From the NCBI GenBank assembly GCA_973895155.1, contig OZ316895.1, positions 12,469,929-12,533,928 on the forward strand: 64,000 bases of DNA. Direction: 5' to 3'. The notes under the pieces are model-generated. The model saw nothing but the letters and a program-made list of their open reading frames with translations, searched no databases and was not told the DNA's origin. The position numbers and the translations under genes were made by a program. This document shows, in pieces, positions 1-64,000 of the stretch (the stretch's first letter is position 1; each line of letters opens with the position of its first letter). The stretch comes from Marsupella aquatica (lineage: Eukaryota; Plantae; Marchantiophyta).

Positions 1-736
1 AGTCTTGAGAGGATTCGATTGCTCTACGAATGAAGGCTGGCACTTCAAAACGTTTAGTGGATTTGGGAAGGCATCAGTTCAAACTATCCTTAGTTTTCTG
101 AGTGTGATCTTTTCTAGCTTTGAACGCCTCAACGATACCAGTTGTTTATGTAAACGCTCGAGTTGTGCGGCGTGTTTGGCCGCCATCAGAGCTCACGTTT
201 ATATGTCGGGGGACATACATATACATTTCATTGGGACTCACTGTATCAAGAGGGTTGCGCAGATGGCCAAATCCTCACGTCTCGTACTCAAACCTCATAC
301 ACTTTTCATGGAAAGAAGATTCTCAGTTTTCGGCTCAAAAAGAGGAATGGAGATAACATGGGGACCGAACCTCAAAGTGGAGGTTAATATTTGGTGAGAG
401 GGAACATATTATAGTCCTGAAAGAAAAAATGAACAAAAAACAAGTACAATAGTCCTATTTCTCGCAAAAATATTGCTTTCTAGGAGATCCAGCTCCCATG
501 ACTCACATTTGTTCCGTTGTGGCTTTCTTGGAGACAAGGTCTGTTGCAACACCTAAAAGCGCCATCGTATGGCGGCTTTGATTGAATATTACCCCTGGTA
601 ACTATGCTGCGGTCAGGAAACGTACAAATGGCGATGGGTCCCATATCTTGAAGAAACATACGCAGGCATTGCTCCTTTTGGGAGAACCATCTAGTGCACA
701 AAACAACATACTGGCACAGAATCTGCCCAGAGCCTC

Positions 737-3335
737 CTAAGATTCCATCGGATTGTTTGGCTGTGTCTGTTTGCTCAAAAGACCCCGAATTTTCACGTCG
801 TACAAAACCTCCTCCACTTTCTTCAAATCATATTTCAGACCTGTTGAAACCCAGCATTCACAAACATGAAAATCTCAAGAACGGTGTGATGATCCATCAT
901 CAGAAGTTAACGTGACCATCTGTTTACAAAGAATTGTGAATTACAAAGACTCTGCTCCAAACTCCAAACTCCAAACTCCAAATGTAGGTGCAACTACTCA
1001 CCGTCAAATCGCTTTCTCAAAGTGTCGTTGCGGAGATTCAGAATTCGAAATGCAGAATACAATTCCCTCAAGAATGAGGAGACCTCAATCGGGCAATCGT
1101 GGTCTCCAACTGTCACCCTATTGACACAATACCTGGGCTGCCATGCAACCAAGAATAAATGACTCGAGCCACATTTTCCGTTAGCAACACAATTCCATCG
1201 TCCTCACCTTAGGGTTACACTATTTCTCTCGTCTGGCAAATGCCAGCCAGTACTTTCTGCTCCTTGCCATAATTGGAGATATCTGGACGTTAAATAGACT
1301 TCATATAGTACTACAGGGACGAATGATTCGTCGTCCAAATATATGATCTCATAGACTAAAAAGCAAGTAACAATCAATGCGTACGAATTCTCTCCTTCAA
1401 ACAATTAAGCGCCGATGAAATGAAGATACCAGCTCATTGGAGACATTGCAGAGACCTGCACACAGGGACAACGTAGAAGTCGTAGTGGTTGATCTGTCAG
1501 GTGTGGAAAAATGTTGATAGCAATGACAGATGTAAGCATTACATAGGTATTACGAGGAATGATCTCAGAAAAGACTATTCATCTAGACTTAAGAAACCCC
1601 ACGTACCGATAAGGTAGTCCTCTATGTCGATGCCGAAGTCTTCCGATTTCACTGCATGCCAGCATTGAGATTTAACGGTAGTGACAATCCAAAATGACAG
1701 ACTGTCAATTCTCAATCTAGGGAACAGATTGGATATAAATCAGGGTGCAGCATTCCAAACAGGACGTGGTCTACAGACAAAATAACATTACTCACGTGAG
1801 AGCCATTGTACAGGATAATATCGGTATAAACCATCGGAAACGAAAAACCCAAACGCAGCTTTAACACAAATACAGAAGGTCGGGGTCGTAGCTAAGTCAC
1901 CACAAATTTACAAGACCGAAAAGAAAGAAGCATAGAAGCTGAGAGACAGTATTGAAAGTACTTGAACTTACAGCCTAGCAGGATCTCTGCCTCGGAATGG
2001 GACAACAGCCCCCGAGTCTCCAGCCAGTGCATAAATGCAAGCAGGAACACAACTATTTGTGTTTGAGATCTCCAGTGATCATGATACCTACAAAAAATGA
2101 GGCGTTGGTTTATGCTATAAGCTACCTGCAATTCTTCACATGAATAGGGGGCCAAAAGATCCAGCAGAGTCCTCTTTCCAACTCCGAAGAGTAGAACATT
2201 TCGCCCAACTGAGACACTTCGGGATTTGCTTCAGCAAAATTTGCAATACAAAAACCCTTTAAGGGTTTTCAAAAAAGGGTTACTGGCCCTGATGAGCAAA
2301 ACATCGACTACACACTGGAAAAAATCCTGATGTCCCAAAAGGCCCACTTAACTGGAAGGCTCTCTGAGTCCAGAACGAAATGTACGTTGAGCAATAGGTC
2401 AACACTAACTGAGTATAACCATGGCCTGCCCCAGAAAAAGACGAAATAAATAAATCGAGGGCTTATTTACGCACCTATAAAACTGCCCGGGGCGTTCTTT
2501 TATGATATCGGCAAGTCGGGAGTAGATCTTTTGCAGAGTGGGAATGTAGCTCTTAGCCCTGTCTAAGACCTCTTTACCTGCCACCCCCACACCAAAGAAG
2601 GGACTCCAAATGAGATCTCAAATAGGGAGGATAGCGAAAACAAAATACGCGACTGACATTTATCCAAAGCAAACTGCAAAGCAAACAATAGATACCCAGT
2701 CCACAAAGGAGAATGCAATTGCACCAATTCGCTTACAACGTACGAGACGCTAGACACATTCAGAGCAAAAAATGCTGTTCCCAGTTGACTCAAGCGATGC
2801 CTGCTGGAGACGTAACGGTGGAAGCAAGAAAATGTGTAATTCGGAGAAATAGACGTATTCAGAACAATAATTGTTGTTCTCATTTGACTCAAAAGATGTC
2901 CGCTGGAGATGGAATGGAGAAGGCAGATAAAATGAGAAATTCGGAGACGGACAGTAGACATAGAACAAAAAATGCTGTTGTGAGTTGACTCAAAAGATGC
3001 CTGCTGGAGATGTGGAACGGAGAAGGCAGATAAAATGTGAAATTCAGAGAATGCACGGAGAGCAGCTGAGGTTTGGGATAAGGTCAAGATCAATTCACTC
3101 GAGGGAATGAAAAAAATAACAGGAGATTAGGTCTAGAGGATAGAGGAGGACGAGGAGGACGAGGAGCAGCAGCAGCAAGCAGCACACCTGATGAAGTGGT
3201 GTGATGGACAGGCAGAATCGCCGCCTGCATCACGCGAATCGCATTGTCAAGATCTGAGACCACCAATCTCAGCGCCTCTCGCACAGCTCCACTCTCCTCC
3301 AACTCCTGTCGAAAATCCTCAAATTGGTCTTCCAT
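737..3335 (-). CDS. TSN: Translin (C3PO complex subunit), 7 exons: 3335-3188, 2577-2475, 2087-1972, 1651-1607, 1455-1430, 1137-1002, 840-737
   Basis: Spliced translation MEDQFEDFRQELEESGAVRE...PGQFYRYHDHWRSQTQIVVFLLAFMHWLETRGLL...FGIDIEDYLIGLCNVSNELPRYCVNRVTVGDHDCP...LNLRNDTLRKRFDGLKYDLKKVEEVLYDVKIRGL matches plant translin motifs. All introns are GT-AG with consistent phases. Stop TAG at 739-737. Confidence 0.93.
2765..3060. repeat. ~100-bp tandem repeat x3 in translin intron 1
   Basis: Unit containing TTGACTCAA..GATG(C/T)C(T/C)GCTGGAGA...AAAATG..AATTC(G/A)GAGA recurs with GACTC at 2787, 2886 and 2987 (period 99-101). Confidence 0.8.
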
Positions 3336-3519
3336 TTTTTCACTTCGCCACACACTCACTCAGATTACAAATAAAGAAAACACAAAAGCTTCGAGTGATA
3401 AACTATCTGATTAATCAGTTCTCCGCCTGTTGTAACAGTCGCGTTTTCGTTACTCTGGAGGTTCTTTCTTTATCCACCATCGCTGTAGAAGCTGAGCAAG
3501 CTGAGCAGAATGACGCATA

Positions 3520-4030
3520 CAGTCTACCGTGTATAAGTGCATCCCCGGGAACACACCCCAAACTTGCACTTATCCAAGCTTTGCACTACATCATAAATGC
3601 ATGGGTATCATTTATTCAATTCTCCATATGTGCATGTTGCATTTCTCCATATGTGCATGTTGCACTTTCCAATAAGTGCACTTCTCCAGTGTCTTGTTGG
3701 TCATGCACATTGGACGCCTTGTACTCGGAATTCACTAGTGCACAATTCAATTGGATAAGTGCATAAAGCTACCATGTGCTGCTGTCTCCCTCCACTTATG
3801 GGTACATGCTTCTAACATTTGTGTTGCAGTAATTGATGGATGCATGTGTAGTCTTATAAACATAAATGCCCTTATGTATTTTTAGTTTAGTGACGTAGAC
3901 CTCCACTTACAGGTGGTGTGTTTTTGGTGCATTCACAAAAGAAAATGCTGTCATATTAGGGGACGACACTACCTACCTACAGTTACCCAGGAATGCACTT
4001 ATACATGGTGCACTTATGCACATTAGACTG
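3520..4030. mobile_element. Non-autonomous Tc1/mariner(pogo)-type MITE, 511 bp
   Basis: Ends TA|CAGTCTA (3518-3526) and TAGACTG|TA (4024-4032), i.e. TA target duplication with CAGT termini. Subterminal inverted match GTATAAGTGCAT..GGG vs CCC..ATGCACTTATAC. Internal TGCACTTATCCAA/TTGGATAAGTGCA inverted pair. No ORF. Confidence 0.75.
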
Positions 4031-5706
4031 TACTTCGACGTCTATATGACACAGTGCCAAAGGACAAAACCCCCCATACCGGGAAACACTGTCCCAAAGC
4101 CACGCAACCTGGAGAAGGCCCCAAGACGGCCAAAGGGGTCCAACAAGCCAGGAGTCCCCCACATGAGTAAAAGAACAAACACAATGATAACAAACAAACA
4201 AGCCCAAAAGATAACACTCTACTGGGCAGAGAACTAAAAAGCTTAGTAGAGCTCGAGGGTAAAAACCATAGGCAGGTCACAAAGTGCACTCTGGCTAGAG
4301 TCCATACTACCAGCCTTGGCGTTCTAGGAAGGATAGTGAAAGCCTAAGCCCCTCTGAAGTGCAATGGACACTCTCTTTCTAAAGAAGGAGATAGATCATT
4401 TTGCAATCAACAACCACCTTCCATAAGGACTACTGTATTGGGTAGCTTTTTAAGGTTTCTAGAATTTTGGTCATGGTTACCAATGTTACCTTGCGTCAAC
4501 CAAATTCCATAATTCCCCCATTCTACCATCCCCCCCCCCCCTCCTTTCTTCCCTTTTGGTTCAATCTTCCTTTCTAGCCATCTCCATACCATACTTACAG
4601 GCGTTGGTATGAATTGAAAATCGCTATTGTTTTGAGAAACTAATAAACTCTTATTTCTCCACCGTTTTTTTGTTTTGTTTTGAAAGGAATACTTCACTGG
4701 GGGTGGGGGAGGGGGGGAGCGGAGAGAGTAAAATCTGATGCAGCAACAGAATCGCACACCCACCAGGCAAATGCCAAAACAAACCACAACCAGACGTCAT
4801 GTGGCAAGGCAATCCAACTAAGACCTGTGACAACTAGTGAAGACCGGATCATTTTCTTTCCACTCCCATCATGTTAGGTCTCATCATTTGAGACATCGAA
4901 AAGTTTTTCCTCATCTACTATGCCAGTCTCCTCCAAGATTTTACAAAGAAAAAAGTACTATTGATGGTCAATTCAAAGGATCGAGTAGATCCAGGTCTGG
5001 TGATGGACATGGAACAATATTGCGGCAGAGGAATATTGTGTATCAACAGTATGCTTCCTTTTCTGGCCTTAAATCAGTAACTTTATTTCTGCAACAGCAG
5101 CGTCTCAGGGGAGAAATTGGTAGCACTCAGATAGTTCGTAGCTCAGATAATTTTGCAGGTAACTAACTGGTTAGCTATGCACCTGGGTCAGAACATTTGG
5201 AAAATTATCAAATTCAGAGGGCACCAAGATTACCTTCAACTTGAGTTCTACTGCTGTTTCTTGGAATGAGGCAAGAAGTTATGTTCTACCTATTTTCCAT
5301 GCCCCTCTAATTGACAGGAAATACGACAATTCGTGTACACTTTTACCAATATGGAAAGAAGCATGGTTTTCTGGAACGTGTGGATGGCGATGAATTGATG
5401 ACAGATTGTAAGCGGCTTTGACAAGATCGACGAACAAGAATCAGGGACTTGAGAAGGTGTTTTCAGCCTTGTTTCATTTCACACGATAGCAGAAAGCGAG
5501 ATAAAGAAATGAGAATGATCAATCTCTACTGTGGCTACAAAATTCACGTCCCATCACCTGTGACAAAATGGCAAGAGACTAATGCTATCTATCTGGTCGT
5601 GTACACACATTCGTGGCAATGTGTTCGGCTGTACAACCCTTTTCGTCTTGTGGGTAGGGGTATTCCCTCCAGTACGTCGCAAGCCCACCAAATGCTTTGC
5701 TCTATA

Positions 5707-8700
5707 CTAATCTACCCAAGTCGCACCAACCACCTTCGCGAAAAACGCAAATGCATCACTTGTTTGCTCAATCTGGGCAACAAACACAGAAAAGGGACAC
5801 CCAATCAGTTTCAATGCCTTCGGAACAGGAGAATTCCTAGCTGAAGAAAGGGAACAAGACGAGAGCAGAGTAGATAGTGTACACGACACTCACAATTTTT
5901 TTGGTCGGGCGACCTGCTCCGTGCCCAGCTTTTGTATCAATTCTAGCGAGGATATAATTCGTTTGACGACCTTTCGTGACCTTACAGAGTTCGTATTGCA
6001 ATGTCTGTAGCCAAGGCCACATATATGACGTCAGAACTCCGGAACACATGGTGGCGAGTAGAAAATCACTGAGCGAGAGAGACCAATTCAATCACCTCAC
6101 ACTTAACACTTCAGAGCTGTAACAATACATGGCTCAGCTGACAGGAGTGATTGAGATACATCACCAAAAGCCGTGGCTGGAGTGATTCTGCTTACCGCAA
6201 GTAACTTCAGTGAGTGAAGAGGAACCACACGGTCATCGTGATCGGCCGTCAAAAGCAGCATCGATGGGTACTGAACGTCTTCCTTGCCCGGAGTTTCCCA
6301 AGGACGCCTCACGTTGTGTAAAGGTGAATACCTGTAAGAAAATTTGCAGGACATGGCATAGTAAGTCCGTTAGGTGAGATCGATCGATGGACCACTGAAA
6401 GTGCAGGGGAAATAATTCTACTTTAGCTTGACAGGACGGAATCGTCAAAGAATTGAGCTTGAACTTGCCTTATCAACCATTTGAAGTCCTCAGCATTATC
6501 TGCACACCCATAATCAGATGTCCAAGCATGTCCTGCGATGCAATCATTCCGTGTGAGTCTCGCACAAGTCCAACCTCAGCTCCGGATGTGTGAAAGAAAA
6601 ATCAGGAGCGGACAATTTCTAAGGTTTGAATTCTCCCCACGGTCCGCACAACCTTTCTTATCGCAACTCTCCGAACCATTCAACAACCAACCCGGATGTG
6701 AATAATATATCCTGAAGTATGATCTTACCAATGGTGAACTTGTGGAAGCGAAGCATGTCCATGACGCCAACATGAGCTAGAGCACAACCGAAAAGGTCCG
6801 GTCTCTGCGAAAAAAATCAGAATGTGAGATAGAGGTTTGTGAGTGAGGTGTGTACTCTAGGAACGGAAATGGTGCAAGGGTTTTAGAACCCACAGATAGG
6901 CTAGCTGAACTCATGTGTACGCGAGACTAGCAGGGTAGTAAATGGGAGCCCAAAAGCAAACTCCCTGCAGACGATGGCGGATACCGGAAAAATTAGCGGT
7001 ACAATAAGAAGCCGTTAAAAGACTACCAGAGACACAGCGAACATAATAAAATTCTTTATCACGCCCAATCGGCGGGATAATTCATAGTTAACCTTCTACC
7101 AAGAACACCAGACATCTCAAAAGATGAGAACGTGGGTAGCAATCAGGAACCCAGGTTTATCATCTAATTGCTACCCACGTACTGAGACCCCACGACCATG
7201 ATGAACACGGACAGATTTGGCTGTTCTGGAAAAGTAATCGTCGGCAGGATCATGGACACAGAAATGAACTCAGTCCTGTTGCTATCAGGTGACCAGGAAA
7301 ACGTTCAGACACAAAGATTGATATGTTGGAACTTTCTGCCGAGACTTCAGTACAATCCAAGACTTCAAAAGTAAGGACCTCAAGAAATTATTCGGCACGT
7401 GCTTGGACTTACCTGATTTACACATGCTGCCACAAGTAAACCTCCGTTACTGCCTCCTTCAATACCGAGTTTCTTAGGTTGAGTGTAGCCTTCCTTGACT
7501 AAGAACTCAGCACAAGATTGGAAATCATCAAAACAATTCTGCTTGTTGGACAAAGCGCCACCCTTGTGCCAGTCTTCCCCATATTCTCCTCCTCCTCGGA
7601 TGTTCGCCATCGCAAAAACTGCACCATATTGACCCACCAACACCAACCGTGCTGGACTGAAATATGGAGTGAGGCTGATATTGAAACCCCCGTATCCATA
7701 TAGGAGAGTCGGATTCTCCCCGTTCAGTACTGTACCTCGCTTGGACACCAGGAACATTGGAATCTTGGTACCATCCTTGCTTGCAACAAAGACCTACAAT
7801 TTAAAAGCAAACTTCGAGTTAGAATAATTGTGTTTCCGGAAAGGATAACGAAAGATTATGTGCAGCATTACCAAAGAGGTGAGAGGTATGTTCGCATGAA
7901 TAGCATGAACCTAGCATGAAGAGCTCCATAGACTCTCGAGCAAAATTCTACAGCGAAAACAGGAGTGCGGTGCTACAATATGATCGAAAGCCAAGGACAG
8001 TGGGCGCACCTGATTTGTTTCGAACGCAGTGCGGTCAAAGTCCTTCACAACTGTATCTCTGAAGACGTCAGGAGCTGGGCTCTCAGATTCCAAATTGCAC
8101 CGGTATATAGTTCCCGGGGACAAGAAACTTGTGAAGCTAAAGAATACTTCTGATTGATCTCTCCTCCCAGATACATTTGACACTGTGCCAATGTCCAGAG
8201 GCAGCTGGTGGAGCAGATCTCCTGTCTGCAAATCCCGCAGCTGAAGCACATGCTTCACATCACTCAGGTAACAGACAAGTAACTGCTGCCCATTCACACA
8301 ATCCACAGATGAGAGGACATCGACATCGGATTGAGGAATCACGTCCGTCCACCGTGATGGGTTCTCAAGATCAACTCGAGTGACCTTATACTTTGGGGCG
8401 TTCTTATTCGTGTTGAAAGTGAAAACGGTATCGTCATTTGCCACATATTCATATTGGGCATCGAAATTATCCACCAATTTCTCGAAAGGAAGGAGCTGCT
8501 CGCTCCCTCTGAGTCCCTCCAACCCAGTTGGAAGAGATGTGAGGTCACAATAATAAAGGCGATTCACCGGATCACAACCCTCCTCGATGGTTAACAGAAG
8601 GTACTGCATCACAACATAACGATGTCTTGTGAGAAGCGTGAACTTTACACGTTAGCGTGACCAATGATGTTCTCACGCTTTGACTTAAACAGCCGTAGGT

Positions 8701-11418
8701 CGAAGTCTACACAACAATTCCTTCTATCTTTTCGTTTCTAATAACATGAAGGGCTTTCGTTGGGCACGGAAAACAAGGCATAATTTTCAGCGATTAATCG
8801 GGTATGATATCCGCATAATAACAGCAAAATGGTGTTTGAAGCAGGGAAAACGTCGAGAGATACCTACATCAGCGCTTTTCAGGGAATAACACGACCCGCA
8901 ATAACAAAGCCCCAACAATGACGACCACAACAGTACCCACTACTTGCTTTCAAGCAATATCGTTCTAATTTTTCGGTTTTAAAAACAGGGTGGAAGTCCT
9001 TGGAGACTACACAAGAACCTTATTAAAAAATCAAGGAAGAAAGCAGTCTCGGAAGTCGTCAGAATGGGCAACTTAAATGCGGAATTGATTGTCAGACAGG
9101 ATAGACTAATGAGGGACAGACTAATGAGGGACTCACCTTTCCATCTTCAGTGACTTGTGCTCCAAATAGCCATCTAGGATGCGCTGGATCTTTCCAGCAG
9201 AGAATATCCTCCGATTGATCAGTACCAAGAAAATGATAGCACAGCTCGTGATTCAAGTTTATGTCTGTTTCTGTTCCAGCATCCACTCCACTTTGCCTGA
9301 TGCAGAAGGGCGCAAAGGGTCAGACGGTGTCCCAAATTCGTACTCGGATGACAATCACTCTAGTTGAAAACAAGAAAGGCCCAAGGAGCATGATACCAAT
9401 TTTAGGTAGATTCAAGATAAACATTACAATAGCTGAAGGCGTAATAGGCCGGAATCAGGACAAAGACTTTGACGAAATTCCTTTCAACGTACTTTGGCGC
9501 AGGATACCGATTGTAGAAGAATCCCTTGTGATCATGTGTCCAGCTGATCGATGTAAATTTTACCTGCCCCATGATTCCACGTGCAGCCCATACCAACAAT
9601 AAGCCCACATTGTATGACAACCTAGCAGGGTCAATAGTAGTACTCCTACGTAAATGACTGAAAACATCCGGAGCAGGAGCCTCATCTCCTCTCCAAACCT
9701 ACCCAGGAGAGAACATCTGGTTCGAATTCCCGGTCCGCCACTCGCAGCAACTTGATGGTCAGCCAATCACTCCCACTTGCACTCAACCCGCAAGCTAAGT
9801 ACTTGGCATCCTTGTTCACCGAGTATCTTGAAAGGGAGACCGTCCCATCCTCACTCAACGTGTTGGGATCCAAAAGAACTTCGGCATCTCCTTCCAAGCT
9901 CACCTGTCATAGGGATTGTCCAATTTTTAGCACATGTCCCTCTTGCTCCGAATGAATAATGAACGCGCTCTGAATGATAGTCCCTGAGTCATTCAAGACT
10001 CCTCGCAAATCTAAAACCCTCCCACAAGATTATCATACAGCGTGCCTATTCTCGCTACTCTCTCTGCCGCACCAATACTGAGAACTGACCACACCCACTC
10101 AGATCCTTGGTTGTGACCTTCTCCTCCCACCAAGGGGTCGGACGAAACAATGGACGACAAACCGGATGTGGTATCTCTACATCACAAAGGGTCTCGCGTG
10201 GGAATCATCCAGCGATAAGGGTTGGGACCACCAGAAACCCACAAAGCTTTAGAACGACGGAGAGAAAATGGGCTCTATTTAAAATTGGCAGTTTTCATCT
10301 TTCATCACTGCCACTGAGAAGGGTCAACTACACTCGATGATACGATTCGATGGCAGGAATTCGCCAATGCACCCTATCCAATAAGTTATCCACTGCTGCA
10401 CTCGGTATGCAACTCAAATTAAATGCACAAACCTGGACGTAGAGCACGCTTTGAGGCTCCAACCCCTTGTTGTGGAGATAGAAGTACTTGTCACCACGCT
10501 TGAATGGACACTCATATTTCGGGTAGTCGTATAGGGATGTAATACGATCCTTCAACTTCTGCCTGGAATCACACTTCTCCAGTACCGAGTTCGTCAAAGC
10601 CACTTGCTGGTCAACAAATTGCTTCACCTCCTCTGACTCAGGGTCCTCCAACCTGCCAGACGAACACCACGCCGCACGGTGAGGTCCATAGTTTTACATA
10701 TAAATAATGTTGGAGTTTTCATATGCGCGTCAACGAGACAGTGTCCGTAAATGCCATAGTAGGAATTGTTCTCTTACAAGTACAGGAATTTGCGCAGGAC
10801 AGAAAACTGAAGTACTGATGCTCGCGAGGGCTAATGATTGCGGGCATGATCAATAGTCAAGGCAAAATAGTGGAAATTGTGCATCTGATTGTAGGTATGA
10901 TCCATAGTCAAAGCAGACGTAAAGGAGAGTGTGCATAACAAAACCCACTCGTCCCACAGACCATCTGTTCAGTCTCATAAGCCCCAAACCCATATTTTTC
11001 CATCCACATTTCAATGCTATTCCAATTTTGGTCCAGACTTGGACTATTTTCCAGTGTTATTCGGTAGCTCAAATTACTATGAATGCGCGGGAAAGGAGGC
11101 AGTAGCATACCATCGGTAAGGATCCGCAATCCGGGTGTCGTGGAAATCATCAACAACTGAATCGTCTCGTCGAGCATCCGGATAATTGAGGATGTCCGCA
11201 GAGCACACCATGCTAAGAAATGCTCGACGAGAGGAGAAACAATCTATCGAGGACGAGTTTCTTGGCCGTGCTCCTCTGAAATCGCTCTTTTTCCGGTTCG
11301 AGACTGGTGGACCACGAACAGGAAAACGCCGGACCCGAAAATGAGACTGCGTGCCTCCAAAGAAAAGACTAGCACTACACCGTGTACTAGGCATCCACAA
11401 CCTCATTCCCAAATTCAT
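5707..11418 (-). CDS. PREP: Prolyl oligopeptidase (S9A), 12 exons: 11418(or 11211)-11111, 10652-10433, 9903-9703, 9563-9493, 9296-9137, 8603-8010, 7793-7413, 6804-6729, 6532-6469, 6331-6196, 6004-5894, 5772-5707
   Basis: N-terminal [29 protein letters not shown], beta-propeller exons, [14 protein letters not shown], catalytic Ser in GGSNGG, Asp in ADHDDRVVP, His in [10 protein letters not shown]-terminal [12 protein letters not shown]. Splice phases are consistent, with one GC-AG intron (6468-6332). Confidence 0.95.
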
Positions 11419-12924
11419 AGCATGTGGACGAAAAATCGACCGCACCCGTACGGTGTCTAAAGGTGGTTTGACTCTATATGAAAAACGGCAGGCAACGGCA
11501 TCCTGTAGAAGTCTACGCAGAAGCAGCACCACCGTATGGAATTCATTTGGTTCTTTCGAGGCAAAAAAAGAAGAAGCAGCACCACCGTATCTTTCTAGTG
11601 GATGACAAACAACAATATACTTGCTACAGTGCTCCTCAAAGTCTGGAAGTCAGAATGATTATCCACACTTCCGATAATAGAACGGAAAAACAATCACAAG
11701 TATGTCGTATCCACGTCAAACTCTAGTACTACTCACTTCCCCTGTCTTGCTCTGCTTTGAACAGTGTGATTGTGCTCTGTCTTGCTTTTAGCGTTGCTTT
11801 CGGACTACATGAGTGGGTGCGCAAGATTGTAATCGTACCTCAAATGCGTGCCGGCGTGCCGCTACCAGAACAATAATAATAATTACACCGAAGGCGGCAC
11901 AATGCGTACAACGCCCGCCCACCCGATGTCCGGAACGAAATGAAAAATACCGTGAAGAAGAAAAGGGAGAGGAGGTGTTGCGCGTTGAGCCTCCTCAACA
12001 CACTACACAGTACCTCACCCCACCTCACCGTAGCAGGTACCGCCGACTAAATGGAGAAGTTGAAATGATGGCCCTCTTCCTTCGATACAGACTCACAGTG
12101 CACCGACAATTCTAAGCGAGTCTGCAAACGAAGCGTGACTCAATTGGAGATTACTGGAGTCCGCTTCCTTCGATACAGGCAAATGCAATGCGAATCTGCA
12201 AGTGACACGACTCGATTAACAGACACTTCTGCAACAACGAAATCTGCACCCGGCACCCGGAGAGTTGATTCGAAATTTCGAATCACCAATGCGACAAAGA
12301 GCGAATTCAGCGGAGCACAATCAGCTAATCAGCACCGACGAGACGACGAACCAATTCGAAGCGAATTTCAGCGATACGACAAAGAGAAAAATCCAGTGCA
12401 CATCTACCGACACGCGAGAGTGACAAATTTGTTCTTCGAAGCAGAATTGGTTTCGTAAAACGTTCACTTATGCAGCGATGAACGAGCTCCGTCTCGAGCT
12501 TTTGTAGTCGGGTTCAGTCGGGTTCAGTCCGGAGCAGCCGAGGCGGGCTGCACCATAATTAATTGTTGGATGTGTCGTCGGTGGCGTCACGCCGTCCAGA
12601 ATGTCGACATGCCTCACGAGTTGCAGACCTCCATCTCGACATCGGATAATTCTGTGTCGGGCCCTCGCCCTCTTTCGACGCAGCGCCCCCCAACAATCCC
12701 GTTGTGGGGGTCGGGTTCCTAGGACCGCCGAGTCGAGGATCGTCGCCCCTCAACAACCCCTCGAAATGGCGTTTTTGTTGTTTCTATAATTCGAAAGCCA
12801 CCAGCATACCTATCTTACTAGTGTACTAATTCACGAGAGATTTTCTTGGTGGGACCCCAAAATGGAGAGATACTTGATGGACCCCCCAAAATGGAGAGAT
12901 ACTTGATGGACCCCCCAAAATCGA

Positions 12925-13090
12925 GAGAGATACTTGATAGACCCCCAAAATGCAAAGTGTTTCTTGATGGACACATGAGTGATCCAGACCCATGATAGAT
13001 CTCACATCAATGTACCCAAAAGCTCATGGGGTCTTGTGGGGTCTATCAAATAAGACATTTCAATTTAGGGGTCCATCAAGTATATCTCTC
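12925..13090. mobile_element. ~165-bp palindromic MITE (copy 1), embedded in tandem copies of its own terminus (12846-13290)
   Basis: Starts GAGAGATACTTGATAGACCCC and ends GGGGTCCATCAAGTATATCTCTC (inverted). The terminus GAGAGATACTTGATGGACCCC is repeated in tandem at about 12865-12945. A degenerate further copy lies at about 13108-13290. Confidence 0.65.
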
Positions 13091-13516
13091 CCCCAAAATG
13101 AAAAATATTACTAGTGCACTAATTCACCAGAGATTTTCTTGGTGGGACCCCAAAATGAAAAATGTTATTTGATCAGACAACTCATCGGACTCTTGAGTGA
13201 TCCAAACCATTGATTGAATCAATGTACCCAAAACTTCAGGGGTCTTATCAAGTAACACCTTTCATTTTGAGGTCTCATTAAGTAAATGCCTCACTAATTC
13301 GTTATCAAAATCTACTTTTACAAGCATGAATGCCCATAATTTGAATGACAATAGAGATGATTACAAAAATCAGCCTGCATAATCATCTTGACATACAATA
13401 CATCTCATCCTCTCCATTCACATGCATTTGGTGGGGCCCTTGAGTTAAGGTCTTGAGACACTCTGAAAACCTAGACCCAAATTGTAGCTTCTGTTTGCAA
13501 ATTTGTAGTGAGATGG

Positions 13517-13790
13517 CCTACTTTTAGAGTGAAACCTCTCAACCATAATTCAGGGGTTGTCGCTCAAATCTGGGGGTGCAAGGAATGGGGACATATCATA
13601 AGTGAGCAAATCTGGGGTGGTCACTTAACTTTGGGGATATCTACTTTTATGGCTTAAGTTTAGATTGAAGGCTCTAGACCATAATTCTTGGGTCATCATG
13701 TAACTTTTGGGCATGGAAGTGTGGGTGCAAGGAATGGGGACAAATCATAAATGAGCAATTTTGGGGTAGTCACTTAACTTTTGGGGCTGA
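13517..13790. repeat. ~150-bp direct repeat x2, with further copies of its TAGAGTGAAGCCTCTAGACCATA motif at ~15205 and ~15623
   Basis: GGGTGCAAGGAATGGGGACA(T/A)ATCATAA(G/A)TGAGCAA..TGGGGT(G/A)GTCACTTAACTTT occurs twice. The CTACTTT...TAGA(G/T)TGAA..CTCT..ACCATA motif occurs four times. Confidence 0.7.
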
Positions 13791-14317
13791 ATGAAAATAA
13801 AGGTAAAAGGATGGGAACAAATCATAATTGAGCTGTCAGTAATAAAGAACCATCTTATTCTTGCAAGGTTTTTTGTACTTACTCATATTTAGGTTCAAAA
13901 GAATGAGTAGTCAAGCTAGTCCAACAAAAGATAAACATTTTGCTCCGGAGCTTGGGTTTTTGTAGGGTAGCCCACAAGGGAGACAATATCCAAGGATTCA
14001 ACACAGACAGATCTTTTGTACCCATTTTGAGTCATTTTCAGAAAAGGAGTGTTACGACCTGTCAGGACATTTGGGCACCTTTCACTGCTGGTGGAATGTG
14101 CATAGTGGGACATTCATCAAGCAGCACCGCAATATTTGCGCACTAGTGGCCAAGCCTCCAATCCTATCATGGTCTGGGGTGTGAGACTTGTCTATGATAG
14201 TGATCACCGAACAAGATGCCGCGATTTTACAACAGATCAGAGACCAGAAGGACAAGAGAGTTCAACTAGGGCCCCAAAACAAACCAGCCAGGGGTAGTAA
14301 CCAGTACTCCCACCATA

Positions 14318-14343
14318 ACACACACACACACACACACACACAC
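14318..14343. repeat. (CA)n microsatellite
   Basis: Run of AC dinucleotides visible directly. Confidence 0.9.
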
Positions 14344-14380
14344 CACTTGGGTGAGGAGGACCCATTCTTTTATGTGGAGA

Positions 14381-15015
14381 AAATTTGTTAGATTTAGATT
14401 TCACTTCTCAAACAAATCTTTTTACTTCTAACTAAAATTTGCTAGATTTAGATTTCACTATCTCAAAAAAAGTCTTCGTACTTTTGAGTAAAATCTGCTA
14501 GATTTCACTTCTTAGATAAATATTCTTACTTTTGACTAAAATTTGCTAGATTTTCTGGCGTTCATTATAGTAGTTAGTTTTTCACTTTGCCACGTACCCA
14601 CACACATATACTTTCCACGTCCCTTAGAGCATGGAGGCGGGAATTGAACTTTCCACACCACTTGGGTGTGAAGGGGGGTACACCCTGGGCAGGCTGTATT
14701 TTTTATGAGCAAACTTTTGCTAGATTTCTATTTCACTTCTCAAAACATTTTAATTTTTTGGGAATGAAAAGGGGGAAGAGCCCCCAACTTTATTTTTACT
14801 TTTGACTAAAGTTTGCTAGGTTTCAATTTCACTTCTCAAAAAAGTATTCTTACTTTTGACTCAAATTTGCCAGATTTAGATTTCACTTCTCAAAAAACTA
14901 TTCCTACTTTATTCCAAGGAAAAAAATATTCCTACTTTTGACTCAAATTTGCTAGACTTCCATCCCACTTCTCAAAAAATATTCTTACTGACTAAAACAT
15001 TTGCTAGATTTTCTG
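14381..15015. repeat. AT-rich ~55-bp minisatellite (AAATTTGCTAGATTTAGATTTCACTTCTCAAAAAA..TATTCTTACTTTTGACT), about 8-9 degenerate units in two blocks
   Basis: TTTG(C/T)(T/C)AGAT/GCTAG followed by TTCACTTCTCAAA and TACTTTTGACT recurs through 14381-14555 and 14715-15015. Confidence 0.75.
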
Positions 15016-15983
15016 ACATCCATTACTCTAGTTAGTTTCCTACCTTGCCACATACCCCCACTAGCCAGAATCTAACCGGTTATCCAACATAGGGAGGTCT
15101 GATGGTAAAACATTGAGACATTCGCGCTGCCTACCCCCATCCCACTGCGGTCCACAATCTTACTAATAAAGCGCAAACTGTAGCCTACTTTCACAAGCTA
15201 GGGTCTAGAGTGAAGCCTCTAGACCATAACTCTATGGCCCGCTCTATGGTCATCATGTGCATGGGAAAAACTTATGACATGACTATGATGTATGGACATG
15301 TCAGGTTTATGTGATAATTTTTAAATATTTACATTCAAAATATATAGGTAGTATGGCCCCCCCACAACATATGTGCATAGAACATGGATGTGCATACAAA
15401 AAGCTTGATGTGCACATCAAGGAGAATGATATATTATATATGACTATTAAAATGTTAGGTTTTTTTATCAAATCATTAATCTTCAAAGAATATGAATAGA
15501 AAATATATTTTGATAATTCTTTTATTGTCATCTCCGCTATTCACGTTCAAAGAATGGGTAGTCGGGCCGGGGCTAGTCTTACTATATAATCGCAAACAAA
15601 AGCTACTTTTAAGGGCTACTATCTAGAGTGAAGCCTCTAGACCATACCTCAAATAAGGACAAAATGCATAATGACTCTGAATAACACAAATCTAAAAGGT
15701 GCACAAAAAATAGGTATCCAAAGATAATGGAAAAGAGTATAGATTTTTTTATTTTTTTCAATTTGTTTTTTGTTTTCAATTTTATTCTCGATTTTATTTA
15801 CATTCCAGGAATGGGTAGTCAGGCTAGTGGGTCTAGTTTCATACAATCTTTCCCTGCTACAGCAATAATGTGAAGATTTTACCTTAGACAAATCACAAAA
15901 AGGGAGACATTATTAAATGGTCCCTACAGAGGGCAACTTTTATTTGAGTATCAGCTCATCCAAGGTACACATGTTGCATTTTT

Positions 15984-18902
15984 TATTTTTTTATTTTTTA
16001 AACGGGGACACCCCGGAAACTTTATTCAACGAGAAGATAAAAGAACAGCTGCCCGGGAGAAGGGGGCAGGGAAAAATTAAGAAAACAACAATTAAGGGGG
16101 CTATTAGTGGGAGCACACCCAGAGAGGAGAAGGCACCACAAGCCAAGACGCCTAACTGGAAGGAGGCGACGAAGAGGGAGAGAGAATGCCAATGGAACCT
16201 GGAACAAAATCTAAAGCAATACCCAAGACCAACCCTAAACTGCGAACAGAACCGGACAGCGCCAAAGACCAGCCTGGTCTTTGCCTCCACCACCCTCCAC
16301 TGACCACAATATCCCACTTTGCTTGGCACCAGTGAGCAACAGGATCCATCAGACTGCACTATCTCCGGCCCAGGTGGACATCAGCAACCAAAGGAGAGCA
16401 ACAACTGCCGGCTAGCAGAGCATTGCAGCCACCAACACAACATCCACCTAATACCAGAGGGGAACATGCCAGAGGATTGGCATTCTACATGTTTCACCAA
16501 CCCAGCCAGCAGCCACCAAGCTAGATCCTTGTTGAGCCAGATCCCAAGCAGCTATGTCGTCAGTCCGAATAAGTGTGAATTCAATTTGATCCCATGGGGC
16601 CGAGCCCAAGAAGCAACTCAAACAAGATCGCTGCATCAGATCTCCGCAAACCGTCCAGCCCATATAAGATTGGATCCACCAGACCCAGGCGATATAGGTG
16701 TTGCAGCCCCCAGAGCAGAGAATTCCCTCCAAAACAAGGAACCGAAATGACTCCCCAAAATAGGTTTGGGGAAACAACCTCCCATGATAAGCATCAGATA
16801 AGGAGATACCAATGAGAGCCCAACGTCCAAGGACCAGGACAATATGAAGATATCCTCGAACCCCATTGGGAACAGAGATTAGGAGGACCACAGAGAAAGC
16901 AGGTCCCAGCTGATCTCCTCCATAGGACAGATATAAAATAGACCCAAGATGATCCCAGCATCGGAAAGAGAAGCATTCAAATTACGTGCAATACCATAGC
17001 TCGAATAAACTCGATGAAGCCCACACTCCCCAACATCTCCAACAATCGTAGTCTGGCCCAGTGGAGAGCAGAGCAAGCTAAGACCCAGAACAAACCCAAG
17101 GAGGACTGTCGGGCTGGAGGCAACAGACGGCGGTCCAAGAATACTGAAGATTGAATATCCGGAATGGATAAAATAGTGACTAGATATCTATCTAAAGAAA
17201 ACCCATAGATGCGGACCCCCAAGAAGTCATATAGAGCCCGAAGATATAATTCCCTGATACTATGATACGATTTTATTCTATGCGATGGCTTTTGGCCAAA
17301 GTTCAAAAAAGAACCTATATTTGGAGATCAAGAAAGACCGAATGAATAGGAGGGCCGAGTCTCAACGGGGAAATAATAGGGGGACCAGAACTGAGTCGGA
17401 CAAGACCAGAGCACGGCCGACGGACATACCCCGGCCCAAGATATACAATATTGCGCCAGCATCTCCACAATAAGATTAGGATATAAAAGGCAGTCCTTCA
17501 ACAACGGAGAAGAGCCGGCCGAAGGAATGGGAAGAGGGAGATGGAAGACGGAAAGGGAGTAGGATACGATCTTGACAAATGGGGGGGAAACATACGTTTG
17601 GACGGAGAGTGGACTTGGAGACAGGATGGACTGTCTTGGGAAAGCTAGGAGGAACCAGACGGATGCAAGGGCCTGCGCAGGAGACGGCTCCCCAACAGAC
17701 TTGAGATGTATTTTTCTGCATAATATAACCTTTTTTTCTTGGCCTCAGAGTCCGAACATAGAGCTACAGAATGGAGGTGCAACACCACCGAGGAAGCAAC
17801 AGCAAATGGGGAAAAAATTACAGATTGGCTCCGAAACACCTTAGTGTTACGATTTTTCCACAGAAGCCAGAAAGTATCATACACAACAAAGAGGCGAGCG
17901 GAAAGCCTGGGAGAACGGCTGAGAGACAAGTCTAGAATACTTAAGAAGGAGTTTCCCCCTGGGAGGAGAGAAATGGCTGGCACCCTCTCATAGAACCATG
18001 CTGTGCGATTCCAAGCCATGGTTGCCTGGGGACAAGAGAAGAAAATATGGCAGCAGTCCTCCGTGCAATTCCTGCAGAATGGGCACATCCCATCTCCGTG
18101 TCCACATTGGTTAGCCCTCTTCCTGGTGAATAGCCCGGCTGCTAGAACACGCCACAAGAATATCTTCCCGCGATGAGACAGGTCGGAGCGCCAGATCCTC
18201 CTCCATCTGCGCTGCCAAACACCAACAGAATCCGCAACTCCCCATCTTGTGTTCAAAGCACCAAAATCACCAATGGATTTGTCAATCATTTTATATGCCT
18301 GAACACTATTGAGAAAGCGAGGATGGCGGTGATGTTGAAGTCCCTGCCAGTGCCATTGTGGTGCAACAAAGGAGTGGGAAAGGGATGGCGGCGGTCCACA
18401 TTGGAGGAGCAAAATTATGTTTGATAATAATGCTCTGGTTTGTTCCCCCAGCCCACGAACACGAGCCAACCTGCACGAGAAATCAATCCAAACTCCAGAA
18501 CGCCAGTCCCACAGGTCATAGACGTGAGAAAGGTTAATTCGGGAACAAGTGCTGAGCATACTCGGAAGACAAGAGACAGGGAAATTAAAGGAGCGGAGAG
18601 ATTGGAGAATCAAATCAGCCATAGACCACCTGGCGGGAATAGCAGTAGAGTTAGGATACCAGCGTAGATGTCCTCTGATCTGAATCCAAGCCCTCCATAA
18701 ACCAGCCATGTAGTACATACCTCTAAAACTTGTTGGGGTGGAGAATAAGAATTTATCCATGGTGGAATAACCTGCTTGGTGGAGACTCACTGAGTTGTTC
18801 CAAGCAGCCAAACGGAGGTTAGCCAAAAAAAGAATGGCCCATTCCGATGATGGGTCCGTGAGCAATCGGGATGCCCAGTGGGCTAGAAGCGCTGTAGCCT
18901 GT
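15984..18902 (-). mobile_element. 5'-truncated L1-clade LINE with A-rich tail and target-site duplication
   Basis: TSD GTTGCATTTTT at 15973-15983 and 18913-18923, extendable to 21 bp with 2 mismatches (15963-15983 vs 18903-18923). A-rich tail (T-runs on the + strand, 15984-15999) is preceded on the - strand by AATAAA. Contains the ORF2 C-terminus. Confidence 0.88.
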
Positions 18903-18912
18903 AGGTACAGAC
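17645..18912 (-). CDS. C-terminal part of LINE ORF2 (post-RT region plus zf-RVT zinc-binding domain), uninterrupted for about 420 codons
   Basis: WQRRWRRIWRSDLSHRGKIFLWRVLAAGLFT...CPFCRNCTEDCCHIFFSCPQATMAW...WLLWKNRNTKVF is the canonical plant L1 zf-RVT signature. No EN or RT core is present because of the 5' truncation. The first few residues in the ORF track come from the flank/TSD. Confidence 0.88.
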
Positions 18913-18971
18913 GTTGCATTTTTGGAATGAGACTCAAAGTAACAAAACTTTAGATCTAATACAAAACACAC

Positions 18972-19115
18972 GAGATATATACTTGATGGACCCATAAATT
19001 GAAATGTCTTATTTGATAGACCCCATGAGCTTTTGGTACATTGATTTGAGGTCTATCAACGGCATGGATCACTCATGTAACACTTTGCATTTTGAGGGTC
19101 CATCAAGTATCTCTC
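18972..19115. mobile_element. Palindromic MITE (copy 2), inverted relative to the 12925-13090 copy
   Basis: GAGATATATACTTGATGGACCC...AAATGTCTTATTTGATAGACCCCATGAGCTTTTGGTACATTGAT...GGATCACTCATG...GGGTCCATCAAGTATCTCTC is the reverse complement of 12925-13090 with indels. Confidence 0.7.
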
Positions 19116-19519
19116 TAGATCATGTTTACATCATCATGACACTCAAAATTGGTTAACGAATGTTGCTTTTGTTTTGTTTGTGGTTTCTATTCAAAATATC
19201 ATTTTCCTGTGTTTTTCAAATATTATTATGATCTACTATTCTAATCAGGAATCTTGCAAAAAGTAGCCCAACCTTGGCCAAGATCTATATACAAACTTGA
19301 ATGAAAGGAACAGACTCCTTATAAATTAGTCATATGCTTTCGGGAGTTTTTGGTCCATGGATTGACTTATTGGGGAGGGGGGAGCTTTCAGGGCTACAGG
19401 TCCTTGGAAAGTCATTTATGACTCTTTGTACCCACTGCCTGCCCAATGCTGCCCGGATCGGATGTTTATTATTCAAATAAATGCCAAAAATGGATCCTTA
19501 TTCTGTAGCAGCAGCAGCA

Positions 19520-19600
19520 GGCTGAGGGCATAGCCGTACTCAATTGAGTTGGGAAGGTGGAGGTCGTGGGTTCAAAACCCGCCATGGGCAAGAGCTTTTT
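19520..19600 (+). mobile_element. tRNA-derived (SINE-head-like) fragment
   Basis: T-arm/B-box GGTCGTGGGTTCAAAACCCGCC is followed by a T5 run. No convincing acceptor stem or D-arm, so it is not called a tRNA gene. Confidence 0.4.
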
Positions 19601-22600
19601 ACACCAATACCCGCCCAAAAGTGGGGATGAGACATTAAACTTTTGTGACTCGGGCAGCGGACTGTACGAAAGCCATGAATGACATTGCAAGGAAGAGTCT
19701 CCCTGAATGGGTGGGCCATTATCTATCTAGACATGTCACTAAGTACAAGTGCTATTGCTAGATCTAACAAACTTGTAATTGGTGGATTTTCTTACTACAT
19801 GGGAACAAGGGAAGCTGGGACCAGGGTGTTGTGCACTAATTGTTGTCATTGCAGCCAGGCCCGTAGCTTCTGTTCATTTTCCTTGACTGCAATTCTTCCT
19901 CTCCCAGACTTCCTTGGTTGCAAGTGTATCTCAAAGTTTGACAGTTTGTGAGAAGAACCAGGATTGAGACACATCTCTTTTTGACAAGGATTGCACTAAA
20001 TGATCCATGTGGTGAGACCCATCTTCACATCTTTGCTTAGCCTTCAGTTGGCCAAAATTTACCAAACTGTGACTCAGGGTACTATATTTCAATAGCAATT
20101 TCCGATTCTTTTTCAACTTTGTGGGGGTGCCATCAGGATATCTCAGATTTGATTTTTAGTGCAAGTTTGTGTGTTGCAATCCATGTCTCTATCCATTTCT
20201 CTATCCATGTCTAGGTCTTCTAACTTTTCAGTGAACTCCAACTTGACCTTCACAAAAGAAAACTTGTTTGACTTCATCCTCTTTTGAACAGATTTAAACC
20301 ACAACTCGAGGTATACAAGGACCCCCAGTCCTGCCCAAGCAATAAGGCGAGCAATAATGACCCTGCCCAGGCCAGAATGAGCCCCCCCTGTCGCCCGTGG
20401 TTTGTAGGCCTGCCCAGTCGGGCCCTTGGAGTGCCTGTAACCGTTGCCCTAGCTTTGATCCCTCTTTCCCCTCCACAGCTTGCCAGTGCTGCTCCTCCCT
20501 AGTGCCTGATGCTCGCAGCTACCATAGCTGGAGCTCGGATCAACTTTGTGCCTCCCTCCCCAACCTGAGTTGCAGCAGCTGCCATCCCTCCCCAAACCGA
20601 GTGAATCACACAATATGATGCAACCTAATTTAGTAAACCCTAAAATGAAACAAAGGCAAGAGCCAGATTTAGGGGTTAGGTTTAGGGTGTAGGGTCAAGT
20701 AAGATGAAAATATGACCACCTAGTCTTAGGGCAACCAATTATTATCTTCTGCATAATTTGTTGATACTTAGTCCAAGGGACCCAAAACCATTGTAAACGG
20801 TTGTTTCTAAAATAAAAATGCAAAATATGAATACAAATATGCATGGCACCCTTGAAGGAGATAATTGTGCCTGAAGTGGTGGCTGTGAAGGTTGACCAAT
20901 GTCATGGTCAGATCCTGACAGAGGAGCTGCATCCTGCACAATTTGGGCGGCCTTTGCTATTCACCAGCCCGGAGTTCCGCAATCCCACATCGTGCTTGAT
21001 GTAGTAAGCATGTCACCACAATAGAGTGTGTAGTATCCGGTCCAAGCAAAACTCTCAACAAACCCAGTCAACAACTACAAGATTATAATAAGCAATACAA
21101 AGTAGGAAAGTGTAAGGGCAAAAAAAACATTGGTAGAGTTCCTAGAGGAGAAGGGTGAGTGAGGAGGAACGCAAGTGAGGCCTGAAAATGATAGTGTGGT
21201 GGCACTTCCCCTCCTACCACAGGCTCCTCCCCTTCTCAGATCATCTCACAATCCAGAGTTTCCAAGAACCCCTAACCCTATCTTAGTGGCTACTGCAACC
21301 TATTTTCACATATGACTTTGGATGTGCATTTTTCAAAAAATGCCCTATGCAACGGCAATGCACTGACCAGGCTTGATCTTGAACCCTGTTGCTTGGGAGC
21401 ACACTTTATGACCATTATGATAGGGGAATTATTTGAAAAGTTGTCCATGTAACCATTCAGTTTTGTACAAAAACTTACAACACTTAGTGAGAGTTTTGAA
21501 CCCAGTATCTGGTGCATAGGAGGCATGAGTTTGAACCACTAACATAGGAAAATTGTTTGAAAAGACTTGAGTGGAAATTAAATATGAAGCAATAGGCAAG
21601 TCCAACGACCAGGGTGCACCCCTCCATTTCTGGCACTCCTCTCTAGCGCCTGCTGCCCACGCCTTTGCCTTCATCCCTGGCACTTGGATTTTTCTTGGGC
21701 CAGGTGTCCCCTGCCCAAACTGCCCATGAATTTGAATTTTGAATTTTCATGACTAGCCAATCAAAAGCATCCGTTGGTTTTTCATTTTTTTCTCACTCAA
21801 TATTGATCATTTTCTTGTGAGAATTTATTTGAAACATAGGTCTTGAAGAGATCTACAATTTGAGTTGTAGATTGCAGCAGTTGATGGACGAACAAGATTT
21901 TACCAAGGATCAATTGGATGATCATCACGGGAGCGTCTAATTCCAAATTCAACTATGGGTTTTACAAGTGAGTACTCTAGGTCACCCGTAGTACTTATAT
22001 GCTGATAAGTGATTTAATTAAGAGGGATTATGTCATTATCTTTTATTACCATGACAATATCGCAAGATGAGGGAGGAGGCTTCACTACAAACAGAGTTTG
22101 CCTTCCCTGCAGAGTTTGAGGCAAGATCAGATGCATCATGAAGAGTCGGTGGGGGTTTATGAAAAGTCCTAATCGGTCATGGCACTTAATTACAAGCATC
22201 ACACTTTCTATGAGTGTCAAGCGACAACAATCAACCTCACCATTTGTGAGTTTGTTGCACACTCGCACTTGATTGAGGTGACCATCACAACAATCACAAA
22301 AAAGGGAACAGTCCTTTGACGAGCCTAAATGTATGTTGTAGGTAGGTTGCATGTTCGACCCGGAAGCTCACAACTGGAAATTCTGAAGCAACCCAAAGCT
22401 TGAACATTATTGCTCAAGTGCAAAGTTTGCAAGTGGCAGCTTGTAGTTGCAGATCAGCTCACTTCAACTCCTATCGAGACTGACTCATCCCATTCAACAT
22501 GCAGGTCACAGCTAGCTTGTAGCTCACATCTCTAGCTCACTTGCAAAATTGGCTCCGACTAGTTCACTCTAGCATCCGGCTCAAACATTTGTGATCAAGG

Positions 22601-23751
22601 AAAACTTGTACAATGTCTTCAGCTTGTATTCGGTGTAAGTTTTGCTGCAACTCACACCTTCAATGATTGTATGTTGTAGGTTGCATGTCCTAACTTCCAA
22701 CAGCTTATCTGGCGGCTAGAACGTTGTACATAGATATATCACACCTTGAAATTCTGCAGGTTGCGTGTGGTTGTTGGGGTGTTAGCTCTACTTTATTTTA
22801 GTTTTAGGCAGGCTTGTAGATCACAGCTCCAAGGTTGTCCCTCTAAGCTCCAAGGTTGTCCCTCTAACTTCAAAGTTTGCACGTTGCGCATAGCAGCCGT
22901 GATGGCAACTCTACCTTCACTTCAGTCGGCTTCTCCCACTAACATTTCAGGTTGCAACTAGCTTGCAGGTACATCATGATCCCTTGAGCACAATAGGGAA
23001 ATGTGTGGGAACAGCCAAAGTGAGCTTATCTGAGGTGAGGACTTACAAGAAGAGGGAGTCTCCAAGGTCCCACAATCATAAATGATGCATGGGCTCGTGC
23101 AACCTTCCAATTATACCTAATGTATGATTACAAATACACTAGAGGGGTGTGCAAGCCCTTCATGTACTTTAGTTTGAATAAGATGTTGAATTCACCATGA
23201 GGCTGTAGCCTCCCTCATACGCTCCCTTGAAACTTGAATAGAGTTGTATGTAAATGGGGACAATGATAGACACATGACTATTTTGATCATAAATAGACTA
23301 AAAATTAACAACGATACGTGATTTGCCAACAAATTATGTTACTCAACAGTTAAAGTCCCATTCATCTATATAAGAAAACCCAACTTATCATAACGCGTTA
23401 CAATTGGAGTTCTTCAAAGATATTTAATTAACAAAAATTGATCTGCCAACAAGATATTTCACTCGGCCATTAAAGTTCTATTAATTTTGTTAGTGAGGAA
23501 GGTTATTGCTAGCAAGTTGGCACTTATGGCAAGTTGAGAGCCTCAACTTTGCAAGCCAATGTTGTAATTGACTTGTATGGTCAAATTATGATTGTTCGAT
23601 CTCTATGGAGTCAGATCTTAATTGTTGATTTTGGCAAACAAGTCACTACAACATTTACAAATCTCTTTGTCATTTGCAAGCCACTTAACCTAACAGAAAA
23701 TTTGTTTTAAGTTTGCACAAAAGGAACACTAGTGGGATCAGCCTTTCACGG

Positions 23752-24230
23752 GGTACACAACATCATCAGTTATCTCAAAAATTTTAGAATCTCAGCTGAG
23801 GAGTTAAGATGGGGCCTTCGAACTTCCGCTCATCTCAGCTGGGCAGCCGAGGTTGATTCAATCTCGGCTGACCTCGCCGAGATGGGCGTACGGACCGAAA
23901 AAAAATCCAAAAAAAACATGAACCAAAAAATTTCCCGAAAAAAAATTTTTGAAAATTTTTTCCTCATCTTAGCTGGCCTCGCCGAGATGGGGCGTACGGA
24001 CCGAAAAAAAATGTGGAAATAAATTTTTTTTTTTCCCATCTCGGCTGGGCTCGCCGAGATAGGTGTCCGTACGGTACGGATGCCGCATGGCGAAAAAAAA
24101 TTTGAAAAAAAAAGTTTTCCTTCAAATTTTGAAGAAAAATTCAAGAATTTTTTTTTCTTCATTTTTTTCTTTTTCGCATCGCAACTTGGTGGCCTCTCCG
24201 AGATGAGATGGCAACTGATATCAGGTACAC
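23752..24230. repeat. Array of six CATCTCGGC-N6/7-GCCGAGATG palindromes separated by A/T tracts, probably a non-autonomous transposon
   Basis: Palindrome copies near 23788, 23831, 23860, 23965, 24037 and 24182. CGTACGGACCGAAAAAAAA is repeated. Flanked by direct GGTACAC (23752-23758, 24224-24230) and imperfect inverted ATCAGTT..ATCTCA / TGAGAT..AACTGAT. Confidence 0.6.
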
Positions 24231-27200
24231 TGATGAAATTACTTATCTCGCCCCTTTCACTTGGCTGAGAACATTCCCACTCACACTTGCCATAATGGGC
24301 TACCATTGGCTAATTAAAGTGGTGAGGTGGATGAGCACACTCAGGCCCAGCCAAGAGATTGGGCAGGCAAGGTTTCCCACCCACACCACTGGACTGTAGC
24401 ACCACAAGCTAAAGCCTGGCATTGTACAACATTTGTTGGATCCAAGGCTCTACATTCAATCTCCGTCATCCCTACCAAAATTTAGGTACATATGCATCCT
24501 GCTATGAACTAGGTGACAGACAATAGAGTGGAGCACACTGGCATTATATATCATCTTATTAGGCAGACTTTGTTTGATAAGATATTTGAGTTAGTCAAGA
24601 CTGACCATGAATTCAAACCAACTGATGCCTTACAAGAGTGAGTTTTTTGAGAGATTTTCTAGACATCATGCCACATTGCAAAATATGAACTACGTCACAG
24701 GTAGAGTAATTAACATTTTTTGCAATCTTTGATATATCCTCTTACTCATTAGTGTTCTAGGATATGACATAGTTTTAGTTAACCTCTTATATAAAGGAGA
24801 AACCTTGTGTAAGTTTTCATCTAGAACTTTGTGTTGAGTAATCATATAGTTAACTTACAATTATTAAGGTCCACTAATGTCAAGGTGGAGTTTGTCAAAC
24901 ATTTAATCTTCACTCGAGAGACACTTAGTAACCACAAGTAGGCATTCAAAATGCAATCAGGTACTTGATTAAATTTAAAATGTGCCGCCACTATATTCAC
25001 TTGCATGACTTAGGTTGTGAATGGAACTGAATTATGATCAGGGTTATAGAGTGATCTAAAACATAGGGAAAACCTAGTATTTGGAGACTCAATATGACTG
25101 ACAGATCTAGAGTTCAACAAAACTTTTTTTGTGTTCGATCCTATGGAGGTAGTCTCTAGCTAGAAGGTGAACTACACATACATCTCTTGTGTCAAAGTTT
25201 TTTCGACATTGCTATATGATGAACCACTGGTTAAGTTTTATTTTCTATATATTTTTAGCCTAAATTAGAGTTTTAATGTACTCTTACAATAAGACACTTA
25301 TCAGAATAGTTACCCTATGGATGATTTTCAAACCCCTTTTGCCAAAAATAATAATCCTTGGTTTTGATTTAATTTTTTACCCCTTTTAGGAAAATGTAAG
25401 GTTAGATATAACCCAATCCCCAACAATGTCCGGAATATTTTCTGAGACAATTGTTTTCACATAGACCAGATCAGTGCAATGGCGGAAAGTTTTCCGAGAC
25501 TCTTTTCTTAAGTTTGTTTTCAGTCTTTAAGACGCCCAAGCACTCAACATTCTCAGGGGAATTGAACCCTGAATTGTCCAGTGAACACTGGACAACCTTC
25601 CAAGCAGAGTACACTTATCCAAACCCACCACTCTCTCTAATAAATCATTGGCCACAACACTTACGGAGGCTGAGCTCTGCGCACCCTCTTGAAGACAAGG
25701 ACAATACACAGCCGGGAGTAAAAAACTAGCACTGAGATCCATGTGTAGAGCCAAGAGTTTAAAAATAAGAACAATAACACTGAGATTGAGAGCACGACAG
25801 TTGTCCCTCAGAAGAACAAGTTCCAAAAGAACAAGTTCCAATCCAATAGGTTCAACGCTTATGTACTACATAGGTTAATATATAGCAGGAGTTCATTCAC
25901 TTCAATTTCTTCGTGTAGTCTTGATGCAGCCCACTAAAGCATGGGACAACAGAACAACGAGCAGACCAGAAGTCAATTAAATCATTCATCGGAGAGAGAA
26001 CGATTGAATGAACTATGAAACCCGAGGGTTGTCAATAGCACTACAGCAGCAATAGCCCACAACAAATAAGGAGTCTAAGTAGATATGGCAGTCAGGCCCA
26101 TGGAAACAAAGTCAATGTGTGCGAATCCTCCATGAACAAGCCACCCACAATGCAGTGATAGAGACAGAGCAGACATCGAGAGCGAGAGCTGGGATCCGAT
26201 CGATTCCAGCACTATCATCGAGCAAGAGCAGACATCAAGAAGCATCAAGCAGACATCAAACAGCATCGAGCAGATCAGCAGCAGCAGCATCGAGTCCAGC
26301 TATCGATGCCCTTGCTTTAGGTTTAGGTTCTCTTCGACTGGACATTCGAGCCAGCCCTTCGTGAGCCCTTGGATACCCCTGTGCTACGGTATACCCTTGG
26401 ATACTCATCCCCTTGCCCCTTTTTATCCCTTTCACATTGGACTTTTTTATATCCTGCATAGGACAAATGAACATTTTTTGTTCGAGGATGAGCATGTTAT
26501 ATCAATACTTCCTTGTTGGATGTTTCACATGTACATGCTGTCTTTGAATGACCCATTGCTTAACAAAGGAGGTCCGGAGGCTGGCAAAACCATGACCTAG
26601 AGGATAGAAATGGGGTATGTGGAGCTAATTTAGCCAGGTCGGAGACAATAATAGAACCCCATTGAGTTCTAGTGGGGAGTCTGAAAATCAATGGATTCCT
26701 GAGAGGAACCCTCTGTGTTGGCTGCCAGCTACCTTATGTGATAGACTGGTGCAAATGCTCTTATTTTCATTTGACTCAAGAATGAGGCCATGAGGGCAAG
26801 TGCGGGGTTCCCTGGCAGACCTGGAGCAGGTAGCCAGTGCCCAGTTTGATTGCTAATGCCCCAGTTTGGTGAGCAATTCCTTCTCAGGTCCCTTTGTATT
26901 ATTAGGGGGGCTTTACAAGACGGTGGGGGCCGTTCAGTGTCTCTCCATCTACAGCAACCCTGAAGGATATAACATAGTTAAAATGCCTGAGCTGGGTGGG
27001 TGCAGTGTCTCTCCATCTAAAGCAAAGCTGATGGCAAGTTTCATATAACATACTTGAAATGCCTGAGCTCCATTTTGAGGAGGTCTAAGTTTTTGACAAG
27101 AAAGCATGTACACAAGACAAAAAGAAGGGACACACTGAAAGATGACTAGGTTTCAAGTAATGGGTTTTGCTTGATTGGGTCCCCAAGTTCATGTAAAGTG

Positions 27201-27440
27201 AATTGTGGCCTGTTCCCACATGTGGATGACTAGGATTGCATCTCACACAGATCCAGATTGGATCTCATACATAGAAACAGTAAATGTTGCCCCCAGTTTT
27301 TGTAAAGCCACCCTTCTATATTTGCTCTTGCCAATTTAAAAATTTTAATGGGTGAGGTGGACCTCCGATTCTCAATTTTACAGGTGACCTCGAACTCCGA
27401 AAAAGGACATCAGAGGTCTAAGATTAACCTGTCACAAGAT

Positions 27441-27667
27441 CGGAAGACTTTGCGAAGAAAGTGAAGGTCTACCAAGAAACATGTCTACAGCTCGGAAGTC
27501 TTTGCGAAGAAAGTGAAGGTCTACGAAAGAAATCGTGTAGAGAAACTGCTACAGAAATGGTAGAACTTCTCGAAGAAAGTGGAGGTCTAAGAAGGGTTTT
27601 GGGACGACAGTGGAAGGTCTATGAAGGATTCTGCGAAGAAAGTGGAGGTCTACCGAGAAATGTGTAG
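27441..27667 (+). repeat. Degenerate repeats of CGAAGAAAGTG(A/G)AGGTCTA (x4, plus one partial) just upstream of GCN2
   Basis: Motif seen at about 27453, 27505, 27570 and 27633, with a partial copy at about 27608. Confidence 0.75.
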
Positions 27668-27757
27668 ACAGAGGAATTGAAGAATTGGCTGACTGGTATT
27701 TGATTAAGATCTCCGGGACACTTTGTCGTGAAGTTTGTCCCGGTTTTGAGGGTATCT

Positions 27758-27784
27758 ATGCGTCGTCGAAGAAGGCATGGGTAG
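27758..27784 (+). promoter_or_regulatory. Candidate overlapping uORF MRRRRRHG* across the GCN2 start codon
   Basis: ATG CGT CGT CGA AGA AGG CAT GGG TAG. Its ATG is 19 nt upstream of, and out of frame with, the GCN2 ATG at 27777. It terminates 8 nt into the CDS. Confidence 0.55.
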
Positions 27785-30700
27785 CGGGAGCGGTGGCGGG
27801 CGAGGGAAGAAGAAGCGTGGCGGAAAATCGAAGAACCGTCGAGCAGCTCTCAAAGATAGCAATGCTGACGACGATCACCGTTCCGACCAGTTGTCAGAAG
27901 AGTTGACTGCTCTGTACGTTTCTCGCCATCCTGCGCTGAACCTCAATGCATAACGTTAGGAAACGATCATCCCGCTCTTGTCCTCTTGGTTCGAATAGTT
28001 TAACAAAAGAATTGTTGCGTTTGTACTGGAAGCGCAATTGTCTGAGATCTGTGGTCGTCGGAGCCAACTGGTTAATGACATTACCGTGAATTATTCACTT
28101 GGAAAATCCTTCTGTGTTTTTGGAGACAAACAACGATGTCGTTCTGTACATACTGCTGCAATTCTTCGGATTTTGTTGGCGTTTTTCTTCAACTTCTAAC
28201 TGTGTTTCCTCTGTGTGTCCAGAGAGGCGATATTCCAAGATGATTATAGCCTCATCTCGGAAAAGCCTTTCGTGGAATTCAGGATCAGTTTGCGGTAAGA
28301 CGACTTTTGAAATTGGCTGTGTGGCAGGGAATACTTTTTAGACATGAATTATCCAGCAAAAATGGACGCGTTTTGAAATGTCTGTTGTCAGACGTTTATC
28401 GATGTCTCTGATGTTCTAAACTTTCTTTTATAGAAATCGTGTACGGTGAGAGGTGTCAGTGCACAAGTCCAGCATGTATAGACTTTTGGCTGCTGCTAGA
28501 CGTATGGCATTGTCGCAACTGGTATCCTTTAGGCGCGTATCGTGTCTGATCTATACGAACCGATCTGATGCATGAGCTTCAGCCCCCACAGTGTGGATGA
28601 TGGAGACGGGGAGGACCACGTCGCAGTCGAGCTCTTCGTACGGTAAAGAGAACGAACTTTTGCAACAATGTCGAACTTGACAAAAATCTTAAATTCTGTT
28701 ACTTGCACGTAGACCTGTTCTGGCAGTTTTTAGTCCCAGGTAGGGGTCAGTTCAATGGCTCTATGAACGTTGGATAATTGATTCCATTGCCTTCTCCTCT
28801 CTGCAGTGGCCTCCTTTCAAACCTGTAGATTTTAAATCAAATGAATTCATCAGAGTTTTCCCCTTTCCTACAGGTGCTTACCTGGATACCCGCTTAGACC
28901 TCCTAAATTACAAGTCACGTCGAAGAAAGGGCTGACAGAAGGTCAGCTGCAGTATCTCCATTCAATTCTCGCTGACCAGGTACCAGCGTGGTCCATGATA
29001 AGTGTGTATTGGTCAACATGTGACCTGATGTATGGTAATGTCTCGTTGTAATTATTTTGCGGAGTCAATTGGCATAATGTTTCTAAAGTTTTTCGTCAGG
29101 GATCGAGGCTATGATATCAACTTGTCTTTGATTCAACTAGTATTTTCTTGCTTGCGCGGTTGTCACTATCTTCGGAATACATTTACTTCATGTGAACCAC
29201 TGATCGGTCCTTTGTGCTCTTCGTGTCAGGCGGCTTCTATTGCAAGAGAGGGCCGCGTGATGGTCTTCAATCTCACAGAGGTTGCACAAGAGTTCTTATC
29301 TGATCAATGCAAAGCAGAAAGCTCCCTTGAGGAACAAATAGCCAGTGAGGTAAGCGTGGATCTTGCTTCAAGTCGGTCATTTGGCACTCAGTTGTATTTG
29401 ATTTTGAGTCCCTAACAAACGCATCTCCCCACTACAGATATCTGCAATAGAGGATGGCAAACAGATGAGAAGTGGTCCAGCAATAGCAAAACAATGAGAA
29501 ATTATCATGTCGTTTAATCCATGTTGGAGTCTTTGGGGAATCGTCACCTGGTTTTGACCCCACGTTTATACCATTCATGTTAAATTTTCAGAAGATAATA
29601 CTCTGCCTCCGTCATCGACGGCCATGGGGAAACATGCTTAGTCACGGACTGTTATTCTTGATCCAGAAAAGTAGATTTTGGGAGTAATGTCGTTCAATCA
29701 GCCTATGCCAGGCCCTTCCAGACCGTTTTGTTCGTGCATTTGCTAAAAGTTCTGGGGCAGCTTACAAGGAACGTGGTGATGGATGGCATGAGTAACTAGA
29801 CTGCAAATGTAGGGCTATCCCATTCTCATTGTAAGCGGGGTGCTCCTTCGTCTGCTTTTATTTGAACTCTTTAAAACTTGCATTACTGATGTGTTATTTT
29901 GGGATGGCGTGGGTGAGAACGGAGAGTTATTGATGACTGTGCGGACCTGCAATGAGATTTTCTTTAAGCTTAGTTTGGGTCAGAGATGAGTGACTTTGCG
30001 AATCCTGACGTGGGCAGCGGAAGATTCACGTTTGTTGGTCAGTTAGTTCCATTGGTTTTCTGAATGGGCTGAAATTCATCGTTTGCACCTTCTAGTCAGG
30101 TGCACCTACTGCAAGATCCACAGATGAAGACTGCCATCCTGCAATACTATCTGCAACCCCTGCAGCAGATGATGAGCAAGGGTCAGATGATAGCATCTAT
30201 TTGGACCTTTTCAACAGTTTATGGAATGACCACGACGTTCAGCTGGAAGAGAGCATCATAACCTCGTCCACTGTACAACCTGTTAGTACCAATACCAGTA
30301 ATTTTATTGTCAAAGAAAAACAATTTTGGGAGAACACAAGGAGGTCTGACCTGTTGGTGAAGGGGAATCTCGGGGCCAAGAATGTGGCTGGAATTGATTT
30401 GAGGAAGAGTTCTGAAAAGCTAGAATCAAGAGGTTCATCACAAGTTGATTTGCTGAAAGTTGTGAACGAGGAATGCGAGGAGAATGAAGAACGAAGCTCT
30501 TGGTCAATAAGTGGTTGCGCAAAATCTGCTTCAGATCTTTTGCAGCAACTGCACGCTGGTCTTGTATGCAAAGAACATTCTTGTGAGGTTGGCTCTTCCT
30601 ACTCCTTGAAACCTCTTATCAATTATATGGCTTTGGGATTGTTTTGTATACTTCTTCCTCCTGAATGGATGTCAATGTATACGCAATAAATACATGTCTG

Positions 30701-33700
30701 CCAAAAGCGCTGAAATTTTCACGGATGCAATGAAGTCTTTGAACATATATTCAATGACAACTATTTTGTGAACAAGCTTTTTCGAGCAAGCTGCCGGGTC
30801 AACGTTCTAACCTAGTTTTGGGGTTAGGTACAGCATGGTGAGAGTCCTGGACATGACTCGAGCGAATCTAGTGATGGAAGTCCCAGTGACGATGACTCTC
30901 CGACATCCTCAAGTAACAACCTTCATGTTCCTCCATCGCCAGATGATTTAGCAACTCAATCCATTCAAAAAGATCTTGTCCTGGTATATATTCCTCATAG
31001 CTGAGTACTGGATTTGCTTATTATGATCTTGAAAGTTGGCTCTCGACATCATTCAGATGTTTTACTGGATCCTTTAGTGGGAAAGATTCTTGAGCAGGTG
31101 TGAGGAAACGGTTTCAACCAACTGATTCTGACCTTTCACGCAGTCAGTAGAAAAGGTGTTGTGTATTCATGCACCCTAGTTAAAGGGTGCAAAGCGCAGA
31201 AGTTTGCGTTCAAGAAATACCTTAGATCAGTTTTTTTGACATTTTAGAAGTTCTGGTCATTATTGTTGCTCTTCACATTGCCACTGTCAAACTCATTGTC
31301 CAGACGCCCGACTTTCAGTAGGCCAATATAGTGGGTGGCAATATAGTTGTAGTTCTACAGACTAGCCTTAAAGTAAGTTTCCTTTATGGTTTGACAGTCA
31401 ATCCTATATATGTGCATGTTTTTTTCTGACAGCTTTTTCAATGTGTGTGGCAGGGTTATCTTCTTCGGCTTGCTTGCAGTCATCGTGGTCCATTACCGCA
31501 GGCATTGCCTATCTTGGCCTCTGAGCTACAAGCGCTTGGAGTGAGTGGGCCGTTGAATACCGCAAACCGTCTTGGAATAAATGAAAGTTCTCAAGAAAGT
31601 AGAAATCAGCTGCCTGGCAAATGGAGAGATAATATACTGGGACCGTACACAAGCCTAGTAGCTCTGTGCTCAATTTGGTCTGGGTGATGTGCAGATCCTA
31701 TCGCAATGGGCAAAAGACCTTGTGGCAAGTCAACCTCAACTGTTTGATGCAATGTTCCGACAGATGTTTGGTCAACTGTCAAAAAAGGCAAAGCTGGCTA
31801 AAACTTTGCACCGCTCGGTGAGTATTTTCTCCCCATGCCTCCCGTCTATGCCTTATTCAGAGATGATCCAGAGCCAAGTTGTGGTGAATATGTCCATAAT
31901 CAATCTTCAGTGCCTGACTGTTTTCATGCAAATGTCAAATTACAGGTGTTCTCCACGGGCTTTTAGTGGTTTTTGAAAATGTTCAATAACACAGTTTTTA
32001 CACTTGGTTGTTGACTTCAAAATATCTGTTGCTCTTCAAGTCACTTCAGTTTTTCTAAGGAACTTAGCTTTGCATGAACAGACACACGCAGCTGCTGATT
32101 TTTTTTGGAGTGCGAGCCCAAAGCTACTGGGCGACGAGAGCACATCAACTTCAAGCTCTCGCTACTCAAGCGACTTTGAAGAACTTTTCCTTCTTGGTAT
32201 ATTTGTCACTTTTGCCCTAGACTGACAAACGAATGTTAAGAAAAGTCTGCTACCTCGAAGCTTTTGGCACCTCGAATTAGACTTAGCCTGCTTCGCTTGA
32301 AACCTCTTTAAACCTGTTAGAGAAGTTTTCCGCTTTTTCGGACATCTTAATTGAGAGTTGTATTTAAGTGAATTGATATAAGGTCTTCTACAGCTGTCTT
32401 CAAGTGGTTGATACAAATGTGAAGATGTCCAACTCAAACCGTTTTATTCAAGAAACTCTTTACTCCACACCGTTATTATAATTTGCCTGGGTCTGGAGTC
32501 CTCTCCCCTCATCCTTTTCCGGCTCACTGACCTTCATTTATAAGTAGCCTTCTTTCAACCAATCACTGAAGCTATAGACGTGTTCCCTCACCAATTTATT
32601 ATCTTAAACTCAACCGTATTGTCTTGATCCTCTGCCTACCCCTTTCTCCGTTCCCCTCTGTCGATATTGTGAGTTGGTCATCAGCATCAGCACCTCTAAA
32701 CCTGATTTACTCATTATCACACAAGAGGCCTCTTCCATTCATCCTTTTCTGGTTTACATGGGTTCTGATAAATACGCAGGACCTCCTTGCATGCAAAGGA
32801 TTAAACTGCCGTCTGACAGTATATTCAAATTTGGGAAGTACTGATGGAGATTCGTGACTTGGAAAAGCTCGTTTCATAATCTTCACCATCTCCACAATGT
32901 TCTTCCTGCGAGAGTCCCCTTCTTAGTTGCAAGACTTCTAAGGCTTAGACAAGGCAGGTTAGTTCGTTCCTATACAAGTCAGATTTTGAGTTCGTTTATA
33001 TTCAAAGGTGAATCCCATTCATCAAGCGAGGTTCTACCGTTTCAAACGAGTCTTAGCTTGGTGCTAAGACTTCTACAAAGTAAGAATGGGAAGTCTTGTA
33101 GGCGGAATTTTTGCAGGTACGTAATTTGGGAGATGTGTTTTTACAGTTATGAATTACAACTGGCACTTCCCCAAATTCACCTAGAGTAATTGCAGTCGGT
33201 GTTGCCGATCTTTAGGTTGTTTCATCGAGAGTCATTTTGCACTCCATTCAGCGGCCATCCCTCGTACTCTGCCAGACTGGATGCTTTTTACTTTCTTGAC
33301 CTTGATCCTCTTTGGGCACTGTGGATCTCAGCTCAATTTATTTCTGATCCGGAAAAATATGCATAAGGAAGAAATGAGTCTTGAGTGTCTGGACTTCAGA
33401 GTCTATTTCAGTTACCGTTTAGAAAATTGTGTCACTGCAGGATGGCAGATCGGCGGAGTGGGTTCTTACCTTGTAGTCCACAGCGGCGGTCATGTTGTCC
33501 CTATTTTGCATGGTCTTATCCTTTGTTCTAATTTCACTTCACAAAATTATTGTTGTACTTCTGGTTTCGAGTCATCTGCAGGAAACAATGTCGGGTTTTG
33601 CCTCTTCCGTCATATTCTATCTTCACGACCTTGTCCAACTAATAAGATGTCGCTGCAGGAAAGGGTGGCTTTGGTCATGTCGTGCTCTGTAAGAACAAGC

Positions 33701-36700
33701 TTGATGGTCGACGCTATGCAATGAAGAAGATTCGGCTAAAAGATGAAAATCCAGTATCAAATGAAAAAATCTTAAGGTTGGTGTTCCGGCGGGGTCAATG
33801 CCTTCTTTTTAGTATTGTTGCTGATAATTATGATTGGTTGATTTTCAACTGAATCGAATTTCAAGCAAATTATCCTGGACACCTCCGATATTTTACTGGG
33901 TTGAAAATGCAGAGAGGTAGCTACTTTAGCAAGGCTTCAACATCATCATGTGGTGCGGTATTATCAGGCTAGTTGCTGTTGCCCTCCTTATCGATATCTC
34001 TCCTCCCCGTATTGGCGAGACAGTGGAGCTGATGTCTGACTCGTCCATACCATGCCTTACTGTTTAATTTTTGTGTACATGTTTGGTTTTCTCGCTGGTG
34101 ACTTACCAAGGTATAGTTACAAATTGAAAATATCCTGATACAATCCGTTTAACAATTGAGCTGAAAGAATACCTTCTCCCTGTACAGGCTTGGATTGAAA
34201 CAGGAGTTGGACATTCGCAATTGCCCATAAATGGGGGCTTTGAGGATTCTGATGATTCGGAAAGATTCTTAACGCGAGAGCGGGCTAGTTTAGGAAGTAG
34301 CATGCAAAGCTATTCTGTAGCTGACGAAGAACCAAAATCAGCCCAAGCAACGTTCCTGTACATTCAGATGGAGTACTGTCCAAGGTATCAGCACAATTTT
34401 AGTTTGTGCAGGTTTCTTGTGTGAATCCATTCAAGATTGCGTCATGGCTCTCTTGTAAACCATTCTGTTGGCCCTGTGTCACATGGTGCAGAACCTTACG
34501 AGAAGTGTTCGATTCGTTCCCTGGATCTTTCAACAAGGATGAGATTTGGCGAATGTTTCGACAACTTGTGGAAGGGCTGGCCCACATTCATGGGCAGGGA
34601 ATTCTTCATCGAGATCTCACCCCCAACAATATATTTTTCGATGCTCGTGGTGACATTAAGATTGGTGACTTTGGACTAGGTGAAGCATATCGATGGTTTT
34701 CCCGTGAAAGTTGCAGTGAAGGCTCCGAGCCTGTTGTCCGCATATATCTGTTTCTGCGTCAAGAATTGAAACATTGGTATCCAAAATTCATTTAATAATC
34801 AGATTCACAGTGCTGGGTAACTTCACATCCATTTTCCTTAACTGTTCGTGCACGTCTATTTTGGTGCAGCAAAGTTTTCAAACTTGGAGCAACAAGATTG
34901 GGATCCCAAGCCTAGCGAGTCTGCTGAAGCGCAAGTTGCACATTTTGAAGGAACGGGTGAGGTTGGCACGTATTTCTACACAGCTCCTGAGATGGATCAG
35001 GGCTTATCACGTATTGATGTGAAGGTACGTATATTTTGGAAGAAATTTCTGCAAGATTGAAGCCGTTTTCTACATGAACACTTTCAATTGATGACTTGTT
35101 TAAGGGCAGCCGTACAGAGGTCCATCATGATTTAGTTGATTCCTGTCTTGACTGAAGCGACTGGTTTTCATCATGTGCTGTCAGAGAGGATGTCAAGATG
35201 AGCTGAAACTAATCTCCCTCTCATTCTAATGGATATGAGCTGTTAAGTTGAATTTGGACTTGATTGGCCTCGTGAAAAGTAGTTGTGGAGAAACACCTGT
35301 GGTGCATGATAAGAACCGCGATAAAGTTAGAGATAGTGCAATGGTTACAGTTGAAAGAAACAATTGCGAGACCATAGTGTTCTTTCAGTTCAGGTGTGAG
35401 TCGTGTCTTTTCGAAGGATAACCATTTGACCACGTTTGGTTTTGTTGTGTCTGACTTTGATGGTGACGCAGGTTGACATCTACAGCTTGGGGGTAGTGTT
35501 CTTTGAGTTTTGGTATCCCTTTAGCACCGCCATGGAACGGTATATTACTTTGAATGATCTCAAACAGAAGGGGTCACTTCCGGTTACTTGGTCGTCAGAG
35601 TTTTTACAGCAGGCCAATTTAATTCGCTGGCTTATGGCTCCCAATCCGGCAGAACGTCCCTCTGCTGTGCAAGTCCTACGCAGTGAACATCTGCCTCCGA
35701 GAATGGAGAATGAGTCTTTGAATGGTATTGAACTTTACTGTCTCATCTAATTTTCTAGATGGATCTGATCTGACCTTCCTACTATCAATATCAGCGTCTT
35801 GGACTAGGATAGAGTGGTACATTGGTTTGATGGAAGGCGTTTTCGTTTGCAGTATCAAAACTTATCCTAAAATGGATGTGCTTATCAAAGCAGGTTTTGG
35901 CTTCTGAACAATGGATGGTGAAAGGGCTTTTGTGTCCAGTTATGGATTGAAACTTGTAAATATTGCAGATATCTTGAGGACTATTCAAAAGGCAGAGGAT
36001 ACCTCTGTCTATGATCAAGTTGTTGCAGCCATATTTGATAGTGAGCGAATTGCTGCTAAAGCAGCCCACGTTGACGCTGACTTGGCCAATCTGAAACGGC
36101 TGGAAAAGGACAAGGCACTGATAAAGTTAGTCGGTGGTAGAGACCCTCTATTGGAATCAGTTAAAGAGGTGTTTGTTTGCCATGGTGCTCAAGGTGTTGA
36201 GAGCTCCTGTTTCAATGTTGTTGATGATCTCCATCACCTGAACAGGTGCTAAGTCTCTCCATAAAGATAAATTCAAGCGTTGTTTCATTTAGGGTGGTCT
36301 CCTTCCGAAATCATGACATGGAACCTGTAGCGAAGTGAAGTCATTTTTATGATATGTTTCGAGACTTTCGTAATAGTACGTAACCCGACATCGTCAGCGT
36401 CAAAGAATATTGCAGTAGATCAGGAAGACTACAACAGACTATATTATAGGGCCTCTGTCAATCGTTATGACCTTCACTTCCTGGTCGGCGTGTAGACGAC
36501 TGTGAAACTCTATGTTGTTCCTATTCTTCAAATAGGTTTTTTGGAGGGGAAAGTAATGCCTTCAAATTATTTCATGCTGGCAGGCAGGCTGCAAGTTTAC
36601 TTGACTCTTCCGGGAACATGCTTGATGTGCGCCATGAACCTCGGCTGCTGTTGGCACGTTGGGTGGCTGTGAATCAGGTTACCTTGAATCCGACTATTTG

Positions 36701-39700
36701 TATATGACGTTGCAGAAAACATGGTTGTTGTTCTTGAGTACTTTGCAATGTTTAGAAAGTAACTCTAATGTTCTGCCCACTTTTTGAGGGTAAGGCTTGG
36801 TAAACGTTTCCCCAACTCACCAAATAGCATTGAAGTGAACAAAAGGAAATCGTGTAAGAGTCCAGTGAGCTCCAAGGGGGACCAGCACAGAGTGTACATA
36901 GCAGTAATTGCCCCATAGGGACAACCAAACATCTATACATATTTCTAAGTGGAAGAAGTTGTGGCCGTTGAATGGAGCAGGAGTTATGACAACGTCTACG
37001 GAGTTTGATGCTATTTCTGTTGTATCTTCAAGTCATACATGTCACCTTCCTGCAGTTTAATCTGTCATGCTACTACGTTGAGCATGAAGGGAATGTTCCC
37101 TGTCGTCAAGTTTTAAGTAGTGGCAATCAATTGTCTGTAGTATCGACTGATTTATATGTTGAGAAACTTGGGTTCATTATGCAGCGGTTGTCATTGAAAA
37201 GCTATGAGCTCTCTCGAGTTTACCGTAGGAGTGTAGGTGACAATGCCCCAAGAGAATACTTCCAGGTATGTAAAATGCTTGCTTCGTTTCATTCTTGGAA
37301 GTTTCTGTATACTTTTGTCGTAATTGATTACTGTCATCTTGAGCAACATAATTCCACGTCGGAGGAGTAATGTGACCGAGTTTTATCCATTCAATTCATC
37401 GCAGGGAGATTTTGACATAATAGGCGGAGCACAAACCTTGGCAGAAGCTGAAGCAGTGAAGGTGAGTAGATCCAATCACTTTTCTCTAATTAAAAACATT
37501 CCTACTGGCATTTTTCTTTGTTGTTGTTGTTGTGGGGGCGGGGGGCCGCGGAACTTGAGAGAGGGGGGCCTCCTGCTCACATTTTTGACCGGTGCATGAC
37601 TGTAATAGCCAGGATGTGCGGGAGCACTATCCCTTAGGACATCCTGGTGCTGAAAGAACCTTATCAAACGGGATCAAAGTCGGCACGGCTTGGCCTCGTC
37701 GTTACCCGACTAGCACATTTCACTTGCAAGGAATTAATAGAACCTGTTGAAGCTTTCTAAGAGGAGAGTGCAAAGTGTGTACCAAAAGATTAATCTTCTT
37801 GAGGTCCCAAAGTTGATTACCTCTATACTTGAGGGGTGTGGTGGAGAATTGCTGATTATGTGCTGCTTACTTGTTGCAATTGGAATGTGCTCCGCCTCAA
37901 CTGGCGAATTCTCCAGTGTTGGATTTTCCTTACTAGTGTTTTGGCCCATAACCTTTCAAGAATTGTTTTCTATCCGAAAATCAGATTTACAACGGAAATG
38001 AACAGTGTAGCCCTGGTGTGCCTTTTGAACCCTACGTGTGCTACGATCTCAGGTTGCTGTGGAAGTTGTGAGCAAGTTCCCAGTGTGGGATGTGGCTGAA
38101 GTCCGAATCAACCATCGACAAATTCTTAGAGCTATTTGGAACTGGTCTGGTGTTCACAATGAGCTCAGACAAAAAGTTATTCAGGTTATCTCGTTGTTCT
38201 CTCCTCTGTCCCACGGTCAGATGATCATGCACCAAAAGTTATTTGCCCTCCTGTTTGACCGAGGCAAGTGTATCCATACATATTATCAGATCCTACCGGT
38301 AGTCCTAGTCACGTGATATTCCACGAGAGCTCTAATCGTGCAAAGCATGAAAGTCTGCGATGTTCATTAGATTTAGTGCCCATATGACTACTCATGGTTT
38401 TCATCACAGATTCTAGCAGTTTTGGGGAGTGCCCCTCCACAATCTTCAGCGCGCAAAGCTTTATGGCCAATTGTTCGTCGGCAACTATTGCAGGTCTCTT
38501 CTTTTGTTATCTGTGCAGTGACGTGCAGTGCAATTCCATTGTGCTTCTGGGATAAGCATTCATTTCGTCGTCTGGGATTTTTACCTTATGTGCTTTCTTC
38601 AGTTTACTGCTAAGAATTCAACTTGACAGTTGCAACAGAGTGCCGCTTCAAATAGTCATCAGATCATGTGATGTGATGATCAAATCAACCGATTTGAAGT
38701 ATCTCAAATATTACCAACAGGACCAAGAATGCACACACTTCTGAAACACGCTCTTGCTGTATGTTGCCTGAAGACTGTCTGGAATCTTAGAGATGTATAG
38801 CTATAATTCGGTCTTGGATGAAGAGGATGACATCTGTACGGTATTTGGGGAATTCATTCAGGAGAACTATTTTTCCTTAAATTATATCACCATTTTGGTT
38901 CACATCCCTACAGGGACTTCATTTGCCAGAAGCTGTTGTGGATCGGCTACAAACAGTTGAGCGCAGGCTAAGTGGTAGCGCCAACGAGGTTCTGCCGCGT
39001 TTACGGGGAGCACTTCCTCCCAGTATGTATTTCCAGCTTGAAGTTCGCACTTCCTGATTCTGTAGTCGTGAACGGGTTTCAATAATATCAAAGAAGTTTG
39101 GATGGGTGGATGAAAAGTCAGGGTCACTAAAGAGGGAACTTAGCCTTCATGGTTCCAACCAAAAGTATAGTTTTCTATTTTTTCCTACAATTGAAGTTTT
39201 ATATTGTAGAGTGTCTTCGTGCTAGGTATCCAGTGTGTATAATGTGCACTTGCATGTATCTGCGTAGGTGGAAACACACTACTCGCAATTGATGAGGTGT
39301 CAACTTTGCTGAGATACTTACGAATATGGGACATTGAAAAGTTTGTGCTTTTTGATGCATTGATGGCGGCCTCTGAGGACTTCTTCAGTGGAGCTTTCTT
39401 TCAGGTAAACAGGCCAAAAACTTTTCTGAGAGTGTTAACAGGGTGGCAGTATATGATGAATAAATTGCTGAGAATGGTATGCAACATGTACCGGGGGGTT
39501 AAGAGAGTTCAGGGGCCAAACAAGGGATAGATATCTGAGCGCAGAGGAAGGGTTGTTTGCGGAAGGTGGTGTTACAAAGGTTTGATTGTTCTCAGGGAAT
39601 ACTACTGAATCAAGAATTAGTGTCAAAATGGACTCATGATAGATACGGAAATATGAACAATAGTGAAGTCCTCGGTGGTAGATATACCGCCAGTTTTTTT

Positions 39701-41375
39701 GGTTGTTCTCTGACGATTCTGTCCTTTGGTATTAAAAGCATTCTCATGTTGTACACAGGTGCACGTGCAAAAGACCAGCAATACTAATCGCAATATGTTG
39801 CCATCTGCTTGTATCGCTGTTGGAGGGTGCTACAATCAGCTGGTTGCAAAATACTGGGATAACTATCTGGTAGCAACGCAGAGTCAAAAGCACGAGAGCC
39901 CATTTAGCTTTTGTTTCTGTCTCATTTTTGCTTAGTCATGCAGTTGTGGCTTTAGAGTGTATGAAGCCCCGGCCAGTGTATAGGATCATGGAAGGCAGTC
40001 TAGTGTTATGCAGGACATAACAAGTTCTCTACTACGTTTATGATAGACATGCAGATATCATGTTATTGTGATATGTGTGAAAAGAATATGTCAAGCTTAC
40101 ACCTATGCACGTCATTCATGTAATTTGTCATGTCTACATTTGACTCGAAAGTAGTTGATGTAACACAGTGACGGGCAATTCCTGGAATCTGAACCTGGTC
40201 ATGTGACAGGCGGGTCCTTCACCAGGCGCTGTTGGGCTGAGCATAGCCGTGCAGAGGTTGATGGACGCAATGGCAGTTGACCGGTCAGTAGAATTTCTTT
40301 TAGTAGCCACAAGTAAGACTTCAAGCTTAGGACTGTTTCGATTTTGCAGCCTGTACGAATTGGCAGCAATTTGAGACTGTTATGCGTTTTTCCGGTGATA
40401 GTCAGCTCTGTAAGTTTTGGGCAGAGTGCAATTCTGGCCTGCTCTATGGAATAGATTAAGTCTAGACTGGCACAAAGATGCAAGACTGAATGTGTCAGCT
40501 AGTGTTCCTGAACACTAAGGTTGTATTAAATGGGTATTTATCAGGACCCAATGCGATGCTGCATCAGAAGTACTTGTTTGCAGTAAGGGAGGCGGGGGGT
40601 TATTGATGGAACGGATGGAGATTGTAAATGATCTTTGGTCTGCTAACATTAAGGTAACAGCAGCCCTGCAAAAATGGTGCTTGTGTGACTTCCCTCTTCC
40701 GTAGACGTCAGAACAACTGTGCTAAGTCAACTCAGAAAACTCTTCCAGTGAGGATAAGCAAATAATGATCAAGTTTTTCAAACACCTTCAGGTATCAGCA
40801 TGTCAATCTAATCCATATACTCAACATTTCATGGCACGGTAGCAAACCGAGATAAATTATTTGCTGGCTAGCATTTGCCTTTCCAAGTAAATTGAGAGCA
40901 GAAGGCGGTCTAACACTCCAGTTTGGTGTGAATCGGTGAGGCAGGCAGAGTATCTACGATCAGAGGCACCCAGTTTCACAGAGCAATATGAGTATGCACA
41001 TGACAACGGTATCAAGTGGTTGGTGATTATAACGGACGCGGCACTGTCCCTAGCGGATACTGTGAAGGTGTTTTCCATGTTCTCTTTACCCATGTTTATC
41101 CTGTTATGTTGCCTATCGGATAGGTGATGTAAAAACCTCATCCACAGGACATCGACTAAACTGCAAGTTCCATCTTTTTCCATGGTACCCAACTATCGGC
41201 GCGGTATCTGATCCCATTCTACGTTGTTTGGTTTTCCTCCCTGCAGGTTAGACATCTAGATCTGAAAGTTGAAGACGATGTCAAAAGAGAAGAGTTGGTT
41301 AGGTACTTCAACGATTTTTCCTCAACACAGTTCAATTCGAGGAAGAAGAGTTCGTCCATGCGCACTTCAAATTGA
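27777..41375 (+). CDS. GCN2: eIF2-alpha kinase GCN2 (RWD, kinase, HisRS-like and anticodon-binding domains), about 29 exons
   Basis: Exon 1 MGSGSGGGRGKKKRGGKS...QLSEELTAL; RWD ...EAIFQDD...CLPGYPLRPPKL...AREGRVMVFNL; kinase SRYSSDFEEL..LGKGGFGHVVLCKNKLDGRRYAMKKI...LYIQMEYC...HRDLTPNNIFFD...KIGDFGL...GTYFYTAPE...PFSTAMER; HisRS-like PREYFQGDFDIIGG, AVGGCY, GAVGLS; C-terminal SKGGGGLLMERMEIV, EQYEYAH. Exon starts about 27777, 28223, 28583, 28874, 29230, 30096, 30828, 31454, 31695, 32082, 33659, 33913, 34188, 34492, 34870, 35473, 35969, 36584, 37185, 37405, 38053, 38411, 38914, 39268, 39759, 40210, 40545, 40945, 41247. TGA at 41373-41375. Confidence 0.95.
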
Positions 41376-44300
41376 TATGTGCGGCTGAAGCTTAGCCCTT
41401 GCGCTCGTGCTATCACAATTCTAGACAAGTAGTACGGCAAATGGCCCAAATATTGATCAACTAATTTAATTATGTTGATCTACAGCTAAAATTTTGCATT
41501 CAGGGCATCATTATGGCAATCAGTTTTTGGAAAGCTCCAGGAACGATTGTGCTCACGAGTAGGACTACGTCACAGAAGTTTGTTACCCATTTCAGGTCAA
41601 CATGATATTACAGGGGATGTCAAATTTGTGTAGGTATATATGGTTGCATTGAGGGTAATTAATATAGCAATACGGATAGGTGGACTGGTACGCTTTCCAG
41701 CACTAGGTAGTTGATTGGAGTGACGATGCCTTGGCTTCCCTGTGGGTGGCTTTGAGTGAACTGGGGCAGGTCGCCCTTGTTTTAAAGGAAAACGAAAAAG
41801 AAAGTGCAATCAAGATTGTCCCACATTTGTGCACTGCTTGAAAATCTGGTTTGAGATGGATTAGATCTTCATACTACTCTTCATATTAATTAAGACTAAG
41901 GGCCCAGGGGAGAACCCAGAAAGTACAGCTGACTAACTTAAAGTATCATTTATTCGTCTATCTAAGAAATCCAAATCATGACATGCATGTTTTCTTGTGA
42001 TCATAGTGCACTGTTGTCCACTGTCCTCTTTGTTAGCAAATGATCAATCAAATGTGTCAATCAATCAGATTGAACAACTGCAGTTAGTCACATTGTTGGC
42101 TAAAAAGTAAATGAATTAGAAACAAATTCCCTATTATAATTTTAAAAGTGACTAGATTGGTTGCAAGGGGTTATTTTTTTTGCCTTCACTCTTTGTTATT
42201 TGGTATGTTATTTTTTCTTAACTTCTCATCGCTCCTAGGTCTAATCGTTTTTGTTCGTGTCACAACAAACATGAATATATGGTTGTGTTTGTGGCAGAAA
42301 CTGCTGATGAGGTGCAACCATAGATCAAGAATTTTGTGAGAGACTTGTCATGGGGGGCCGTAACAAAACTTTAAAAATAAAGAATTTGATGGATTATTTA
42401 AAATTGACACAACAATAAGAGAAATGAATTGTGCAATGGCTGTATCCAGGCAAAAACCAAACTGACATGAAATTATGTTCTAGAAGTCAAGGTTAACCTT
42501 GGTAATGTTTCTAAATGATGTGATTTAAAAAACAATTGAGGTGATAAACCCAAATTTCTGCCAAATATTAATTTTTACATCTAATAAGTTACTTTAAAAT
42601 TTGGCCAAAGTTTAATAAGAAGGGCAATATCCTATCATGCAGAATTTAAAGTCCAAAAGGACCATCTAGCTAGATATATATATGTTAATTGCAGAGTCAT
42701 GCGATCAAGAACCGTAAGTGGCAAACACATATCCACTCAATTGATCTAAAGCATTTCAGCCCAAAGTAAGGTTCGTCTTTGAAACTCCAGTGAACCACAT
42801 TTCCCCCAAAATGAGTTTTATTGTAATAACTTGATATTCGTAAATTCAAATGCTTTTGTGTTTTGGAAATATGCTAGAGGAGTAGGTAAGCTACACTAGA
42901 TTCCATCAAAAGTGAGGAAAGTTTTGGCCATTTGCGTTGAGTTTTTCAACATAAGCTGGAGGGGTAAATTTCATTACATCAATTTTCATTGTGTTAGTAT
43001 GAAATATTGGGCTTGTGTTTTTTTGGTCTCCTCCTTCTCTAGCTGCCTTCAGATATGCAGTCTCTCGATCCTACATGTCAAAAAGTGGCGCACAGAAGTG
43101 CCGAGTGACATGAATTGGTAGCTTTGTCTAAAATCCTAGATCACCTAGAGGCAGTCTAAAGTCTGGCGGCTTGATTTAAGGGATTTACGTTTATTTTAGC
43201 TCATCTCAAAACAACGAAAAGAGACCACTTTCTTGGGGTAAGGATCCAACAGAATGCATAGGAAAAAGCAAAAGAGGGAAAAATAGGAAAGCTTTTGGTT
43301 CGAGCCTATGTTTAGGACCAAAAGTGTCTAAGGTTTGATTGTGTGGGAAAGAGTACTAAAGCGCCCTCAAAAGTCTTGTAAAGCTAACCTTAGCTAGAAC
43401 AAACTATAGTAGTGAACTACACTTGAAGATTGTAGGCACTGGTTTCTTTTCTACAATCCAATGAAAGCCTTTGTTCTTCGTATGGGCTCGTGAACAGATC
43501 GAGCCCGTAAAACGAGGATCACTTCGATCAAGGTAAAACCTGTCCAAAAGCCCCTTTCCTCAAAAGAGATTTCGCTTTAGCTCGGTCAAACCTCACAATT
43601 CTCCTTGCAGACCATGCTCTAGCCCAGGTGTCTCTCTCTTTCTCTCAGTCTCGGGATATGATGCAGAAGTTACAGATAGACTTAAAGTAGATTATTAGAG
43701 AGAAAGTCACCTTGATCAAGCTTTCAGCACAATGATGTTGGAGCTGACAAAGGTCGTCTGGCAATGAGTGCTGCCAGTCTGCATCCATCCAGAGGAAAGA
43801 CAGTACTGGCTCTAAAAGCTGCCATGATCACAGAACATTGAAACGGATTTTACTCCTTTTGATGAAGTTCCAAATCGAAAAGCTACACAACAGTAAGAAA
43901 AAGGTACCGCAGCCTTTACTGTTTCTGGATTCCAGTTCTTGTTGTCTCCCCCCGCCCCAAAACCGGAGCTATGTCCCCAAACCGACCTCATTATTGTTAA
44001 TTTTGTGAGCAATCAACAGAATGGCAGTTTGACCAGATTACTATTGTTAACGATCTCAACACCTTGAAATCCCTGCCGGTAATCACACATCAAAATGTAG
44101 TACTATACTGTGTGCACTCACTGATTTAAAGAAAATAAGGACGTTTATCATTGTATGGTGCGACCTTGAAATTGTCCGAAACAGACAGCACGTGTTGCAC
44201 GACCGTGTCTGAGCTACTGACCTCCTATGTATCTGAGGATCATTATCAATTTAATTCGAAAAAATAGCCAATTTGTGAGCCCTCAAATACGAGTTTGACC

Positions 44301-47300
44301 AGTTGACTAGCGTAAATCCATCTCGGAAGACCTGGAAATTGTCACCGACAGACCCTCTCGTTCTCAGTTGCCAATCATATGGAGCGTGTCACGTGCAGTA
44401 GTTAAATCTGTGATTTTGCTTCCTAGTTTTGGTCATCCTTCTCTCCCAGTTCAGGCCCCGGTTCAGGCCTCTCCTCTTTTCTTTGTACACCACAACCTCA
44501 GGTCCGGCCATCCCTGTTGCCGCCCCCTTTTGTGGGCCACCCATGTTGTATGCTGGCTTTTTGAATGAAATTCAATTGGTTCTTTCCAAGCAAAATGAGC
44601 TGGAAGTTGTCCCAAACAGAGAGACAGCATCTCAACGCCGAGGGGCTTTACAAGAACGACAGGAACAAACTTACTGGTCCCTTCCAATATTTTGTTTTTA
44701 TATTTCATCTCAACCATTCCTATCAAGTGACCGGTTCATTTTCACTTTACACGAGATTGAGGCCACACTTGTACAAGAACTCTCCCACTCCTACATGGAC
44801 CGGAATGGGTCACAAAAATTGTTCATGTGAGCTGTGTAATATTGGCCAAAATTTAGACCACCTCAAATTGAGGTGGTACATTTTGTATACAGGACTAAAT
44901 GCACTACCTGACAGTCACCTAGTCACCTAGGAATTGCCTGAAACAGGTTGCACTCGTTGCACCTGCGTGTCTGATCGAGCTACTGAGATCGATTGAATAT
45001 TGGAAAGGGGCCCTCCCCCATAATATATTATAAAGGGAGCCAAAAACTTATCAACGTGTCATGGCATTTGATGTCCTGAGGAATCAACCTAGATTGGGGT
45101 GTTGGGTAGCTCATCAGAAGGATCTATCGAGCCGGTCTCGCCATTTTTATTTAGACAGTACTAAAATTAATTAAATACTTTGAAATCTTATTCTGAAACT
45201 CATGCACGGATCGAGTTCTTGTACTAACTAGGCAATCAACCTATGCTGGATTGTAATTTGGGTTCCGCAGATCGGTCGATCTAGCTGGGCATGCAGCTCT
45301 TGTCAGTAGCATTTATTTGGGACTGAGGATGTTAGTTATCTTCAGCAGTCCCGTTCTGAATCTGAGTACCCTCCTTCAATACCGTACTTAATAGCTTCAG
45401 AAGGCTTTTAGAGGGCCTCCGTAGTTCAGCCAGGCGCGCGACAAATAGTCATATCCTACCATCAGGCATGTTCTAGATCTAATTCAATGATCAATTAAGG
45501 ATAGCCGTTCTGCTGCTTCTTATTCCACTCAGTGACTGCATGTGCATATGGACCATCTAGTATCTGACTTCGTAAATCATTCAGGAAGCTCTCGCTTCAG
45601 TTTCTAAGATGTGGGAGGTTCCCCTAGGTTTATCTGCTCCTTTCCAAGTCACTAAAGTGGGTAGTGTAGCGGTAAGACGAAACTTGCAATTACGACACCG
45701 ACAACTTTCTCCATACCCAGAACTGATAAGTTGAGCAGATCATGTTCCAGTTTCGGTTGTTGATGGATCGATCGAGCCCTACTACTCCAGTCCAGGACCC
45801 CATTGACTTTTTGCATGACCTGCGAGGACAATTCTTCAGCTTCCAGTGATGCACTACAGAACGCACATTCAACCTTTTTACTGTACTTAGGGTTGCCCGA
45901 GAGCATAGTGTGATATCTCCACTACCGCGATGATTTGTAGGCCAATTCGATCAGAACAAAATTATTGACTGGGGTTGGATTTAGAAAGCGAAAGTCCTCA
46001 GTTCGTTTTAATTCTAATATAGTTAAATTCGGCGAGACTCAGACTGGCAGTTCCAAAATGATGGCCGTGCGGTTCGATCCATTTGACAATTCAACGATTC
46101 GAACTTCGACATATCTCTCGATAGGCACGATGGACCGCTGCGGCCCTGCTAATGGCTGTCCGCGGGCCAGTTGGTACTTCAGTTGTCTGGAAGAGTAAGT
46201 TGCTCGGACGGACTGTAGATCTAGAGTTATAGACCACGTCGCTTTTTTTAGTTGGGCAGAATGATCGAGGCCGGTCCACACTGACTGTCTTGCCCGTGTC
46301 TCTCATGCTTTTCATCTGATCGTGAAACACCAACAACGTGATGTAACTGATGTGGCGGTACTCTGAGCGACTGAGCCCCGACCGTGAGCATCTTTGACCT
46401 GTATTGTGTGTACAGTACTGGAATGGATTGTGGACGGTACTAAGCTGTTACGGCTCACTCACCCAATTTTGCGCGACGTGGCCGGGTCCGCTCTTCAGGG
46501 TTCAGATGATTCCGACCAATGTGTTTTTGGAGATGCAAACTATGGAAGTTGGAAAGCAGCAATTCAACATGCACCGGCCAGCAAGACTAATACTCGAACA
46601 AACAGTGTCCGCAAGGATTAATTTCTTTCGGATGAGGAAAAGTCACAATTCATGCATTGGCCATTTCAAAGCCCAAGATTACTGCTCTAATTTTGTCCTC
46701 AAGAAGTGTCTTGTTTCGGAGCAGGAAGAGGCACAATTCAAGGCGCATCTCAAGTTGTGAAGATTAATGCTCCAAGCGTATCTACGAAGATTTGTTCCGG
46801 ATCGGGAGTCACAAGTCATGGCCATCTCAAGATTGCCCAGCGTTATTCTTAGAATTGGGCTAAACAATGCAGGCAGATCATAATAGCACGCACATTGCAA
46901 TCCTACACGACTTTAAGCTCCATTACCTGAAGTAAGTAAAATTGGCTTATCTTAGCAAGCGATATCACAACAGCTCTACAAAGAACAGTAAGCTCAACTG
47001 TGGCCAGCTATGTCATAAGTCATAACGGGCGGGCAGTCCTGGATTTTAGCTGTAACTCGCAACTTTTTGTCGATCACTTCATCAAAAAACATTTTTGGGG
47101 TTAGATATCTATCTATCTATCTATATATATAATTTTCCATATTTTCTTTTGTCTTGAACAAGAAACGATGAAAAACATTTAGTACACTCTCCCAACCCCA
47201 ATAGTGACTTACTAGTGAACCCATTTCATGGTGAGCCCTGAGACCCTTTCCAGATTTCCATGGGCTACTAACAATAGCCCTAAATGATTTTACTTTTTAA

Positions 47301-48138
47301 TTCCTTAATCAGGGTTACAAGCTAAACTAAGTCGCCTACCTGATCAGCAGGAATGTGCAATATTGGAGAATATCTCACCAAAACAGGAAGGCATGTACAT
47401 AGCTAGTACATATTCCAGTTGGGTGGTCAATTCTTTGGCAGTGCAAGCTATGCCAAGAGACCAAAACCATTAGCAGAAATCGTGCCTGGAGACAAACGTT
47501 AGTCTTCGTCGATTTGAAAATTACAAATAACTGGCGGATTAAATCGAGCTGTTTCTCTCGAGAAACCAACGGCACGGAAAACTACCTCGGAAAAAAATTC
47601 GAAAAAAGGATCATTCCATGTTGCAAAAGAGAAGTGAAACTAAAGGTTTCCCATGCTATGAAAGTACATGCACAAGGCCGTGTGCTTGGTTTAACTGGGA
47701 ACATGGGCCACATACTCCGTTGAGAAGGGCCGCCTTAATAAGTTGCCGGTTCCTCCGTCGAAATCGGAGGTCTCCCCGATAGATAGTGAGATAATGATAT
47801 ACCCATTTCGGTACGTTATGGAATCCGAAAAACTTCCAGTCCGCAATTAGTTTTCAGTGGTACAATGTGATGTCCTAATCCTTTCTTCATTGTTGCATCA
47901 CAAATATACGGTAATTGCCCTATCTTTGACTCCATAATAAGTTGACCTCAGCTCGACAGCAAATGACTGAAAGAATGGACAGCGAACAGCGAAGAGGTCT
48001 AACGGATCAGATCGAAAAGCAGGCTGAATTGGGTTGCGCATTCTCTTGGAGGAACAATGAGATTATCGGGGCTTTGTAGGTGTCGTACGTGATGGTCAAT
48101 TTGGTTCCATGTACTCCTACTGTTACTCTGACTGGAAT

Positions 48139-48216
48139 TTGAATATCAATTGGACGCTCGAGCTGAACTAGTGAGCATTGAATATCAATTGGACGCTCGA
48201 GCTGAACTAGTGAGCA
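48139..48216. repeat. Perfect 39-bp tandem duplication
   Basis: TTGAATATCAATTGGACGCTCGAGCTGAACTAGTGAGCA occurs twice in tandem. A second, imperfect ~41-bp duplication (GGCGTCAGATCG...CAGGTTGAGAGAGA) follows at about 48290-48368. Confidence 0.9.
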
Positions 48217-51200
48217 AGGATTATTTTATGCATGTCCACTTCTTGACGAGCTTCTTGAAGTTGGGATTCTCTATAACATCAGCACCTGGGGCGTCAGATC
48301 GGTAACAAAAATCAGGTTGAGAGAGAGAGAGGCGTCAGATCGATAGCACAAAGCAGGTTGAGAGAGACACAGAGAGAGGGAGAGACGCATGCATGGAATT
48401 TGACTGTCTGATATTTCGAGCTACAGCTGCGCAATCGACAATTCAAATTCCCTTCTTTCGTTTTGTTTTTTGTAAATTCGTAATAGTAAAACTTACATTC
48501 CGTCGGCAAGGCTTGTAGACCCGACACTTTCGAGCCTGCACGAGCACGATCTCAGTAAATCTCCAATTAAGTCTACTGTACGTAGCTGATCTGATGGCTG
48601 GCTAGGTCCAACAAAGGGCTGGCTCCAACGACCATGCAACGCACTTCAGTCCTGGCCGTCTTCCTTGAAATGTTTCTTAATAAGCAGGCAAGTACAAATT
48701 CTCTGTCCAGGCGAGCACACGCACCACGGGAATCTGTACTCACTGTCAATATTCCTGGTCGAGTAGGATGAGGATGTTCGGCTCCTTCGCCTCGAAGATC
48801 TAAAAGAATCCTATTCCATAAAACAAACAGTACACAACAAAGCAGTAGTACACAGAAAGGGGGACAATGGTTGGTTCGACTTCTAATGCACGAGACCTTG
48901 TCCCAACCAACATCAAGTAAACAACATATTGGCACAGCAAGAGCAACATCCCGCCAGTTATTTCAGATGGATTGCATGACAGAGCAAATACTTCGGCCTG
49001 ACTACATCATGCCCTCCACAGTGAATGACCTAGAATAGTTCCTTAGGGTCACATGTCTCGAACTGACTTGCATTTGCATTCCAGACAAGTTGTATTTGCC
49101 TCGAAAAATTTCAAAGAATTCCATCGCGGAATCGGAGAAAGTCTAAAGCTGCAAGATACGATTATTCAACCCTAAAGCCAAATGATCAGATTTCATGTCA
49201 GATTGATTTCTTTTCGGATTGCTTTTAGGTGAACGAAATGTGCAAACCGTACATTCTAGCCTTATATGCTTATCCAAGATGGCCAAAGAGTGCCTCGTCC
49301 ATAGCTGAACTTTGCCAGAGCTACGTTTCTATCCTCCCTTACAATTGAGTACCACCCGGCATATTAATATTCGTGTCTTGCAAGGTGACAGAATCATTAC
49401 TGAATTTCCGGTTCCCTTGCCACATCTCTAGGGCGGCACGATTCATCAAATCTAAGGATCTCGAACAAAATGTAATTCATCTACAGTACAAATGTCACCT
49501 CAGACGTCCTTGGAAGGTGCCCGATTCTCGTCCATTTAATGCACGCGAGGTATCGAGTTCTTATTAGTATTCTCAGTGCGGCAGTACTTCCACATTTCGA
49601 GTTTGGATGAATGCCACAGACTGGATACAAGGTCAAGTTGCCATTAATTAACGAACGACTGGATCGGAACAGATCGGGTTGTCTGAGTGCGCGTGACGTA
49701 TAGTAGTACAACATATTCAGTTGGCCAGTGGAAGCTCTCAGTACTGTAGTCTGTCAATGTTCTTTTCAAGTTTTCCAGACCTGGCTAATAATTTAAATTT
49801 TCCTAAAGAGGGAAGTCAAGGACGAGCAGATCGGTGGTACATTTGTACTGTACGTAACATTCATAATTAATTGATGGCCTACCACTTGCGCTGCTGTCTC
49901 GTCCCTACAACACTGCTACAATAATAGTGCAAAAGAGTGCACTCTGATAGTCCGATGTGGCGGCCACAGAGAACCCATACCGTAAGACTGTGGGTCTACA
50001 CCTTTATCCCCGGATCAAAGTCTGAACATGCTATTTGGTCCCAGAACTTTATTTCTCCCGTCCCGGAGTTTATTCAATTGATGAGCAGGGGAAGGTTGAG
50101 CACAATGTTGCGACTACTACCGTATTTTCTAGGGTGCTTACAGAAGAGGGTTCGGGAGGTTGGGAGTCAATAAGACGGGCGATCTGTCATACGAAAATTA
50201 ACTTGCTAGACTAAGAGGTCTAATGACAGTACTTTATACAAATGAGCTAGGAACTGGCTGCTAAACCTGTGGGCGTTTAAATGTAAGAGGTGGAGGGCAA
50301 AGGTGTCTTTTGTCTCATTCTTTGGAGTGACTTTGGCTTCCCTATTGCTTGCCTGATTGATTAGAATCCAAAATTTGGGAATTGGCAGTCCCTGCTCGAC
50401 GATTTGGCGGCAAATCATCATGTACTTTCATGGAGAAATTAGATGCGGCCGCCCACTCTTTGGAGACTGCCTTTTTGGCCGTAAAGTGGACAGCCCATCG
50501 ACAGTCCTGACTATTGCTTTCCCTCATCTGGACACGCAATCTGCTAGGTTCACCGATTTCTCAATTCTCTCTGAATCTCCACATGCACCCTGCAAACTTC
50601 ATCCGTGCAGATATGATTATACTGCAGACTCTCCACATTGCTGGTCAATCAAAATGTCTAAATTCATTTCATGATCGAGACAACCTCAAATGTAACCTTG
50701 AAATCATTCCTAACGTGAGATGTTCATCAGCCGGGATCACTAAATTGTCAGCAAATAGTCAACACTATTGGAGAAGCTAGGACATTACCGAGGCCTGGAC
50801 GATCTACTCTAGCTGGGAGACGATCTATGCTAGCTGGCAGACTGATAATCAGATTCAGAGTACTGTAAACGTAGTGCAGTGTGGTGCGTGCAAGGACGGG
50901 GAAAGTGAAAGTTGTACGTGAAGCAGAAACGAAACTTACTGGCCTCTTTCAGCACCGCATGGGCGCAATTCGCAGCTGCATCAGTAATTAAGTAATTAGT
51001 TCAACAAGCGGGCGGCCCATATGGACGACAGGCGGCACGCAATCAATCATGAAACACGTCTGACTTATCAGAGAGGACAAAACATTAATTTTTGTCAAGC
51101 TACAGTAGTAACCTATGAGAAAAGGATTTTATATCGATGTCAGGGAAGGGATGGTGGAACCGTGGAAGCGAAACTGTCCTGGCGAAGGAAAACTCCAGCA

Positions 51201-52749
51201 CGAGCCGATCGGTCGAGTCTCCGCAAGACTGTCACCAGTCGCGTACTGTAGTCTTCTGATCAAGAGGCCCGGCCAACAGACGAAGCCCTACAAAACAACA
51301 ACAGCGAAGCAGCAGCGTCGACCTGCAGTAAAACCTACTGTTCGAAAACAATACAAGAAAGCAGCAGCGTCGACTTTTCCCTGTTCCACGAATGATAACG
51401 GCAAAGGTGCGCACTGGCAGAGTAGCACAGAGTATAGCAGAGCAGGTGAACGATAGTTCCGTGATGAGCCTGTTGACTCTCAATCCCACGGACCGCACGC
51501 GCAGCTACTCCATGCCTCTGATATTGCACTGCGTATCGATGGTTGACACGAGATACGTATTCGACTGCAAACCATAGCTCTCTCCCCACAGTCTCGAAAT
51601 CATGTCAGTATCTTCACAGAGACACAGACGAAGAAGAAACGAAAAAGGGGTTGCCTGGACTTTGTTCAAGGAAGAAAAGTTTAATCATCGAACGAGCAAG
51701 CAGCAATGAGTAAACGGGCCAACAGCTACAACCTAGCCATTTATTTCGGCTTCTGTGAAGAATTTTAACTTCGTAATCATTAAGAAGAACGTAAAAGTCA
51801 TGCAGGAGATTGAGCAGTCAACACAACTTTCAGCACAAGCTTTGATCGTCGTCGATTTGCTTTCGAACCACGAATAAAAGTCTGAGCTTGTTGTGAGCCT
51901 CCTCCATTCCATTCCCGTCAGTCAGGGTACTAAAACAGAACCCGCTCTTCCCTTTGCCATTACAAATCAATTCAGATCGGAGGCCTGACTGTCATACTGC
52001 CATACAGCCGCCACAGACAGACTGGGGATCGCTTTTAGGTAGTCAAAAGTCTGAGGACGTTTCCAGAGAAGCGGCACATTAATGAGCTCAGGAATTCTTG
52101 GCTTGCTCGGAATTCAAGTGGGGCAACGCATGACCAATTCGAGCACCCGATCGATTGATGATCGAGCAACGCAATGGCAACGTACTGGTCTCGACTGCAG
52201 TATTACTATAGTTCCATAGTCTAGCACAGTGTCACTGGCAATGGCCAATAAGCTGCAAATAGTTCTGATATCGTATCCTTCTGTACCCTTCTATCGTTGT
52301 GGCTGCGGATATTGTTGACTAGTCAAACTTAGTCTCATTAAATGAAGCTACTATTGACTGACTGCACTGCATTTGTGGGGTATGGATTTTCTTATCTTTT
52401 AAGTAATTGTTGGGAGAATGGGAAGGGAGATTTATGGAGAATGATTGCCACTAGTTCGTTGTGGCTGCTGGGAATGAGCATGATGGTTTGGGATGAATTC
52501 TGCATCTCTTTGATTCATGCATGCCCGTCTGGCCGTCCTCATTCCCAGATGAAACTTCCAGGAGCCCTTGAATGCATCTCCCATCTCCAGTCCCATTTCC
52601 TCGATCAGATCTATAGCTCTTTAATGTTCATGCTCCCATCATTTGCTCTAAAGTTGTGAAGAATGTCAATTCCCTTTAGAGATGCCTCATGGCATCCAAC
52701 TTTGTCTGAAGTCCAAACGATGGACTTTTGTACTGTAATAAGATAGAAT

Positions 52750-53990
52750 CTCATGCTTAACACTTTAGAATCTCATAAAAATGGGGGCTCTAATAGTTGA
52801 CACCTGCATTCTGATAAATGTTGGATAACCTGGTCTAGGGTGAACCAGTAGTACCTCCGTTATTCCTCTTCTCCAAATAACATCATAAGTCAAAAGAACT
52901 GGACAACTCATCTGTCATCCAAATCTTCTCATATTCAATCATGACATCCCTCACATGAAGCAGTTTCAACAACTTACAGCGCCGCATGGGGTCTCTCCAC
53001 AGGAATTACAAGTCTTGGAAGTTCCTGCATCCTGTACTCTCAAATTCTGTTCTCAACATCTCTCTTGCGGGATAACTCCTTTGAACCACTCCTTCCTAGT
53101 CCAAATAGCTGGATTCCACTCATTAAAAGTCACCAACCAGATAACCAACTTGGTATCCACCACTCTCACTTAATTTCATTTGCTAAATTACCAGAGCACA
53201 ACCTTTAGCTATTGGCCAGAGCTCTAATTGCCAACTACAGTAGTGCACAGGTATCCCGTTGAACCCTCGTATGTTCACCTGCATGGTCCTGCCCAATGGT
53301 TCTGATAATTGTGTTCCCACTGGAAGGGGTTCCTTTCTGGGATTTCCTGACCCGTTCATTTTTTCGAATACTGACCACTTTCTCTGGTCTTCTCCCTCTC
53401 TTCCCTACACTGTATTGATGACCCAGGCATAACTTGCCCATAATTTGCCAAACAATCTCCACATGTTCCCCTCTCTCCTGTGTGAACCTTTGGTGAGATT
53501 CTTCCCCATTAAAAAGCCCAACAATAGAGTTCTTGCTTGTTCTCACACTTGGTAACTCCCCTAGGTCCAACTTTATTGAAAAACAATATATGGGGTGACT
53601 CATGCTTTGCCCGCTGGCCAGCACTGATGGCCTTAATTGCCTACTCCTGAACTGATGGTTAGGTCTCTTCGGCTCCTTATATGAAATCTGTAGGGCACAC
53701 TCCTTGCATCAGGCAACCTGAGGTTACAATCCTCATACACAAATCTCCCACAAACAATTTCCAAAATCGCTGTAAGTTATTGTGATGCCCACGTTAAACT
53801 TTCTTTGCAGAAAATCTATGGCAAGTTTCCGTTGGGACTCCACTGGAACCTCTCCGGAACCTCTTGCTTTGAGCTACTAGTCGGCTGGTCTTAAACCCTT
53901 AGTGGTTTTCCTCCAAGTATTTGAAAGATTTTTATCTTTTTAGTTTTCCAATTTATCTTGCAATTTCTAGGTTTCCTGGGGGGCAACATA
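52750..53990 (-). mobile_element. Possible degenerate LTR-retrotransposon remnant (gag-like fragment)
   Basis: With one frameshift the minus strand near 53530-53485 reads IVGLFNG-KNLTK, resembling a gypsy gag N-terminal motif. The segment ends ...GGGGGCAACA, an LTR-like terminus. It has many stops and no pol motifs. Confidence 0.25.
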
Positions 53991-54812
53991 ATAAAATTAT
54001 TGTTGGGGTAGAATAATAATCTGAGCCAGCCGGGGGATAGGATAAAAGAAAATGGAAATGTTTACATGTGCTCCAATGATAGTGCTTTTCAGGCAACTTT
54101 TTTAGTGTCATTTTTCTATACATTCATACATGTTACTAGTGTGATCCTATCAGGGTTCTATTGGACTGTAATCTTAGATGTTAAGGGAAGATTCTACACC
54201 ATGAACAGAAAGTGAGCATATTCTATTGAAAGAGGACCAAGTACAACAAAAAAATGTGGCAAAATTGGAGGACAAATTCTTGGGATTCTCACTATATGGG
54301 GACCTCCTCATCTAGTACTCGGACCCCCTAAAATGTAAGAAATTTTAAAAATTATTTAACCCCTATATTCAAAAAATTGGATTAAAAAAACCCTAATGTT
54401 CTTGTAAGTCTCAAAATTGAATTTAAAAGACTCTATTGTTCTTCTGCAAAAAAATTAAGTTTTCTCTATCACTATATTCATTAAAACTGAAATTATAAAG
54501 GATATAGGGAAATTTGGCGATTTAAAAACATAGTTTTAGGCATGAAAATTGTAAATTTGGAAGATGAAAAATGAAAATTCAAGCATCATTAAATGTAAAT
54601 TTGGGGACAAAAAAATGAAATTTTGGGAAAGTAAAATATTAAATTGGATGATATTAAAAAACATTTGGGTGATAAAAGTGTTCATTTGGTTGGAAAAATA
54701 GATAGAATCTAGTAATAACATATAAGCTTGGATAGCATCTATATTCAAAATATTTAGCTTGAGTAAGATATCTAACTAAGCACCAATACAATGGAATGAC
54801 TATAGTGTCTAG

Positions 54813-55056
54813 CTCGGGGGGGTCACTTCCATGGAAGTGGCATATCATGTGCGACGAAGTATAGGGCCATTTAAATGGTTTTGGCGGAAGACTTATTAAG
54901 TCTTCTATGGAAATATAGGGTTGTTTAATTGCAAAATGCATACGTGTCATCACATGATTGGTGCCGTACAACTTTATAGAAAGTGACTTAGGGGGTCATA
55001 AATGACCCAAACCGTCGCACGTGATGTATGACCCTTCATATAGTGACCCCCCCGAG
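54813..55056. mobile_element. 244-bp MITE with 15-bp perfect TIR and 8-bp TSD (hAT- or Mutator-type)
   Basis: TIR CTCGGGGGGGTCACT (54813-54827) / AGTGACCCCCCCGAG (55042-55056). TSD GTGTCTAG at 54805-54812 and 55057-55064. The inverted match continues imperfectly inward (ATCATGTGCGACG / CGTCGCACGTGAT). Confidence 0.9.
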
Positions 55057-55312
55057 GTGTCTAGACAAAGTTAACTAGGATGATATCCAACCTACTAGAA
55101 GGAATGAAATGGCATCATTTTCTAGAATTAAAATATACTAAGACAAATAAAATAATAATTATAAGAAAGTCCATTCAATAGCTTTGAGAGATCATAGAGT
55201 ATTAATTTGATTGTCTTGTTCTCTCACTTTAGACGAACGCATGGAAATCAACTCGACCCTCTTAATCACAAGTCATTTGAGTGGAGACTTGTAACCTACG
55301 AGTTCTATCAAT

Positions 55313-58300
55313 CTACTCATCAATTATACCTTCCATGTAAATTTTGAGAGTTTTCAAAACATTCTTAGGAATTGTCAAACCTCTATCCATAATATTTTGT
55401 TCTTTAGCATCTGACTTAAACCCATACATTGCAGAATTTGCAAACTGCCAACTTTGAGTAACATTGTCAAACCCAGGATCCAGCTCCCAAGTCTTAGTGG
55501 TTTGAAAGCAACGTTCATATCGAACATCATCCTTTGCATCATGCTTACCATGTTTAGGCCTCCACCATTGTACTTGGAACATAGGAGCATTCCTAAGAGG
55601 AATGCTCTCAACAGACGTTGAAGAAGACCCTTCAATATGTTGCAAATCTGTTGAGGGAACCTCATGGTTTGGATCCACACCACCCAAAGCTCGAACCAAC
55701 CAGAAATGCCCTTTGCCATTTTCCTGTTCCCATTCATCCTCTGGACGTAAAAATACAAAGTGACCTTCTTGAATATCTTGTAGAGGAATCCAACGTGCAG
55801 GTTCTCGCTCTTGTCGTGCACCAACAAAAGGTGCAGCTTGATCTTCCATCTCTTCCATGTACTCATTTTGAAGGTCCATCATCTCTGGATTTTGAGAAGG
55901 TTCACTTGATGGCTGAGATGACCCCAAAATCATCTTGTAACCTGTGCCATGGTTAGTCTTTGGCCAAAAATCAGTTGTCAATGGCAAATGTCTTTCCCCC
56001 TCCCCTTCTATTGTAAGTTCCTCGGACAGTGCTTGCACAAGATTCTCCCAATATTTGACCAGAGGAAATCTCTCTTTATATGCTGCAGAGGTCTCATCCT
56101 TACAACTTTTCTTCAAGAAATCAATATAGCGATTAAGGAATGGGATGATTTCTCCAGCCTTCTTTTGTACATCCCCAGATATAGGTTTTGCAAATGGTTG
56201 GCCTTCTGGTAAAATGAGCGCATTTGTGATGGGATCAGTTCTCCAAATGGACCTCCCCATTGCCGGAAGCCAAGGTTGCTTGACATGTGCTTTATATTGA
56301 TACACTGACACATTATCCCTCATGGAGAAAAGAAATGCCACTGGTTTTGAGTGACCTTCTATCTCTTTCACCTGGAAAGTTTTCAAATACTCCTTGTAAG
56401 ATGCAACCTCTTGAATCAATCGTGGTACAGGATGAATGCTTTCACACTCCCAAACCTTAGCCATCAACCCCAAGAGGGTAGCAACCTCTTTGTATCTGAC
56501 CTGTTTGGATACTTGAGAAAATAATGCATCCACGTCTTCATGGGTGTGGCCAACCATGAGGAATGACATTTGCACAGTTTCAAACACCCCCTGCTAACAA
56601 GCTCAGTGCAAAATGCCATCACATATTGATTTTTGTTATCTTTCCCTGAATTGTCCATCTGCAATGTTAGGTGCCTTGGTAAGGGCTTGAAAGAGCCCCT
56701 AGTAGTCTCAGGATCATCCTTAGAACCAATATCCACTGTGCTTGACTTTTTAGTCTCCTGACCATCTTCAATGCCTTGAAATCGAACAATTGAAACATTT
56801 TTGGGTTCCAAGTAACCGGCCAGAAATGCTTCAAAGTCTAGAAAGGACTGAAATATTGGCCTAGTTGCATTCCAATTCAATCCCTCAAGAAGGTCTCCAG
56901 TTTTGTCTCCTGTGTAATCTTCCAAATCTCGGAGGCATTTGGCCAAAGATGTCACGGTAAAGTCTGCATCTCCAGGCCAATTAAAGTCCAGTCAAATTGA
57001 AATGTGCATACACTCCAGGATCTCTTCCATGGGTTAACATCCCAGTAAGAGCAATAGGCAAAGGCTAACCACTACCAGAGAGGGATTTTGGAGTGGGGAC
57101 CAACCTGGGGATCCAAGTCTTGGCTTGATCCATCTTATCGTGAATAATGCAAAGATAGTTTTGAGGATCCTTCTTTGCAAGAACCCTATGAGCATAGTAA
57201 ACATATCTTCTTGACATTTGTTCACGAAGATGTCACGCTCTTTTCTCTTCAATCTCTGCACGCTCTTTTTTTCTCTTCTCCCGCATCAATTGATCTTTGA
57301 ACTCAGTGCAAAATGTGCACTTGGCAAATGCACTTCCCTTGTGAAAGTCAAAATTATCAAATGAGTTTTTCCAGATGTTGTACATAGTAACTTCAGTAAC
57401 CTTAGCAAACCCATCTAATTCCATCTTGGTAAACACCTCTTGGAAAATCTCCTTCTTAGTAAAACAAGATGGGAGCCGATATTCAATAGTGTCAGTGCCG
57501 TTGGACCCACCATAGGGAAGATGTGGCATTGGTTTCCCATTTTGGATTAAAATGGACTCCAACAAGGCGCGAGCGTGCAAAGTGCTTGATCGTGTCTTCC
57601 GTTGTCCCTGATTTCCATGGAAACCAATTGTGCAACCAACTTCGTATTGATTTTTGTAGTCATAGTACTTTGTTGTACTGAACCCATGCATTTTAATAAA
57701 TGCATCTTTACAAACCACACGTCCCTTTAGAACAAAAAATCCCTTTCTCTTGACTTGCTCCTCTCTACACCCAAAGAGACTAAAGATGTGACTTGTTTTG
57801 TTGTCACTTGACATTCCATGGTATTCCCTCCTCATTGCCTCTAAGTCCTCCCTGGGCATGTTCAAGCAACACTTCAGCTTGCAACAACCTTCTCTTTGGA
57901 TGGAATCAATGGACTCCTCGTTAATTTTCAAAAGTGCCCTCGACTCCAAATGCCTTTTCTTCCTCTCCTCAAGATCAACTTTTGTCCTCCTAATGAAATT
58001 GTATGGTCTTTTTGTAGGGTTACCATCACCATCTGAATCCGGATCGCCCTTAGTTTGACCCGACTCCATCCACTTCTCTGAAACTTCCTCAAGGATATCC
58101 CCAAGAAACCTCTGAGACGAAATCAATAGAAGGGATTTGATTTCCCACCTCACCAAGCCAGGGGTACCAACACGGATATTTGGAAATAATCCGGGTTCAT
58201 TGATATTCACAACAGCAACACCAACATGATCTGCACCAAGAAGTTCATCGTCAACGGCACCTGTTTCAAATGGGACCATGATAACACCTGTTGCAACCTT

Positions 58301-59032
58301 TTGACAACGAGAAGCGTCATACAAATCAACCTCCTCCGCCATCCAGTTGGAACGTAGTGTAAAATCTTTTAATGGAAGATCATTGAAAATATTTGAACTA
58401 CCAAACACGCCAAAATCTCGTAGAGTGCCCTTTCTAGAAACATGCGCAACATCCCAGATAACCCAGGTATGCAAGGCCTCTTCTATTGTATCAGCTCCAA
58501 GGTGCGAGTATGGCAATTTTTGATTTCCCTTAACAATATCAGATATTCTTATACTGATGCGACCAACCCCGAGTGTTTCAGTATGACAAATATCCATCGG
58601 ATTTGTCTTGAAAACGACTCCATTTGCAACCAACTGATCAAAAATGAACATCTGAACTTCATCTCCTTCCTTGAACACGTCCTCTTCAACCCTTGCATCA
58701 ATTTTGGATTTATCATTTCCAGCATCTCCAGCCAAAGAGAAATCATCGACATTGATTCTTCGGCGCTGAGTTGATGACCTCAAGTATGCCAATGCACAAT
58801 CCCAAATCACGTAGGAGTCAATTGCCTTAGCCAATGTAGGAAATTTGGGCGAAGGAAATGGAAGTTGACGCGATCCATCAAAACACTTTTCGATCAATAC
58901 CCCAATTCGATTGTCCCCTAGACAAATGTTCTGTATAGTGTCCTGGGGGTCAACCTTTTGAACTATCCCTATTGCCGTTTCAAATCCATCGATCACCAAT
59001 GACACTTCATCCCCTCGTGTAAAATTGATCAT
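55313..59032 (-). pseudogene. DDE-type transposase (Sola/DUF7869-like core) with three N-terminal TNP1/En/Spm(DUF8039)-like repeats and Cys clusters, ~1240 aa reconstructed
   Basis: Continuous reading MINFTRGDEV...KRA*HLREQMSRRYVYYAHR...LCIIHDKMDQAKTWIP...SG*PLPIALTGMLTHG...(4-bp insertion near 56980)WPGDADFTVTSL...LTLQMDNSGKDNKNQYVMAFC...(1-bp deletion near 56588)VFETVQMSFLMVGHTHEDVDALFS. Two in-frame stops (TGA 57235-57233, TAG near 57066) and two frameshifts. Confidence 0.8.
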
Positions 59033-59156
59033 GATAGCGGACTATCTGTATTCAAATAAAGTTAGAAATTGTTAAGTTCCCCATGTTACAATCATGTTTC
59101 AAAATCTGGACTCTCCTCCAAAAAATATTGTAAAATCACTCAAAACCCTAAATACA

Positions 59157-59490
59157 TTCAAGTCGGGTCGGAATTATTTTGACCCTCCTCCAACATTATG
59201 TCTTGAAATGATTGAATTGACTAAAAATTTACAAGTCAGGTCAGAATTATTTCGACCCTCCTCCAACAATATGTCTTGAAATGATTGAATTGACTAAACA
59301 TTTACAAGTTGGGTCGGAATTATTTCGACCCTCCTCCAACAATATGTCTTAAAATGATTGAATTGACTAAACATTTACAAGTCGGGTCGGAATTATTTCG
59401 ACCCTCCTCCAACAATATGTCTTAAAATGATTTAATTGACTAAACATTGATAAGTTGGGTCGGAATTATTTTGACCCTACTCCAACTATT
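59157..59490. repeat. 73-bp tandem repeat, about 4.5 units, each with the palindrome GGGTCGGAA-TTA-TTTCGACCC
   Basis: GAATTATTT at 59171, 59244, 59317, 59390 and 59463 (period 73). An inverted partial copy GAAATAATTCCGACCC lies near 59590-59605. It sits in a probable 5'UTR intron of the transposase (minus-strand donor about 59804, acceptor about 59046). Confidence 0.92.
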
Positions 59491-60616
59491 AAGTTGAAAT
59501 TATGTCAAAACTATTTGTGAAACTATCTTGCTTATGCTTTTATATACCAGTTTAAAATGCTAGTTAAGATGACATAGTCAGGTCGGCATGAAATAATTCC
59601 GACCCACTTCTAGAAACTATGTTAGTAATCACATAAAGGGGTACAGTAAGTTCTACACATGCTAGACTGTGGATAAAGGTCTAGAATGAGTAAAATATAT
59701 GATCTAGAACCTAATGTGTAAATCTTAATCTAGGTTTGGCTTAAAGGTATTGAATTAGATGTAGTTGAGCTAGTACTTCTAAGATAAATAAATAAAATCA
59801 CTAACCTGCTCCGCAATATATCTCTGTTCACCCTTGTACAAGCTAAATGGGTACCTTGGATGCCAGCATTGTAACTCTTAGCACCACAGTGCTCACCAGT
59901 GCCCTTACTAAACCTTGCATTCAACCATGCGGACCTAAACAAGGCACTCGGACAGAGGAGAGTCAGTGATCGTACCAATCACTGTCTAAATGACAATGAA
60001 CCAAAAAATGGATTGTGGGAGGTCTATACTCAGTTTGAGAGGCAAAAAGCCCACACATTACCCAGCACACGAGTGGACACCAACAGATCGGGCACGGGTG
60101 GATGAGGCACGCACCCAGCACACAAGTAGACATCGGATAGGGTGTCAGCCAATCACTCACGAGTGATAGGTGAGTTGCGAGCACCCATTGCTGACAGCTT
60201 GGAAGTTTAAAATTGGTAGGTGAGTCGCGAGTGGTCGTGAGTGGTCACACCATCGGTGACTCACGATCACATGCACCGAGGAGGGTCTCCATCATTGGCG
60301 CGCATTGATGCCTCCGTACCCTCTCAGATCCTTGCCTCCTCGGACTCCTCGCTCACAGGGGGTATAGGAAGGCAGGCCTTGCGCTTGAGGCCTCATTTCC
60401 TTGCCTCCCTCTTGCCTCCTCTCTCGTCTCCTCACTCCTTGCCTCCCTCTTGCCTCGCTCTAGGGCTTTTGTTTTTGCCTCGCTCTTGGGATTTGTTTTC
60501 CGCCTCGCTCTAAGGCTTTTATTTCCGCCTTGCTCCCTTCCCTTTTGGGTCGCTCCCTCGATCATTGTTTGCCTGTTAGTGCCCTCTTGCAGCCTGTGGC
60601 ATTCTCCATTGCTGCC

Positions 60617-63600
60617 ATGTGTCATCTTAAATCTCACTCGCCCCTTACAATGTCTACTTCCTCTAGTTCTGAAGCTTCCACCACCTCCGCCAGTTCTCAA
60701 GAGTCATTGAACTTCAATTATAACTCTCTGTATGAATATGACCCTGAAGACCCGGATGTCCAAAAATTGGTTAACAATGCGTTGGAGGCGTCAAAGAAAG
60801 CCCAGTTAACTTTTCCACATAAGGCACCACCTGCTTCAACTTCTTGCCTTGCCCTAAGGGCGAGGCAACTTTACTTTAATTTGGATTTCAAACTTCTTAT
60901 TAGGAAAATTTCTATATTCCTTTGCAGTCACCTCGCCCCAAGGTCGAGGCGACGTCTACTTCATTCTAGATTTCTTGTTGCTCCGAAGGCGTATTGGACC
61001 TTGTATCTTACATTAATAAAGGATCTTTAGCTATATTCTATTTTTTGCCTCGCTCTTGGGGCGAGGCGATGTCGTCTGCATTCCTCAAATGTAGTCTGCA
61101 TTCCCAGAAGTTGCCTCGCCCCGATGTTATCTGCATTCCTAAATGTTGTCTGCATTCCCAGAGATGTCCTCTACATTCCTAAATGTTGTCTGCTTTCCCA
61201 GAAGTTGCCTCGCCCTTGGGGCGAGGTGATGTCCTCTGCATTCCTAAATATTGTTTGCTTTCTAGAAGTTGCCTCGCCCTTGGGGCGAGGCGATGTTGTC
61301 TGCATTCCTAAATGTTGTTTGCTTTCCTAGAAGTTGCCTCGCCCTTGGGGCGAGGCGATGTCGTCTGCATTCTTAAATAATGTTTGATTGCTTGGATGAG
61401 GTGGCAGGGCTAATTGCACTAGAAGCAAAGAAGATTTTGCAATCTTCTATTTGTCGCCTCGCCCCAAGGGCGAGGCACCTTGAAAGTTTTCCACATGTCA
61501 ATGTTAAAAATATGATGCTGACCATTTTGTTTTCAATGTTTCTTACCAGGAAAAAATCTTGAGAAGCCGGAGTTAAATATTATGGACGAGGATATCAAGG
61601 ACTTTGTTTTCCCTGACCAAGATCCTCCAGGATTTAGATGGGCACTAGAAGTTGGGGTGTCGGCGGAAGGCAGTCTCTTGATTTGTTTCAAGGGCCTCAC
61701 AAGTCAATTGAATGACCGCAAGACAATTGTTACTCTAGGTCCAGTCGTCCTTCTGAACACGGACAACAACCGCAATGCAACGATTATTGTTGAGTCCAAT
61801 GAGAAATCTCAGTGGATGAGACTTCTAGTGCCAATAAAACTCTACTCGACTTTACTGAATGTTGAGTGGATGGCTCGATTGGAGATAAAGCGTAGCTGAT
61901 ATGGGATTCTTCCCAGATGGAGTAACAATTGATCAGATGTTTGAGAAGACACGTTCTCAAATAAGTGGAGTTGACCTAGTGTTTGGATTTCTCTACGTAA
62001 AGAAGCACATGCATGACAATGCGGACAGTGTGGACCCTCCGTCTACTTGGATAGTTCAAAGGATGATTGATAAGGCACATTTTTCATACGAGCAAGCAAT
62101 CGACAAGAGTTTCATTTTTTGTCCAGAGTTTCAAGAGGCCGCGTGCCGGACGTGGATTTCAGAGATGAAGAAAAAAGAAGCAAAGCATAAGGCAAAGGAG
62201 AGAAAGAAGACAGTGGAAAGAAGTGCGTAATCAAAGACAGAGAAGAAACGAAAGCTTCAAGAGCCGGTTGTTCAACAAGAGAAACAATCTGGGAGTTCAC
62301 GCCGTAAGAAGATGGCTAAAAAAAATGAAGATGATGAGGGCCCCCAAAAAAAGCAGACAAAGAAGGCAAAGGTTGCGAAATCAAAACCAATGTCAGGGTC
62401 GACTTCAAACTTTGTCTTGCATCCAGAGGATGATATGTGTCCGACAGAAGGACCCAAAGAAGATGATGTGCTCAAAGGCCAAGAGGTTTTGCGTAATATT
62501 GAGCAGTATTATACTTTTGGCATCCGCGAAGTTTTTGATATTCCTATAAAAAGTATTAATCCGCCATCGGCCGTTTTTGTATATCGAATGTTCAATCTTT
62601 CGCATGCAATGGAGATATCAAAGTCTATGATGAAAAACCCTGGACAGGAACCACAAGTTGCTGATTTGATTCCGTATCGCGAGAGCACAAAACAGTTGCT
62701 TCATTATGACAACACACCTCAGGATAGGAAAGAGTTTTTGATTGGTGTGAAGAAGCATGAGATCCAATTCCTTGCCATCAGTGGCCAGCATTCTGCAAGA
62801 GCTGCCCAATGGATCCAAGGGTGGGCCGAGACTGACGCCAAGCTGACAGATCTTGCCAACAAACTAAAGTATAGGAAAGCAAGGATCCTATCTGACCTCA
62901 CTCCGAAGACAATTTTGGTTGAGCATTCAAGTTTATCGAATGCTGTCAATGATACTATGCAATTTAAGTCTTGTTTTTTAGAGACTATTGTTCATGCACG
63001 AAGGCAGTTTGAGGAGTGCGGGGAACCGCCGCGTCCAGGGATTGGGACCAATCAAAATACAGACAGGAAAAACTATCAGGTACATGTTGGAGCGACGCAA
63101 ACTATTCTTGATCCGCTTTGTTTAAAGATTGTCAATGGTAGAGGTTTGCCTCGCCCCAAGGGCGAGGCTGCCTTTTCTTGTTTTCCTTGGTTAGAAGATT
63201 AAAGCAAATGTTTGCTTCGCCCTCAGGGTGAGGCAACCTAGACTAGTCTCTCTAAGAATAATTCCCTAGTTCCGTTTCAGTCAATTGCGGTTAGATGTAG
63301 AGGTTCGCCACGCCCTTGGGGCGAGGCGGCTTAGCCTGTTTCAAACATAGGTATAAATTTTCTAACATATGCATTGTACCCTGAAACTAATGTCAAGTCC
63401 ATTGGATATGTAGGATTGGTTTGCCCTGGCAAAGGTTACAATGGGGAAGTCAAGCCTAAAGAGCATTTATTGGTTACTTTTTGCCGAAGATGAGCTCTTT
63501 GAATTATGGCGGAACGTGTGTGCAAAATGGTTGAGTGGGAAGCTCCAAGACAGGGCTGGTGGGTATGGAGGGCCAAGACCCCCAAAATTGATCACTCCCG

Positions 63601-64000
63601 GTACCTTTCGATGCTTTGAAGGAGAGATTAGTAGCAAACAGATAATTGAGATCTTGAAGGACGTTGAAGAGGAGCGTGTCTTGCTGAAGAAGGATATCAC
63701 CAACAAATCAGAGCTTGTCGCAATGGGAGACTCGGCCCTTACAATCAAGATAATGTCCAAATTGAGAACAGTCATTATTGGCTATTTTGTGGAAAAGTAT
63801 CGTGAGAAGTTTCCTGTTGGCACATCTTGGGAGTCTCTGGTGATATTGTTGCCTTCCTTGAAATCTGAGCTTGAGATGACAAAATTGAGGAGAGCAGCGG
63901 GTGAGGTTTACCTCAACAATTCATTGAAGAAGAATGTGGTCAAGGAGAGTTTCCCACAAAGTCTGATGGTCAGACTAGATGGGTTGTATTGTAAAGAATT
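60617..64000 (+). pseudogene. Spliced transposon accessory gene with ParB/Sulfiredoxin-like domain, 3' end beyond the window
   Basis: Exon about 60617/60650-60823 (MSTSSSS..YEYDPEDPDVQKL). Exon about 61550-63079 with one frameshift (about 61895) and one in-frame TAA (62228-62230), including VFDIPIKSINPP..VYRMFNLSHAMEISKSMMKNPG...FLAISGQHSARAA...RKARILSDL...SNAVN...SCFLETIVHARRQF. Donor CAG|GTACAT at 63080, acceptor TAG|GAT at 63413, then an open frame DWFALAKVTMG...GLYCKE to 64000. Confidence 0.65.
61040..61380. repeat. ~65-bp tandem repeat containing the GCCTCGCCC-TTG-GGGCGAGGC palindrome, in an intron of the ParB-like gene
   Basis: Units AGAAGTTGCCTCGCCCTTGGGGCGAGGCGATGTCGTCTGCATTCCTAAATGTTGTTTGCTTTCC with palindromes at 61047, 61207, 61271 and 61336, plus deleted units between them. 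Confidence 0.9.

What the first reader, a model, noticed from the sequence alone, without database searches (positions are those of the whole stretch)
54313..64000. Divergent two-gene DNA transposon pairing a Sola/DUF7869-like transposase with a ParB/Srx-like protein
Seen: two long, similarly decayed genes head-to-head around a ~1.6-kb spacer. One has DDE-like motifs (HDKMDQ, QMDNSGKDNKN, GHTHEDVD). The other has an IPIKSI...YR...H...SM...G...ISGQHSARA...N...SCFLE pattern. Established: GxxR/GxHR within this pattern is the hallmark of ParB/Srx nucleotide-binding domains, which in bacteria are CTP-dependent DNA clamps or partners of DNA-modification enzymes. Inference: this is a plant transposon family carrying a ParB-fold accessory protein, an architecture I do not recognise from the standard plant superfamilies (CACTA uses TnpA/TnpD, Harbinger uses a Myb-like partner). 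The ParB-like gene runs off the window and may carry further domains such as a DNA methyltransferase-like module.
Basis: partly seen in the sequence, partly recalled or inferred. Interest (0 to 1): 0.85.

Follow-up and report, generated by a model that had tools for sequence, protein, structure and literature searches.

The report
Plant transposon with ParB-like helper gene
This is a young but broken copy of a repeated jumping-gene family, likely from a liverwort-type plant, that carries a second gene predicted to fold like the bacterial DNA clamp ParB, with mirror-image DNA words in its introns that this protein would likely grip; the same two-gene design was reported in a brown alga in 2025.

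Summary
The element is real. Read depth steps from about 16 to about 500 at 54277-54279 and stays level across both genes, about 30 copies at 99% identity. Gene A is a DUF7869 (Sola-type) transposase. Gene B is a spliced gene on the other strand; its 62483-63079 segment has the ParB/Srx fold. Its motif is GQHS, not GxxR: 0 of 74 motif-bearing relatives have the arginine. Full-length Riccia relatives continue into a beta-class DNA methyltransferase fold lacking the PPY motif; here the window ends just before that point. Ten palindromes lie in gene B's introns and nowhere else. The design is already published: Ectocarpus Sola1-1_Ec32 carries a ParB-plus-methyltransferase gene opposite its transposase (PMC12477816). 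A complete 10.9-kb relative with the same layout turned up independently (L001). New here: land plants, degenerate active sites, intronic palindromes, and a lead to Starship DUF3723. Best reading: a self-binding, probably non-catalytic helper protein. Binding and function are untested.

The parts
54275..54278 (.). AATT, candidate left copy of a 4-bp target-site duplication (fits the AWWT bias of Sola1); unconfirmed
   Evidence: directly left of the depth step; right copy lies outside the window
54279..64000 (.). Left 9.7 kb of the transposon; left end known to about 2 bp; right end beyond the window
   Evidence: depth 15.8 to 54267, 237 in 54268-54278, 1328 in 54279-54289 in run X1, same step in 4 of 4 runs; 421-517 in five 99%-alike contigs over both genes
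54365..54452 (.). Very highly repeated subterminal stretch, probably shared with short non-autonomous relatives
   Evidence: summed depth up to 134,000 in X1; interpretation is inference
54812..55056 (.). Nested MITE-like insertion (about 250 bp; boundaries approximate), ends CTCGGGGGGGTCAC / GTGACCCCCCCGAG, 8-bp duplication GTGTCTAG
   Evidence: contigs of 3 runs skip 252 bases here with 8 letters fitting both sides; sequence
55313..59032 (-). Gene A, DUF7869/Sola-type transposase pseudogene. N-terminal repeated modules (two clearly alike, a third possible), Cys-rich middle, acidic motifs HDKMDQ, QMDNSGKDNKN, GHTHEDVD. Broken by a stop at 57235, a frameshift near 56979 and a frameshift near 56595
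   Evidence: module repeat E 2e-14, weak Transposase_23 E 0.03; other copies lack the 57235 and 56979 lesions
59046..59805 (-). Probable 5' intron of gene A (GT..AG) holding a 73-bp tandem array
   Evidence: sequence; no RNA data, so inferred
59159..59486 (.). 73-bp unit x4.5, each with a GGGTCG-N9-CGACCC palindrome; a sixth, inverted site at 59585
60452..60535 (+). 25-bp unit x3.4 with GCCTCGC half-sites upstream of gene B
60650..60818 (+). Gene B exon 1; its splice donor (60819) is damaged in this copy only
   Evidence: sequence; other copies read GT here, depth 445.3 of 445.3 in X1; the phase matches exon 2
60819..61549 (+). Gene B intron 1 with 7 palindromes GCCTCGCCC-N3-GGGCGAGGC (60846, 60930, 61047, 61207, 61271, 61336, 61456)
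61550..63079 (+). Gene B exon 2: conserved N-terminal domain of unknown fold, Lys-rich linker, ParB/Srx-fold domain (62483-63079, motif ISGQHS). Frameshift near 61887 and stop at 62228
63080..63413 (+). Gene B intron 2 (GT..AG, phase 0) with 3 palindromes (63148, 63214, 63307)
   Evidence: a Calypogeia protein model reads straight across this junction (P0025)
63414..64000 (+). Gene B exon 3, helical region that in relatives lies between the ParB and methyltransferase folds; open at the window's end
   Evidence: 43% to P0025, E 6e-43; colinear with the Riccia profile, 13.5 bits against at most 1.2 for 200 shuffles

Best explanation
This is a dead copy of a recently spread two-gene DNA transposon family, likely of the Sola1 kind, whose second gene is predicted to encode a ParB-fold protein that would bind the element's own palindromes. 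Shown: one repeated unit with both genes; a DUF7869 transposase; a ParB/Srx fold; ten 21-bp palindromes confined to gene B's introns; a methyltransferase fold at the end of Riccia relatives. Inferred: the transposase cuts and pastes with a 4-bp duplication; gene B descends from a phage- or prophage-type ParB-plus-methyltransferase fusion; it dimerises on the palindromes through the helical region. Because the ParB arginine is replaced throughout the family, and the methyltransferase PPY motif is missing in the relatives where it can be seen, it more likely works as a DNA-binding scaffold than as a CTP-driven sliding clamp or an active methylase. The likely effect is to keep the element's promoters open against host silencing, or to help assemble the transposition complex, much as VANC does for VANDAL elements.
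For: One unit: depth step at 54277-54279 in 4 of 4 runs; five 99%-alike contigs over gene A, the spacer and gene B at 27-33 times flank depth; a second, diverged set of contigs at depth 286-349 also touches both genes. Fold: AF2 pLDDT 79.9; the 27 best listed Foldseek rows, to E 0.51, are ParB, Noc, PadC, KorB, sulfiredoxin, SbnI or Atu1540, best E 9.3e-4; VIA-align top row KorB Z 8.0, rmsd 5.8, 116 aligned; Riccia P0098 against 7bnr Z 9.0, rmsd 2.0, 93 aligned. Methyltransferase fold in relatives: Foldseek rows 1-10 all beta-class; Z 8.1, rmsd 4.3, 172 aligned; 10 of 10 Atlas structure rows N6_N4_Mtase or MT-A70, 4 of them ParB_N fusions. Palindromes: 10 of 10 in introns, 0.01 expected. Recurrence: L001, found with the transposase alone, has the same divergent layout, palindrome arrays on both arms, AACCA/TGGTT ends and an ATAA duplication. 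Precedents: Sola1-1_Ec32, Plavaka PAG3 with inverted-repeat arrays, VANC binding motifs in introns.
Against: No binding or expression data. The right end, TIR and duplication are outside the window. No single listed contig bridges both genes, and the tool warns that contig depth is no copy number. The methyltransferase part of this gene is not in the window; the relatives that have it form a separate clade (support 0.985) from the window's clade, and their Pfam hits are all below the cut-off (2 of 30, 4 of 6). That part of the model has pLDDT about 45-65. The fold scores are modest (TM about 0.35; Z near 8). The L001 partner is only weakly like gene B (hhalign probability 13%, P 0.002; i-Evalue 0.03). 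The palindromes could be bound by the transposase or by a host factor, and they are not near the left end.
Confidence: 0.55

Rival explanations
1. Gene B is an active enzyme: it binds the palindromes and writes 4mC or 6mA on its own element, or uses a nucleotide with a rewired pocket, as proposed for Sola1-1_Ec32.
For: The fold and a partial SAM-binding motif (DLFSGG) are kept in Riccia relatives. GQHS and the upstream YR are invariant in the 13 closest sequences, so the pocket is under constraint. The Ectocarpus paper proposes binding and epigenetic modification of the element. A liverwort has real 4mC enzymes.
Against: Motif IV reads ADL(T/I) rather than (D/N/S)PP(Y/F) in the 6 Riccia rows that cover it with alignable sequence; P0070 and P0077 show no PPY motif either. 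0 of 74 motifs have the arginine.
Confidence: 0.2
2. Gene B is passive cargo or a captured host gene, and the palindromes are transposase sites or by-products of intron tandem duplication.
For: Several palindromes sit in a 65-bp tandem array. None lies near the left end. No functional data.
Against: The same pairing recurs in a brown alga and in L001. The family is highly diversified, with many paralogues in one Riccia genome. Palindromes occur in two separate introns and as half-sites upstream.
Confidence: 0.15
3. The two genes belong to two different repeats that happen to lie side by side.
For: No listed contig spans both genes, and no right end was seen.
Against: Level depth across both genes and the spacer (421-517), no return to flank depth between them, and a second subfamily with both; complete two-gene elements elsewhere.
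Confidence: 0.05

Closest known systems
Sola1-1_Ec32 of Ectocarpus (PMC12477816; passages, part of the reference list and supplement rows read; figures not seen)
   Same: Sola-type transposase with a second gene on the opposite strand encoding a ParB-like domain plus an N4C/N6A methyltransferase domain; large element; 4-bp duplication; its transposase's best match is given as Sola1-1_PPa (I read this as the moss Physcomitrella element).
   Different: Land-plant host; about 30 young copies against 2 intact; left end begins CTTGG, not AACCG; intronic palindrome arrays and degenerate motifs are not mentioned in the passages read; the methyltransferase part of this copy is out of view; no sequence comparison was possible.
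Plavaka (EnSpm) accessory gene PAG3 of Bostrychia (bioRxiv 10.1101/2025.02.11.637652; passages read; supplements closed)
   Same: ParB-like accessory protein with tandem inverted-repeat arrays beside its gene, proposed to bind its own element.
   Different: EnSpm transposase; ParB fused to a 2OG oxygenase; the methylase is a separate gene (PAG2).
VANC anti-silencing proteins of Arabidopsis VANDAL elements (PMC5735166; passages read)
   Same: [quoted passage not shown] A functional analogy only.
   Different: Mutator-type transposase; no homology shown; VANC motifs run in one orientation, these are palindromes; VANC function is proven, this is not.
Bacterial ParB/parS and phage ParB_N + N6_N4_Mtase fusions (PMC10547168 and PMC4738411, passages read; Atlas)
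   Same: ParB/Srx fold, palindromic candidate sites, ParB-then-methyltransferase order.
   Different: GQHS for GxxR; long helical insert; extra N-terminal domain; introns; no ParA.
DUF3723 (PF12520), conserved Starship cargo gene (10.1101/2021.12.13.472469; passages read)
   Same: Nearest named clusters by language-model features to the liverwort domain (0.95, 182-183 of 256 features shared; 11 of 30 hits); also an accessory gene of giant eukaryotic elements.
   Different: No alignment or E-value supports it; no Pfam DUF3723 hit; tyrosine-recombinase elements of fungi. A lead only.

Membership tests
Sola1 DNA transposons | Transposase homologous to Sola1 references | tested here: inconclusive
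   DUF7869 above cut-off. No Sola1 reference could be compared (Bao 2009 not held). Indirect link: L001 has a homologous transposase and ends like Sola1-1_Ec32.
Sola1 DNA transposons | 4-bp target-site duplication, AWWT bias | tested here: inconclusive
   AATT sits directly left of the depth step; the right copy is outside the window.
Sola1 DNA transposons | Terminal inverted repeats | not testable with these tools
   Right end beyond 64000; no genome held; no second copy of the left end in the window.
Sola1 DNA transposons | Dispersed multi-copy family with a sharp end | tested here: met
Sola2 | Catalytic motifs as in Sola2_DFa-2 and Sola2_PPa-1 (DFKEN, DG/NA.HFK, HGKS..D) | tested here: not met
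   By-eye comparison with two sequences seen in a supplement of PMC3627910; ours are HDKMDQ, QMDNSGKDNKN, GHTHEDVD.
Sola1-1_Ec32-type two-gene elements | Second gene on the strand opposite the transposase | tested here: met
Sola1-1_Ec32-type two-gene elements | ParB-like domain in the second gene | tested here: met
Sola1-1_Ec32-type two-gene elements | N4C/N6A methyltransferase domain in the same protein | tested here: inconclusive
   Present in Riccia relatives; outside the window for this gene; those relatives are a different clade.
ParB CTPase clamps | ParB/Srx N-terminal fold | tested here: met
ParB CTPase clamps | GxxR nucleotide-binding motif (recalled; not found in the paper checked) | tested here: not met
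   74 of 101 stored proteins matched the motif pattern: 66 QHS, 3 QHL, 3 QHT, 2 AHS, none with Arg. The register against GERR is by recall, not from a printed structural alignment.
ParB CTPase clamps | Helix-turn-helix domain reading a palindromic site | tested here: inconclusive
   The P0098 model aligns to ParB out to residue 415 but at rmsd about 10-11; palindromes present; binding untested.
Active beta-class N4C/N6A DNA methyltransferases | Motif IV (D/N/S)PP(Y/F) (consensus recalled; TSPPY cited) | tested here: not met
   Tested on Riccia relatives only: ADL(T/I) at this place.
CACTA/EnSpm | TnpD-type transposase and CACTA terminus | tested here: not met
   Core is DUF7869. CACTA occurs at 54290, 11 bp inside the depth step. 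One N-terminal module has only a weak Transposase_23 hit, E 0.03.

The most novel reading that the evidence does not exclude
Large eukaryotic transposons share one borrowed module: a phage-derived ParB-fold protein that has lost its CTPase arginine and loads on parS-like palindromes written into the element's own introns and arms, shielding it from host silencing. It would be one family across Sola1 elements of land plants, algae and animals, red-algal Plavaka PAG3 and the unexplained Starship gene DUF3723.
Probability: 0.2. Interest if true: 0.8.

Novelty: new member of a known kind. Interest (0 to 1): 0.45.

Why it matters
ParB-bearing transposon accessory genes were described only in 2025, in algae, and their function is a hypothesis. 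A young family in a land plant, with relatives in sequenced liverworts and a lycophyte, gives a protein and an exact 21-bp candidate site that can be tested in Marchantia or Physcomitrium. It also shows that both catalytic motifs can be degenerate, which argues against the published idea of self-methylation for this branch. If DUF3723 is the same domain, the commonest unexplained Starship gene gains a testable function.

Tried and rejected
No whole genome is held, so the right end, TIR, duplication and the rest of gene B were not seen. No RNA holder was listed; this says nothing about expression. Pfam finds no family for the ParB-like segment (one of 13 members had DndB at E 0.052). PDB sequence searches gave nothing useful (0; two chance hits to a repetitive pilin construct). 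A word-based search with exon 3 found 0 of 3686 candidates. Scans for gene B relatives in metagenome, viral and prokaryote contigs confirmed none (0 of 38, 77, 44 and 84 candidate stretches). The transposase scan gave no viral locus and 2 loci of 114 candidates in genome contigs; L002 is a weak non-core match, gave no profile hit and was not followed. Three L001 exons that look like methyltransferase motifs by eye gave no relevant Pfam hit, so that domain is not claimed for L001. My first palindrome scan used a wrong spacer and found 0 (corrected). The first tree run failed at display; the FastTree rerun used 71 of 108 proteins, those with at least 140 aligned residues. Bao 2009 and Yuan and Wessler 2011 were not held. 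Iyer 2011, cited for algal precedents, was not read. No complex was predicted: protein-DNA binding cannot be scored and a ParB dimer would pass by likeness to solved structures. Rejected: CACTA, Sola2, an artefact of chance motifs, an intact GxxR motif.
Full report
Observation. The window holds two long reading regions head to head. Gene A runs on the minus strand from a probable ATG near 59032 to a stop at 55313. Its motifs HDKMDQ, QMDNSGKDNKN and GHTHEDVD lie in three frames. Two pieces match Pfam DUF7869 above the cut-off (E 8e-12, 1.4e-22); the other 7 of 9 pieces scanned matched nothing. The N-terminus has a repeated module (E 2e-14) with a weak Transposase_23 hit (E 0.03). Gene B runs on the plus strand: exon 1 60650-60818, exon 2 61550-63079, exon 3 from 63414 past the window's end. 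Intron 2 is GT..AG and a Calypogeia protein model reads across it. Intron 1's donor is damaged in this copy but reads GT in the other copies, and the phases fit. Splicing is inferred; no RNA run was listed.

One repeated unit. No genome is held, so I laid public contigs on the window. In run X1 the flank has depth 15.8. Depth rises to 237 in 54268-54278 and 1328 in 54279-54289, with the same step in 4 of 4 runs; this places the left end at about 54277-54279, right after AATT. Five long contigs over gene A, the spacer and gene B have depths 421-517, 27-33 times the flank, and differ from the window at 33 of 3807 bases. A more diverged set at depth 286-349 also touches both genes. The tool warns that depth is no copy number, so 'about 30 copies' is rough, and no listed contig spans both genes. 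The stop at 57235, the donor change at 60819 and the frameshift at 61887 are absent from all X1 contigs covering them; the 4-base difference at 56979 is shown by depth 898 of 1372. So this is a young, dead copy of a family that is intact at those places. The frameshift near 56595 and the stop at 62228 were not among the rows shown.

Gene B's fold. An AlphaFold model of 62483-63079 (13 sequences, pLDDT 79.9) matches ParB, Noc, PadC, KorB, sulfiredoxin and SbnI in Foldseek, best E 9.3e-4, TM about 0.35. The independent wide search ranks KorB first (Z 8.0, rmsd 5.8, 116 aligned) and its top eight rows are of this fold. The scores are modest but consistent. The hallmark motif is not there: of 101 stored proteins, near-duplicates included, 74 matched my pattern and read QHS (66), QHL (3), QHT (3) or AHS (2), never Arg. 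The pattern only admitted G[QA]H, and the GxxR consensus and its register are recalled; the ParB paper I checked did not print it.

Relatives. Searches gave 11, 81 and 7 proteins. Of 28 looked up, 3 are from Calypogeia fissa, 9 from Riccia sorocarpa and 1 from Diphasiastrum complanatum; the rest carry no organism. All 7 are Riccia. The closest named relative is Calypogeia (54%); unnamed ones reach 77%. The host is therefore probably a bryophyte, which is inference. Long Riccia proteins have sub-threshold N6_N4_Mtase hits (2 of 30; 4 of 6). A model of P0098 (pLDDT above 85 for most of the ParB and helical parts, 45-65 for the last domain) matches ParB at 107-252 (Z 9.0, rmsd 2.0, 93 aligned) and beta-class methyltransferases at 505-763 (best Z 8.1, rmsd 4.3, 172 aligned; Foldseek rows 1-10 all of this class). 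The Atlas's own model of P0100 agrees, and 4 of its 10 rows are ParB_N + methyltransferase fusions, mostly phage; phage ParB-terminase loci are a known source of such enzymes (PMC4738411, passages). Motif IV in these relatives is ADL(T/I), without PPY; motif I survives in part as DLFSGG. Exon 3 is colinear with the helical region before that domain, so the window appears to end just short of it. The methyltransferase-bearing proteins form a clade apart from the window's, so the domain is likely but not shown for this gene.

Palindromes. Ten copies of GCCTCGCCC-N3-GGGCGAGGC with up to 2 mismatches occur in 64 kb, 7 in intron 1 and 3 in intron 2 of gene B; shuffles of the element give 0.01. Half-sites repeat upstream of exon 1, and a different palindrome fills a 73-bp array in gene A's probable intron.

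An independent relative. A scan with the transposase alone returned L001, filed in a bacterial MAG but evidently eukaryotic: split reading frames and a neighbouring Helitron. Its transposase is homologous (DUF7869 E 1.6e-34). A divergent gene carries LPVSCL...R...LGGNNSRTA in register with gene B, though weakly. It has 32 TTGAAATTTCAA palindromes on both arms, ends AACCA/TGGTT with 31 of 38 terminal bases matching, an ATAA duplication, and a length of 10,907 bp.

What is known. Earlier scan notes pointed to PMC12477816, which had also been listed. It describes Sola1-1_Ec32, 21.5 kb, with a gene on the opposite strand encoding a ParB-like domain and an N4C/N6A methyltransferase, and proposes self-binding and self-modification (passages). 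Its supplement gives AACCG-CGGTT ends, a 4-bp duplication ending in A and best match Sola1-1_PPa (rows); L001's ends resemble these, which ties this transposase type to Sola1 indirectly. Red-algal Plavaka elements carry a ParB-like PAG3 beside inverted-repeat arrays (passages; supplements closed and may bear on sequence similarity). AWWT is a Sola1 hallmark (passages), though also reported for Sola2, and Physcomitrella Sola1 is known. Sola2 motifs seen in a supplement differ from ours. VANC proteins bind motifs arrayed in introns of their own element (passages). Searches for this design in land plants found nothing, nor any paper with both DUF3723 and ParB; the library lacks most subscription papers and Repbase. 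The Atlas places the liverwort domain nearest DUF3723 among named clusters (0.95), a conserved Starship gene; this is a lead without an alignment.

Mechanism and verdict. Shown: a repeated two-gene unit, the folds, the degenerate motifs, the intronic palindromes. Inferred: cut-and-paste movement, phage origin of gene B, dimer binding to the palindromes, and an anti-silencing or scaffolding role. I put 0.55 on a non-catalytic self-binding helper, 0.2 on an active enzyme, 0.15 on passive cargo, 0.05 on two unrelated repeats. That the element is real and holds both genes is about 0.93. It is a new member of a kind described in 2025, extended to land plants and made testable. Interest 0.45.

Noticed in passing
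window 54812-55056: Nested MITE-like insertion with G/C-run inverted ends and an 8-bp duplication, absent from many other copies of the element.
   Followed up: partly
window 54365-54452: Subterminal stretch with summed depth thousands of times the flank, suggesting a very abundant short relative.
   Followed up: no
window 12855-19120: Another element with long patchy inverted repeats (arms about 12855-13245 and 18964-19120), 29-bp and 54-bp tandem arrays, and a 434-aa zf-RVT frame at 17645-18949 that may be a LINE fragment inside it.
   Followed up: partly
window 7911-8651 (-): Exon of a prolyl oligopeptidase gene (Peptidase_S9_N, E 3e-44), probably a host gene.
   Followed up: no
window 58157-59032 (-): The transposase begins with repeated modules weakly like the CACTA Transposase_23 domain: possible domain sharing between superfamilies.
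   Followed up: partly
L001 2663-13569: Complete 10.9-kb element with DUF7869 transposase, divergent ParB-like gene, 32 palindromes, TIRs and ATAA duplication, beside a Helitron with an OTU domain, on a eukaryote-like contig filed in a bacterial genome record.
   Followed up: yes
P0004 residues 255-473 (relative of window 62483-63079): Nearest named Atlas clusters are fungal DUF3723, a Starship cargo gene, and the nearest overall is an unnamed basidiomycete-rich family.
   Followed up: partly
window 61550-62200 (+): Gene B has a conserved N-terminal domain of about 200 residues (motifs WALE.G, MGFFP, GF.YV) with no Pfam match; not folded.
   Followed up: no
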